The position numbers and the translations under genes are program-made. A stretch of DNA of 63,450 bases, filler included, from Octopus bimaculoides (Eukaryota), in assembly GCF_001194135.2 (NCBI RefSeq). It is 7 parts of 6 records of this genome, joined end to end, with 100 filler letters (N's around TTAATTAATTAA, not from the genome) between each part and the next. Parts side by side here need not be neighbours in the genome. Positions count along the whole stretch, not along the records: positions 41,647 to 49,484 come from NC_068990.1; 6 more parts are not named here. One strand, given 5' to 3'. Under the pieces are notes generated by a model, which worked only from the letters and a program-made list of their open reading frames with translations, had not been told where the DNA came from and made no database searches. Of the stretch, positions 1-63,450 are shown piece by piece (the first letter of the stretch is position 1; the number at the start of each line of letters is the position of its first letter).

Positions 1-32
<32 letters not shown>

Positions 33-1486
33 CACACATTATATATATGTACGTATAGGTATGTATATTATATACACATGTATGTATGTGTATGCATATA
101 TAAACATATTTATGTGTGTGTTTATGTGTAATATATTATATTATACCTTATGTTATATTACATTATATTGGGTAGGACATGTTCGAATGAAATTCTTTTG
201 TATGGCCAACAAGCAGATGGATGCCGCAGTAAAGGAAGACCCGTCCTTAAGTTTAAGGATAAGTTGAGGCAACCGTTAAAATCTTAACAGCTTAATTTGA
301 CATCTTAGGAAAATTATTGTCTAAAATGTATAATGCGCCATAATGCATCTAAGCAATTTGACTTGAAGAAACAAAACAATAAAAGAGTTATATCTTGTAA
401 TCAATAACACATCTGTCCAATCCTAGGCAAAATTAAAATTATCAGTGTACCCATTGTGATGTCATAGCAAAATCCATACCTTGACTCAAATTACATTCAA
501 GTATCCATCGCAAATAGATGCAGCTTCTTTTATTTTTAAAGTTCTGGATTTTATGTCTTATTTTCCAGTCGAAATGGAGACGAAATTGTCTAGTTTTAAA
601 TTTGCTTTGCAAAATTGTCTGTATTTGTTTGAAAAACAAAACGAGGAAGTTTGTGAAGTAATAATAATATTGATCGTTTTGTAATGGAAGAGAGACACGG
701 TGATGCTTTCATCACTTGGAAGTGAAAAAAAGAAGAGAGACACAGTGATTCTTACGTCAAACGACTATCTTATTTAGAAACACTGTGATATTATAACCAT
801 GGTAATAACAGACGACATCAGAGAGTAAAACGTTTTTGTCGTCTGCTTGTGATTTTGAAGGGAATAAAACAACAACGACAACGAAAACTGCGACGACAAA
901 AGCAAGAAAAGCAACAACAACAATAGCAAAAACTAAACCTGAGCAAAAACTTCGATTGCTGCAATGACCAGAAGTAAAAGGATTAAACAGTCATTCAATT
1001 TCAAGTTAGAGTATTAATTTTTCGTTAAAAAAAAACGTTAAAAATTATAAATGCACCATTACACGCCAGTGATCGATAGGACTTCTAATTGAGGTACGAA
1101 GCTCCATTCCCCTCAAAAAAATCAATTGCATGAACAGTAAAAATAAAACGGAAACTACAATATCTCATTCCACATCAAGTAGATTAATTCCTGCTAGGCA
1201 GTGTGATCTACTTTAGGATATGTAACAAGAGGTAAACAAAGTAGGACTGTCGTTGCTGTTTGCTACAACAAGGAGGAAGTCATGTCTGTGGCTATTATCT
1301 CCCTCTCGTCTCATGAGTTTAACATAACCTCGTTTTACTTGCGAAGAAGGGGTACGAAAATATTGGTCGCCAGCGTGGCACCTCACAGGGAACGGGCCAA
1401 TGTGGGGATAATGATGAAAGAACACGATGATGTGATATCACTGAAATCCGCTCTCCAACAAAATGAAATTGGAAGAGGACAACGAC

Positions 1487-1594
1487 AAGAAGAAGAAGAA
1501 GAAGAAGAAGAAGAAGAAGAAGAAGAAGAAGAAGAAGAAGAAGAAGAAGAAGAAGAAGAAGAAGAAGAAGAAGAAGAAGAAGAAGAAGAAGAAG
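1487..1594. repeat. (GAA)n microsatellite running into an assembly gap
   Basis: Perfect GAA run from 1487 to the N block at 1595. Confidence 0.98.
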
Positions 1595-2341
1595 NNNNNN
1601 NNNNNNNNNNNNNNNNNNNNNNNNNNNNNNNNNNNNNNNNNNNNNNNNNNNNNNNNNNNNNNNNNNNNNNNNNNNNNNNNNNNNNNNNNNNNNNNNNNNN
1701 NNNNNNNNNNNNNNNNNNNNNNNNNNNNNNNNNNNNNNNNNNNNNNNNNNNNNNNNNNNNNNNNNNNNNNNNNNNNNNNNNNNNNNNNNNNNNNNNNNNN
1801 NNNNNNNNNNNNNNNNNNNNNNNNNNNNNNNNNNNNNNNNNNNNNNNNNNNNNNNNNNNNNNNNNNNNNNNNNNNNNNNNNNNNNNNNNNNNNNNNNNNN
1901 NNNNNNNNNNNNNNNNNNNNNNNNNNNNNNNNNNNNNNNNNNNNNNNNNNNNNNNNNNNNNNNNNNNNNNNNNNNNNNNNNNNNNNNNNNNNNNNNNNNN
2001 NNNNNNNNNNNNNNNNNNNNNNNNNNNNNNNNNNNNNNNNNNNNNNNNNNNNNNNNNNNNNNNNNNNNNNNNNNNNNNNNNNNNNNNNNNNNNNNNNNNN
2101 NNNNNNNNNNNNNNNNNNNNNNNNNNNNNNNNNNNNNNNNNNNNNNNNNNNNNNNNNNNNNNNNNNNNNNNNNNNNNNNNNNNNNNNNNNNNNGGATATT
2201 CTCCGAAGGGTCAACAGAAAAACTTACTCGGTAGAGTGCGTGAGTCAGTGACCAGCAAATCGTTCCGGGTCAAGTCACTATTCTCCGCATTCAGCGGTCA
2301 CAGCACTGGTACTATCATTAATGTTTAATCTTTAATATTTA

Positions 2342-2539
2342 ATCTTTTACCTTCTTTTACTTGTTTCAGTCATTACACTGTCGCCATGCTGGAGCACCGC
2401 CTTGAAGAATTTTTAGTCAAACGTATCCACTCATGTGCTTCTTTTTTTTTTAAAGCTTCGGGCTTATTCTATCGGTCTCTTCTGCCGAACCGCTAAGTTA
2501 TGGGGACATAAACACACCAGCATCGGTTGTCAAGTAGTG

Positions 2540-2618
<79 letters not shown>

Positions 2619-2826
2619 TACATATATACATATATACATATATACGAGGAGCTTCTTCCAGTTTACATCAACCAAATCTACTCACAAGGCTTTGGTCGGC
2701 CTGAAGTTATATTAGGCGACACTTGCCTATGGTGACACTTGCCCAAGGTGCTACGCAATGAGACTGAACCTCCGGATCATATGGTTAGAAAGCAAGCTTC
2801 TTATTACACATCTACGCATGCGCCTA
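2342..2826 (-). mobile_element. SINE family A (tRNA head, CORE-like domain, internal CA/TA microsatellite), near full length
   Basis: Reverse complement aligns along its whole length with the full + copy at 44657-45102. Confidence 0.9.
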
Positions 2827-4166
2827 CATGAGCATGTGGCTTGAATATCTGAGGGAAGAAATCGCAGGACGGATTTTATGGAGCAAAACCCTGAGACCTT
2901 GAGTGGGGGTCACAAGCGAGATGGCTGTAAAATATTCTTAGGCTCGGTTGGTCTTGTTTGGGGAGCCAGCCAGAGCATTTGCTGACGGTTGCTTATGATA
3001 CGATCCTTTTGGAAAGTGTACCTGAGCCTCTGTCCCCATGCTCCTCAGATGAATAACAGGGTAAAGAAGATGGATGGTAGAGGGTGGGGTGTATTTTGAA
3101 CCCTAATATGAACTGAAATTTCAGATAGCAGTCATGGCTCGATACAGAAATTGATGTTGTTTTATTGCTAGTGTGGGTGCGGTGACGACAGCAGAGCCGT
3201 TGGCTGTGTCTCTAACAACGGTGGCAGTAGCGGCACTGGCAGCAGCACTGACAGCAGCGATGACAGAGAAGGGAGCAGTGGTAGCAGCGGCAGCAACAGA
3301 AGCGCTAACCGCAGCAACAGCAATCAACTGAACAACAAACTCCCTGAATTACTGTGCAACTGGTTGAGTATTCTGTAGACACATGTTCCTTCAACATAAT
3401 CCTTAAGTAGGTTCAGTGTGGCACGTAATATCTAACAAGACTGGGTGTTTGAATTGCAGAGACAATGCGTCAGACGGTCTTCCGCACAGTTTCCGATACT
3501 TCTAGGTTATGATAAAAAATATTTTCCAAAGACGTCAGGTTGTGAAATCGAACGCAGGACATCATGAGTGCGAAGAGAACGACTTAATCACACATGGGGA
3601 GTGAGAGAGGGGGGAAGAAAGAGAGAGAGAAAAGCAAAGTAGAAAGAGAAAAGAAAGATGGATATAAGGCAACGCGAAATGAAGTGTTTTTCACAAAAAC
3701 ACGAAGCATATCCCAGTCCGGAAATCGAAAGCGCGATCTCCCTATCGCGACTGCAGCACGTTGACCACTAGGCCACTTGCCCTCACATTGGTCATTTCTG
3801 ACCACAAAATATTTACATGTTCTGTCCTGGAAGACGTCTCTGGATTAGTGATGAGTAGCTTTCAAATCCTACATTTGAAATACATTTTCAACCGTTTGGA
3901 GCGACAGAGTATATAGCTACCCGTCTGGATCAAAATATAGCTGAACTTGGCTGGATTCTTGGACAAGGAATGCTACTACTTAATATATGCACAAATGAGG
4001 ATAACGGTAACTGGGAGGCCAAAAATCTGCATGACTTGGCCAAAAATTGGTAGTGCGTTGGATAACTACCAAACGAAAATTCTTTTCTTCGCAAACCCAG
4101 CCAGCGAGGAAGAGAGCAGATCAAAATAATCTGAAAATTCCAAGAGTGCAACGTATATACATATAT

Positions 4167-4231
<65 letters not shown>

Positions 4232-4812
4232 TCTCTATCTCTATCTCTATCGCTCTCTATCTTTCTCTCTATCTCTCTCCCTATATATATATATGTATCA
4301 TTCTCTCTCTCTCTGCCTCTCTCTATTTATCTCTATTTCTCTCTCTTTCTTTATCTATCTACTTATCTCTCCCTCTCTATCTCTATCTTTCCCCTCTTTC
4401 ACTCCTTTCTCTCTTTTACTCTTTCTCTCTCTATCTCTCTCTCTCTTTCCCTTTTTCTATTTATCAATCTATGTCTATCTTTCTCTTTCTCCCCTCTCTC
4501 TTTCTCTCTGTCTCTCTCTCTGTCTCTCTCTCTCTTTCCCTCTACACACACACGCACACACACACATACATACATACATACATACATACATACCCAGAGT
4601 TTAATCTACTTCAATTACAACATACACAGGCCCCAATATTCAATTTATTACATTCTTAGATATATTACAGAATTAAAATATATATTAAATTCTGTCAACG
4701 AATATTTGCATATCTATTCTGCATCCCTCTTGGCAGATTCAGATGCAAAATATGCAGAGCGTTGTAGTGTATGTCTCAGAAGAATAACAAAGCGCCCCCA
4801 CTGACGCTTTAA

Positions 4813-5400
4813 CCTTGTAGGATTTGAACCATCGAATTCAGGCCCAAATATTTTGCCTACTCTTTACTCTCATTTTTACTCCTTTATTTGTTTCAGTCAT
4901 TTGACTGCGGCCATGCTGGACCACCGCATTTAGTCGAGCAAATCGACCCCAGGACTTATTCTATCGGTCTCTTTTGCCGAACCGCTAATTTACGGGGACG
5001 TGAACACACCAGCATCGGTTGTCAAGCGATGTTGGGGGGAGACAAGCACAGACACACAATCATACACACATACATACATATATATATATACATATATACG
5101 ACGGGCTTCTTTCAGTTTCCGTCTACTAAATCTACTCAGAAGGCTTTGGTTGACCCGAGGCTATAGTAGAAGACACTTGCCCAAGGTGCCAGGCAGTGGG
5201 ACTGAACCCGGTCTGTTTTTTTTTCCTGATTTATGTTCAAACTGGCCAGATACAGCCTCCTACACCAACCCTATGATGTCATTCTAAAATAAACAAATGC
5301 ATTATCAAAATCTCATAACTACAAGATAATGCATAATTTATTCAAAACAATGTGAATAAATAAGCATTTAATTTGACAGAGTACTCTTAATACTAAAAGG
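4813..5400 (+). mobile_element. TTAA-flanked piggyBac-like MITE (family E), interrupted by a SINE A copy
   Basis: TTAA at 4809-4812 and 5401-5404. Ends ttaaccttgtaggatt and aatactaaaaggttaa are reverse complements at 14/16 positions. Homologous to the copy at 48757-49285. Confidence 0.75.
4860..5211 (-). mobile_element. SINE family A, 5'-truncated, nested in MITE E
   Basis: Aligns to 44657-45102 and ends inside the B-box region. Confidence 0.9.
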
Positions 5401-6192
5401 TTAAACTGGCTATATTCAGACCACATAGTCTACCTTACTTATTTTATATTAAAACCGGTTGGATCCAGCCTTTCACACTACCCTACAATGTTATTCTAAA
5501 AATAACAACTTCAAAATCTCAAAGCTACAATATAATATGTGATAAGTTCAAAAACAATCTAAACAAGAGCACTCAGAAAGCACAAACCTCCGCCGAAGCA
5601 ACACCAACGTCCTCTCAACAATTAGCCGGAGATGATTTTTAAGATGAGAATATCTGGAATAAACTCGACTGCTCTCACACACGAGAATACTAAAAAGGAA
5701 CCTGACTGCTCTTAAAAATTAAGTAAATAAAAAAAAAACAGGAAAAATAATCCAGAAACTTTGTCCGGTACTGGATCGATCCCAAAATCTAATCAGTTTG
5801 CGCCAGTCACGAGGCCAAATATACCTGAAAGTTGCATCCGAACATCCAGCGGTTCTTGAGGAATTTTGTCCACAAACAAAGAAGCAAGCAAACACGACTG
5901 AAAAGAACACCTCTACCTTCGCTAAGGCAGAGGTAATAAATAAGCAATATATTTGACAGCGTAATCTGGATGCGAGAGGGTAAAAGCTGCTATATCCAGC
6001 ACAAATATTCTACTTGCTTTATGTTCAGACAGGCCAGATACGGCGTCACACGCCTACCCTACAATGTCATTCTAAAAATAAACAATCTCATTATTGAAAT
6101 CGCATAGCTACGATATAATGCATAATTAATTTAGAGCCATGCGAATAAATAAGCAATACATTTGACAGTGTATTCTGAGCGCTAAAGGGCAT
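5401..6192 (+). repeat. Two further head-to-tail MITE E units lacking the left TIR
   Basis: The block ccctacaatgtcattctaaaa...ataaataagca...tttgacag...gctaaaggg recurs at about 5270, 5480 and 6057. Confidence 0.75.
5562..5937 (-). mobile_element. Non-autonomous Helentron-like element (HINE) inserted into MITE E unit 2
   Basis: Hairpin acctctacctt-cgct-aaggcagaggt at 5909-5934 and a related subterminal motif acctccgcc near 5587. The minus-strand end is gcggaggtttgtgctttctgagtgctcttgtt. Insertion is at AA/TT with no TSD, and the MITE resumes in register afterwards. Confidence 0.65.
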
Positions 6193-6373
6193 AGGCTTCC
6201 AAAGTTTCCAGCAGTCTACAGCTGGCGGTTTAGTCTGATAAGTTATTAAACTACTATACAATGACGAAAAGGCAGTGACGTGGATGAGATTTAAACTCAG
6301 AACTAAAAACGCCAGAACACTGCAAAGTATTTCGCCCGATGTTGTAAGAACTCTGCCACTTCACCGCCTTAAT

Positions 6374-6894
6374 TGCTGCTGCTGCTGCAGTTATTGTTGT
6401 TGCTGCTGCTGCTGTGGCTACTGTTGATGTTATTACTCTTTGTGTTTTTCCTCCTATATTTGCTATTGTGGCTACTGCAGCTGCTAATCTCGTTGTTATT
6501 ACTGTTGGTGTTATTTATACTATATCTGATGTTGATGTTGTTACAGCAGCTGCTACTGCTGTTGCCATTGTTGTTGCTGCTGGTGCTGCTGTTGCTGTAA
6601 ATGTTTTTATTCCTATATTCATTGCTGCTGCTTCTGCTGCTGCTGCTGCTGCCGCTGTTAACATTGCTGTTGGTATTGTTATTGGTCTCTTGTCCTTGTT
6701 CTTGCTGCTGTTGATGTTGTTACTGCTACTGCTGTTGCTGCTGTTGCCGTTATCATAGATGTTGTTGTTGTTGTTGTTGTTATTCTTGGTGGTTTTCTTG
6801 CTATATTTGTCGTCGTTGTTGCTGCAGCTGCTGTTGTCGTTTTTATTGTTGTTGCCGATGTTGTTGTTATTGCTATTGGCATTTTTATTGCCAA

Positions 6895-6927
<33 letters not shown>

Positions 6928-7130
6928 CTACTCTTGCTTATTGCCACTGTTACTGTTGCCTCTGCTGCTGCTGCAGCTGCGGCTGCTGCTGTTGCAGTGT
7001 TATTATCATTATGATCATTATTGTTATTGTTGTTGTTGTTGTTGCTGTTGTTTTGTTTTTGTTGTTGTTTATATTATCATTATTATCATGATTATTATTA
7101 TTAATACAGGTACCATTATTATTACTATTA

Positions 7131-7171
<41 letters not shown>

Positions 7172-7212
7172 ACAGGTACCATTATTATTACTATTATCAT
7201 TACTATTATTAC

Positions 7213-7263
<51 letters not shown>

Positions 7264-7284
7264 CATTATTATCATTATCATTAC

Positions 7285-7345
<61 letters not shown>

Positions 7346-7763
7346 GAGTTGTTATCATCATTATTATTATTATTATTACTATTATTATTATTATTAGTAT
7401 CATTATTATTATTATTATTACTATTATTATTATTGAGTTGTTATCATCATTATTATTATTATTATTACTATTATCATTATTATTATNNNNNNNNNNNNNN
7501 NNNNNNNNNNNNNNNNNNNNNNNNNNNNNNNNNNNNNNNNNNNNNNNNNNNNNNNNNNNNNNNNNNNNNNNNNNNNNNNNNNNNNNNNNNNNNNNNNNNN
7601 NNNNNNNNNNNNNNNNNNNNNNNNNNNNNNNNNNNNNNNNNNNNNNNNNNNNNNNNNNNNNNNNNNNNNNNNNNNNNNNNNNNNNNNNNNNNNNNNNNNN
7701 NNNNNNNNNNNNNNNNNNNNNNNNNNNNTATTACTATTATTATTATTATTATTATTACTATTA

Positions 7764-7824
<61 letters not shown>

Positions 7825-7859
7825 TATTACTATTATTATTATTATTATTATTACTATTA

Positions 7860-7905
<46 letters not shown>

Positions 7906-7911
7906 TATTAC

Positions 7912-7974
<63 letters not shown>

Positions 7975-8200
7975 CATTTGCTGTTATTGTTGCTGCAGTT
8001 GTTGTTGTTGTTATTGTCTGCCACTGTTGCTATTGCCGTTATAATTAGTTGATATTTTTGCTTAATATTTTTGTTTTCTGTTTTATTTTCTTGTTGCTAT
8101 TGTTGCAACTAATCTTGTTGTAGTTTCTGTTCTTGTTGTTGTTGTTGCTGATGTTATTGGTCTCGATGCTGTTGTTGTTGTTGTTGTTGTTGTTGTTGCT
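6374..8200. repeat. Mosaic trinucleotide low-complexity tract (TGC/TTG/ATT)
   Basis: Continuous degenerate triplet repeats that explain the poly-L/I/Y ORFs in the track. Confidence 0.95.
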
Positions 8201-8506
8201 ACCAAACAGCCGCAGCAATCTACGAGAAAAGCTAGAAGCATGACCGAGTTGTTGCACGCATCATAGACTTTCCATTGCGACCTAATCATCCCAGAATTCC
8301 GCACTTTGTTCTGCTTTCACCAAAAAATGTTTACAGACCGCCAGCCGCTGATATTACAAATTTCTTCCTTCACACTAGATTAAGCACCAATCTGTGTAGA
8401 TTTTATATGCAATATGTGTGTTTCTCTATGGGTGTATATGTGTGTGTATATAGCTGTCTGTAAAGAATGTGTGTGCGTAAATATATATTGATATATATAT
8501 ACACAC

Positions 8507-8570
<64 letters not shown>

Positions 8571-9658
8571 GTTTATATGTATATGTATAATGTAGGTATA
8601 TACATATATACATATATAAATATATATATGTATATGCAAATATATATATGCATATATATATATGTATATATATATATGTATATANNNNNNNNNNNNNNNN
8701 NNNNNNNNNNNNNNNNNNNNNNNNNNNNNNNNNNNNNNNNNNNNNNNNNNNNNNNNNNNNNNNNNNNNNNNNNNNNNNNNNNNNNNNNNNNNNNNNNNNN
8801 NNNNNNNNNNNNNNNNNNNNNNNNNNNNNNNNNNNNNNNNNNNNNNNNNNNNNNNNNNNNNNNNNNNNNNNNNNNNNNNNNNNNNNNNNNNNNNNNNNNN
8901 NNNNNNNNNNNNNNNNNNNNNNNNNNNNNNNNNNNNNNNNNNNNNNNNNNNNNNNNNNNNNNNNNNNNNNNNNNNNNNNNNNNNNNNNNNNNNNNNNNNN
9001 NNNNNNNNNNNNNNNNNNNNNNNNNNNNNNNNNNNNNNNNNNNNNNNNNNNNNNNNNNNNNNNNNNNNNNNNNNNNNNNNNNNNNNNNNNNNNNNNNNNN
9101 NNNNNNNNNNNNNNNNNNNNNNNNNNNNNNNNNNNNNNNNNNNNNNNNNNNNNNNNNNNNNNNNNNNNNNNNNNNNNNNNNNNNNNNNNNNNNNNNNNNN
9201 NNNNNNNNNNNNNNNNNNNNNNNNNNNNNNNNNNNNNNNNNNNNNNNNNNNNNNNNNNNNNNNNNNNNNNATATATGCGTGTTTAGTTGTATGCGTATAT
9301 ATATGTGCTTACATTTGCAGTGTATATGTGTGAAACTGTGAGATTAAATCTATGTCGGTGTATAAATGCGGCTGTTTCACTATCTTCAAATACGTATGCG
9401 TCATTCTAGCTATATTAGCATTTGTTCATATATCTGCATATATCTGCGTACATACGTGTGAGCAGTGTGTGTATATGTATGTAATTATGTATGTATGTAT
9501 GTATGTATGTATGTATGTATGTATGTATGTGAATGTACAGTCTTTGCATGTACCGTCTGTGATGTAGGTGTACTCAGGTTGGTGCCCGGAGGCGCAGTTA
9601 GGCCACTGGGAATGGTGACTCTGGTCTTTATCAAGGCAATCATCTAGGAGAAGGCTAA

Positions 9659-9985
9659 TGAAACTGGCACTTCGTTGGATACGACGACGTGTGTTCCAGT
9701 TGAGTCGATCAACGGTTCTGCATTCTCGTGAAATTAACGTGAAAATGACCAAGCTCTCCACAGACACGCATACCCTTAACGTAATTCTGAAGGAGATTCA
9801 GTATGACACAGAATGTGACAAGGCTGACCGTTTGAATTACAGGTACAACTCGTTTTCGCCAGCTGAATGAACTGGAGCAACGGGAAATAAACTGTCTTCC
9901 TCAAGGACACAACGCGCCACTGGGAATCGAAATGACGACCTTACAATCGTTAGCCGAATAACCTAACCACTGAGCCACGTGCATC
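9659..9985 (-). mobile_element. SINE family D (tRNA head, CORE-like body, 3' tail shared with family C)
   Basis: 15-bp TSD CTAGGAGAAGGCTAA at 9644-9658 and 9986-10000. Homologous to 48787-49117. Confidence 0.88.
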
Positions 9986-10138
9986 CTAGGAGAAGGCTAA
10001 CTCGTATATAAAACCCGCTGCTCCACTGAGCCGGATATATATATATATGATATTATATTAGAGGAAAATAAAACCAAGGCAAAACGAGTATCTTCCACTG
10101 ATTTACCATAATTTAATTAGGGTAAGGTGAAGTTTGAA

Positions 10139-10218
10139 GTCTTACAGCTGTTTCTGGGATAAGCCAAGTTGTTGGTTGGTCAGCATATCCGTGCACTGGA
10201 CATTCCGTCATCAGAGAC
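10139..10218 (-). ncRNA. Minimal type-I hammerhead ribozyme motif
   Basis: Minus strand reads GUCU-CUGAUGA-C-GGAAUG...UAUCCC-A-GAA-ACAGCUGU-A-AGAC. Stem I is GUCU/AGAC, stem III is palindromic, the triplet is GUA and stem II is imperfect. Confidence 0.65.
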
Positions 10219-11155
10219 AAGGAATGAATATTTTAGACGATGAAAATTTACAGTTCACAAGAAATAAAATTCACTGTGTATAAGGAATAAAATAGAAGAA
10301 TAAAGTATCAAAATAGATGAATAAAGAGTAAAAGTAATTAGAAGCATATAGGCAGGAGAATAATGTTCACAACTCTTTTTTTTTCAGAGGATATGGATAT
10401 TGGTCCGTACTTCCATGGAGGTACAGATTTTTGGTTAAAATCCGAGGTAGATCCAGGCAATTATTTGGCAGTGTTCTGAATGATGTATTCAAATTGTAAA
10501 TGTGTATAGAGAGCGAGAAAATATGATTGACATAAATGAGTTTTGTGAGTGGATGTATGAGAGAGAAGGAGAGAGAGAGGGGGGAGACAGAAAGAGAAAT
10601 AGGAGAAAGGATTAGAAAATAAGATAGTGGTTAAAGGGAAAAATAAGAATAAAATAGAAACATTAAAATATAAATAAAAAGAATAATAATGAAATAAAAT
10701 AAAAGGTAATGACAGGTATATCCTAAATGAGTTTTCTGAGAGTGTGTATGGGAGAGAGGAGAAAGGGAATAAAAATAGAATAAAATAGCGGTAACAGATT
10801 AAGGATAAGATAAAAATAAATAAATAAATAAAAGCAAAGTTAACGATTTCGATATGTCAGTATTGTATGGGAGTTAGAGCTCAAGCGTTAAAGTTTCAGT
10901 AGAGTAGGGGTAGCATACCAATCTAGGTAAGGTTATAAGGACAATGGTGTAGTGCAGGCATTTAAGATTGTATTTCAAGCTTCATATCCATTCAATGATA
11001 TGAGATAAGGGGTCAAGAATTAAACCTAAAATTCAACATCAAAATTGAAAATTTAAATTTAAAACCAGAACATAAAATTACAAATTACGAAAACTAAAAT
11101 CTAAAAAAAAAAACTATAAAAAATAAAAACTATTGATTTGAAATTAGATTCTAAT

Positions 11156-11192
<37 letters not shown>

Positions 11193-11230
11193 CAGACAGA
11201 CATATACATATGTGTGTGTGTGTGTAATAT

Positions 11231-11447
11231 TTTATTCTTTTACTCGTTCTGTCACTTAACTGCGGGTCATGCTGGAGCACAGCCTTGAAGGGTTTTAGTC
11301 GAACAAATCGACCCCAGGGCATATTTTTATAAGCCTAGTACTTATTCTACCAGTCCCTTTTGCTGAACCGCTAAGTTACGCGTACGTAAATACTAACACC
11401 GGTTGTCAAGCACTGCTAGGGACAAACACAAACACAAACACAGACAC

Positions 11448-11522
<75 letters not shown>
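11231..11522 (-). mobile_element. SINE family A 3' part, cut by a gap
   Basis: Aligns to the 3' half of 44657-45102. Confidence 0.85.
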
Positions 11523-12269
11523 NNNNNNNNNNNNNNNNNNNNNNNNNNNNNNNNNNNNNNNNNNNNNNNNNNNNNNNNNNNNNNNNNNNNNNNNNNNNNN
11601 NNNNNNNNNNNNNNNNNNNNNNNNNNNNNNNNNNNNNNNNNNNNNNNNNNNNNNNNNNNNNNNNNNNNNNNNNNNNNNNNNNNNNNNNNNNNNNNNNNNN
11701 NNNNNNNNNNNNNNNNNNNNNNNNNNNNNNNNNNNNNNNNNNNNNNNNNNNNNNNNNNNNNNNNNNNNNNNNNNNNNNNNNNNNNNNNNNNNNNNNNNNN
11801 NNNNNNNNNNNNNNNNNNNNNNNNNNNNNNNNNNNNNNNNNNNNNNNNNNNNNNNNNNNNNNNNNNNNNNNNNNNNNNNNNNNNNNNNNNNNNNNNNNNN
11901 NNNNNNNNNNNNNNNNNNNNNNNNNNNNNNNNNNNNNNNNNNNNNNNNNNNNNNNNNNNNNNNNNNNNNNNNNNNNNNNNNNNNNNNNNNNNNNNNNNNN
12001 NNNNNNNNNNNNNNNNNNNNNNNNNNNNNNNNNNNNNNNNNNNNNNNNNNNNNNNNNNNNNNNNNNNNNNNNNNNNNNNNNNNNNNNNNATATATATATA
12101 TATATATATATACAGATATATACCTATACGCCATGTGGGAATCTGAGAGTACATTTCAACGGAAATGCCACAGTGTTCGGCGATATATCAAGACATCCAC
12201 TTTAAGATAGATATAAAGATTGCTTTTTGATATTAATACTGCTTCCGCCGCTAATAATACATACAAACA

Positions 12270-12450
12270 TATCCAGATTACAAGTTCAGGTATTTACCTG
12301 TAATTGTTGAGGCATTAGGATATGTAACGCACTGCCTAAATACCAATCTTGAAAAATAAGGTTTCTCAAAACCAGAAAGGAGAATTCTGATTTGAAGACT
12401 ATAGATCCAAGCCATCACTGCAAAAATTTCCAAAAGTTTATCATTTAAGT
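12270..12450 (+). pseudogene. C-terminal remnant of an R4/Dong-like (restriction-like endonuclease) non-LTR retrotransposon
   Basis: Translates as YPDYKFRYLPVIVEALGYVTHCLNTNLEK*GFSKPERRILI*RL*IQAIT, which resembles RLE-clade C-termini; contains stops. Confidence 0.6.
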
Positions 12451-13193
12451 ATATATGAGCATGTCTGGACTTACAGCTATATGCATGAAAATACATACAT
12501 AAAACAAAACATACAGATCTACATACATAAAACAAAACATACAAACCTACATACATACATACATACATACATACATACATACATNNNNNNNNNNNNNNNN
12601 NNNNNNNNNNNNNNNNNNNNNNNNNNNNNNNNNNNNNNNNNNNNNNNNNNNNNNNNNNNNNNNNNNNNNNNNNNNNNNNNNNNNNNNNNNNNNNNNNNNN
12701 NNNNNNNNNNNNNNNNNNNNNNNNNNNNNNNNNNNNNNNNNNNNNNNNNNNNNNNNNNNNNNNNNNNNNNNNNNNNNNNNNNNNNNNNNNNNNNNNNNNN
12801 NNNNNNNNNNNNNNNNNNNNNNNNNNNNNNNNNNNNNNNNNNNNNNNNNNNNNNNNNNNNNNNNNNNNNNNNNNNNNNNNNNNNNNNNNNNNNNNNNNNN
12901 NNNNNNNNNNNNNNNNNNNNNNNNNNNNNNNNNNNNNNNNNNNNNNNNNNNNNNNNNNNNNNNNNNNNNNNNNNNNNNNNNNNNNNNNNNNNNNNNNNNN
13001 NNNNNNNNNNNNNNNNNNNNNNNNNNNNNNNNNNNNNNNNNNNNNNNNNNNNNNNNNNNNNNNNNNNNNNNNNNNNNNNNNNNNNNNNNNNNNNNNNNNN
13101 NNNNNNNNNNNNNNNNNNNNNNNNNNNNNNNNNNNNNNNNNNNNNNNNNNNNNNNNNNNNNNNNNNNNNNNNNNNNNNNNNNNNNNNNNNNNN

Positions 13194-13225
<32 letters not shown>

Positions 13226-13529
13226 CATATATACATGTATATATACATATACATATATACACACATATACACACACATACATACATGCGTATATACATAC
13301 ATAAATACATATACATATAGATACACATATCTACCAGTGTTGAAAGCATATACTTCGCACGGAAACAAGCAACTACTTGACGTATAAAGAGAATTTTAGA
13401 ACAGTAAAAGGAGGAAAATATTATCTGTCCCTGAAGTATTGATACTTCAAACTATACTTTAAATCTATTTAATATTTATATTGATACTTGACGCTGGCAA
13501 ATATACTTAAATCTATTTCCTACATAAGC

Positions 13530-13607
<78 letters not shown>

Positions 13608-13624
13608 GTAGGTAGTTAGGTAGG

Positions 13625-13674
<50 letters not shown>

Positions 13675-13879
13675 TTTCCATGCACGCAACACACACATTC
13701 ACACACGCACACACATGCATAGACGCGCGCGCACATACGCACTTTTGCTTATATATATATACATATATAGAGAGACAGAGAAAGAAAGAGAGAGTACTTA
13801 TCACAGACGGATTTAAATATATCTTCAATCATCTCTGTGAGTGCGCTCACGCGCGCGCAAGAGAGAGTCTGAGAGAGAG

Positions 13880-13918
<39 letters not shown>

Positions 13919-14461
13919 GTGTATGTGTGTGTGTGTGTGTGCGTGCGTGTGTGTTTGTAGGCGAGCGCAGGTATGTGTATGTATATATGTTTTTGTCTGC
14001 TTACATACAAACATGCAAATATGCGTGTGCGTATGTTTGTATATGTGCATGTGTTCCGCTTTTTTATGTTATCTATCTTGTATCCCATTATGCTCCTTAA
14101 GATAGAGATTTGATAAATAAATTCCGATACACTTAATTACTGTGCTCTACCAATATTCTGTCGGGAAACATTTACGGAAATGTCATACCCATGACATCCA
14201 GGTGTCTATTGACGTTACGGAACGAAATGATGGGAACCCGAGGATTGAAAAAGCTATCATCATTAACAAAACTATATCATGTATTAACAAAGGGACGGAG
14301 CTGCACACAGCTGATTGGCTGTTATAGCAACGCTATGCTGAGTACGCAAAGTAGCCCTCCATATGCACACACACACACACACAAACACACATACATACAC
14401 ACATTACGAAACAGGAAAAATGCGCTCGCAACACCAAACCTCCGAAAATTTCCTAAAGAAC

Positions 14462-14520
<59 letters not shown>

Positions 14521-14655
14521 CGATGATGATGATAATGATGATGATGATGACGACGACGACGATAGAGATGATGATGATGATGATGGCGATGATGACGACG
14601 ACGATGACGACGATGATGATGATGATGGTGGTGGTGGTGATATTGATGATGATAA
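14462..14655. repeat. (GAT/GAC)n microsatellite
   Basis: Triplet run that explains the poly-D/M/H/S ORFs. Confidence 0.95.
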
Positions 14656-15087
14656 CGGTAAAGAGTAAAACAGCAACAGTGGGACCCAGTTAGAATTTTC
14701 TTCATGTCGAGGATCCCATCCCGCTCAAAAGGTCCCTGAATAAGGTTTGTTTAAGGATGATGAACGAAACACCCATGTTTCCAGAGATAAATTATTCAAA
14801 CCCCAAAGATTTCTTCTCAAAACATGGCTATGATACTCCCACATTATTCCTGCTCGTGATCAGAGATGCACATATTGCCTGCTACTAGGGGACATGTTTA
14901 AAGTTAAGGTTAAGGTCAATTCAACCAACTGGTTAAGGTCAAACAACTGACAAGCAAATCTGTGGTATTGAGCAGAATATTTACTGTAGCCCCTCTTTTA
15001 TACCAAGTCAAAATATGTACATGATATCACTTCCAATCAGTTGCTATCGAAAGCCGTGACAGTCACTGCCTAGTACTGAGTCAGGGT

Positions 15088-15183
<96 letters not shown>

Positions 15184-15185
<2 letters not shown>

Positions 15186-15392
15186 GGGGGCGAGCTGGCA
15201 GAATCGTTAGCACGCCGGACGAAATGCTTAGCGGTATTTCGCCCGTGGCTACGTTTGAGTTCAAGTTGCACCGAGGTCCACTTTACCTTTCACCATTTCG
15301 GGGTCGATAAATTACGTACCAGTTGGGTACTGGGGTCGATGTAATCGACTATCCCCCTCCCCCAAATTTCAGGCCTTGTGCCTAATATAGAA
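15184..15392 (+). mobile_element. SINE family B (tRNA head plus a central domain resembling the Meta-SINE domain)
   Basis: A-box-like agctggcagaatcg, B-box-like gagttcaa, central ctttcaccatttcggggtcgataaattacgtacc and an (ATT)n tail. Confidence 0.9.
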
Positions 15393-15458
15393 ATTATTAT
15401 TATTATTATTATTATTATTATTGTTATTATTATTATCACCGTCATTATTATTGTTATT

Positions 15459-15667
15459 AAGGTAGCAAGCTGGCTGAATCGTTAGCACGCCGGGTAAAAT
15501 GCTTAGCGGCATTTCGTCCGTCCTTACGTTCTGAGTTCAAATTCCGCCGAGGTCGACTTTGCCTTTCATCGGGTTCGATGAATTAAGTACCAATGACAAA
15601 TTGGAGTCGATGTTATCGACTAGTCCCCTCCTAAAAAACGTCAGGCCTTGTGCTCTTAGTAAAAAGG
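15459..15667 (+). mobile_element. SINE family B
   Basis: Aligns to 15184-15392. Confidence 0.9.
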
Positions 15668-15729
15668 AACCTATACGCCAATGAAACCGCCCCTTAAGAG
15701 CCAGCTGGTGCTGGTCGTGGTAGTGATGG

Positions 15730-16235
<506 letters not shown>

Positions 16236-16420
16236 AAGGAAGTCATCAGTACGAAATATTAACCTGGAGCGTCAAAAGAAGAAGATAGAAAAAAAAAGTG
16301 TTTCTTTTGATTTTTCAAATTGCGCATTGCTTGTTACGGATTAGTTGATCATCGCATTAGCTGGCAGTGATTATCAAAACCCTGTTATCTGGCGCTTGGA
16401 AACGCCAGAACACACATGCA

Positions 16421-16463
<43 letters not shown>

Positions 16464-16629
16464 TACATGTTCACAGATACATACGTGTGTATGTGCGTGG
16501 ATGCATATAGATGTGTCTGTGTATGTGTATGTATGTGTGTGTGTGTGTGTGTGTGTGTTAACGCGCTCATTACGTATATACTCAGCATGTAAGCGTTAAC
16601 TAAACTATTCAGGCCTCCTCCGCATCTGT

Positions 16630-16695
<66 letters not shown>

Positions 16696-17248
16696 TTTGG
16701 GTACGTATGAGAGTATGTGCGTATGTGTCTGTGTGCGAATATGTTGTATGTGCGTACACACAAACACACACACACANNNNNNNNNNNNNNNNNNNNNNNN
16801 NNNNNNNNNNNNNNNNNNNNNNNNNNTATATATATATATATATATATATATATTCACACAAGTACATATATGTATACACACGGATACATGCCTCCATACA
16901 TAAATATATAGAAACGATGGGAGATGAACAGCTACGTTAGCTAAGTTTTGTATATTGAATATAGGTGTAATTTGTGGTGTATGCATGTACTTAGATGTGT
17001 GTGTGTGTTTGCGTGTTTGGCTGTGTGCATGTATACATACATACATGCATGCATACATAAGGAAAGATTGCATTTACCGACGAAGGCATTCCTGAACACA
17101 TACACACGGACATACATATACACAAACATACATGTATACATGTAATTAGATAGACAGAAAGAGAAAAAAGATGTGGAGACAAAGAGGGAGGTAGACATAG
17201 AGAGTTTGAAAAAGAGAGGGGGACACAGAGAGAGAGCGAGAGAGAAAG

Positions 17249-17319
<71 letters not shown>

Positions 17320-18289
17320 CAGAAATATGTATGGCAGGTTGTGTATACATCCTAGATAGATTTTTTCCATAATTATATGTATATTTACACATACATACGA
17401 ATATGTAACTCTACAGAAGCACATACACACACACCCATACACGCACATACACAACACACATATTCACGTGACATGAGTATTGAAGATGAAGGTTCATAAA
17501 CATCTATGCGGCTGCGTATTTATGCTTGTGCGTGTGTTTATACATTCATGCGTATGTGTGCGTCTGCGTGTGCGCGTTGATCGCATGCGGTCGCGAGTTT
17601 CTTTGAAACAAACGATACGGAAATACATTAGTCAATTTAATGTTGTGCCTTTCCTACTCTCTAACAGCTTATTATTATCGGAATGGGAATGCATTTCGGT
17701 AACTATATATATGATAAAGAGAAGAAAGCGTAGCTGAATTTTCGGTAATACTTATAGTACATCTTTGAGTGTGATTGAGCCGGAAGGTTGTTTAAGGGTT
17801 CATTATATAATGTATTTGTAAGCGAATGCATGAAGATATAGAATGAACCACGCTAATTAATAACCTATTTTTATCCTTCTGCCATGTGTATATGATAATC
17901 TAGCTTAACGTTCATTTACACCCTCAATCTCACGAGCTAACGAGAAACCCCAGCGCGCAATTGTTCAAATTGCTAAAAATAATAAGCAAATTTTCTCGAA
18001 TCGTATTTCAGCATCTCAAAAAGCAGGACATAGAACAATGTATGTCTCGACGAACGAAAAGGTAGGATAATCAAAACTATTAAAAACACTCTCGTCTCTA
18101 TTTTACGATTTATCTTTGATATTCCCTCTTAGTTCGGCTTTTGACAGTATTGATCTATTGTTTTTTAACGCGGCATTCTGTAGGTTCAATTTCAGATCAG
18201 ATTTTACTTGTTTCATAACTTCTGCTATTTTTCTCTTTTTTTTTTTTTTTTTTTGAATCTCACTACGCAACACCTCTTCTATGGTCTCC

Positions 18290-18447
18290 TCGGTGGATAA
18301 AATGCTTCGCGGCATTCCATGGGGGCTTAAGGTCTGAGTTCAAATTTCCCCAAAGTTCACTTTTCCTTTAATCGTGCTGAGGTCCGTAAAATAAGTACCA
18401 GTCAAGTACTGGGATCCATGTAATCGACTATGCTAAAATTTGAAATC
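18290..18447 (+). mobile_element. SINE family B, degenerate
   Basis: Retains ctgagttcaaattt...aaaataagtaccagt...gtaatcgacta. Confidence 0.7.
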
Positions 18448-18510
18448 ATCATCATCATCATCACTATCATTATCATTATTATTATTATTATTATCATTAT
18501 TATCATCATC

Positions 18511-18541
<31 letters not shown>

Positions 18542-18577
18542 CTACCATCACCATCGTCGTCATCATCATCATCATTT

Positions 18578-18779
18578 AGGGTAGCGAGCTGGGAGAATTG
18601 TTAGCACGCGGGACGAAATGTTTAGCAGTATTTCGTCCGTCTATATGTTCTGAGTTGAAATTCTACCGTGGTTGACTTTGCCTTTCGTCTTTTCTTTTCG
18701 GTGTGGCTAAATTAAGTACCAGTGAAACACTAGTCCCTTACCCCAAAAATTGCAGGCCTCGTGCCTATTAGTAGAAAAG

Positions 18780-18780
<1 letters not shown>
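18578..18780 (+). mobile_element. SINE family B
   Basis: Aligns to 15184-15392 and lies between (ATC)n tracts. Confidence 0.88.
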
Positions 18781-18836
<56 letters not shown>

Positions 18837-18837
18837 T

Positions 18838-19051
18838 AGGGCAGTGAGCTGGCTGAATCGTTAGCACGTTGGATGACATGCTTAGCAGCATTTTATGTCT
18901 GCATGCTCTGAGTTCAAATTTCCACCGAGGTCGACTTTGCCTTCCATTGTTTTGAGGTCGATAAAATAAGTTCCAGTTGAGCCCTGGAATCGATGTAATC
19001 CCCTTACGCGCTCGCTCGAAAATTGCTGGCCTTGTGCCAAAAGTTGAAACC
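18838..19051 (+). mobile_element. SINE family B
   Basis: Aligns to 15184-15392 and starts directly after the (ATC)n tail of the previous copy. Confidence 0.88.
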
Positions 19052-19062
19052 ATTATTATCAT

Positions 19063-19120
<58 letters not shown>

Positions 19121-19236
19121 GGTGGTGGAAGAAGAGNNNNNNNNNNNNNNNNNNNNNNNNNNNNNNNNNNNNNNNNNNNNTTAATTAATTAANNNNNNNN
19201 NNNNNNNNNNNNNNNNNNNNNNNNNNNNNNNNNNNN

Positions 19237-19294
<58 letters not shown>

Positions 19295-19402
19295 CACGCG
19301 TGCGCGCGCATACACACTCTCTCACACGTATATGCACACACACTCTCTCTTTCGCTACATCTCTATCTCACCTTCACTACCTACTTTCTTTTCTTTCTCT
19401 TT

Positions 19403-19441
<39 letters not shown>

Positions 19442-19652
19442 CTATTTCACTTACCCTTTCTCTCCCGTTCCCTCCCTCTTCTTTTTTCCTCTAATCTTCA
19501 TATCTAAAACCCTCGTTGGATTTAGAAAGAAAAACCTTATTAGCAATTCTTCTTTTTCTTCTTCTTCTTTTTCTTCTTCTTCTTATTATTATTATTCTCC
19601 TCCACTTCCTCCTCTTTTTTATTCTCCTTATCTTTCTTCATCTCCATCTTCA

Positions 19653-19693
<41 letters not shown>

Positions 19694-19695
19694 TA

Positions 19696-19905
19696 AAGAC
19701 GGTGAGGTGGCAGAATGATTAGCCAAACAAAATACTTAGCAGCATTTCATCCGTCTTTACGTTCTGAGTTCAAATCCCGCTGAGATCGACTTTGCCTTTC
19801 ATCTTTTCAAGGTCCATAAAATATGTACCGGTTGAGCACTGGGGTCGATGTAATTGACTAGTCTTTACCTGTGAAATCACTAGCCTTGTGCCAAAGTTTG
19901 AAACC
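19696..19905 (+). mobile_element. SINE family B
   Basis: Aligns to the other copies and starts after an (AGT)n tract. Confidence 0.88.
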
Positions 19906-20330
19906 ATTATTATTATCTTGTTCCACGATATCCTCCTCTTCTTTTCATTTTTCCTCTTCTTTCTTCTTCTTCGTCTTCTCTCTTTCTCTCTCTTTTTATT
20001 CTTACAGTAAATTGCAGAGATTTGTAATCTACATGTGACAACGTTGTTAGGAATTTAAAATTCCATCCACTGAAATTTTCCATTTCTTACTTATATATTT
20101 ATCAGCAACCGCTAATTTAGCATGCGGCAGAAAGTACCGAGATTTTAACTTGCTTCAGATTATAATGAAACAGTATGTGCATGTATGTATGTATGTATGT
20201 ATGTATGTATGTATGTATGTATGTATGTATGTGAGTTGAGTGATAGAGAAAGAAAGAGAGAGAGAGGTGGATAGATAGATAGATACATACATACATACAT
20301 ACATACATACATACATACATACACAATTAA

Positions 20331-20663
20331 GAGGAATGACCACCAAGGTGTACACCTAATGTGCTAAAGATAGACGTCAAATCGCCTTACCACGAAGAGT
20401 GTGTTCTCAAGAAAAATTTCAGCAAAACACCAGAATGTAAAAATGAGCAAGAAAAATACCTCCAAATATAATTTGCAGAATTTTATACATGAAACCATTG
20501 GTACGTAGGTAATCGTTTTTTATTTCCTATATTTTCATTTGTCTTGCTCATTTTTACATTCTGGCATTTTGCTGAAACTTTTGTTGAGAACACACTCTTC
20601 GTGGTAAGGCGATTTGACGTCTATTTTTAGCATATTAGGTGTCCTCCTTGGTGGTCATTCCTC
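20331..20663. mobile_element. Foldback MITE with 127-bp TIRs and TTAA TSD (Kolobok-like purine-starting ends)
   Basis: 20331-20457 and 20537-20663 are reverse complements with about 9 mismatches. TTAA is at 20327-20330 and 20664-20667, and the termini are GAGG...CCTC. Confidence 0.85.
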
Positions 20664-20768
20664 TTAATTTTATACGTAATATAATTTTAAATCTTCGGAT
20701 TTTTTAAAATATGCCAAGCCACTGGTTTTAATTGATTAATATTAATTTCTACCCTCATTATTTAATTT

Positions 20769-20806
<38 letters not shown>

Positions 20807-20949
20807 TGCGTATCAACTAGTATTAACATATAAGTGTTAATGGTTAATATATTTAATGTTGGGATCATTAAAAATTCACCTACAACTGTTTATGTATTAA
20901 GACATGCATTTTAAACAACCAGCTAAATCTGTAGCTAAGTAGATAAGTC

Positions 20950-21610
20950 AAATGGTGTTGGCATGTAGAATGTTTACTAGTAAGACAAAACAAAAGAAAA
21001 CTAATATAAAGGTAGGTAGACAGAAGATTAAAGAAGTAAAAAGTTTTAAGTATATATTTAGGACGAATAATAAATCAGAAATTTCGCTGTGTAGAAGTCA
21101 ATCAAAAACTAAATAAGGATAAAACAACATTTATAAGAATGAAAAAGATTTTCAACTCAAAAACATAACACTGCACCAAAAAATCGAGGCTAGTAAATTG
21201 TTACTTTTAGTCCATTGTCTTCTACGAGTCAGAAACTTGGACAATGTGTACAGAGCAATGGAGATAGTTATCTCTAAGTTGTGGATCTTTTGCAGGTTGG
21301 GTGGAATAAGCTGGAAGGGCAGGATAACAAACGCTGTAGCACTAGAAAATCTGGAAGCCCAAAGACACCTATTATCGAGAATCAAGTGCACATAGCTATC
21401 GTATATCCAGTCCGTTTGGAGATGTGAAGGGGAAGAGATTAAGAGACCATCAAGACGTTTATAGATTGAAGGCATAAAAAACACTAAACTATAAACAAGA
21501 GCTTGAATGATTGCATGCATGCAGCACAACACTGAGGGAACTGTAGAGACTTGTTGGCTAGCTGACTCCGGAACATACGTAGAGCACCTCCTGGCTGATG
21601 ATGGTGATAG
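20950..21610 (+). pseudogene. RTE-clade LINE 3' fragment
   Basis: Frameshifted motifs SIVFYESETWTM and ISWKGRITN...LLSRIK, with a gatgatggtgat tail. Confidence 0.75.
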
Positions 21611-21689
21611 AAAATGTTACAATTTAATATGCGTATAGCTGGAACAATATCTACCTGTTATCGTAGTTTCATAGAGGATATAAGAATTA

Positions 21690-22079
21690 TGTTTTTTGTT
21701 AGCACTCCGTCGCTTACGACTTCGAGGGTTCCAGTTGATCCGATCAGCGGAACAGCCTGCTCGTGAAATTGACGTGCAAGTGGCTGAGCACTCCACAGAT
21801 ACGTGTACCCTTAACGTAGTTTTCGGGGATATTCAGCATGACACAGTGTGACAAGGCTGGCCCTTTGAAATACAGGTACAACAGAAACAGGAAGTAAGAG
21901 TGAGAGAAAGTTGTGGTGAAAGAGTACAGCAGGGTTTGCCACCATCCCCTGCCGGAGCCTCGTGAAACTTTATGTGTTTTCGCTCAATAAACACTCACAA
22001 CGCCCGGTCTGGGAATTGAAACCGCGATCCTATGACCGCGAGTCCTCTGCCCTAACCATTGGGCCATTGCGCCTCCACT
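21690..22079 (-). mobile_element. SINE family C, full length
   Basis: tRNA-like head (tggcccaatggtta ... gtttcaattcc). Near-perfect TSD GATATAAGA(A)TTA at 21677-21689 and 22080-22091. Matches 47901-48293. Confidence 0.93.
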
Positions 22080-22685
22080 GATATAAGATTAGCACTAGCA
22101 AAACAAACAAACATGGTAGGATTTTGTAAGTACAAACATTATGTTTCTTCAATTCCGGGCGGTGGATTGGTAGAATTTTTTCAGTGGTGGGCAAAATGCC
22201 TTGTGGTAATTAATTTCGCTTTCTTATCTTCTGCATACAAATTCAATCAGTGTTCAGTTTTGTCTTTACTCCTTATATGTACTATAAAGTAAATACTGAT
22301 AAAATGTTGACATTGATTTTGAATGGTGGGTCCTCTCTGATAAAAGATATGGTAATGTGCCAAAGATAGAAATCATATTAAAGTTGAAATTCTTCGCATT
22401 GCATAATTACAAGTAATTTTTGCAAATATATTAAATTGAAATGAAAACTCCGAATATTAAATATAACTTCTAATACACTTCTTTATATATTTTCTCTGAC
22501 CAAAATTATTTAATGAGATATATAATTTTAAATAGATACTGTAGCTATCTTTGATTTAATTTCATTAATATGTAATAGTTTTATATTTTAAAACTTAACA
22601 AAATAGTCTGAAGGAACACGATACGACGAATATATATATATATATGTCCGGCACACCGATTTATGTTCAACCACCTCATGTCGGA

Positions 22686-22720
<35 letters not shown>

Positions 22721-22722
<2 letters not shown>

Positions 22723-23157
22723 GGGACGTGGAAAAGGCCTTAACGATGAAGAAAAGTCTGTCATTATCAAGTAAAATGCTAAAAGCACCTCTCTTCATGT
22801 CATTGCGGAGAGGCTAGGTCGTCATGTGGACATGGTTAGACGATTTCTGAAGGACCCTATGCCAAGGAGGAAATGATCCGATTGTGAGACCTTCCAGACT
22901 GTAATAACTAGGGATTTAAGGGATATTGGCCGCAAGTTACGTGGGAAACCTGGCAAAACAAGCAAAGCTATTTTCACCAACTGCGGACTTCCTCATGTAC
23001 CGGAAACCACCAGAAATCGCATCCTCGAGACCATGGCTTCCGTACGAGAACCCTGGAAACTGCTTCCTTTAACATCCTGTCACAGGAGTTAGAGACTTCA
23101 ATAGGCCCAAAAGTATATGATGTTAGGCATGAGTTGTGTTCTATTCACTGACGAAAC
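22721..23157 (+). pseudogene. Tc1/Tc3-like transposase N-terminal half, truncated after the first catalytic Asp
   Basis: MGRGKGLNDEEKSVIIK*...IAERLGRHVDMVRRFLKDP...VLFTDETR; contains in-frame stops. Confidence 0.8.
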
Positions 23158-23636
23158 CAGGGTTGTACTGAAAAGTTCTTGGCTTTGGGTAAAAAGAAAC
23201 TGCAGAAGGATCAATTAGTTATGATTTTATTCAACATGTTCCTCTCTCAGACTGACAGCGGCCCTTCAGTTATTCTAAGCCCTCTAAAAGAACTCGGAAG
23301 GTTGGGCCTACAGCCAGGCTATCGCGATGCCCTTAACACTAGAAGAACCAACATTTCTTACTTCCTACCTGGACCATAGCGGTCATTTTTGATCGACACT
23401 ATTTAATACAATTTATTTTATATATAAGCTAATGTAGTGAATAAAGGATTTGAAAATACAGTCTTTTAGAATTTATTTACGCACAATATATATATATATA
23501 CAAATATATGAAATGATGCTCATAACTGCACATTCAATACAGTCGTAGAAATTAAAAAGTAAAAAGCAAATGCGTTCATAAATGACCGTTCGATACTTCT
23601 AGTAATTAAGCTGGGAACTTTTCAACACCCCCCTCG
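23158..23636 (+). mobile_element. Mariner-derived MITE, interrupted
   Basis: Imperfect TIRs share tgaaaagttc. The right end gaacttttcaacacccccctcg is followed by TA at 23637-23638. Confidence 0.7.
23337..23605. mobile_element. piggyBac-like MITE nested in the mariner MITE
   Basis: TTAA at 23333-23336 and 23606-23609. Ends are cactagaag / cttctagta, with a subterminal cggtcatttNtga motif at both ends in inverted orientation. Confidence 0.7.
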
Positions 23637-24477
23637 TATATGTGTGTGTGAGTGTGTGTACATGCATATATGTATGTATACATATTTTTGGCACAAAATT
23701 TGTCCACAGAGAAATGAGAGTACTCAATTGAAGATCAAAAGTTTCCAATAATTCATTACAATTATCAGAAACCTATTAAGTTCTCTAACTCTTACTCCGA
23801 GTTTCACAATTCCTATTTTTCCGACGATAGTGAAGAATATAATAATGATGGATAGTGTATATAATCTTATATAAGGAAAACAAATCCCAAGAAAAATTTT
23901 TCATAGGGAATATAAACAAAATATATGCAGAAAAATACGGTAAGTTTTGAATTTGCTGCTGGTATCTAAGAGGATACCGAAAGAAAACGTTATCTTAGTT
24001 TAATATGACTGAGTGAATATACTAGAAATTTGATTTCGTGTATATTTACACGTGTGCATGCATGGAGGTAGATGTGCATGCATGTGGGAGAGTAGCTATT
24101 TCCTCGTATGCATATGTTAGTGCATTCGTACTTCCATATATATAAATGCATCCATGTAAGTGCAGATATATATATTTGTACATCTATGCATGTGTACGTA
24201 CGGGTGCCCATGAGCATAAAATGCGTGAATGAATGCATATGCATTTAAATAGGTGTGTGCGCATGATTATGTGTGTATATATATATATATATATATTGCA
24301 TGTGTGTAGGCATATATATATGTTTATATATGTATATTCACACATATTTACATATATTCATATGTAAATATATGTATGTTCATACATATTACATATATTC
24401 ATGCTGTTTTATGTATGTATATATGTGTGTGTATATGTGAATATATATATACATACATACACGTATATATATGTATG

Positions 24478-24523
<46 letters not shown>

Positions 24524-25295
24524 CATATGTATACGTATTTACATATGTATACGTATTTACATATGTATATGCATATGTGTGTGTGAGTTGTTATAGATGG
24601 GTACGTGCAAACATCCACACGTATGTATATGTTTGCATTCATGTTTTTATACAATGTGTATATTACTGTATTGCACGTTTTCTTTCACAGTAAAATCCCC
24701 TTTAACTACCATATCTTCATTTCCGATTCTTTCCTATATCGGTCGACACTGCTTCATGTATCATGCTTCATTGCTTTCAAACTCATGTTTGCTTCAAAAT
24801 TATTTATTTTCAATTTATATTTTCATTTATAATTTCGTTATATTCGTTCTCGTGTCAATTAAGTATTTTTTTTCTTTATGCTTATATTTATATTCACATT
24901 CTATAGCTGTATACGTATTATAGGTTTAACTACATGAATTAAAATGCGTTTGTCTGCCTATGTATGCGCATGTATACGTGTGTGCCAGAATGGGATTTTA
25001 TGCGCATATGTACACGTATGTATCTGTATCTGTGTGTGTGTGCGTGTGTTTGCAAGCGCACACCTGTGTAGTTACGTGCGAATATGTGTGCTTGTGTGTA
25101 TGAATGTGCGAGCATCGATGTACGTGATTGTTTATGTAGCTATGTAATATATCGTGTGGAATCAAAAATTGTGCAGTATTTCGCAACTTATCTGCTTTAT
25201 TCGTCAAGGTACAATAAAAGCAGCCTACCATTCAGAGTAGAGCCATCGAGTAGCACCGTCTGAAACCACTATTTCAACTAAACATTATAACGTCA

Positions 25296-25873
25296 TTGTA
25301 TACTGTCAACTTAATGTGACAGTCCTAATAAGGGAATCATACTGCTGCTATCTAGCACTAGGAAGCTGGATCGCTTCCTGTCGGCCTTGACACATTTCCT
25401 GTGTCCTTGTATTTGCGAGGGGGGAGACAAGCACCTCCACCCAGCCAAGTGTGCATTCAAGTACATGTTTCTGAGTCATTGCTCGTCATCAGCTTGAAGT
25501 AGCAACACCAGCTGGCTGAAGATGGATGTCAAACCCTCGCAAATATATATTTTTAGTGAAATCATATTCACTGATTACAAAAATTAGAAATGATCTAATT
25601 ATAAATCTCACTGAGAGAATTAAGCAGCAGTGTTACGATAAAGCAGTTGTATACTGTCAACTTAATATGACAGTCCCAATAAGAGAATCATACTGCTGCT
25701 ATTTAGCCCTAGGAAGCTGGACCGCTTCCTGTCCGCCTTGACACATTTCCTGTGTGTGTGTGTGACACATTTCCCTTATTGGGACTGTCACATTAAGTTG
25801 ACAATATACAACTGCTTTATCGTAACACTGCTGCTTAATTCTCTCAGTGAGATTTATAACTAAATCATTTCTA
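25296..25873 (-). mobile_element. Retrozyme-like HHR element: 351-bp unit with 109-bp direct repeat plus a 5' inverted partial copy
   Basis: Direct repeat 25296-25404 / 25647-25755 (7 mismatches). Inverted repeat 25582-25687 / 25771-25876 (5 mismatches). TSD ATTATAA[C/T]GTCA at 25284-25295 and 25874-25885. Confidence 0.8.
25456..25498 (-). ncRNA. Minimal type-I hammerhead ribozyme motif
   Basis: Minus strand reads UUCAAG-CUGAUGA-C-GAG-caauga-CUC-A-GAA-ACAUGU-A-CUUGAA. It has a 6-bp stem I, canonical core, palindromic stem III and GUA triplet. Confidence 0.85.
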
Positions 25874-26506
25874 ATTATAATGTCACTGGCTTTAAATACG
25901 TTAGCGTATACCGACCTTTCTCTCTGACTCTCTTCCTACCCTTGTATTTAATTGTTTCATTTACCACAATTATTCCTAATAAGCATTTTATTGTTACTTC
26001 TGTGTCTATCTTTCTATCTATGTTTTTATCAATCCCTCTCACAATATAACTATGTCTAGCCACCCCGTTATTACTTCCTACATAAAATATGCTAAAATTA
26101 ATTCAAGTAGACAGCAGACTGAAGAAATAAATATAAATATAAGTTGGTTATAGCTAATACATAATTAATATTTAATATTCTATATTAATAGTTAATGTTT
26201 AACATATAATATTGATAGTTGATATTTAATATTAATAATTAATATTCATTTAATAATTATGTTTCAATTTTGCAGAATTAGCAAAACTTTATTGTCACCT
26301 TCTTAGTTGGTAATTTCCCAATAAAATACAGCACCTATAAATCTTCAAAAATGTGAGAGTTGATTTGTCCGTATGGTTAAAAGGTTCACTTCGAAATTAT
26401 GCGAATCGGTGTTCAATTCCATTGCCCGGCACATTGAGTAAACGACTTCTAACATATCCTTGGGTTTGCCTGAGGTTAGTGAAACTCGAGAAACAGAAAC
26501 CTTTGG

Positions 26507-26540
<34 letters not shown>

Positions 26541-26559
26541 TGTCACCTGTCTCAGCCAG

Positions 26560-27200
26560 ACTATAGAATGATGTACCCCGTTAATCACAATGCGCTTTCA
26601 GTTCTCTCTTGATTGCACTCTTCCATTTTGTTCCAAACCACTTAATGGTTTTCGCATCAAGCTAAATGTTTTTCCCATCATCATGGAGGTTTCCCGAGTG
26701 GTCTTTTCCAAGTTCTTGGATACCACTCGACAACTGTTTGGGTCCAGCTGTTCTTTGCGAACTTTTGCGACGCACCTGGCTCAGCAAAATTTCTGCTTTC
26801 AATATTCTACGGTGATATCATTCACTCCGTTCTTGAATTACTTCATTTCGGATTTTTTCTTGCAATGATATTCCTAGCATGGATCTTTCCATGGTCATTC
26901 GTGTAGTCAATCGATGTTCTTTCCTTTTGCATATAAGTGTTAGGACAGTGCCACTGAAGAGACTGGCACGTAGGATCCTGATCAACTTTGCTTTGGGCAT
27001 ATCGTTTATCGAGGCAAACACCATTCATCCTGCCCTTGTACTCCACGAGATCTCAGTGTTCATGCTTCGACGTATATCCACTGTGTGCCTCAACTCCTTC
27101 TTTTCGTTAGCTCTTCGACATCGTCTCTTACCACCTCTTTTCGTCCTCGTACTACGTCTTCTGACTGCATGTATTTTGTTTTCATGCGCTTTATTCTAAG
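26560..27200 (-). pseudogene. RTE-clade LINE 3' fragment
   Basis: Minus-strand peptide ...HRLTTRMTMERSMLGISLQEKIRNEVIQERS matches RTE C-terminal regions. Confidence 0.8.
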
Positions 27201-27218
27201 TCCAACAGCTAAACTATA

Positions 27219-27249
<31 letters not shown>

Positions 27250-27256
<7 letters not shown>

Positions 27257-27478
27257 CTTTACTACCCACAAGGGGCTACACACAGAGGGGACAAACAAGG
27301 ACAGACAAACGGATTAAGTCGATTATATCGACCCCAGTGCGTAACTGGTACTTATTTAATCGACCCCGAAAGGATGAAAGGCAAAGTCGACCTCGGCGGA
27401 ATTTGAACTCAGAACGTAGCGGCAGACGAAACACCGCTAAACATTTCGCCCGGCGTGCTAACGTTTCTGCCAGGTCGT
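27250..27478 (-). mobile_element. SINE family B subfamily with an alternative 3' tail
   Basis: Head and central domain as in family B; the tail is gtccttgtttgtcccctctgtgtgtagccccttgtggg. Confidence 0.88.
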
Positions 27479-27672
27479 GTGTGTGTGTGTACGTACTTAT
27501 ATGGGCGTGTGAGTGAGAGAGAGAGGGAAGAGAGTCATTTTTTGTACATACAAGTGATGTAAAGAAAATATTCAATATTGGAGTACAACGGGGTTGGTAT
27601 ATTATATATTAGAAACGTAATCTTCGCAAATTGACTTCTCTGAGTCTCACATTTCCGTGATGCAAACAAATA

Positions 27673-27888
27673 TTGGTTTCAAATTTTAGCACAATGCCAG
27701 CAACTTCGAGAGATAGGCTGTCAGTCATGTTGATCCCAGTATCCAACTGGTACTTATTTTATCGGCCCCGAAAGGATAAAAGACTAAGCCAACCTCGGCG
27801 GAATTTGAACTCACAACGTAAAGACGGAAGAAATACCGCTAAGCATTTTGCCCGGCGTGCTAACGATTCTGCCAGCTCCTCAGCCTTA
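27673..27888 (-). mobile_element. SINE family B
   Basis: Reverse complement of the 19696-19905 type. Confidence 0.88.
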
Positions 27889-28231
27889 TGGAAACAAATA
27901 TTGAAAAAACTGTAATAATTGGTTCTACATTTATGCACAATATTTCAAGGAAGAAAATTCTTCTGATTGGCTGTAATTATGACGGAATCAGTTTTTCGAT
28001 GTGAATATTTATTTCTGAAATATTGTTTAAAATAGGAAGCGTGTTACATTCATACCAATATTTGAAATAACGAGTCTTTGATGTATGTTCCTAATTATAT
28101 GCTGCTAAATATTTAATTCTAATATATGTTTAAATTTTTAATTGAATTAGATACGAAAAAACATAACTCAAACAGTGGTTGTTTAACAATCGCGTGGAAA
28201 ATATGGTGAATACATACTCAAATATGTGCAA

Positions 28232-28590
28232 AGGCGCCAGAGAGACTGTGTGGTAAAAAGTTCGCTTCTCAGCCACATGCTTCTGGGTTCAGTCCCACTA
28301 CGTGGCACCTTAAACAAGTGTCATCTGCAGGAGCTTCGGACCAGCCTGAGCTCTGTGAGTGGATTTGGCTGACGGAAACTGAAAGAATTTCGTCTTGTGT
28401 GTGTGTGTGTATGTGTGTGTGTGGTGTGTGTGTTTGCCCCTGGACCGCTTAACAACCGGTATTGATCTGTTTACGTTCGCGTAACTTAGCTGTTTGGTAA
28501 GAAAGAGACTGATGGGATAGGCATCAGACTTTAAAACGAAAGTATTGGGGTTGAGTTGTTCGACTAAACTCCTTCAAAGCGGTGCCCCAG
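28232..28590 (+). mobile_element. SINE family A, diverged
   Basis: gactgtgtggtaa...gggttcagtcccactacgtggcacc followed by the internal (TG)n and the family A tail. Confidence 0.8.
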
Positions 28591-29879
28591 TAAACTCAAT
28601 TTTTTTCACATATACGCCATATTTATGATGATATTACATTTACAAAACAATCAGATACATGCGTCAGCCAGTCACAAGACGCCAGCTTCCTCAAAATCTT
28701 GTACATAAATATATAGGCCGTTGATTCAATTTTCAATAATCGTCATACGATCGGTAGCGTTAAACTCAGAATAACAATCTCAGAACTTCCAGCTTCGAAT
28801 AAATAATTTTATAATTTTGTATACTTTTATAGATATATAAATGTGCGTGTGAGTGTTTATGTATTATATATGCATGAATAATGCGTATGCATACATCAGT
28901 GAGTGATGCCCGATATATCAATGAGTTAAACAAAAAAATGCATTGCGGTACTTACTCCGAATCAGAGTTACGCCCATTAACAACAATAACTAAGTTCATT
29001 AATGGACCTAGCTATTCATAAATCGCGATCGATATAATAAGTACCAGACGAGGCTTTGGGATCGATATAATCGAATAAAACCATTCTTGGATAGTTGCAG
29101 CCCTAAAAGACTGAAGCTAGTAAAAGAATAAAAAATCAATTAAATGCGGATAAAAATAATACGGCTAAAATCACTGATGTTTGTTTCATTCATTCTATTC
29201 TTCTATTCGCTTTAAAAACTTGCAATAAGTAATGTTTAATTGTATCTTTTCTAACTACTACTTCAACAAGTCTTATATAGAACTGTCGGATTTTTCTAAC
29301 GTATATGTTTTGTAATCTCGTCTGCGTTTCTCTAATTATTTGCAAGTATTTTGTTCAGTCTGTTAATTGGCGGCTTATAATAAGCGGTTATTGACTATGT
29401 TGTATTAAAATGTCAATACGGCGTTGGTTATGAATAAGTAAATGAATGGTGTCACATTAATACATACTTAGCTTTGTTACAAACGAGATGAGTGAATTCT
29501 AGTGAGTTGTGAATTAATAACGAAACTAGTTGGTTTGATCTTCATTCGAGTTGGTTTGATTTTCATCCTACCGAAAAGGCCCTACGGGGCCTAGTTTCAA
29601 ATCAAGAATAAATATATATTGATATGACTGCTAATACGTACGTATTCATAACTATATTGTATTGGTGGCACAGCTAACAAGTAATAGACTGGTAATAGGT
29701 AAGGAAATACAAAATTTCTTCGCCTACCACTTGCTTATTACTGATGCTGAAGTTCTGCGAATGATCTGGATTTGACAGAGTGCGAAGGTGACTATTGAGT
29801 CATGGTTAACACCGCACTAGGTAGAAGTTACACAATTCCTCAGATTTGGAAAGGAATTCCGAACTGTTGCTGCATGATT

Positions 29880-30660
29880 GACAGAGTCAAAGAAATTCGA
29901 AGAGAAGATGGTAGTCTTAGAGTGATTAGGGTGAAAAGAAAAAAAGTCATGATAAAAATGTGCTAGGTTTATATTGCTTAGAAATTGAAATATATGGGTT
30001 ATTTAATTGTAACAGGAGTGTCGAGGAATAGAATAAAATATCGTAAATGCTAGAAGTAAATTCCAAACTCGTATGGGAAGTATTGATGTAAGGAATGAAC
30101 ATAATGAATCCATCTCCAGGGAATCCGTTGCCACCTATACAGTGATAGATATAACAACCGTGCAATTCTCTTGTGGGTCTTATAATCCGTAATATAGTCT
30201 ACGAAAAGTTCGATGTAACTGAGACCCATATTGGTACCTATCGTGATATCGGTGGATTTCTGGTATAACTCATTGGCAAAGGACATTGGAAGGCATTTAT
30301 GCATAAGGACGAGCTCTGTTCAAATAAAGTAGGGCCGCTAGTTTCAAATGAGAGGCAGAGATCAAAGAAATATCTGAGGACTAAGTAAGAGTCCATCGTT
30401 AAATGGTATGTAATGCATCTCTCGTGCGTGATATATAGGAACTGTAAGAATCCAGGAGGGAAGGAAAGAGTTGAGAATGGTAAAGATATTCTTAATATGG
30501 GAAGGTAGGGCAGCGACATATTGAAGAACATCTGTTTATCAAGATGGCTGATAAGAAATTCAGTGGGGCAAATACAGGCGGAGACGATAGAGTGATTAGC
30601 GGAGTTGGTTTTCAACATCTTGAGGAGAGAATACACAGTGGGACTGCGAAGTATTTTATG
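29880..30660 (-). pseudogene. Penelope-like element reverse transcriptase fossil
   Basis: YSLLKMLKTNSANHSIVSACICPTE resembles PLE YLLPKIHKP..PGRPIVSACSCPTE. Also ELYQKSTDITIGTNMGLSYIELF, a catalytic YIDD decayed to YIYH, and LEFTSSI...YKP. Confidence 0.8.
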
Positions 30661-31713
30661 ATAAGATTAGTAACGCTGGGGTGGATGGTACTGGGAGCGT
30701 TTTGTGCCTTGATTGTCCGAGATAAAAGTATTTGGTTTTGGAGTGTGTAGTTCTTAGGTTGTTTACAGTAAAATTGGTGTTACCGAGCTACCAGTGAGCT
30801 TCACTTTAGTGAAGAACATTTTTACTTCTTAAATATAACATTTTTTATTCATTCTGTTAGATTTTTCTAAACCATTTTGTTGTATTTCTATAATTTTACT
30901 TTATTTTGCACTGTTCACATTAATTTATAAATGATGTTTGTTTTGTATGGAACGCGTTGTAAATGAGCCTAGAGTCTGTTTGCTTTGTTGAAATCTGTGT
31001 ATTATTAGTAATGTATTCGTTATGTTGTTAGTATCTTAGATTCCTAGGTCAGTTGCTTTTGTTTAGTCATGGTAGTTATAGTTCCGTGAATTGATTGCTT
31101 TTTTCTCATATTTCTTCTCACATTTGCAACAGAATCTGCTGACATTCTTGACCAAACATCTGAATTGTTGTTTTGCCATTTCGAATATTGTTTTCCAGAA
31201 AAAATATTTTGATGTTACGCAGGCACGATTTCCTGATCTTTTCAACTTTCGTATGTATGTGTATGTATATATATGTGTGAATATGTGTGTGAGTGCGTGT
31301 GTATGTATAGGTACATACATATGAATATATATATATATGTATATANNNNNNNNNNNNNNNNNNNNNNNNNNNNNNNNNNNNNNNNNNNNNNNNNNNNNNN
31401 NNNNNNNNNNNNNNNNNNNNNNNNNNNNNNNNNNNNNNNNNNNNNNNNNNNNNNNNNNNNNNNNNNNNNNNNNNNNNNNNNNNNNNNNNNNNNNNNNNNN
31501 NNNNNNNNNNNNNNNNNNNNNNNNNNNNNNNNNNNNNNNNNNNNNNNNNNNNNNNNNNNNNNNNNNNNNNNNNNNNNNNNNNNNNNNNNNNNNNNNNNNN
31601 NNNNNNNNNNNNNNNNNNNNNNNNNNNNNNNNNNNGTTATATTTCTGTTGCTTTTAAATAAACATGCATAAATACATATATATATTTATATACATATATA
31701 CATACATACATGT

Positions 31714-31804
<91 letters not shown>

Positions 31805-32531
31805 TTATTGAAAACCAAGAGGGGAATGGAGATTTATTCACATCCAAAACTTTTTTATTAAAAAGTTTTCTTCGGCATATATAACAATGACCAACATTTA
31901 TTCCTACTGCAGCAACTGCATGTTGCTCTGTATGCAATTATGCGTCCTAGTCGCTCAATTTCATCAAGGGTCTATCAGTTACGACGTTTCCAAAGTGAAC
32001 TAATTCTAACAAGCTTCCTGCGTTAGTATTCAGTTGAAGATGATAGCGTTACTTTTGGCATAACTACAGAGTTGTACCCCCCGCCCGACTTTGGAAGATC
32101 ATAACTTTCAGAAAAAAGAATATTTTTTAATGAAATTTTCTATGCATATATTATCTATTATGTAGATTCCGAATATACAAAAATTTTCGGTGAAAGTGTT
32201 TTGGAATGGAGGTGGCGGAAATTTTCGGAAATTCCAACAGAGTCCACTTAAATTCCTCTTAACTTCCAGGAAAATGAATATTTTTTCGTGAAATTTTCTA
32301 CAAATATACCTTGATGTATGTACATTTCGAGCATGTAGAAATTTTGAAGGAAACAACTGTAGGTTATTTTTGAGAAGTGTTCCTCACTCGGTGATGTTTC
32401 GGAGCAAGTCGTCCATAATTGTTTCATTTTTNNNNNNNNNNNNNNNNNNNNNNNNNNNNNNNNNNNNNNNNNNNNTTAATTAATTAANNNNNNNNNNNNN
32501 NNNNNNNNNNNNNNNNNNNNNNNNNNNNNNN

Positions 32532-32968
32532 CATCCTCTGATAACTAACGGATGGTGATTCGACGATTTCCCTTCACATCCGCGATGTTTTTCTCGTTTC
32601 TCCTGGTTGCGAATCTCCCAGAGCGTTCGTCAATATCGACATTTTTCGGCCATCTTGGAAATGTCTGAACCACTCGTCCACTTGTGTGCAGCTCATACAC
32701 TCCTCTCCATACACTTTCTGCAACTTTTCATAGGCCTCTGAGCAGGTATCGCCATGACAACTTTTTCTGTCATGGTCAATGCGATGATCACACGCTACAC
32801 ACGGTCCTTCTAAGCACTGCTGTAAACAGCGGAAGTGAGCTAGAACGTTAAAACTTAGTGCGCATGCACAGCAGAATTCCAGGTCAATCTCTGCCAAGCG
32901 GCTTCACTCTACGTGCTTTAGCTTTGTTACTGTTTCAACAGTCTGGATACTTATTGGATCAGAACTCG
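32532..32968 (-). mobile_element. Mariner element 5' part; the rest lies in a gap
   Basis: GDTCSEAYEKLQKVYGEECMSCTQVDEWFRHFQDGR is a mariner HTH region. The end reads tacgagttctgatccaataag with TA at 32969-32970. Confidence 0.85.
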
Positions 32969-33603
32969 TATGTATGTACGTTATGTAAGTACGTATGTAC
33001 ATTCACTGAACAGTTTTTAACCTTGAAATTTCTCCAGTAACCTCGCGAATCTAGTAACAAACGAAGAGCATTTATAGGAATTTTCTCATCCCTTCATTTG
33101 TTCATGACACTCTCCAAGTACATCTCACAAACGCGACAAAGTAAGATATTTGTTGTGGTCAAACACTTTTTGGACGTTACTTTCACCTTAACGAGAAATG
33201 ACTTATACTTTATTTCATTTATCGTAGATTTAGTAATTAAATTCTGTCAGCTGTTTGGAAGTCATAAATCTCATGACGTGTGAATTTTTTAATGCGTTTC
33301 CTCTAAGACAATATAGTTTATACATAAGTACAGATACAACAGAGCTGTTATACCGAAATAGACAAATACTTTTTTAACGCTGAAACCCGAAGTAGATAAA
33401 GCTGTATNNNNNNNNNNNNNNNNNNNNNNNNNNNNNNNNNNNNNNNNNNNNNNNNNNNNNNNNNNNNNNNNNNNNNNNNNNNNNNNNNNNNNNNNNNNNN
33501 NNNNNNNNNNNNNNNNNNNNNNNNNNNNNNNNNNNNNNNNNNNNNNNNNNNNNNNNNNNNNNNNNNNNNNNNNNNNNNNNNNNNNNNNNNNNNNNNNNNN
33601 NNN

Positions 33604-33638
<35 letters not shown>

Positions 33639-34077
33639 TACATACAAATATATATATATATTAATATATATACACATGTTTATATATGAGTGTGTATATA
33701 TATAACATGAAAATATTGGGTTAAAAACCGCTTGGATAGAAAGTAGAAAGCTGACTCAAGCAGTTTTTTTAAACCAAATATTTACACGTTATTATTTATA
33801 GCATTAGCTACTTCGATTCCCATCGTTAAAAACGAATTATTTCACGTTCTCTCGAAATTTCTAAATTCTTGTGCCATAAACAACAGACAAGTTCTATTTT
33901 CCTTGTGTGCCTTAATCAGAATTCACTGTTGCTAGCGTTTGGGTCAGGTTGTCCGGTTTGAAGCTGACTTCCTCCGATCAGTGTCAGAGAAAGCCTGGTA
34001 TGTAAAGGACCGCGACCGCAGTCGCTCCTTCCGTGACTAAACGGTTCGAAAAACAAAGCGCATTGGATTATATGCTT

Positions 34078-34129
<52 letters not shown>

Positions 34130-34779
34130 CATTTAAGATAAGAATGTTGCTTAGGTAACCCGGATTTTACGTTCCAAAATGGAGTTTTGCCTGATAGTTC
34201 TGTTCCTTTTGAGGGGTCTTTTTGAGTTTGCGTTTTAAAGGAATCTTCATTCGCGCCCTGAGGGAAGAATCCAACAATCATAGAATTAGAAAGCGAAATT
34301 TTGTCCCGTGTTAACATTAAACATGAGAAACTGAGTTTCCTGTTGCGATAGACTGACAACTGACATCTACTCGAACCCTTAATCAATAAATGTCAGATGC
34401 AAATTAGATTTTAAGGAATGTTATTGATGATACAAAAACGAAAATGAGTCGGACCGACAGGTATATTTGAAATTCTTTTTATTTCTGACCAGAATTTCCG
34501 CCGTGAATTGCTATGCCTAGTTTTAGCTGTATCTAATCTGTGGTCAAGCACTCAGTCACACTTCTTTTATATTTGCAGCTTTTTAAAGAAGTCTTAAAAG
34601 TTATTAATGTCATAGTTTATAGCAGTAATATCATTGGCATAACTGAAGTTACGGATTACTGGATCTCCTTCAGAGAATCCATAAATAGTTTCTTCAGTTC
34701 TTTAGATGACTACAACCACAACAAACAGAATAGAATAACCTTTAAAAAACGTCCACATGCTTAGCATCTTTTATTCTAT

Positions 34780-35900
34780 CCGCAAATCTAGTCGTACCAA
34801 AATCGCTCTTAATATCAGATTGCGGATCGACCTTTATATAAAGATTTAAGGAGGGCGATGTAATCGTTCTGGTTAGGGCTGCCTTCTGGAACTTTCCACA
34901 GTAATGAGAGGTTTATACTTTCGAATGGCTTAGTAAAATCGATGAAAACAATATGAACTGGGCTTTTTGAATTCAATTGATTTTTCATCATTTGCAGCAA
35001 GGTAAAATGTTTAGTGCATGGTGCTTCTTCCGAGTTGGTATGTAGGAGAAGGGATGTAGGAGCAGAGGTTCTTTTTATATAAAAATCAATAACGGTCATG
35101 AATAATTTATAATTGTGACTTTATTGGTCGATAATTTTTGCATTTGGCTCCAATATCTTTTAAAATATCTGCTTAGCCTGCTTTTGCTTCAAAAGCTCTG
35201 GCTGTTCACGTCGCTTCCACACAAGAATGTTTCTGTGGATGGTCAGAGGAGAAGAACTGGATGCAGTAGACACTCGTATGTAGAGATGCTACACAATTTT
35301 CTAGTTCGCGGTGTAACAGGTTGTAGTATGATTCTGTTTGATATACAAACGTTGAAATTTGTGGAATCTCTTTTTGGCAACAATATCCTTATTACCTGTC
35401 AAACTGTCTTTGCTCCTTTATTCTCAGCTTTTACTGCTCCTGGCATCTCACAGTATGGAACAATAATTATTAAAAACAGTCTTAAGCGTGATCTATTGGA
35501 ATATTTGAGTATCTTGCTCCAGCTGTGACTAACGCTCTTGATACGTTTAGCCAAACCAACAATAATAATAAATTCTAGTCGTGATAATGCCGTAATTCGG
35601 CCCTCTTTAAAATAGATATATCGGTGGGTGAGGATATCACATAACGTCTGCCTTTATTGCTTTTACTAAACCACAGTTGTTGATAAAAAATAATTCCAGT
35701 GCAAATAATCCAAGATCAATTTTAATTTTCGGCCAAGCGGAAACTCTTGTGCTCAGCCAAGAGCACCGCTGATACGCTCCTCTAACTATTTAAGTTGAAG
35801 ATAATTCTCTTGTCGTACACAATGGCCAGAATCCTTTCACCTGCGTCACTTGTTCTGACAACTTCTTTTGTTTAGATACTAGTTCCAGCTTTATATATTC
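34780..35900 (-). pseudogene. RTE-type LINE reverse transcriptase fragment
   Basis: HFTLLQM...PVHIVFIDFTKPFESIN..LWK (RT domains 2-3) with an upstream NYRPI motif; frameshifted. Confidence 0.75.
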
Positions 35901-36104
35901 AAACACCTCTTCTTGTTAAACTCCCCTCGAAAATGTGACACCGCATTTACGAAACGATGCCATGGCGTCAGAATAATAATTAATAAAGCTTCCATTAAAA
36001 TTAACGAATCAAGAAGTAATCATCTTTCCTTGTCGTCTTTTGGCGATTTCGCATCCACCATTCTCCCACCGAAACAATGACCAACTGTGGAACCCTTGTT
36101 TATC

Positions 36105-36333
36105 TTTTATGTTTTACCTTTCACTTTTTTCAGTCATTGGACTGTGGCCAAGCTGGAGCATCGCTCTGAAAAATTTTTTAGTTGAATGAATCGATTCCAG
36201 TACTTATTTTAAGTTTAGTACTTATTCCGTGGATCTTTTTTGCCGAACCGCTAAGTTACGGGAACGTAAACAAACCAGCTCTGGTTGCCAAGCGGTGCGG
36301 GGACAAACACATACCCAATGACGCGTGCGCACT

Positions 36334-36387
<54 letters not shown>

Positions 36388-36389
36388 TT

Positions 36390-36420
<31 letters not shown>

Positions 36421-36536
36421 TCCTTTCTGTCGAAGAGCTTAGGCTCGAAACGTAAAAGACTCTCTCACTTCCCGAGAGTTAAACTAATACATCTGTTTGT
36501 TGTCTTCATCTTTTGTTGTTTTTTTTCTGTAAATTC

Positions 36537-36568
<32 letters not shown>

Positions 36569-36630
36569 CGACGTGCTTCTTTCAGTTTCCGTACACCAAA
36601 TCCACTCACAAGGTTCTAGTCGGCTTTTAT
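36105..36630 (-). mobile_element. SINE family A, 5'-truncated, with an insertion in its microsatellite
   Basis: Aligns to 44657-45102 on both sides of 36421-36540. Confidence 0.85.
36423..36458 (+). ncRNA. Hammerhead-like motif with variant core (CUGUCGA)
   Basis: CUUU-CUGUCGA-A-GAGC-uuag-GCUC-GAA-ACGU-A-AAAG. It lies in a roughly 120-bp element (36421-36540) homologous to 58045-58170. Confidence 0.65.
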
Positions 36631-37029
36631 TAGTTTGTTTGGGGTTTTTTTCAGAAAGACGGTAAATGGTCAATCCCTTACGCAGGTTTAACTTGATTCT
36701 TCATCTGCTTTGTAATTAGAACTCTTTTACGATATACTGATATTTATCATCTTAATAAATGATAACATTATCAAATAATAAACATTATCAATGTCATCTC
36801 TAATAACATGTTTAGTTGTTCTCGCAAACATAGAACTCGTTGTTTTATTCTGTATGCATTTTAAAAGACCGGCTGCTATTTTTGTTATAGCCATTTCTCT
36901 TGCTCCAGACCCGTTCTTGGCAGATGATATTCTCATTTAAGTCGAAAATATTTCTATCAGAACGATAATGAAATATCGATTCAGTAGATGAAGTTGAATA
37001 AAAATCTAAACAAATTCTTTTCTTTTCAC

Positions 37030-37420
37030 TCCTTTATAGTCTCCGCGTAGTCTTGTAATCTCGATCCATGTTTTGCACAACCAGTAAAAGAGAGGATCCT
37101 TTGCTCCTTCCAAGAGTAACTACTTCTGAAAGTCTTCATTAATCAAATTCCTCAGATTTTTTATGATTAATCCTGGAATTGCTGAGAGAATGGTCGCAAG
37201 CATTGAAATAGGTTTAAAGGCATATTCACCAAGAAGAGGTTTCATTAATACATATTTAAGCCGCCTACACGCTTCTAAGTTATCGAACAATTCCTCGTTC
37301 GGGAAGTCTTTGTAGTTCATCTGCCTCAATTGGCAAATATGATCACCAATAATAAATGTCTTAGGAAACAGTGGCTCCAGTTTGTTATCGATACAAGAGA
37401 AATGATCCATGCACAGCAGA
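37030..37420 (-). pseudogene. Probable RLE-type non-LTR retrotransposon C-terminal remnant
   Basis: KYVLMKPL...PISMLATILSAIP..IIKNL..LINEDFQK*LLLEGAK resembles the RLE C-terminal pattern. Confidence 0.45.
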
Positions 37421-38249
37421 TAATAAACACAGCTGTGCTTCTTAAGGATGAACAGGGAATTATAAAGTCGAGTAGATCAAATAAGTAATATCAGAAATGT
37501 TGATAATGGGCAAAATATAGAATCAGTCCTTCGAGCTTTCACTAATGTTTATTAAAGATTGTAATTTAATAACTCGAACATGAATGAGTATTACAAAACT
37601 TGTTTAATTACATTCTAGAACAACAAAAGAAATTAAACCAATTCGTTTCTGCAAGATTTGATATCATTTTTCTTATAAAAACACCATATTTTGCCAACTG
37701 TCACGTGATCAGGACTATTTAATATGGCTGCCAGTGCGATGAAACAATTCGGCTGTTCAGTTAGAGAAAGCATCTACGAGAAGACCCGTACGATTGTTAC
37801 TACAGCTGTATTTGGATAAATTGTGTACAACTTGATTATTATACTCAGGAGAGTGTTTTATTTCTATAACCACCATAACAGCTTGCATTTGTAATGAAAC
37901 TTTAAATTCTATTTTAACGTTAATATCAAACAATTTAAAAGGTTGATTTCTCGATCTCTCGGCTGCTTCTTTCATTGTCCAGTTTTATTTCCCTGTTTCA
38001 TTTGTCCGCATAATCACTTCTTTTACGCCTCTGTCTTCCTGTCCTCTGCTGACAACCGAATGATACGTATTTCTGAGGCCACAACACCAAGAAGTACATC
38101 AGCGGGGTTTCTTTTTCATCACGAGAGAAGTGAGAAAGGATAATGCAGAAGCGTAAACAATACCAAACAAAAATACAATTTTCAGAATGGTTTTAATGAT
38201 TGGGGAGAAAAGTCTAATGTCTCTAAACGATGCTGCAATACGTGAACAA

Positions 38250-38340
38250 CAGCACCACCTTATGGTGTGGTCCGCTTTGAGAAGGATGTAGTCGTTGTTG
38301 ACTTGACTGTGCCATGGAAGGCTATAGCGAGACTAAGGAA
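38250..38340 (+). pseudogene. Small RLE endonuclease remnant
   Basis: HLMVWSALRR then a frameshift to VVVVDLTVPW, resembling PDLVxWS...ELTVPWE. Confidence 0.45.
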
Positions 38341-40309
38341 GGTGTGAGAGGAACAAGGATACCTTTATGACATCTACATTGGTGATGGGATGTCGGAGAC
38401 TTGTAACTAGACCCACAGTGTTCTAATATTGGTCTCAGGAAGAAAATCAGAGCTGGAGCCGAAGAATTTCCAAAGGAAACAAACAACGTTTTTTATCACC
38501 GATACAGCAACGTCACGTGAAAGGAGAGCGAAGAATATAGTTTTGATAAGTTGTGAACCAAAATAATGGGTGCCTGTTGAACTATGGTTGCAAATTCCAT
38601 GGTTTGGTTTTATGACTGCATCGATGACACGGTGGACTTAACCTGGTGGCATGTTGCTCAGCTGTAGGCAGGGGTACTGTCGGAAAGTGGCAAAACCTTT
38701 GTGATATCCAGTTGACTGTTGCAGAAAGGAATGTGTCGTTGTACAATAAACATCATGTGTGTGCGTGCGTGTGTATGTGTGTGTGTGTGTGTGTGTGTGA
38801 GTGAGTGAGTGAGTGTGCGTGTGCGCGCGCGTGCGCGCGTTTATGCATGATGTGTGTGTACATGTGTATCTAGTTAGGTGATGGCTTCCATACTAGATGA
38901 TGCAGACCGGAAATAATTTGTAATCAATTGAAGTTATAATGAGAAGGAAACTCATTAGCGCTAATGAAAATTATCACCATAGCTACCTTTAAGCCAGACT
39001 TACTGTCCTCCCTCTGCACAATTTCGTTTCGTTTTCTTCTCATTACCATTATAAATTCAGATCATTAAATCGCTTTTCCATTTCACTACATCAAGTAATA
39101 TTAAACTGTGCTTAGCTATATATTCATCATGCAGAAGGCGCACTCGGGACAATTTTTTTATATTATTACTTTAAAATGTCTAACCTATGAATCATGTTCG
39201 CAACAATACCATAAACTCACTCAGTCGCCCTACGATCCTGTTAAATTTTGTAGACAATGTTTTACCGAGAAGATTCCCATATAGCCGAAACAGAGTTCTC
39301 ACCATTGCTCCCAGCTCTCCTCAAGATTTCCTCCATCTCACACACCCTCGTACGCTTTTCCTCCTTTTTTTCATTCCTTTTCTTCTCCTTCTCTCACCCA
39401 ATGTCTTTCTTCTATACTTCCAGTCTACGTATGCAAGTTAATGTTGTCTTGCGTTCCTCATCAGTTGCAGTCAATTTCTCAAGCACAGAGAATGTAAAAC
39501 TTTACTGTCGTCTTTATTCTGAAGGACTCTTTCGGAAATGTTGGATATGTCTCTCCCCACGGCAGTTTAACTGCACTCTTTCAGTCGCTTCTTCCAAATA
39601 ATACAAGACTTGCCAACGCAGACCACCACCGATTTCCCTGGATTCTAGTTTATCGGATAAACATGGATTTTCAATCATCAAATATTACTATATTTGGTGA
39701 AGTTCTAAACAATTAGCGAAAAATTTCACGGTGGACAGAACAAAGTGTACGGAATCTACGAGTCAAATAGCTCAATCGTGTTCAGTCCACAGAGAAATAC
39801 ATAAAAAGACAAGACGCATGTTTACATTTTACCATTTACACATAATGCAATTTTGGTTAAATTTTGTGGTAATTTTTGTGTATAACTTTGTATCTATCTG
39901 ANNNNNNNNNNNNNNNNNNNNNNNNNNNNNNNNNNNNNTGTGTGTGTGTGTGTGTGTAATAGCTATATATGCCATTTTTCATAAACAATTGTCTAGCTGG
40001 TTTTGATGTAAAATGTTCTATATGTGGCTAAAAATTAAAATTTATGGACAACTTCGGACTCTGCTCTTCCGTTAAATCAGTCGCATCGCCATCAAACCGG
40101 CGTTTTATGTGAGAAATATCAGAAATATCGACTATCTATAGTGGCGAAATACTTTGAAATAAGCCATTTGAAATATGTCCATTTTGTGTGGCTTTGTTAA
40201 TTCATCTAATTTGTACAAACAATTCTAGAAGGTTATCTACTTACTTTTAACTTTATACAAACATCTGTTTAGCTAGACGAGAGAGTTATGATGGGGAGAA
40301 CAAGGTAAG

Positions 40310-40429
40310 ACGATGAAGATGAAGATGACGACGATGACGATGAAGAAGAAGAAGAAGAAGAAGAAGAAGAAGAAGAAGAAGAAGAAGAAGAAGAAGAAGA
40401 AGAAGAAGAAGAAGAAGAAGAAGAAGAAG

Positions 40430-40482
<53 letters not shown>
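40310..40482. repeat. Compound (GAT/GAC)(GAA)n(CAA)n microsatellite
   Basis: Direct reading of the sequence. Confidence 0.97.
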
Positions 40483-40699
40483 AGCATGAGGACATGAGGA
40501 ATGAGGTTTCAACAGCATTATCCTTTTCCCAACAAAGTTCGAAGAATCTCTGATGTTCAGTGATCATAATTTTTAGCAATGAATAAGGCATCTTTCCCAT
40601 CGAAATATCAGTTATATAGACACTGAATTATGGAAACTGAATGGCACAAACTGTTTAACAGATATTCAGAATGTATGGATCTATCAATTCATTTACCTT

Positions 40700-41112
40700 G
40701 GGTTGTGTAGTAAGAAAGGTTGCTTCCCAACCACTTGCGTTTGAGTTCAGTTCCAATGTGTAGCACCTAGGAAAAGTGTCTTCTACTATAGCCCTTGGCC
40801 GACTAAAGCCACGTGAGTGAATTTGCTAGACAGATATTGTAAAAGCATATGTATGCGTATGTGTATAATTGCTTCCCCGACTTGGTATCATGCAACAGTT
40901 ATGAAGGATGTCACTGTCACACAAGTGGTGTTATTCTTTTCCAATATTCTGCGAGAACACGTCTGGTCAGGGGGAAATATTACCTTGCCTGGAAACAGGT
41001 CAGAGTTGGCAACAGAAAGAGCACCCGGCCAGAGAAAAACTGCCGCAATAAAAGTTCATCCAACCCAAGCGAACATGGGAAAATGAACGTTAAACCAACG
41101 ATGATGATGAGT
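40700..41112 (+). mobile_element. SINE family G: family A head and CORE-like domain with a different body and a (GAT)n tail
   Basis: The head matches family A up to gtgagtgaatttgctagac. The tail catgggaaaatgaacgttaaaccaacgatgatgatg matches the reverse complement of 52051-52276. Confidence 0.7.
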
Positions 41113-41646
41113 AAGATAATGTACAGTCCTTCTAGGAAGTACTCTAAATATTTCAACTACATATGTTTGAGTGCGTGTCCCCTTAACAAATGTAAAAATA
41201 AAAAGAAAGAGACTAAGAAACGGAGAGACGAACATATATATCTAGAATGTCTACCGGCTGATGTATGTCGTTTTTGCATCCTCTCCATTTTCTTATTTAC
41301 TGTATAAATTAAGGGTAAACCACTTTTTACCCCCACCCATATATGACACTCAAGTGCAAGCGTGCCACGGAATAGCTAGCACTTGGGTATGAATAACTGG
41401 GTACACTACCAGCAGTGTATTGGATAGGTACTATCCTTTAGTTGGTTGGTTTCCCAACCTCTAACTCACACAGAAATATGTATATATATATACAGATAGA
41501 GAGGGAGGGAGGGAGGGGCAAAGAAAGAGAGAGGGAGAGAGGCGAANNNNNNNNNNNNNNNNNNNNNNNNNNNNNNNNNNNNNNNNNNNNTTAATTAATT
41601 AANNNNNNNNNNNNNNNNNNNNNNNNNNNNNNNNNNNNNNNNNNNN

Positions 41647-41895
41647 CCTTGCTGTACTCTTTCACCATAACTTTCTCTCACTCTTACTTCCTGTTTCTGT
41701 TGTGCCTGTAATTCAAAGGGTCAGCCTTGTCACATTGTGTCACGCTGAATATCCCCGAGAACTACGTTAAGGGTACACGTGTCTGTGGAGTGCTCAGCCA
41801 CTTGCACGTTAATCTCACGAGCAGGCTGTTCCGTTGATCGGATCAACTGGAACCCTCGACGTTGTAAGCGACGGAGTGCCAACAAACAAACAAAC
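41647..41895 (+). mobile_element. SINE family C 3' part; the 5' end lies in a gap
   Basis: Nearly identical to 48030-48270. Confidence 0.92.
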
Positions 41896-43514
41896 TTCTC
41901 ATGAAGCACTTATTTCTCTTACTTTGATCCGCAATAAATGATTTTCGACATGTCCATCATATCCATTTAATGATTACCGTTTTTATATACATACACTCAC
42001 GAGTATGTATATTCATATAATCCGCCTTACACACATGCATACACATATACATATATATGTATACACACACAAATACATATGTATAAGATACGTGATGGAA
42101 GTCGAGACAGCAACGTGGGTGACTCTTACTTGTTAATGTGCTGTCAAGGGAAGACAACTGCTTAGTAATCATTTCTCAGCTTTTACTACGACGGAATATC
42201 ACTAAAAAAAATAACAGCTTGAAACGAATGTCTGTTTATTCCTCAAAGAATATATCGGAAAACTGCTCGTGAAGTTGTTTGTTGCTACAATTAAAATTAT
42301 TGGCTACTATAAGATATTTTAACATGGTAGAATTCCCTGGAAACTGTTATTATTCTGTATGTAAACATTAAGAGCTTTCTCTTTATTCTCCGGATTCCTA
42401 ATCTCAATAGAGATAGAAAAGAAAAAAAAACATTCCATTAATTTCCTCCGATTTTTTTCTGTTTGGCTGCACCTGTGGAAATTTTAAAGTTTATTGAACA
42501 TTTTAAAATTTGGCGTATTGGTGTAATTTTCCACGCTGAATCTTAGGAGCTAATTCACTTTCCAGAGAGATTAAAGTTTGATAATTGTACCCTGTCAGAA
42601 AACAAGATTTGGAAGCTGTCATTTTGTGCGTGACTGAAAGTGTTGTCAACCGTAAATGAATTAAATATTAGCGGAATTCTGTTTTGCTCAAGCCATAAAA
42701 CCCTTCATAACTTTATTTTTTGGAATTTTCAGAAAATCTTTGCAAATTTGTAATCTACACTCGGGAATTCATACGATTATGAAAAAAAAAATTAGTGCGT
42801 GATTTAAGGCCTATTTCGCTATTATTTTTAACACATCCCACGACTCCCTTATACCTCACGTGTTTTAAATATTTAATAAGCGAAAAATGACCACGAGGAT
42901 AAGCAGCTTGGCTTGTTATTATGGAAACAGGCACCTATACGTCTGTAGCTTTCGATTGGCTAAAGCTACCCAAAATTTGCAAACTTTAAAAGCTATTAAC
43001 TCTTTATTTATTGATTTTTGGCGAAAATGAATTTCTTGCAAATGATCATCATACAAAAGTACATCAAGACATCCAATACGAAATCAATTGGAACAAAAGT
43101 TGAAGAAATTGGAAAGTGGCAACCAAACAGAAAAGATCCCACCACCATTCTAAATTGTAAATCTGTGGTTGCGATCCACTGAAACTAGTTTTTACACCGA
43201 GTATACACAAAATATAAATTATGGTCATTACGTATTTTTCCATTATTGGAATATGGAAAAGGAAAAAGAAAAATATATAATGACCATTATTTATACTTTG
43301 TCATTGATTTCGCTTAGACATATCGAGACTAATAACCAAAATATCTCCAATATGTTCCCCTTTTAATTCTACCCAAAGCGCACGCGTATATTTGCATACT
43401 TTTTTCTACCTTGTGATAGAATTTTCCATAGCTATCAACATAAACTTTCTCACTCATAACGCTTATAAGTTATGAAAATATAATTTTCCCAAATAAAGTG
43501 CACTTCATATTCAA

Positions 43515-43583
43515 GGCTCTGATGAAGCTATAGGTACTCAATCAAGAGTCCACCACATACTATAGCAGAAACTGCTGTAAGCT
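43515..43583 (+). ncRNA. Type-I hammerhead ribozyme motif
   Basis: GGCU-CUGAUGA-A-GCUAUAG-(26 nt)-CUAUAGC-A-GAA-ACUGCUGU-A-AGCU. It has a perfect 7-bp stem II, canonical core and GUA triplet. Confidence 0.8.
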
Positions 43584-43677
43584 AATGAAGTTCAATACAT
43601 AACATTTGGTTTTCCGGTGTCATCTCTTTGTTCTCTGTTACCTTTTATATATATATATATATACACGCATACATATA

Positions 43678-44610
43678 CGAGGAGGTCCCCATAAATAACC
43701 AGAAACGTTCTTTGTGGAACAAGCTCGTTGTAATTCAGGCTTCTGCCGCCCGTTAGAAGCCACTTCATGCGACCTTCAGGCATCAGTATACCGGCTGGCG
43801 TCGTCGAGTGAAGTCATACTACCTCGAGATACGTCTTAGCTTTGCAATGCTTCTTCGCTGTTCGTCGATTTTTGCGATGTCTGAAACGAAGGAACATCGT
43901 GCTTTCGTGATTTTCTGTTTTCTGGTGGGAAAAACGGCAGCCGGAACAGCTGTCACGCTTCAAACAGCTTACAAGGACGCTGCCATGAGCAAAACCCAAG
44001 TTTACGTGTGATTTTCACGCTTTAGGAATGATTATTCCTTGCTTTGAAAACCAACCTCGTTCAGAGTGAATTTTCATGATTTCATTCGTTCGGGTGGTGG
44101 AGACCTTCCGAACGAATGAAAACATCACGAAAATTCATAAACTGATCTTCAAGGACCAAACAATTGACGAACTTGTTGATATGACTAGTGTGTCCTGGAA
44201 CTCCTGCCAACAAATTTTGAGCTAGGAATTGTAAATTAAAAGAGTTGCAGCAAAATTTGTGCCTCGCTAGCTTACGGAAGATCAAAAGCTAGCTCACAGA
44301 AGATCTGAATGCGTGTCGTGAACTGAAAGAACAGGAAGTTGATCCGGACCTTTTTTCGAAGGTCATCACTGGTGATGAAGGCTGGTGCTACGGAATTTGC
44401 AGATGTGGAAGAGGTGAATTAAAAAACGAAGGAGGCGTTAAAAGGAATCACTTCGCAAGAGTTCCAGCACTGCTTCTAACAATGGAAGACATATCTGAAC
44501 CGATGCATTGCTTCAAATGGAGAATACTTTGAAGACGATAAAAGTGTAAACCTGTAAAACTAAGAGAATAAAATATTTCAAAATTCCGGTTTCTTTTGGG
44601 TACCTCCTCA
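43678..44610 (+). mobile_element. Internally deleted mariner element with both TIRs
   Basis: Imperfect TIRs cgaggaggtccccat / tgggtacctcctca flanked by TA. Peptides run from MSETKEHRAFVIFCFLVGKT to VITGDEGWCYG, then jump to C-terminal CIASNGEYFE. Confidence 0.88.
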
Positions 44611-44656
44611 TATACACGCGTGCGCGTACACGTTAGTTCTATAAAAATTCTTTGTA

Positions 44657-44818
44657 TAGTCGCAGGAGTGACTGTGTGGTAAGTAGCTTGCTTACCAACC
44701 ACATGGTTTCGGGTTCATTCCCACTGCGTGGCACCTTGGGCAAGTGTCTTCTACTATAGCCTCGGGCCAACCAAAGCCTTGAGTGGTTTTGGTAGACGGA
44801 AACCAAAAGAAGCCCGTC

Positions 44819-44881
<63 letters not shown>

Positions 44882-45102
44882 TGTGTGTGTTTGTGTGTCT
44901 GTGTTTGTCCTCCCTACATCGCTTGACAACCGATGCTGGTGTGTTTACGTCCCTGTAACATTAGCGGTTCGGCAAAAGGAGACCGATAGAATAAGTACTA
45001 GGCTTACAAAGAATAAGTCCTGGGGTCGATTTGCTCGACTAAAGGCGGTGCTCCAGCATGGCCGCAGTCAAATGACTGAAACAAGTAAAAGAGTAAAAGA
45101 GT
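44657..45102 (+). mobile_element. SINE family A, full-length reference copy
   Basis: A-box-like gactgtgtggtaa, B-box-like gggttcattccc, CORE-like gcaccttgggcaagtgtc, internal (TG)n and a (TAAAAGAG)n tail. Confidence 0.93.
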
Positions 45103-45269
45103 ATATCAATTTGCAGCCATAAAAAGTGAAATATGTAGCCCAGAAAATAAGAAGTGTCAAATAACACTGTGTCATTTGGTGATAAGCCTACTGAACAGGT
45201 GAACTTATACATCAAAATGTATAGGTTTCCTGTAGGTTATTTGAAACGAACATAAATCATGACTTGTAC

Positions 45270-45597
45270 TTATTCTTGCTGCCCTTGGAAGGATGAAAGG
45301 CAAAGTTGATGTTGGGAGTTGAACTCGTAAGATAAAGGGATATGACTGGGAGTTGAACTCGTAACATAAAGGGATATGACTGGATGGAGCAAGAAATTTT
45401 GTTCGTTGCTCTACCATTCTTTCTTTTTTTTTAAATCTTTTGTTTCAGTCACTAGGCTGCGCCCATGCTGGGGTACCGCCTTGAAGAATTTTTTTGAAAC
45501 CTGATATTTATTCAATCGTCACTTTTGCCGAATGACTAAGTTATGGCGACGGAAACACACCAACCATTTGACAAGCAGTAGTGGGGACAAACACAGC

Positions 45598-45648
<51 letters not shown>

Positions 45649-46740
45649 AAATAAATAAGGGTTCCGAACTACCAGCTTGCTAGAAATAGGAGTCAACATC
45701 CAAACGCCACAAATCTCTCACTATAAATAAACACGCACGGTTGATGCAACGAATATAAGATAAATATGCCTTACTCTTTACTCTTAATTTGTTTCAGTCA
45801 TTTGACTGTGGCCATGCTGGAGCACCACCTTTTAGTCGAGCAAATCGACCCCAGGACTTATTCTTTGTATGCATTAGACTCGGAAAGTTTGTGAGGAACA
45901 CAATGGCCCAATTTACTGGCTTTTCCGATAGCATACAGGTGTCGATGAATGGTTGAATGACCAAATCCAAGTTTCTCTACGAATTCCTCAATAGTTACGA
46001 TGGAATTTTGTTCCACCAGGGTGTGCAGATCTTCCAGGACGAGTCTCGTCTTCTAGAATGTAATTTCCGGCTCGGAATTTCTGGAACCACTGTTGACACT
46101 GGCTGACGCTTATTGTCCGATCCCCCATATACTGCATTAATATTCTTCGTACCTTCGCAGAGGGACTGAGCCAGGAACCATGTGTTTGGGAAGTAAACTT
46201 TTTACCACACAGCCACTCCTGGGTGATTTCTGATATAAAATGTTAACGAATATAGAGAGGGAGTATATAATTAAAGGTAAACCTTAGTATGTGACTGGTA
46301 CCTTATATCAAAACCTAGATGAGTGATAGTCGAAGTCCACTCTGATTTGATTTGAAATTAAAAAATAAAGAAACATAACTCAATACCTGCAGCAGATATT
46401 TTGTCAAAATTTTTAACAATTCTATCAAATGAAAGTACATGAAAATATAAGGCGGTATATTTCCAGTTGCAAATACGAGTTTGCATTTTATCAAAGGGAG
46501 TACATCTGTACTCTAGTGTTAATAACGACCATCAAAAACTGAATACTTCTCTGTGCATGTATGTATGTATGTATTTGTGTATGTATACACATGCATCTTT
46601 TGTCTTTTGTTTCCATCATTGGACTGCATTGAAGGGTTTTAGTTGAACAAATCGATCCCTGTACATACATTATTTATTTATTTTTTAAAGCCTGGTACGT
46701 ATTCTATTGGTCATTGTTGTTGAGCTGCTAATGTCACGAT
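45270..46740 (-). mobile_element. Cluster of SINE A/B fragments around a probable LINE fragment
   Basis: Family B remnant at about 45270-45420. Family A pieces at about 45420-45645, 45775-45870, 46155-46220 and 46590-46740. Confidence 0.6.
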
Positions 46741-46956
46741 GCTAACTGGAGAGTGAAAAGCACAGATACACTGACTATAACCTCAGGCCAACAAATAAGT
46801 TGAACTGAACTGACAGAAACTGTCTAAGGGTTGTATTTACCCTGATATATTTTATGAGCAATTTAAACTTTATTTGTATTTGATCATCTTCAAAAGAGAA
46901 ATATCTCATTTTCAAATTTTTCCCTGCTTCAAACAAAATCCACTGCGTATGTGTGC

Positions 46957-47044
<88 letters not shown>

Positions 47045-47205
47045 TAGAGAGAGAGAAAGAGAGAGAGAGACAGAGATAGACAGACAGAGAGGTCTTAATT
47101 CTTCTTCATCACATTTAATGCAAAATCTTTTAGTCTTTAACATTTCAAAGACAATTCCACAAAATTTACATTAGACGGATATTTGTCCTCATCTTGTTTG
47201 TTGTT

Positions 47206-47251
47206 AACACAACGTTTCGGCTGATATACCCTTCAGCCTCCATCAGGTGTC
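47206..47251 (-). ncRNA. Minimal HHR motif in the inverted copy (A9G variant)
   Basis: GACAC-CUGAUGG-A-GGCUG-aaggguauau-CAGCC-GAA-ACGU-U-GUGUU. Confidence 0.75.
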
Positions 47252-47415
47252 TTGGGGAAATTTCGAACCTGGGGTTCTCTCATTCCTAAGGTATTCTTCG
47301 ATGTTATTATTATTCAGGTCACTGCCTAGATTTGAACTCGGAATGGGCATATGGCATAGTGGTTAAGAGTGCGGGCTACTAACCTCAAAATTCCGAGTTC
47401 AATTCCAGGCAGTGA

Positions 47416-47454
<39 letters not shown>

Positions 47455-47510
47455 CAACAACATCGAAAAATACTTTAGGAATGAGAACCCCAGGTTCGAA
47501 ATTTCCCCAA

Positions 47511-47556
47511 GGCACCTGATGAAGGCTGGAGGGTATATCAGCCGAAACATTGTGTT
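47511..47556 (+). ncRNA. Minimal type-I HHR motif
   Basis: GGCAC-CUGAUGA-A-GGCUG-gaggguauau-CAGCC-GAA-ACAU-U-GUGUU. The core is canonical; stem III is ACAU here versus ACGU in the sister copy. Confidence 0.8.
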
Positions 47557-47900
47557 AACAACAAACAAGATGAGGACAAATATCTGTCAAATGTAACATA
47601 ATTCCTCACCTCTTAAATCTAGAACTGAATTCCACAAAAGATCTAGTTCTTAAATTGTATTTTCCTTAGGGTAATACTCTGCAGCAATTCTGATAATGTT
47701 GACTTCATTAAGAACATTTTTTTTTAATTTATAAGTAAATTCCTACCAATGCACTTCCTCATGCATCGAGACAGTTATATTTTGACACATCTCAAATGAA
47801 TTGTTAGAATAAACAAACTGGTGTGTTGTTCTACGCAGAAACTATACAAGCAAACTTAGAGATATCATAATCTCTTTTGGTGGTCATTAAAAATATTGCA

Positions 47901-48293
47901 GTGGAGGCGCAATGGCCCAGTGGTTAGGGCAGCGGACTCGCGGTTTCGATTCCCAGACCGGGCGTTGTGAGTGTTTATTGAGCGAAAACACTTAAAGCTC
48001 CACGAGGCTCCGGCAGGGGATGGTGGCGAACCCTGCTGTACTCTTTCACCACAACTTTCTCTCACTCTTACTTCCTGTTTCTGTTGTGCTTGTAATTCAA
48101 AGGGTCAGCCTTGTCACACACTGTGTCACGCTGAATATCCCCGAGAACTACGTTAAGGGTACACGTGTCTGTGGAGTGCTCAGCCACTTGCACGTTAATT
48201 TCACGAGCAAGCTGTTCCGTTGATCGGATCAACTGGAACCCTCGACGTCGTAAGCGACGGAGTGCCAACAACAACAACAACAACAACAACAAC
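47901..48293 (+). mobile_element. SINE family C, full length and probably young
   Basis: Perfect 12-bp TSD AAAAATATTGCA at 47889-47900 and 48294-48305, with a (CAA)n tail. Confidence 0.95.
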
Positions 48294-48756
48294 AAAAATA
48301 TTGCAATATTGGAAACCTTTCCATAGCATCAGCAGGTTATCTCAGGGTCACAAGCATTTTGCCTCTTAGTCTGTATACTTCGTCTGAATTGAGCAGCAAG
48401 GACTGAATTTGTTTTCACTCACAGAAGGGTTCCATATATGGTCTTTTGTCAATTACAACCACTTTGAACTGGTCTCAGCAGCCTTAGCTCCCTTCAGTTG
48501 TTTAGGTTTCAAACCAATCTTCTGCACGAAACAGTACACTGGTCTTTCTGGAAAACCATGCAGCCAACTTCAACAGGGAATGAGAAAAACGCCATTCTTT
48601 GAGAAGCACTTTTTAACCAACTCTTGATATTTGGTTTTCTTCAGTTAGTAAGAAAAGTTAAGTCTGTCCTCTCGGAGCACCGAGTTCACCCACAATGATT
48701 ATTTTGCAATTTTCTGGCACATCTCATATGAACACAATCACTATTATAATTTTTAA

Positions 48757-49285
48757 CCCTTTAGCATTCAGAATAGTGTCAAATGTTATACAGGAGCACT
48801 ACGTTGGTTACGACGACGAAGGTCCTAGCTGATACGATCAATGGAACAGCCTACTTATAAAATTAACGTGCAAGTGGCTGAGCACTCCACAAACACGTTT
48901 ACCCTTCTCGTACCCCTCACGGAGATTCAGCGTGACACAGAGTGTGACAAGGCTGGCCCTTTGAAATACAGGTACTACTCACTTTTGCCAGTGGAGTGCA
49001 CTGGAGCAATGTGAAATAAAGTGTCTTGCTCAAGGACACAACGCGTCACTGGGAATTGAACTCACGACTTTACGATCGTGAGGCAAATGCCCTAACCACT
49101 AAGCCACATGCCTTCACTAGTGTCAAATGTAATGCTTATTCATTCCCATTGCTTTGAACTAATCGTGCATTATCTCATAGCTTTGAGATTTCAATGATGT
49201 GATTGTTTATTTTTAGAATGATATTGTAGGGTAAGTGTAAGAGGTCAGATCTGGCTGGTTTGAGCATAAAACAGGTAGAATATTC
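48757..49285 (-). mobile_element. MITE family E, inverted and truncated, interrupted by SINE D
   Basis: Begins TTAA-ccctttagcattcag and is the reverse complement of the 5230-5400 segment. Confidence 0.8.
48787..49117 (-). mobile_element. SINE family D
   Basis: 13-bp TSD TAGTGTCAAATGT at 48774-48786 and 49118-49130. Confidence 0.9.
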
Positions 49286-49734
49286 TGGTAGGAATGATTT
49301 GGTTTCCAAACTACTTTTGCCTTTTGCAAAATCACAGCCATGTTAAAATGTGTTTTTCTTTTTGCCTTTTAATATTATATTATAATTAAAGCTATTTTTT
49401 TCATTTAATTTTAATTTTTCTTAAGTTTGTTTACCATTTCAAAACAGCTAACCACTGCCCACTCTCACTTGTACCCACCAAAAANNNNNNNNNNNNNNNN
49501 NNNNNNNNNNNNNNNNNNNNNNNNNNNNTTAATTAATTAANNNNNNNNNNNNNNNNNNNNNNNNNNNNNNNNNNNNNNNNNNNNGTATGTTGGAGAAGCA
49601 ACTCAATTGCTAATCCCTGTATATTTATGATGATAAATAGTTTTACCGATAAAGGTTTTTTTCATACTGAACTACTTGGCAAAATTGTTAATTATTAATT
49701 CTATTATTAATTGACGATTCTCTGCCCTTATTCT

Positions 49735-49832
<98 letters not shown>

Positions 49833-50178
49833 GAAATAAAAACAAAAACAACAAAAGTCAAAAGGACATACACAGTGAATGTATTACGTTGACACTCAGT
49901 TTAAGATGGGAAAAAGAAAGGGTATGATGTTTTGAGCATGACTCTTTGTTGGATAGAGAAAAGGTCCAGAGGGAGAAAGAACATGCGTAGTTTACATGCG
50001 TAGTTTACATAGCTAGAGAGAGAGAGAGAGAGCAAGATATTACTGGTTATGGCATTTAACCAATCAGAAGATTGGTTTTGTGCCAACTATTCCAACTTGG
50101 TAATACTGACAACTCTTCAGACATATTGAGTTGTCAGGAAAGTTCATGCCGATTTATAGTAGCTTACTTTTCCACTTA

Positions 50179-50536
50179 TTTGCCATGAAGCCACCTCAAT
50201 TCTGTCCAAAACGTCCAGAATTGGCCGGCAGGAAGGGTGTTGTTTTCCAACATCATAATGCAAGACTGCACATTTCTTTGGGAACCAGACAAAAATTGCT
50301 GCAGCTTGGCTGGGATGTGTTACCCCACCCTCCATATTCACCAGATATTGCTCCTTCAGATTTCCACTTATTCAGGTCTCTGCAGAATAGTCTTAATGGT
50401 AAAGATTTCAATTCCTTGGATGTCGTAAAAAGATACCTTGATGAATTCTTTGCCATGAAACCACCTCAATTCTGTCCAAAACGTCCAGAATTGGCCGGCA
50501 GGAAGGGTGTTGTTTTCCAACATCATAATGCAAGAC
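50179..50536 (+). pseudogene. Mariner transposase C-terminal fragment repeated head-to-tail with a 270-bp period
   Basis: KRPEL..RKGVVFQHHNAR...HPPYSPDIAPSDFHLFRSLQN...FFAMKPPQF. The FAMKPPQF|CPKRPEL junction occurs at 50179 and at 50449. Confidence 0.88.
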
Positions 50537-52050
50537 NNNNNNNNNNNNNNNNNNNNNNNNNNNNNNNNNNNNNNNNNNNNNNNNNNNNNNNNNNNNNNNN
50601 NNNNNNNNNNNNNNNNNNNNNNNNNNNNNNNNNNNNNNNNNNNNNNNNNNNNNNNNNNNNNNNNNNNNNNNNNNNNNNNNNNNNNNNNNNNNNNNNNNNN
50701 NNNNNNNNNNNNNNNNNNNNNNNNNNNNNNNNNNNNNNNNNNNNNNNNNNNNNNNNNNNNNNNNNNNNNNNNNNNNNNNNNNNNNNNNNNNNNNNNNNNN
50801 NNNNNNNNNNNNNNNNNNNNNNNNNNNNNNNNNNNNNNNNNNNNNNNNNNNNNNNNNNNNNNNNNNNNNNNNNNNNNNNNNNNNNNNNNNNNNNNNNNNN
50901 NNNNNNNNNNNNNNNNNNNNNNNNNNNNNNNNNNNNNNNNNNNNNNNNNNNNNNNNNNNNNNNNNNNNNNNNNNNNNNNNNNNNNNNNNNNNNNNNNNNN
51001 NNNNNNNNNNNNNNNNNNNNNNNNTATATATATATATATATATTCACACACATACACTACTAATACATGCATAGACATTCGTAGAGAAAAAAAGAGAGAA
51101 AGATAAAATTTCAGTCTGGTGATTTTTGGATAAGTTAGTTACTTGAAGACAATATGTTATGAATGACTGATTCTTCTCCAATATTGGTGATTAGCAAATT
51201 CAAACAGAATTAGATATAGCAAGATCATATACTAAAAAAAAAAAAATTAAAAAAAAAAAAAAAAGGAAAAAAAAAGAAACAGACAAAATTAAAAAAGTAG
51301 ATGTAGCTGGGTAAATGAGGGTGATGAAAGGTTTTATTGAAGATTTCAAATATATAAAAGGTAAAACAAAACAGACAGAGCAAAGACGAAAAGAAAGAAT
51401 GGAAAGGGTTTCATATAAATTCTATGATGTTCTTCTTCTTTGATAATAGGTATCTTTTAGTCTTAAGGAGGAATGCATTCAGGGAAATTGGGGACAACAA
51501 TTAGATCATCGTTTGCTTGTTTCAGTCATTAGACTGTGGCCATGATGGGGTACTGCCTTGAAGAGTTTTTAGTCAAATGGATCGACCCCAGTACTTGTAT
51601 TGTTTTAAGCCTGGTACTTATTCTGTCATTCTTTTTTGCTAAACTGCTAAGTTATTTGGATGTAAACACACCAACACTGCATTTAAAATTGTTGGTTCTA
51701 ACCGTTGCAACTGATATTTGATTCTCACGATCATTGGAACTATACTCACGAAACACTGTTGTCAAATTAAGTGCCTTTTCTCTAAATAATTCTCTAAATG
51801 ATGTTTCCATTGGTTATATTTGCAGCTTTCCACTCATTTGACCAAACAATTGTCATTTTCTGATTCCACACAGTTTTATTCGTATTATTGTTTCATGAAT
51901 GAATTTGCTAACGACTTCTACAATCTGTCCTATGTCTCGATTTAATTTTTTTGTCTGAGAGAAATTAGGCATTTTAATGGGTGCTGGGAATATCCCCGCT
52001 TCCAGGTATTACTGGGCATCTCAGCTACTATATATATATATATATATATA

Positions 52051-52276
52051 TCATCATCATCATCATCATCGTTTAACGTCCGCTTTCCATGCTAGCATGG
52101 GTTGGACGATTTGACTGAGGACTGGTGAAACCGGATGGCAACACCAGGCTCCAGTCTAATTTGGCAGAGTTTCTACAGCTGGATGCCCTTCCTAACGCCA
52201 ACCACTCAGAGAGTGTAGTGGGTGCTTTTACGTGTCACCCGCACGAAAACGGCCACGCTCGAAATGGTGTCTTTTA
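52051..52276 (-). mobile_element. SINE family G-type 3' tail
   Basis: (ATC)n-gtttaacgtccgctttccatgctagcatgggttggac is homologous to the tail at 41040-41112. Confidence 0.7.
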
Positions 52277-53010
52277 NNNNNNNNNNNNNNNNNNNNNNNN
52301 NNNNNNNNNNNNNNNNNNNNTTAATTAATTAANNNNNNNNNNNNNNNNNNNNNNNNNNNNNNNNNNNNNNNNNNNNACTGGCCTAAAAGCCGCACCTTGG
52401 AAGTTAGCCCGAAATTACGCAGCTGCAAAGCCAGCCTTTTAACCACACCGCTATGTCTGTGCATGGAAAGAAAAGTAAATAAATATGGTGTCGTTTAACC
52501 GGATTTCTTCTAATTTGTTTCCTTCTTGTGTTTTTTATAACTGGCCGAGCCTGTCCCTTTTCAAGCAGAATTCAGTCGATTTCCTCTTGAGAAACAAACA
52601 GAGAACCTGCTTGAAAAAGAGAAGACTCGACCCTTCCATAGAATTTATACTTTAATTATAGACCCCCGAAAGGCTAAAGCCGAAAGGCATTCTACTTGTT
52701 GTTCTAATAACTCTAACAACTCGCTACATTTGGGTAGGGGATATGCTTTATTGAATAGATTTGTTTATATTACTGGTACTATATTATCAATGTTCTTTCA
52801 CTCTACTCATTTCCAACGTCGTAGCAAAGGCGAAGTTAACACTTTTGAGATTTGAACTCATTCTAGTGCCTAAGGCGCGTGTTCTAAATTTAGTCATTTA
52901 CTGATTGCACACATAGACAGAGGAAGTGAAATAGTCGTTTTGAATAAATGATTGACCTTCAAATTGGAACCTAATTCAAAACCTGCTATGTATGTTTCAT
53001 TATACATACT

Positions 53011-53267
53011 TACATCTACATAAACCAAAGTTTATTCCGTGTTCACCAGATTTGGACAGAATTTTTTACATCTACTTAAAGAACGTTTATTCTGTGTTCA
53101 CATGTTTTGAACAGAATATTTATATCTACGTAAACGGGAGTTTATTCCGTGTTCATCAGGTTCTGAACAAAATATTTAGATCTACTTAAACAACGTTTAG
53201 TCTGTGTTCTGCTTCTTAACAAGAATATTTACATCTAGGTCAGCCAACCGTTATTCTATGTTCTAGT
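53011..53267. repeat. Degenerate minisatellite of about 55 bp, roughly 4.5 units
   Basis: gtttattc[c/t]gtgttc starts at 53030, 53084, 53140, 53195 and 53250. Confidence 0.85.
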
Positions 53268-53819
53268 TTTGTAGTTGATGGTTGTTTAATCCTAAGCCAA
53301 TGCTTATCAAACAGACCTATGATCAAAAGTGTCTTGCTTTTAGACAGCATATCAAGGACTACACACTTTAATGTATCCTCTCCGTTTACAGAAGGCAGCT
53401 GTTCAACACGAACAGGGAACTATTTCTAGTTTATTGAGTGACCGTTGTTATGCGTTTGCCCTCAACTATGCTCAACTAAAAATATTCTCGGTCAACTGAG
53501 AGAGGGAGTTCAAGGGTGAGTTAACGAATGCAGAAAGATGGGTAAAAGTTATGGTTAGGAGGTGAGAGGTGGGAGAAAGGAAAGGACAAGATGGGACGCA
53601 TATTAAAATATTTGTCTCACTTCACTTGTTAGTCCACTTATATTAATGCTAAAACTGCTATATATATATACTCTATGTGTCCTGTGTGTTTTCTGTACTC
53701 GTTTATCATTTTGTCTACGTTTTGTAGAAAAGGAGTAATAAATTGATAATAAGGAGAATAGAGATTTATATATCAAGTTTTATTCTGCTGTCAGTCATAT
53801 CTTTCCATTTCTTCACCTA

Positions 53820-55040
53820 CAGGGATTGGACAAAATAATGGAAACATCTCAAAATTTCTAACAAATTTATTTAAATATGGGTAGGACCGCCTTTGGCAGT
53901 AATTACAGCTTGAATTCTATGAGGCATGGACTCGTACAAAGTTTGAATTTTTTCCAAAGGAATTTTTGTCTGTACTTGTACTGATGATGGTGGAGGATAT
54001 CGATTCCTTACTTGTTTTTCTAAACTGCACCATAAACGTTCAATAATATTGAGATCTGGGGACTGTGGTGACCAGATAAGATGTTCAACTTCACTAGAAT
54101 GTTCCTCGTGCCATTCAGTAACAACTTTATCTGTGTGAATTGGTGCATTATCATCCTGAAAGATTGCGTTTCCCTCCGGAAACAGTTTCGCAACCATAGG
54201 ATGAATTTGATCAGATAAAATGCTTAAATAGTCTTGACTATTAATTCTGCCATGATGGGAAACCATTGGGTCAGCGGATTTCCAAGATATAGCCTCCCAA
54301 ACCATCACAGATCCTCCTCCATGTTTAACAGTTGGAAGAAGGCAGTCTGGGTCAAATGCTTCTTCCGGTTGTTTCCACATGTATCCTCGGCCCGTGGTTG
54401 GAAACAAGATAAAGGATGACTCGTCCGAGAAAATAACATTCTTCTACTGCTCTAGGGACCAATTCTGTAGGTTTTTACTTCACTCTAAACGCTTTGCAAC
54501 GTTTGTTTTTGAAAGTAGTGGTTTTCTGATTGCAGCCCTCCTGTGAAATCCGGCTTTATGCAGCTCCCAGCGAACAGCTTTTGTGGAAACTGGGTTCTCG
54601 AGGTGGTCATTAAGCTCTGCAGTAATTTGAAAGCTCTACTTTTGTGATCCTTTCTAACAATTCACGTAAGAGTCCGACGGTTCCTGTCTGAAAGTTTTGG
54701 TTTTCTTCCGAAGTCTTGTTTCGATAAGGAGGTTTTTCCCTCATTCTCAAAGGCTGTCATTACTTTCGAGACAGTACTTCTTGATACACCAAACATTTCA
54801 GCTGTTTTCATTACGCTAGCGCCTGCAATAGGAATACCAACAATCTGATCTCTTTGAAAGTCCGATAAATCTGTCATTTTACTGAATTTTATTTACCTTT
54901 TGCTAATGATATCTGAAAAGAAACAGCAATTTTAGTAAAACATATTAAGCAACACTAATAATAAATCAAAAACATAAAAATAAACAAGATTTTGACGGTT
55001 TTATAGATATTTCAAAATTATGATGCTATGATGCTAGGTG
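53820..55040 (-). mobile_element. Tc1-family transposon with a DD36E transposase pseudogene (53871-54877)
   Basis: TA + cagggattggacaaaataatggaaaca terminus. Peptides MTDLSDFQRDQIVG..., VIFSDESSF and QDDNAPIH...SPDLNIIE (36 residues between D and E), with stops and a frameshift. The other end lies in a gap. Confidence 0.92.
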
Positions 55041-56022
55041 NNNNNNNNNNNNNNNNNNNNNNNNNNNNNNNNNNNNNNNNNNNNNNNNNNNNNNNNNNNN
55101 NNNNNNNNNNNNNNNNNNNNNNNNNNNNNNNNNNNNNNNNNNNNNNNNNNNNNNNNNNNNNNNNNNNNNNNNNNNNNNNNNNNTATATAAATATCCTGAT
55201 CGATCGTCTCTTTTTCTCTTTCGCTTTCTATCTCTCTCTGTCTCTCTCTCTGCCTGTCACTCTTTCTCTTTCTTATTCTCTCTCACTCCCCCCTCTCTCT
55301 CACTCTCTCTTTCTCTCCATCTCTTACTTTCCCTCCCTCTCTCTCACTCTTTTCCCCTCCTTCTCTCTTCCGCTCCCTCTTTTTTCCTTTCCCTCTCACT
55401 CTCCCTCAAAAAGGAAACACAGCTCTCATGACCCGCTGCAGAATCTGTCAGACTGGCTGGAGAAAAGGAAGAAGTTATTTTCAGATTGTAGATCTTCCTT
55501 GCAGTAAAATCACTGCAAAAACAGGTGATGATATTCGACCAGGTGATTAATTTAATCTTCTACTTAAGAACAGGTTTACTCATTCAGACAATTTTCGACT
55601 CAGGCTTCTGTCTATCAAATGTCACTCATAAAACATTAAGTCTGCGAGGTTTTGATAGAAGAGATGCCCCGCTGTTAAGCGAATTTCTTAACCATGGAAC
55701 CAACTTGCAATCCGAAAGTCAGAAGAACCACAGGCAACATTCTAAATTTCACATGACTTTGGAGCAATTAACTAACTACAAAAATAATTTAGCAAATGGA
55801 CGTATTTCAGCAAGAGAAAGTAAAATGAAAACAATATATTTCCGATTGTGTGACGCCTTAAAATGGGACATAACTTTCTTGAAATCAAGGGGGATAATTC
55901 TGTTTAGATCTGGTTGCCTGTGTCAAATTGCCACTGCTAGCTGCAATAAAATAAATACTTGGTCGCTTGATCTGCTTGAAATAACAACTAAATATCTTTC
56001 AAATTACACCAGATGCTAAAGA

Positions 56023-56068
56023 GGCGGGATGAATGATTTAGGGCTAAATAACAATATTAAGCCAATCA
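56023..56068 (+). promoter_or_regulatory. GC box plus CCAAT box pair
   Basis: GGCGGG at 56023-56028 and AGCCAATCA at 56060-56068 in non-repeat sequence; motif match only. Confidence 0.25.
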
Positions 56069-56217
56069 CGGGCCCCTCCGAAACCACTCTGTTCGCTGGG
56101 AATAGCAAACAAAGCACACTCAAATTATACTATCCATCTTACTGATGAACTCGAGCTGAAGATATTTTGATTATGAATTTACTGAATTAGGTCTGACCTG
56201 GAACTCCAGCAATGTTG

Positions 56218-56348
56218 TTTCAAATTTTGGCACAAGTCCAGTGAGTGAGGAAGGGGTAGTCGATGATATCGACCGCAGTCTTTGACTGGTACTTTATTTT
56301 ATCATCCCCGAAAGATGAAAGGCAAAGATGACCTCGGCAGTATGTGAA
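56218..56348 (-). mobile_element. SINE family B, 5'-truncated
   Basis: Tail and central domain match 27673-27800. Confidence 0.8.
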
Positions 56349-56349
56349 G

Positions 56350-56389
<40 letters not shown>

Positions 56390-57383
56390 CGGGGAAAAAT
56401 GTCACCAAGCCTTTTGTCCAACGTATTGCAACAAAAAGTGTGCCCTCATAAACACGTGTCTTACATTTATTTGTTATGAACAAATTGTTTATATAACNNN
56501 NNNNNNNNNNNNNNNNNNNNNNNNNNNNNNNNNNNNNNNNNNNNNNNNNNNNNNNNNNNNNNNNNNNNNNNNNNNNNNNNNNNNNNNNNNNNNNNNNNNN
56601 NNNNNNNNNNNNNNNNNNNNNNNNNNNNNNNNNNNNNNNNNNNNNNNNNNNNNNNNNNNNNNNNNNNNNNNNNNNNNNNNNNNNNNNNNNNNNNNNNNNN
56701 NNNNNNNNNNNNNNNNNNNNNNNNNNNNNNNNNNNNNNNNNNNNNNNNNNNNNNNNNNNNNNNNNNNNNNNNNNNNNNNNNNNNNNNNNNNNNNNNNNNN
56801 NNNNNNNNNNNNNNNNNNNNNNNNNNNNNNNNNNNNNNNNNNNNNNNNNNNNNNNNNNNNNNNNNNNNNNNNNNNNNNNNNNNNNNNNNNNNNNNNNNNN
56901 NNNNNNNNNNNNNNNNNNNNNNNNNNNNNNNNNNNNNNNNNNNNNNNNNNNNNNNNNNNNNNNNNNNNNNNNNNNNNNNNNNNNNNNNNNNNNNNNNNNN
57001 NNNNNNNNNNNNNNNNNNNNNNNNNNNNNNNNNNNNNNNNNNNNNNNNNNNNNNNNNNNNNNNNNNNNNNNNNNNNNNNNNNNNNNNNNNNNNNNNNNNN
57101 NNNNNNNNNNNNNNNNNNNNNNNNNNNNNNNNNNNNNNNNNNNNNNNNNNNNNNNNNNNNNNNNNNNNNNNNNNNNNNNNNNNNNNNNNNNNNNNNNNNN
57201 NNNNNNNNNNNNNNNNNNNNNNNNNNNNNNNNNNNNNNNNNNNNNNNNNNNNNNNNNNNNNNNNNNNNNNNNNNNNNNNNNNNNNNNNNNNNNNNNNNNN
57301 NNNNNNNTCGAACAGTCTTTACTGCAATTTTTTAACCCCAAGAGGACATCTCTTCTAGCTGGTTAACGATATATATATATAGG

Positions 57384-57439
<56 letters not shown>

Positions 57440-58047
57440 CAAATGAGACCCTAACATATTCGAACTTTCTACAATCAGTAGCCAGTGCAGTCCGGTGTCA
57501 GTCACACGTTCTAAATGTCAACGGGGCAATTAACTAATTACAAAGGTTAACGGTGAGTTATATTGCTATTGAGTTTAGTGAACTGTCATGACATTCTCAA
57601 TTGTCGTCGCCTCAAAGTTGCTAGCTGTAAATAGACACTACTTTATGCAAGTGCATGCATGGATGTGATAAAGGCGTTTACATAGGGCTCAGATTTTGAA
57701 CCAACAGTTTTGTGCGGCACTTTGGTCAACATTAGTTCGATAAATGCTTGTGCAAAAACCCGTCCCGTTTTACATATATATCTTTATATAGACATATAGA
57801 GAAAAAAAATCGACAGACAAGATCCAGTGATGCTCAATATAGAAATCATTTGATTTGATCTTACACTCCGAAATCTTTACCGAGGATTAAATCCATGTGG
57901 TAAAGGGTGGATATAAGAGGAATGCAGGTGAGCCGATATGGACATAGTGATGCAAATAAACAAGTGAAACCGCTCGGGCTAAATGTACAAAATATACAAA
58001 CATGATAGATCGTTGACCAAGGACTATTCAATTTTTTTTCTCCGTAT

Positions 58048-58084
58048 TCTTTCTGTTGAAGAGCGTAGCTCGAAACGTTAAAGA
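58048..58084 (+). ncRNA. Hammerhead-like motif with variant core (CUGUUGA)
   Basis: UCUUU-CUGUUGA-A-GAGC-gua-GCUC-GAA-ACGU-U-AAAGA; same family as 36423. Confidence 0.65.
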
Positions 58085-58189
58085 CTTTCTGTATTCCCGA
58101 GCGTCAAACTAATACATTCTTTTGTTGTTTACACCACCTGTCCTCGTCTGTTGTTGTTTTTTTTTCGTACATTCTCCTACAAACATATA

Positions 58190-58291
<102 letters not shown>

Positions 58292-58666
58292 TAAACATGA
58301 CCGAAAATATTCAGACGATGAGTATCTCTGTATATATATATCGATATTTATATATTAACTGAGCAATAAAGACAGAGTATAAAGACAGAAAAATTAAAGG
58401 GAGAAGGTCTTACAACTGTTTCTATGGGCTCAGAATCTCTTCATAATATTGGCAGATATAGTTAGCAAAAGCTCGAGGATATGCAACTAGTTGTAGAAGC
58501 ATATAAACATTAGGTAGATCCGGCCTCCGTCTTTTAGGGAACAGAGATGGGTATCTAACAAGATAGATACTCATCTCATGTACACTTTTACATGTATATA
58601 TGCATGTATATTTTGTATAGCCCGAGCGGTTTCATTTGTTTGTTTGCAACATTATCTCTCTCTCTA

Positions 58667-58718
<52 letters not shown>

Positions 58719-59043
58719 GAACATTACTGTTTTCAAGTCCTGAAACTCATAGGACTTGAAACAGTAATGTTTCCACGACATGTAGGCTAACGAGATCACA
58801 ACACTCCCCTGAACAAAATAATAACCACTCGAAAGGGTTACTTATTTGTAGCTGAGTGGACTGGGAGCAATGTGGGAACGAAGTGGTTTGTTCAAGAAAT
58901 TAAAGCACCGCCAGAGCCGGGAATCGAAACCACACACACGCACNNNNNNNNNNNNNNNNNNNNNNNNNNNNNNNNNNNNNNNNNNNNTTAATTAATTAAN
59001 NNNNNNNNNNNNNNNNNNNNNNNNNNNNNNNNNNNNNNNNNNN

Positions 59044-59356
59044 CTAGTACTTATTCTATCGGTCTCTTTTGCCGAACCGCTAAGTTACGGGGATGTAAAC
59101 ACACCAGCATCGGTTCTCAAGCGATGTTGGGGGGACAAACACAGACACACAAACACATACACACACACACATATATAAATATACATATATACGACGGGCT
59201 ACTTTCAGTTTCCGTCTACCAAATCCACTCACAAGGCTTTGGTCGACCTGAGGCTATAGTAGAAGACACTTGCCCAAGATGCCACGCAGTGGGACTGAAC
59301 CCGAAACCATGTGGTTTGTAAGCAAGCTACTTACCACACAGCCACTCCTACGCCTA
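59044..59356 (-). mobile_element. SINE family A; the 3' end lies in a gap
   Basis: High identity to the reverse complement of 44657-45005. Confidence 0.92.
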
Positions 59357-59380
59357 TATATGTATATATATATATATATT

Positions 59381-59416
<36 letters not shown>

Positions 59417-60099
59417 TACAGACAGACAGACTGAGTTTCTTACTTAAAAACAATTTCCAAAGTGTTCTCCTTTCTTTGTTTGGGTGGAGGGTGTATCAGA
59501 TTTCTTTTCATGCAGTCTTCTCGTCTGCCCAGGTGTTGATGGGTGTATCACATACCTCCCACACACACACACACATGCACATGCAGGTGTTTGCACACAC
59601 TCATACATATATGCACACACATTCACACACATACGCATGAATACAAATTGCAAGAGGTCAAAATAATAAGCAAAAAAATACGTGAAAAAGCCCAAAAAAC
59701 CAGTTGTCATACTTTATTGAATGAAATGATTAATACTTGTTGAATAGAAGAAATATCAGGTGTGTTTTTATTTGAAATGATCAGTTTTGGGTCAGGCTGC
59801 AATGCCGCCTGTGTTTATGTCTAAGTAAAAACATACATAAGAGTGTGTGTGTGTGTGTGTGTGCAGATGTGCTTGGGCACACATTTACTTGTACAGAAAG
59901 ACTGACGTCACTGTGATCTAACCCGAAAACAATCATTTGAAATAAAACTCACCTGATGTTTTCTCTCTTCAAAAAGATTTAGTCATTTAGTCACTCAATA
60001 AAGCACAACCTATTTTCTATGTTTATGTGTTTGCTTTTGCAAGATTCTTCATGCTTCTGCCCCAGTCAACCGAAAACAGGTAGACACCCTACCATCACC

Positions 60100-61250
60100 C
60101 CCATGGCCAAGAATACCCTTATGGACAGATGGAAAGGGTGGATCAGTTAACATCTATGAACTAGAAGCAAGCACCATGAAGAGCATCCAACAAATAGCTA
60201 ATCCCGTCCACCAGGGTATTAACGAACAATAGATTACCCTAATAAGCACCCCAACTACAAACTACATGTTTTGGACACTCAACTGTAGATGGAAACTAGA
60301 AATAGCAAAGTTCAGATTCTCCATCCATACTATGCCAAACCCATGGCCTCCAGATCCCTGTGCCACAGAATACAACAAATGTGGATGATACTAAGTTCAA
60401 TATCCTGATATCGGACTTGATAAGGGTTATGAGAAAGGAGTCCTAAATGTGTGACCCAACGGAATTGAAGAGACACATACAGTACTTCATCTACTGCTTG
60501 CAGTTCTCCAGGGACAGTCAAAGAGAAAGGATCAGGGTGGACAAAGGAGCCATGACAAAACTCAAGACCATCATAGAGAATGATGCAAATGGGATCTGCC
60601 TGCTAGACAAGAGTAAATCATGGCATAGTATAGAAGGGACGAAGAGGAAGATTGGGAAGGCCAGCTCATGGTATGATGGCCAAACGTACCAAAACATCAT
60701 GTTCATCAATGCTACCCCTGGAGGAGAACTAACATATTAATTTAGAAAAACCTCGGGTAAATTGAATCCACTGACTGAAGCAGGAATGAAAGGCCAGGAA
60801 CTGCCATAAAATCCCTAATCTGTAGAACAAACCCATTTGAAAGAACATTCTGTACTGATAGGAACTGTATAGTGTGTAGGTTATGCCCAGAGATAAACAT
60901 GAAAACTAGGAATACAATTTACAGTGGTGTACAGAGGGATGGTGCAGAATCATGATAAGAATATAATGAAGAGAGAGCCCACAGCATAGGAAAGATTAAG
61001 GGTCACTGGCGATACCTCAAGGAGGAGAAAAGCACATTACTGCCATACCAACAAGCTAAGAACATGGGGCTCAATAGATAACATAGATGTTTCTATGCAT
61101 ACATATAACAAATATGATATTGAAACATTTTATGGAGGCCACACACATAATAAAAAGCAGACCAAGCGTCAACAGAAAACATAGAAAGAATAACACACTT
61201 CAATCCACCCCACAACATGACAATTGAAGGCAGAAGAGGGCAAAGAGAAA
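60100..61250 (+). pseudogene. Second Penelope-like element fossil (RT thumb plus a GIY-YIG-like region)
   Basis: DYPNKHPNYKLHVLDTQL*...YYAKPMAS; KFNILISDLIRVMR; HIQYFI...MFINATPGGEL; then a Cys-rich CIVCRLC..KTRNTIY segment. Confidence 0.65.
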
Positions 61251-61347
61251 GAAGGAGACACAGACACAAACAGCATAATGTAGAAACCCCTACACACACA
61301 CACACACACACATGCCAACCCTGACTACAATTTCTCTTGACTCAGCA

Positions 61348-62352
61348 GGTCTTCTCAAGCACAGCATTTTGCCTGATGATTGAAGAGTACATTTAAAAGG
61401 GCCAATTATGCGACACTGGCATAGGCCACAGCTAAGGTCTCACTTAGTTTTTCGGGTCTTCTCAAGCACAGCATTTTGCCTGATGATTGAAGAGTACATT
61501 TAAAAGGGCCAATTATGCGACACTGGCATAGGCNNNNNNNNNNNNNNNNNNNNNNNNNNNNNNNNNNNNNNNNNNNNNNNNNNNNNNNNNNNNNNNNNNN
61601 NNNNNNNNNNNNNNNNNNNNNNNNNNNNNNNNNNNNNNNNNNNNNNNNNNNNNNNNNNNNNNNNNNNNNNNNNNNNNNNNNNNNNNNNNNNNNNNNNNNN
61701 NNNNNNNNNNNNNNNNNNNNNNNNNNNNNNNNNNNNNNNNNNNNNNNNNNNNNNNNNNNNNNNNNNNNNNNNNNNNNNNNNNNNNNNNNNNNNNNNNNNN
61801 NNNNNNNNNNNNNNNNNNNNNNNNNNNNNNNNNNNNNNNNNNNNNNNNNNNNNNNNNNNNNNNNNNNNNNNNNNNNNNNNNNNNNNNNNNNNNNNNNNNN
61901 NNNNNNNNNNNNNNNNNNNNNNNNNNNNNNNNNNNNNNNNNNNNNNNNNNNNNNNNNNNNNNNNNNNNNNNNNNNNNNNNNNNNNNNNNNNNNNNNNNNN
62001 NNNNNNNNNNNNNNNNNNNNNNNNNNNNNNNNNNNNNNNNNNNNNNNNNNNNNNNNNNNNNNNNNNNNNNNNNNNNNNNNNTACACACACACACACACAC
62101 ACATGCCAACCCTGACTACAATTTCTCTTGACTCAGCAGGTCTTCTCAAGCACAGCATTTTGCCTGATGATTGAAGAGTACATTTAAAAGGGCCAATTAT
62201 GCGACACTGGCATAGGCCACAGCTAAGGTCTCACTTAGTTTTTCGGGTCTTCTCAAGCACAGCATTTTGCCTGATGATTGAAGGGTACATTTAAAAGGGC
62301 CAATTATGTGACACTGGCATAGGCCACAGCTAAGGTTTCACTTAGTTTGTCG
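61348..62352 (-). repeat. 107-bp tandem repeat derived from an RTE stop-codon/3'UTR region, spanning a gap
   Basis: ggtcttctcaa starts at 61348, 61455, 62139, 62246 and 62353. Confidence 0.9.
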
Positions 62353-62600
62353 GGTCTTCTCAAACACAGCATATCTCCAAAGGTCTCGGTCACTCATCAT
62401 TGCTTCTGTGAGGCCCAACGTTCGATGGTTGTGCTTAACCACCTCATCCCATGTCTTCCTGGGTCTACCTTTTCCACAGGTTCACTCCACTGTTAGAGTG
62501 TGACACTTCTTCACACAGCTGTCTTCATCCATACACATCATACAACCATACCAGCACAGTCATCTCTCCTACTCATCACATCTGATACTTCTTATGTCCC
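62338..62600 (-). pseudogene. RTE-clade LINE 3' end
   Basis: CWYGCMMCMDEDSCVKKCHTLTVE*TCGKGRPRKTWDEVV...DRDLWRYAVFEKTRQTK*. Confidence 0.85.
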
Positions 62601-62986
62601 ACTTTTCTCTCAGGGTGCTTACATTCTGTCAAATATGNNNNNNNNNNNNNNNNNNNNNNNNNNNNNNNNNNNNNNNNNNNNNNNNNNNNNNNNNNNNNNN
62701 NNNNNNNNNNNNNNNNNNNNNNNNNNNNNNNNNNNNNGTGCGTCTATGTGTGTGTATACACGCCTGTTTGTGTGTGTGTGTCTGTCTGTATGTATGTATT
62801 TATCCATGAATGGGAAATACTTCCGCCCGTCCCTCCCCGCTATTTTATCCCAAATTTGTTCAATTTTGTATTTTTTTTGCCAAAGATCCCCGTTTTCGGA
62901 TACGGAGGTTCCGGAAAATTGCCAAAAATCGGCATTGTGAAATTTTCTTCCCCAACTTCTTCAATTATGACTTTTTTCCCCCAACA

Positions 62987-63422
62987 CTAACCCTAAGACC
63001 GTGACCCTAACCCTAAAGGGATCTTTCTGATTTGGCAGGCGCCACTTTTCATTTATGTTTTATGTAGTGTTTTTGGTAACGAAACACTTTCAAACTTCGT
63101 ATACTTGTATATTTTGTGTTATAGAACAGATAAAAATTTTTGTATTCGAAGTTGTTTCATGTAAAAAAAATTGTCGTATTTCGGTAATTTCAACCAATCA
63201 CTGACGTCTATTGAGGTGAAAACAATTACTGCCGTGGAATGTAAACAACATGTCCTAACGGTGTCATGGGATCTATTCCCTTGAATAAAATTAGTGCCGT
63301 AGTTTGTCAACAACTATCCGTGATACTGTTATTTATGACATCGTTCGTGCGTTTGTACTGGTTTTAGCTTTAGGGTTCGGGTTTTAGAGTTAGGGTTAGT
63401 TTTAGGGTTACGGTTAGGGTTA
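62987..63422. repeat. Segment bounded by oppositely oriented telomere-like hexamer tracts
   Basis: CCCTAA-type tract at 62987-63016 and degenerate TTAGGG tract at 63364-63422. Confidence 0.6.
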
Positions 63423-63450
63423 TGATTATTTTTGCCATAACCTCACTCAT

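What the first reader, a model, noticed from the sequence alone, without database searches (positions are those of the whole stretch)
47165..47627. tRNA-headed SINE fused to a hammerhead ribozyme, inserted with Penelope-type architecture
Seen: a Pol III-type head (A box 47352-47362, B box 47397-47405), an (AAT)n spacer, then a minimal HHR at 47511-47556 lying 76 nt from the 3' end. There is no TTTT in 47345-47627; the first is at 47660. An inverted 5'-truncated copy (47165-47344) abuts the head. One perfect 12-bp TSD (AATTCCACAAAA) flanks the whole composite, so both arms came from one insertion event. The two HHR copies have different lesions (A9G versus ACGU to ACAU), so their consensus is intact. 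Established: PLE pseudo-LTRs carry minimal HHRs with palindromic stem III, and PLE insertions often have inverted partial repeats. Ordinary SINEs borrow LINE tails, and tRNA-plus-HHR repeats are known from Schistosoma Sm-alpha. Inference: this is a SINE-like parasite of Penelope RT/GIY-YIG machinery, which I do not recall being described in cephalopods.
Basis: partly seen in the sequence, partly recalled or inferred. Interest (0 to 1): 0.9.

Follow-up and report, generated by a model that had tools for sequence, protein, structure and literature searches.

The report
Pol III-headed retroposon with Penelope-type hammerhead
A 283-base non-coding mobile element with a tRNA-gene-type promoter and a decayed minimal hammerhead ribozyme sits next to an inverted partial copy of itself inside one target-site duplication, the layout left by Penelope-like retrotransposons, so it may be a SINE that borrows Penelope rather than LINE machinery, but only this one locus could be examined.

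Summary
A perfect 12-bp duplication (AATTCCACAAAA, 47153-64 and 47628-39) brackets a head-to-head composite. The right unit (47345-47627, +) is full length. It starts 7 nt before an 11/11 A box and has a 9/11 B box, an (AAT)10(AAC)4 spacer, and no TTTT or A-tail.

The left arm (47165-47344, -) copies unit positions 46-252. It is 94% identical to the right arm and lacks both the first 45 nt and the last 31 nt.

Each arm carries a type I minimal hammerhead with one different lesion: A9G in the left arm, G16.2A in the right. The inferred ancestor fits a strict descriptor that hits 0.001 times per shuffled piece.

These are an unpaired base between positions 9 and 10.1, a G10.1-C11.1 pair, and a 30-40-bp tail at one end only.

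Against this, Rfam and ARAGORN recognise neither a hammerhead nor a tRNA. No other copy and no partner Penelope element could be reached, because no searchable collection appears to hold this genome. Both ribozyme copies are now defective.

Verdict: probably (about 0.6) a Pol III-headed non-autonomous element mobilised by Penelope-like RT/endonuclease. That would be a new variant of known kinds (Sm-alpha, retrozymes). It is not yet shown to be a family.

The parts
47153..47164 (.). Left copy of the 12-bp target-site duplication AATTCCACAAAA
   Evidence: Direct repeat D6, 100% identical. It abuts the first base of the inverted arm. The chance of such a repeat at these boundaries is about 3e-5.
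47165..47344 (-). Inverted partial copy of the unit. It corresponds to unit positions 46-252, so it lacks the A-box half of the head and the last 31 nt.
   Evidence: Inverted repeats I1-I3. Alignment to the right arm gives 94.4% identity, 8 transitions and 2 transversions. It keeps the B-box half of the head, so its template was the short element itself, not a long Penelope element.
47206..47251 (-). Minimal hammerhead, left-arm copy: GACAC CUGAUGG A GGCUGA-loop-UCAGCC GAAA CG U U|GUGUU. It carries the A9G lesion, and the ACGU palindrome is intact.
   Evidence: Found by the relaxed descriptor with one violation: helix I 5 bp, helix II 6 bp, no loop III.
47345..47627 (+). Full-length 283-nt non-coding unit: head, microsatellite spacer, ribozyme-bearing 3' region and tail
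   Evidence: It starts exactly 7 nt before the A box, which equals tRNA position +1. It has no TTTT inside, and it has no A-rich or simple-repeat 3' end.
47352..47362 (+). Pol III A box TGGCATAGTGG
   Evidence: Matches TRGCNNAGTGG at 11/11. The sequence is shared with the heads of two neighbouring SINEs.
47396..47406 (+). Pol III B box AGTTCAATTCC
   Evidence: Matches GGTTCGANNCC at 9/11 and lies 33 nt after the A box. GAGTTCAATTCC is identical in the SINE copy at 49115-48830.
47420..47461 (+). Internal microsatellite (AAT)10(AAC)4. The left arm has only (AAT)3-AAC.
47511..47556 (+). Minimal hammerhead, right-arm copy: GGCAC CUGAUGA A GGCUGG-loop-UCAGCC GAAA CA U U|GUGUU. The core is intact, and G16.2 to A (a CpG-type transition) breaks helix III. 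The predicted cleavage site is between 47551 and 47552.
   Evidence: Relaxed descriptor hit. The strict descriptor hits 0.001 times per shuffled piece. Helices I and II appear in the minimum-energy fold of the 46-mer, and helix II also in longer contexts.
47597..47627 (+). 31-nt extension present only on the right arm (a 'tail')
   Evidence: It is absent from the left arm, which ends at the TSD. It has no similarity to the flanks or to the rest of the element. It matches the 30-40-bp one-sided tail described for Penelope-like insertions (PMC8557442).
47628..47639 (.). Right copy of the 12-bp target-site duplication

Best explanation
This is one retrotransposition event of a short non-coding element.

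The element's structure, as read from the sequence:
- The 5' end is a tRNA-gene-type internal Pol III promoter (A and B boxes).
- The 3' half carries a Penelope-type minimal type I hammerhead ribozyme.

Inferred mechanism:
1. A master copy is transcribed by Pol III from position +1. Because the element has no T4 terminator, the transcript runs into the flank.
2. The RT/GIY-YIG endonuclease of a Penelope-like element recognises the 3' region, which derives from or mimics a pseudo-LTR including the hammerhead.
3. The endonuclease makes a staggered cut 12 bp apart and reverse-transcribes the RNA from the bottom-strand nick to the RNA's 5' end. This produces the right arm, including the 31-nt tail.
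4. A second cDNA forms the left arm. It is primed either from the top-strand nick on a second RNA or by snap-back on the first cDNA. It starts 31 nt inside the 3' end and stops 45 nt short of the 5' end.
5. The product is the inverted 5'-truncated partner typical of Penelope insertions.

Shown: the anatomy, the single target-site duplication, the ribozyme motif, and its hallmark details.

Inferred: Pol III transcription, the Penelope partner, and any ribozyme activity.

The template of this particular copy was not hammerhead-cleaved. It runs from +1 to 76 nt past the cleavage site. So the motif more likely serves as part of the RT recognition or dimerisation module, or processes tandem masters, than as a 3'-end maker. 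Since insertion the two arms have drifted about 6% apart and each ribozyme has acquired one disabling change, so this copy is a fossil.
For: Single event:
- A perfect 12-bp TSD brackets both arms. It is the only such repeat in 1.6 kb, with a chance of about 3e-5.
- Neither arm has a TSD of its own.

It is the short element, not a truncated long element:
- The left arm retains the B-box half of the head and the microsatellite.
- The right arm begins exactly at tRNA position +1.
- The head aligns with the heads of two other SINEs in the piece.

Ribozyme:
- A relaxed descriptor finds exactly the two arms in 7.8 kb. Shuffles give 0.063 loci per piece, and none of 300 reaches helix II of 5 bp or more, helix I of 4 bp or more, and no loop III.
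- The inferred ancestor, with each lesion absent from the other arm, satisfies the strict descriptor, which hits 0.001 times per shuffle.
- An unpaired A between positions 9 and 10.1, G10.1-C11.1, the palindromic ACGU, a 6-bp helix II and a 5-bp helix I are the features Cervera and de la Pena list for Penelope minimal hammerheads (PMC4209133).

Insertion architecture (PMC8557442; PMC8969392):
- An inverted 5'-truncated copy abuts the 5' end.
- A 30-40-bp tail is present at one end only.
- TSD length is variable in this group.

Further points:
- Dual minimal hammerheads 100-700 bp apart on opposite strands are reported in genomes that carry Penelope elements.
- The 3' end has no poly(A) or simple-repeat tail.
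- As internal contrast, one neighbouring tRNA-headed SINE (47905-48297) is a plain one-orientation insertion with a (CAA)n tail and its own 12-bp TSD. The one at 49115-48830 is also a plain one-orientation insertion with its own ~13-bp TSD.
- Penelope elements are annotated in cephalopod genomes (PMC6962438; PMC8557442).
Against: - No hammerhead family of Rfam 15 scores either arm at E<=10, even when only 73 nt are searched.
- No tRNA model or ARAGORN hit was found, and the head does not fold as a cloverleaf.
- Only one locus is known. Copy number, a consensus and covariation are all unavailable.
- No Penelope RT/endonuclease remnant lies in the 7.8-kb piece, and no pseudo-LTR could be compared.
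- There is no direct tandem partial copy, which is the most typical Penelope feature.
- The hammerhead was spotted by eye in a large scan, so the chance estimate is post hoc.
- The double-hammerhead dimer is feasible (-21 to -25 kcal/mol) but is not the predicted minimum.
- Substitution density in the ribozyme (4 in 46 nt) is not lower than elsewhere in the arms.
- Snap-back or twin-priming inversions can also occur with LINE reverse transcriptases.
Confidence: 0.6

Rival explanations
1. This is an ordinary LINE-mobilised tRNA-type SINE. The inverted partner came from a rare RT snap-back or twin-priming accident during LINE target-primed reverse transcription. The hammerhead-like motif is either a passenger fragment captured from a Penelope pseudo-LTR or retrozyme, or a chance match with no role in mobilisation.
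For: - The head is closely related to the heads of LINE-type SINEs in the same piece.
- The 12-bp TSD has the same length as that of the neighbouring (CAA)n-tailed SINE.
- Rfam does not recognise a hammerhead.
- No Penelope element lies nearby.
Against: - The 3' end has no A-rich or simple-repeat tail.
- Twin priming gives an inverted 5' segment, not a 207-nt duplicate of the same 3' region.
- The one-sided 31-nt extension is reported as not seen in LINE reverse transcription (PMC8557442).
- The ancestral motif meets a strict descriptor at 0.001 hits per shuffle and also carries three Penelope-specific details not required by the descriptor.
Confidence: 0.2
2. This is a retrozyme-type element with a Pol III head. 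Master copies would be head-to-tail tandems whose hammerheads act as dimers to release ~283-nt RNAs. A tRNA ligase circularises these RNAs, and the circles are the retrotransposition templates. The locus seen here would be an atypical dispersed by-product.
For: - The unit length of 283 nt falls within the 170-400 nt reported for metazoan retrozyme circles (PMC7229834).
- The palindromic ACGU helix III implies that activity requires a dimer (PMC4209133).
- Vertebrate non-LTR retrozymes are now argued to be non-autonomous Penelope derivatives (10.64898/2026.07.22.740005).
- Sm-alpha combines a Pol III promoter with a hammerhead in tandem arrays (PMC6765202).
Against: - There is no tandem copy here.
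- This insertion starts at the Pol III +1 position and ends 76 nt beyond the cleavage site, so its template was neither cleaved nor circularly permuted.
- The motif is the minimal type, without the loop-loop contacts of retrozyme hammerheads.
Confidence: 0.1
3. This is not a single retrotransposition. Either it is a foldback or MITE-type DNA transposon with long terminal inverted repeats, or it results from two separate events (an insertion followed by a local inverted duplication), or it is an assembly foldback artefact.
For: The region forms a long hairpin. Rfam's MIR7533 hairpin model scores it at 57.6 bits, far below that model's gathering score of 230.
Against: - The termini are not inverted repeats of each other. 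The left end is TTTACATT... and the right end is ...CTAGAACTG, and the right arm carries 31 extra nt.
- A 12-bp TSD is unusual for DNA transposons (my own knowledge).
- The centre holds a Pol III head in one orientation.
- The arms differ by 6% and in microsatellite length, so this is not a read or assembly foldback.
- A later DNA-level duplication would have had to land exactly between the TSD and the element's first base.
Confidence: 0.05

Closest known systems
Minimal type I hammerheads of Penelope-like element pseudo-LTRs (Cervera and de la Pena 2014, PMC4209133; Lunse et al. 2017)
   Same: - The order is CUGAUGA, helix II, GAAA.
- Helix III is reduced to a loop-less palindrome (ACGU).
- There is an unpaired base between positions 9 and 10.1, and a G10.1-C11.1 pair.
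- Helix II is long (6 bp) and helix I is short (5 bp).
- The motif occurs as two copies on opposite strands a few hundred bp apart.
   Different: - Here the motif sits in a 283-nt unit headed by Pol III A and B boxes, not in the terminal repeat of an RT/endonuclease-coding element.
- Both copies are mutated.
- No sequence comparison with any real pseudo-LTR was possible.
Penelope-like element insertion architecture (Evgen'ev and Arkhipova 2005; Craig et al. 2021, PMC8557442)
   Same: - An inverted 5'-truncated copy abuts the 5' end.
- A 30-40-bp tail is present at one end only.
- A TSD of variable length is present.
- A long microsatellite lies nearby, (GA)n about 80 bp upstream.
   Different: - There is no ORF.
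- There is no direct tandem partial copy (pseudo-LTR).
- The insertion is near, not inside, the microsatellite.
Sm-alpha / Sj-alpha SINE-like elements of Schistosoma (Ferbeyre et al. 1998; Laha et al. 2000; summarised in PMC6765202)
   Same: These are short non-coding units that combine a Pol III promoter with a hammerhead ribozyme.
   Different: - Sm-alpha carries a canonical, efficient type I hammerhead with loops and typically sits in tandem arrays.
- The present unit has the Penelope minimal type and is dispersed with an inverted partner.
- The hosts are flatworms, not the presumed cephalopod.
- Sequence homology was not tested.
Metazoan non-LTR retrozymes, proposed to be non-autonomous Penelope derivatives (PMC7229834; PMC7761336; bioRxiv 10.64898/2026.07.22.740005), and non-autonomous Chlamys elements such as MRC1 (PMC8557442)
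   Same: - These are small non-coding hammerhead-bearing, or Penelope-3'-end-bearing, elements that depend on another element's RT.
- Their unit size range is similar.
   Different: - Retrozymes are tandem repeats without a described Pol III or tRNA-like head, and most invertebrate ones have full hammerheads.
- MRC1-type elements lack both a tRNA-like head and a hammerhead.
tRNA-derived SINEs of molluscs and cephalopods (Ohshima and Okada 1994; Ceph-SINEs; the neighbouring copies at 47905-48297 and 49115-48830)
   Same: - The A/B-box head is similar to theirs.
- They share small size, TSDs and an internal microsatellite.
   Different: - Their bodies and tails are unrelated to this unit.
- This unit has no simple-repeat tail, unlike the (CAA)n-tailed copy at 47905-48297, and it carries the ribozyme and the inverted partner.

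Membership tests
tRNA-derived SINE | Internal Pol III promoter: A box and B box with 30-60 nt spacing near the 5' end | tested here: met
   The A box matches at 11/11 (47352-47362). The B box matches at 9/11 (47396-47406). The spacing is 33 nt, and the unit starts 7 nt before the A box.
tRNA-derived SINE | Recognisable homology to a tRNA (cloverleaf or tRNA model match) | tested here: not met
   ARAGORN finds no gene. Rfam gives no tRNA hit at E<=10. The head's fold is no better than shuffles, z = +1.9. Its only similarity is to the heads of neighbouring SINEs.
tRNA-derived SINE | Interspersed, multi-copy family | not testable with these tools
   All pattern scans and ORF-word searches returned nothing. 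Controls with the abundant neighbouring SINE also returned nothing, or only three short Logan contigs. The collections therefore appear to lack this genome.
tRNA-derived SINE | 3' end shared with a partner LINE, or an A-rich or simple-repeat tail | tested here: not met
   The unit ends ...TCTAGAACTG with no repeat or A-run. A partner LINE could not be searched.
tRNA-derived SINE | Short, non-coding, flanked by a TSD | tested here: met
   The unit is 283 nt. The only open frames across it are a poly-N-containing 75-aa ORF on the + strand and a poly-L-containing 80-aa ORF on the - strand, and neither frame has any database relative. The TSD is a perfect 12 bp.
Hammerhead ribozyme, Penelope minimal type I | Catalytic core C3-U4-G5-A6-N7-G8-A9 ... 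G12-A13-A14 ... A15.1-U16.1, H17 | tested here: inconclusive
   Each arm has one violation: A9G in the left arm, and loss of the 15.2-16.2 pair in the right arm. Each lesion is absent from the other arm, so the inferred ancestor meets the strict descriptor, which hits 0.001 times per shuffled piece.
Hammerhead ribozyme, Penelope minimal type I | Helices I and II in type I topology | tested here: met
   Helix I has 5 bp and helix II has 6 bp in both arms. The two arm differences that fall in helices keep pairing, G-U versus A-U. Both helices appear in the minimum-energy fold of the 46-mer.
Hammerhead ribozyme, Penelope minimal type I | [quoted passage not shown] | tested here: met
   The sequence reads CUGAUGA-A-G...C-GAAA-CG-U, with ACGU intact in the left arm. 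These criteria come from PMC4209133.
Hammerhead ribozyme, Penelope minimal type I | Match to a curated hammerhead covariance model (Rfam) | tested here: not met
   No hammerhead family scores at E<=10 in the 7.8-kb, 491-nt or 73-nt searches. The Rfam models expect a helix III with a loop, which minimal variants lack.
Hammerhead ribozyme, Penelope minimal type I | Self-cleavage, as a dimer | not testable with these tools
   Only thermodynamics could be examined. It is not the predicted minimum.
Penelope-like element (autonomous) | ORF with telomerase-like RT plus GIY-YIG endonuclease | tested here: not met
   No such ORF or remnant exists in the piece. The only protein remnants are mariner HTH_48 fragments. 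The feature could at most be non-autonomous.
Penelope-type insertion | Inverted 5'-truncated copy immediately adjacent to the 5' end, inside the same TSD | tested here: met
   The criterion comes from PMC8557442.
Penelope-type insertion | 30-40-bp tail extension at one end only | tested here: met
   The 31 nt at 47597-47627 occur only on the right arm and are unrelated to the flanks. The criterion comes from PMC8557442.
Penelope-type insertion | Direct partial tandem copy forming a pseudo-LTR | tested here: not met
   There is no direct repeat of the unit within the piece.
Penelope-type insertion | 3' region homologous to the pseudo-LTR of an autonomous Penelope-like element in the same genome | not testable with these tools
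   No eukaryotic genome or repeat library is searchable here.
Non-LTR retrozyme | Head-to-tail tandem repeats, each with a hammerhead, giving 170-400-nt circular RNAs | tested here: not met
   The locus holds a single direct unit plus an inverted partner. The unit length of 283 nt is in range. Circular RNA is not testable here.
Foldback / MITE DNA transposon | Terminal inverted repeats reaching both ends of the element | tested here: not met
   The right end has 31 nt with no counterpart on the left, so the termini are not complementary.

The most novel reading that the evidence does not exclude
This locus may be a fossil of a previously undescribed class: true tRNA-promoter SINEs that parasitise Penelope-like RT/GIY-YIG machinery instead of LINEs. 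In that class a Penelope minimal hammerhead would form part of the 3' module that the RT recognises, or that pairs two RNAs through its palindromic helix III. Such pairing would explain the head-to-head double insertions. It would link Sm-alpha, animal retrozymes and dispersed 'orphan' minimal hammerheads into one Penelope-dependent guild, and would give Pol III-driven hammerhead RNAs in a cephalopod.
Probability: 0.4. Interest if true: 0.7.

Novelty: new variant of a known kind. Interest (0 to 1): 0.55.

Why it matters
SINEs are defined by their dependence on LINEs. Penelope-like elements are a separate, poorly understood retroelement order, and both their insertion mechanism and the role of their hammerheads remain open questions.

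A short, Pol III-driven element that inserts with Penelope architecture would help in three ways:
- It would be a compact natural reporter for that mechanism. It would show what the RT recognises and how the inverted copies and one-sided tails arise.
- It would explain part of the thousands of 'orphan' minimal hammerheads scattered in animal genomes.
- It would add a Penelope-end category to SINE classification and repeat annotation.

If the genome-wide check fails, this is simply a decayed odd SINE insertion.

Tried and rejected
- Rfam cmscan was run at E<=10 on the whole piece, on 491 nt, and on each 73-nt ribozyme region. It gave no hammerhead and no tRNA. The only strong hit, MIR7533 at 57.6 bits against a gathering score of 230, reflects the long hairpin and I rejected it.
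- ARAGORN found nothing.
- I looked for other copies with exact-pattern scans of viral, metagenome and prokaryote-genome collections using a 22-base ribozyme pattern. All returned 0 hits. Control scans with a 26-base core of the abundant neighbouring SINE also returned 0 hits, so these negatives say nothing about copy number.
- I searched for spurious ORFs called across copies of the element in the 5.8-billion-protein collection, in two frames, and found none. The neighbouring SINE's frame gave two Logan proteins on 1.2-1.6-kb contigs (L001-L003), which do not contain the element.
- I tried to recover the source contig through window ORFs, but they are not on record.
- Literal sequence strings were searched in the paper library and gave nothing relevant. 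A run-accession look-up gave an unrelated paper.
- The 31-nt tail was tested as a copy of the flanks or of the element, and it is not.
- I considered querying with a Penelope RT written from memory to fetch cephalopod Penelope contigs. I did not do it because hits could not be filtered by host.
Full report
ANATOMY

The region is a head-to-head composite bracketed by one perfect 12-bp direct repeat, AATTCCACAAAA (47153-47164 and 47628-47639). This is the only perfect 12-mer repeat found in 46600-48200. Given local base composition, the chance of such a repeat at these boundaries is about 3e-5.

The right unit (47345-47627, + strand, 283 nt) has these features:
- It begins 7 nt before an 11/11 A box, TGGCATAGTGG at 47352-47362. 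That start corresponds to tRNA position +1.
- It has a 9/11 B box, AGTTCAATTCC at 47396-47406, 33 nt after the A box.
- It has an (AAT)10(AAC)4 spacer at 47420-47461.
- It has a unique 3' half.
- It contains no TTTT; the first is at 47660.
- Its 3' end is neither A-rich nor a simple repeat.

The left arm (47165-47344) is the reverse complement of unit positions 46-252. It aligns at 167 of 177 positions, with 8 transitions and 2 transversions and a K2P distance of 0.059. There is also a 2-nt indel and a much shorter microsatellite. The left arm lacks the first 45 nt, which is the A-box half of the head.

Because the left arm keeps the B-box half of the head, its template was the short element itself. 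It was not a fragment of a long element.

THE RIBOZYME

- The right arm reads GGCAC-CUGAUGA-A-GGCUGG(N8)UCAGCC-GAAA-CA-U-U|GUGUU.
- The left arm reads GACAC-CUGAUGG-A-GGCUGA(N8)UCAGCC-GAAA-CG-U-U|GUGUU.

This is type I hammerhead topology, with a 5-bp helix I, a 6-bp helix II and a loop-less palindromic helix III (ACGU). Each arm has one lesion that the other lacks. The left arm has A9G. The right arm has G16.2 to A, a CpG-type transition.

I wrote a descriptor for the minimal hammerhead and ran it on the piece and on shuffled versions:
- The strict version hits the real arms 0 times, because of the lesions, and hits 0.001 times per dinucleotide-shuffled 7.8-kb piece over 2000 shuffles.
- The version allowing one violation finds exactly the two arms and nothing else in the piece. 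Shuffles give 0.063 loci per piece. None of 300 shuffles reaches helix II of 5 bp or more, helix I of 4 bp or more, and no loop III.

The motif also carries details that the descriptor does not require. Cervera and de la Pena list them as emergent hallmarks of Penelope minimal hammerheads (PMC4209133):
- the G10.1-C11.1 pair;
- palindromic 15.2-16.2;
- a long helix II and a short helix I.

The two arm differences that fall in helices keep pairing, G-U versus A-U.

Evidence on the other side:
- No Rfam hammerhead model scores either arm at E<=10, even in 73-nt searches. Those models expect a helix III with a loop.
- The double-hammerhead dimer is energetically feasible (-21 to -25 kcal/mol) but is not the predicted optimum.
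- Substitutions are not rarer in the ribozyme than elsewhere in the arms. That is what one expects of dead copies.

THE HEAD

The head is tRNA-like only at the level of its promoter boxes. ARAGORN and Rfam give no tRNA hit, and the head does not fold into a cloverleaf. It does align with the heads of two other SINE copies in the same piece, including an identical GAGTTCAATTCC B-box block. So it belongs to the local pool of Pol III SINE heads, joined to a different body.

WHY PENELOPE

Craig et al. describe Penelope-like insertions as follows (PMC8557442; also PMC8969392):
- They are 5'-truncated.
- They often have a 30-40-bp tail at one end only.
- They have TSDs of variable length.
- They show a bias toward microsatellites.
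- The authors note that the tail and the inverted structures are not seen in LINE reverse transcription.

This locus shows the inverted partner, a 31-nt one-sided extension (47597-47627) unrelated to the flanks or to the element, and a 12-bp TSD. A long (GA)n tract lies about 80 bp upstream. Cervera and de la Pena also report paired minimal hammerheads 100-700 bp apart on opposite strands, and that is the arrangement here.

The neighbouring SINEs serve as internal controls:
- The copy at 47905-48297 is a plain single-orientation insertion with a (CAA)n tail and its own 12-bp TSD.
- The copy at 49115-48830 is also a plain single-orientation insertion, with a ~13-bp TSD.

MECHANISM (INFERRED)

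1. Pol III starts at +1 and reads through, because the element has no terminator.
2. A Penelope RT/GIY-YIG enzyme recognises the 3' module and makes a cut staggered by 12 bp.
3. It copies the RNA to its 5' end from the bottom-strand nick, producing the right arm.
4. A second cDNA forms the left arm. It is either primed at the top-strand nick on a second RNA or made by snap-back on the first cDNA.

The template of this copy ran from +1 to 76 nt beyond the cleavage site, so it had not been cleaved. This argues that the motif is not the 3'-end maker of the transposing RNA. It more plausibly serves as a recognition or dimerisation module, or processes tandem master copies. The role of these motifs is still called unknown in the literature (PMC7761336; PMC8557442).

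RIVALS

- A LINE-mobilised SINE with an accidental inversion and a passenger or chance motif (confidence 0.2). It is weakened by the absence of a tail repeat, by the 207-nt duplicated region, by the one-sided extension and by the motif statistics.
- A retrozyme-type element whose masters are tandem arrays (confidence 0.1). This is compatible with the main reading but is not shown by this locus.
- A foldback or MITE transposon, two separate events, or an assembly artefact (confidence 0.05). It is rejected because the termini are not inverted repeats, the arms differ by 6%, and a single TSD encloses both arms.

LIMITS

Copy number, a consensus, covariation and the partner element could not be examined. 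Pattern scans and ORF-word searches found no other copy. Controls with the very abundant neighbouring SINE also found nothing, or only three short Logan contigs at 77-81% identity. These negatives therefore reflect the collections, not the genome. The piece contains no Penelope RT remnant. I could not confirm the host organism.

COMPARISON AND NOVELTY

The literature available here describes four related things:
- Penelope minimal hammerheads;
- Sm-alpha and Sj-alpha, which combine a Pol III promoter with a canonical hammerhead in tandem arrays (PMC6765202);
- metazoan retrozymes, now argued to be non-autonomous Penelope derivatives;
- non-autonomous Chlamys elements.

None of my searches found a description of a tRNA-promoter SINE carrying a Penelope minimal hammerhead and inserting with Penelope architecture, in cephalopods or elsewhere. 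The giant-squid genome paper only counts 235 Rfam Hammerhead_1 hits and notes that Penelope and tRNA-SINE repeats are present.

I rate this a new variant of a known kind, with moderate interest. It becomes a finding only after the genome-wide check.

Noticed in passing
window 47905-48297 (+), 49115-48830 (-), 41647-~41890 (+, cut by the piece edge): Three copies of a different, evidently very abundant tRNA-headed SINE family share a conserved core (...GGAGTGCTCAGCCACTTGCACGTTAAT...). The first has a (CAA)n tail and a 12-bp TSD, AAAAATATTGCA. The second has a ~13-bp TSD, ACATTTGACACTA. Their heads resemble the head of the hammerhead-bearing unit. One frame across the core is open in all three copies. 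Logan contigs from runs SRR11869384, SRR11869390 and SRR11869391 carry relatives at 77-81% identity.
   Followed up: partly
window 46960-47075: A long (GA)n microsatellite of about 115 bp, degenerating at its 3' end, lies about 80 bp upstream of the insertion. Penelope-like elements are reported to favour microsatellite targets, but this insertion is beside the tract, not in it.
   Followed up: partly
window 43757-44529 (+) and 45861-46242 (-): These are decayed mariner/Mos1-type DNA transposon remnants. One segment hits Pfam HTH_48 (Mos1 transposase HTH) at 29.2 bits, above the cut-off. A second hits at 20.3 bits, below it.
   Followed up: partly
window 47252-47510: Rfam's MIR7533 hairpin model scores 57.6 bits (E = 7e-11 in the small search; gathering score 230). 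This reflects the long inverted repeat of the two arms, not a microRNA gene. A read-through transcript of the locus would nonetheless form a ~180-bp double-stranded hairpin.
   Followed up: partly
window 41980-42110, 43640-43680, 44800-44900, 46550-46600: TG/TA-rich and (CA)n/(TG)n simple repeats produce a string of weak microRNA-family matches (mir-297, mir-466, mir-1277 and others), all far below their gathering scores. These are low-complexity artefacts.
   Followed up: no
window 47483-47500 (and 47262-47279 on the - strand): Just upstream of the hammerhead lies CCCCAGGTTCGAAATTTCCCC, which contains a second B-box-like GGTTCGAAATT (9/11). It does not form a T-arm stem. Its meaning is unknown: it could be a chance match, a remnant of a second tRNA-like module, or an internal promoter element.
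   Followed up: no
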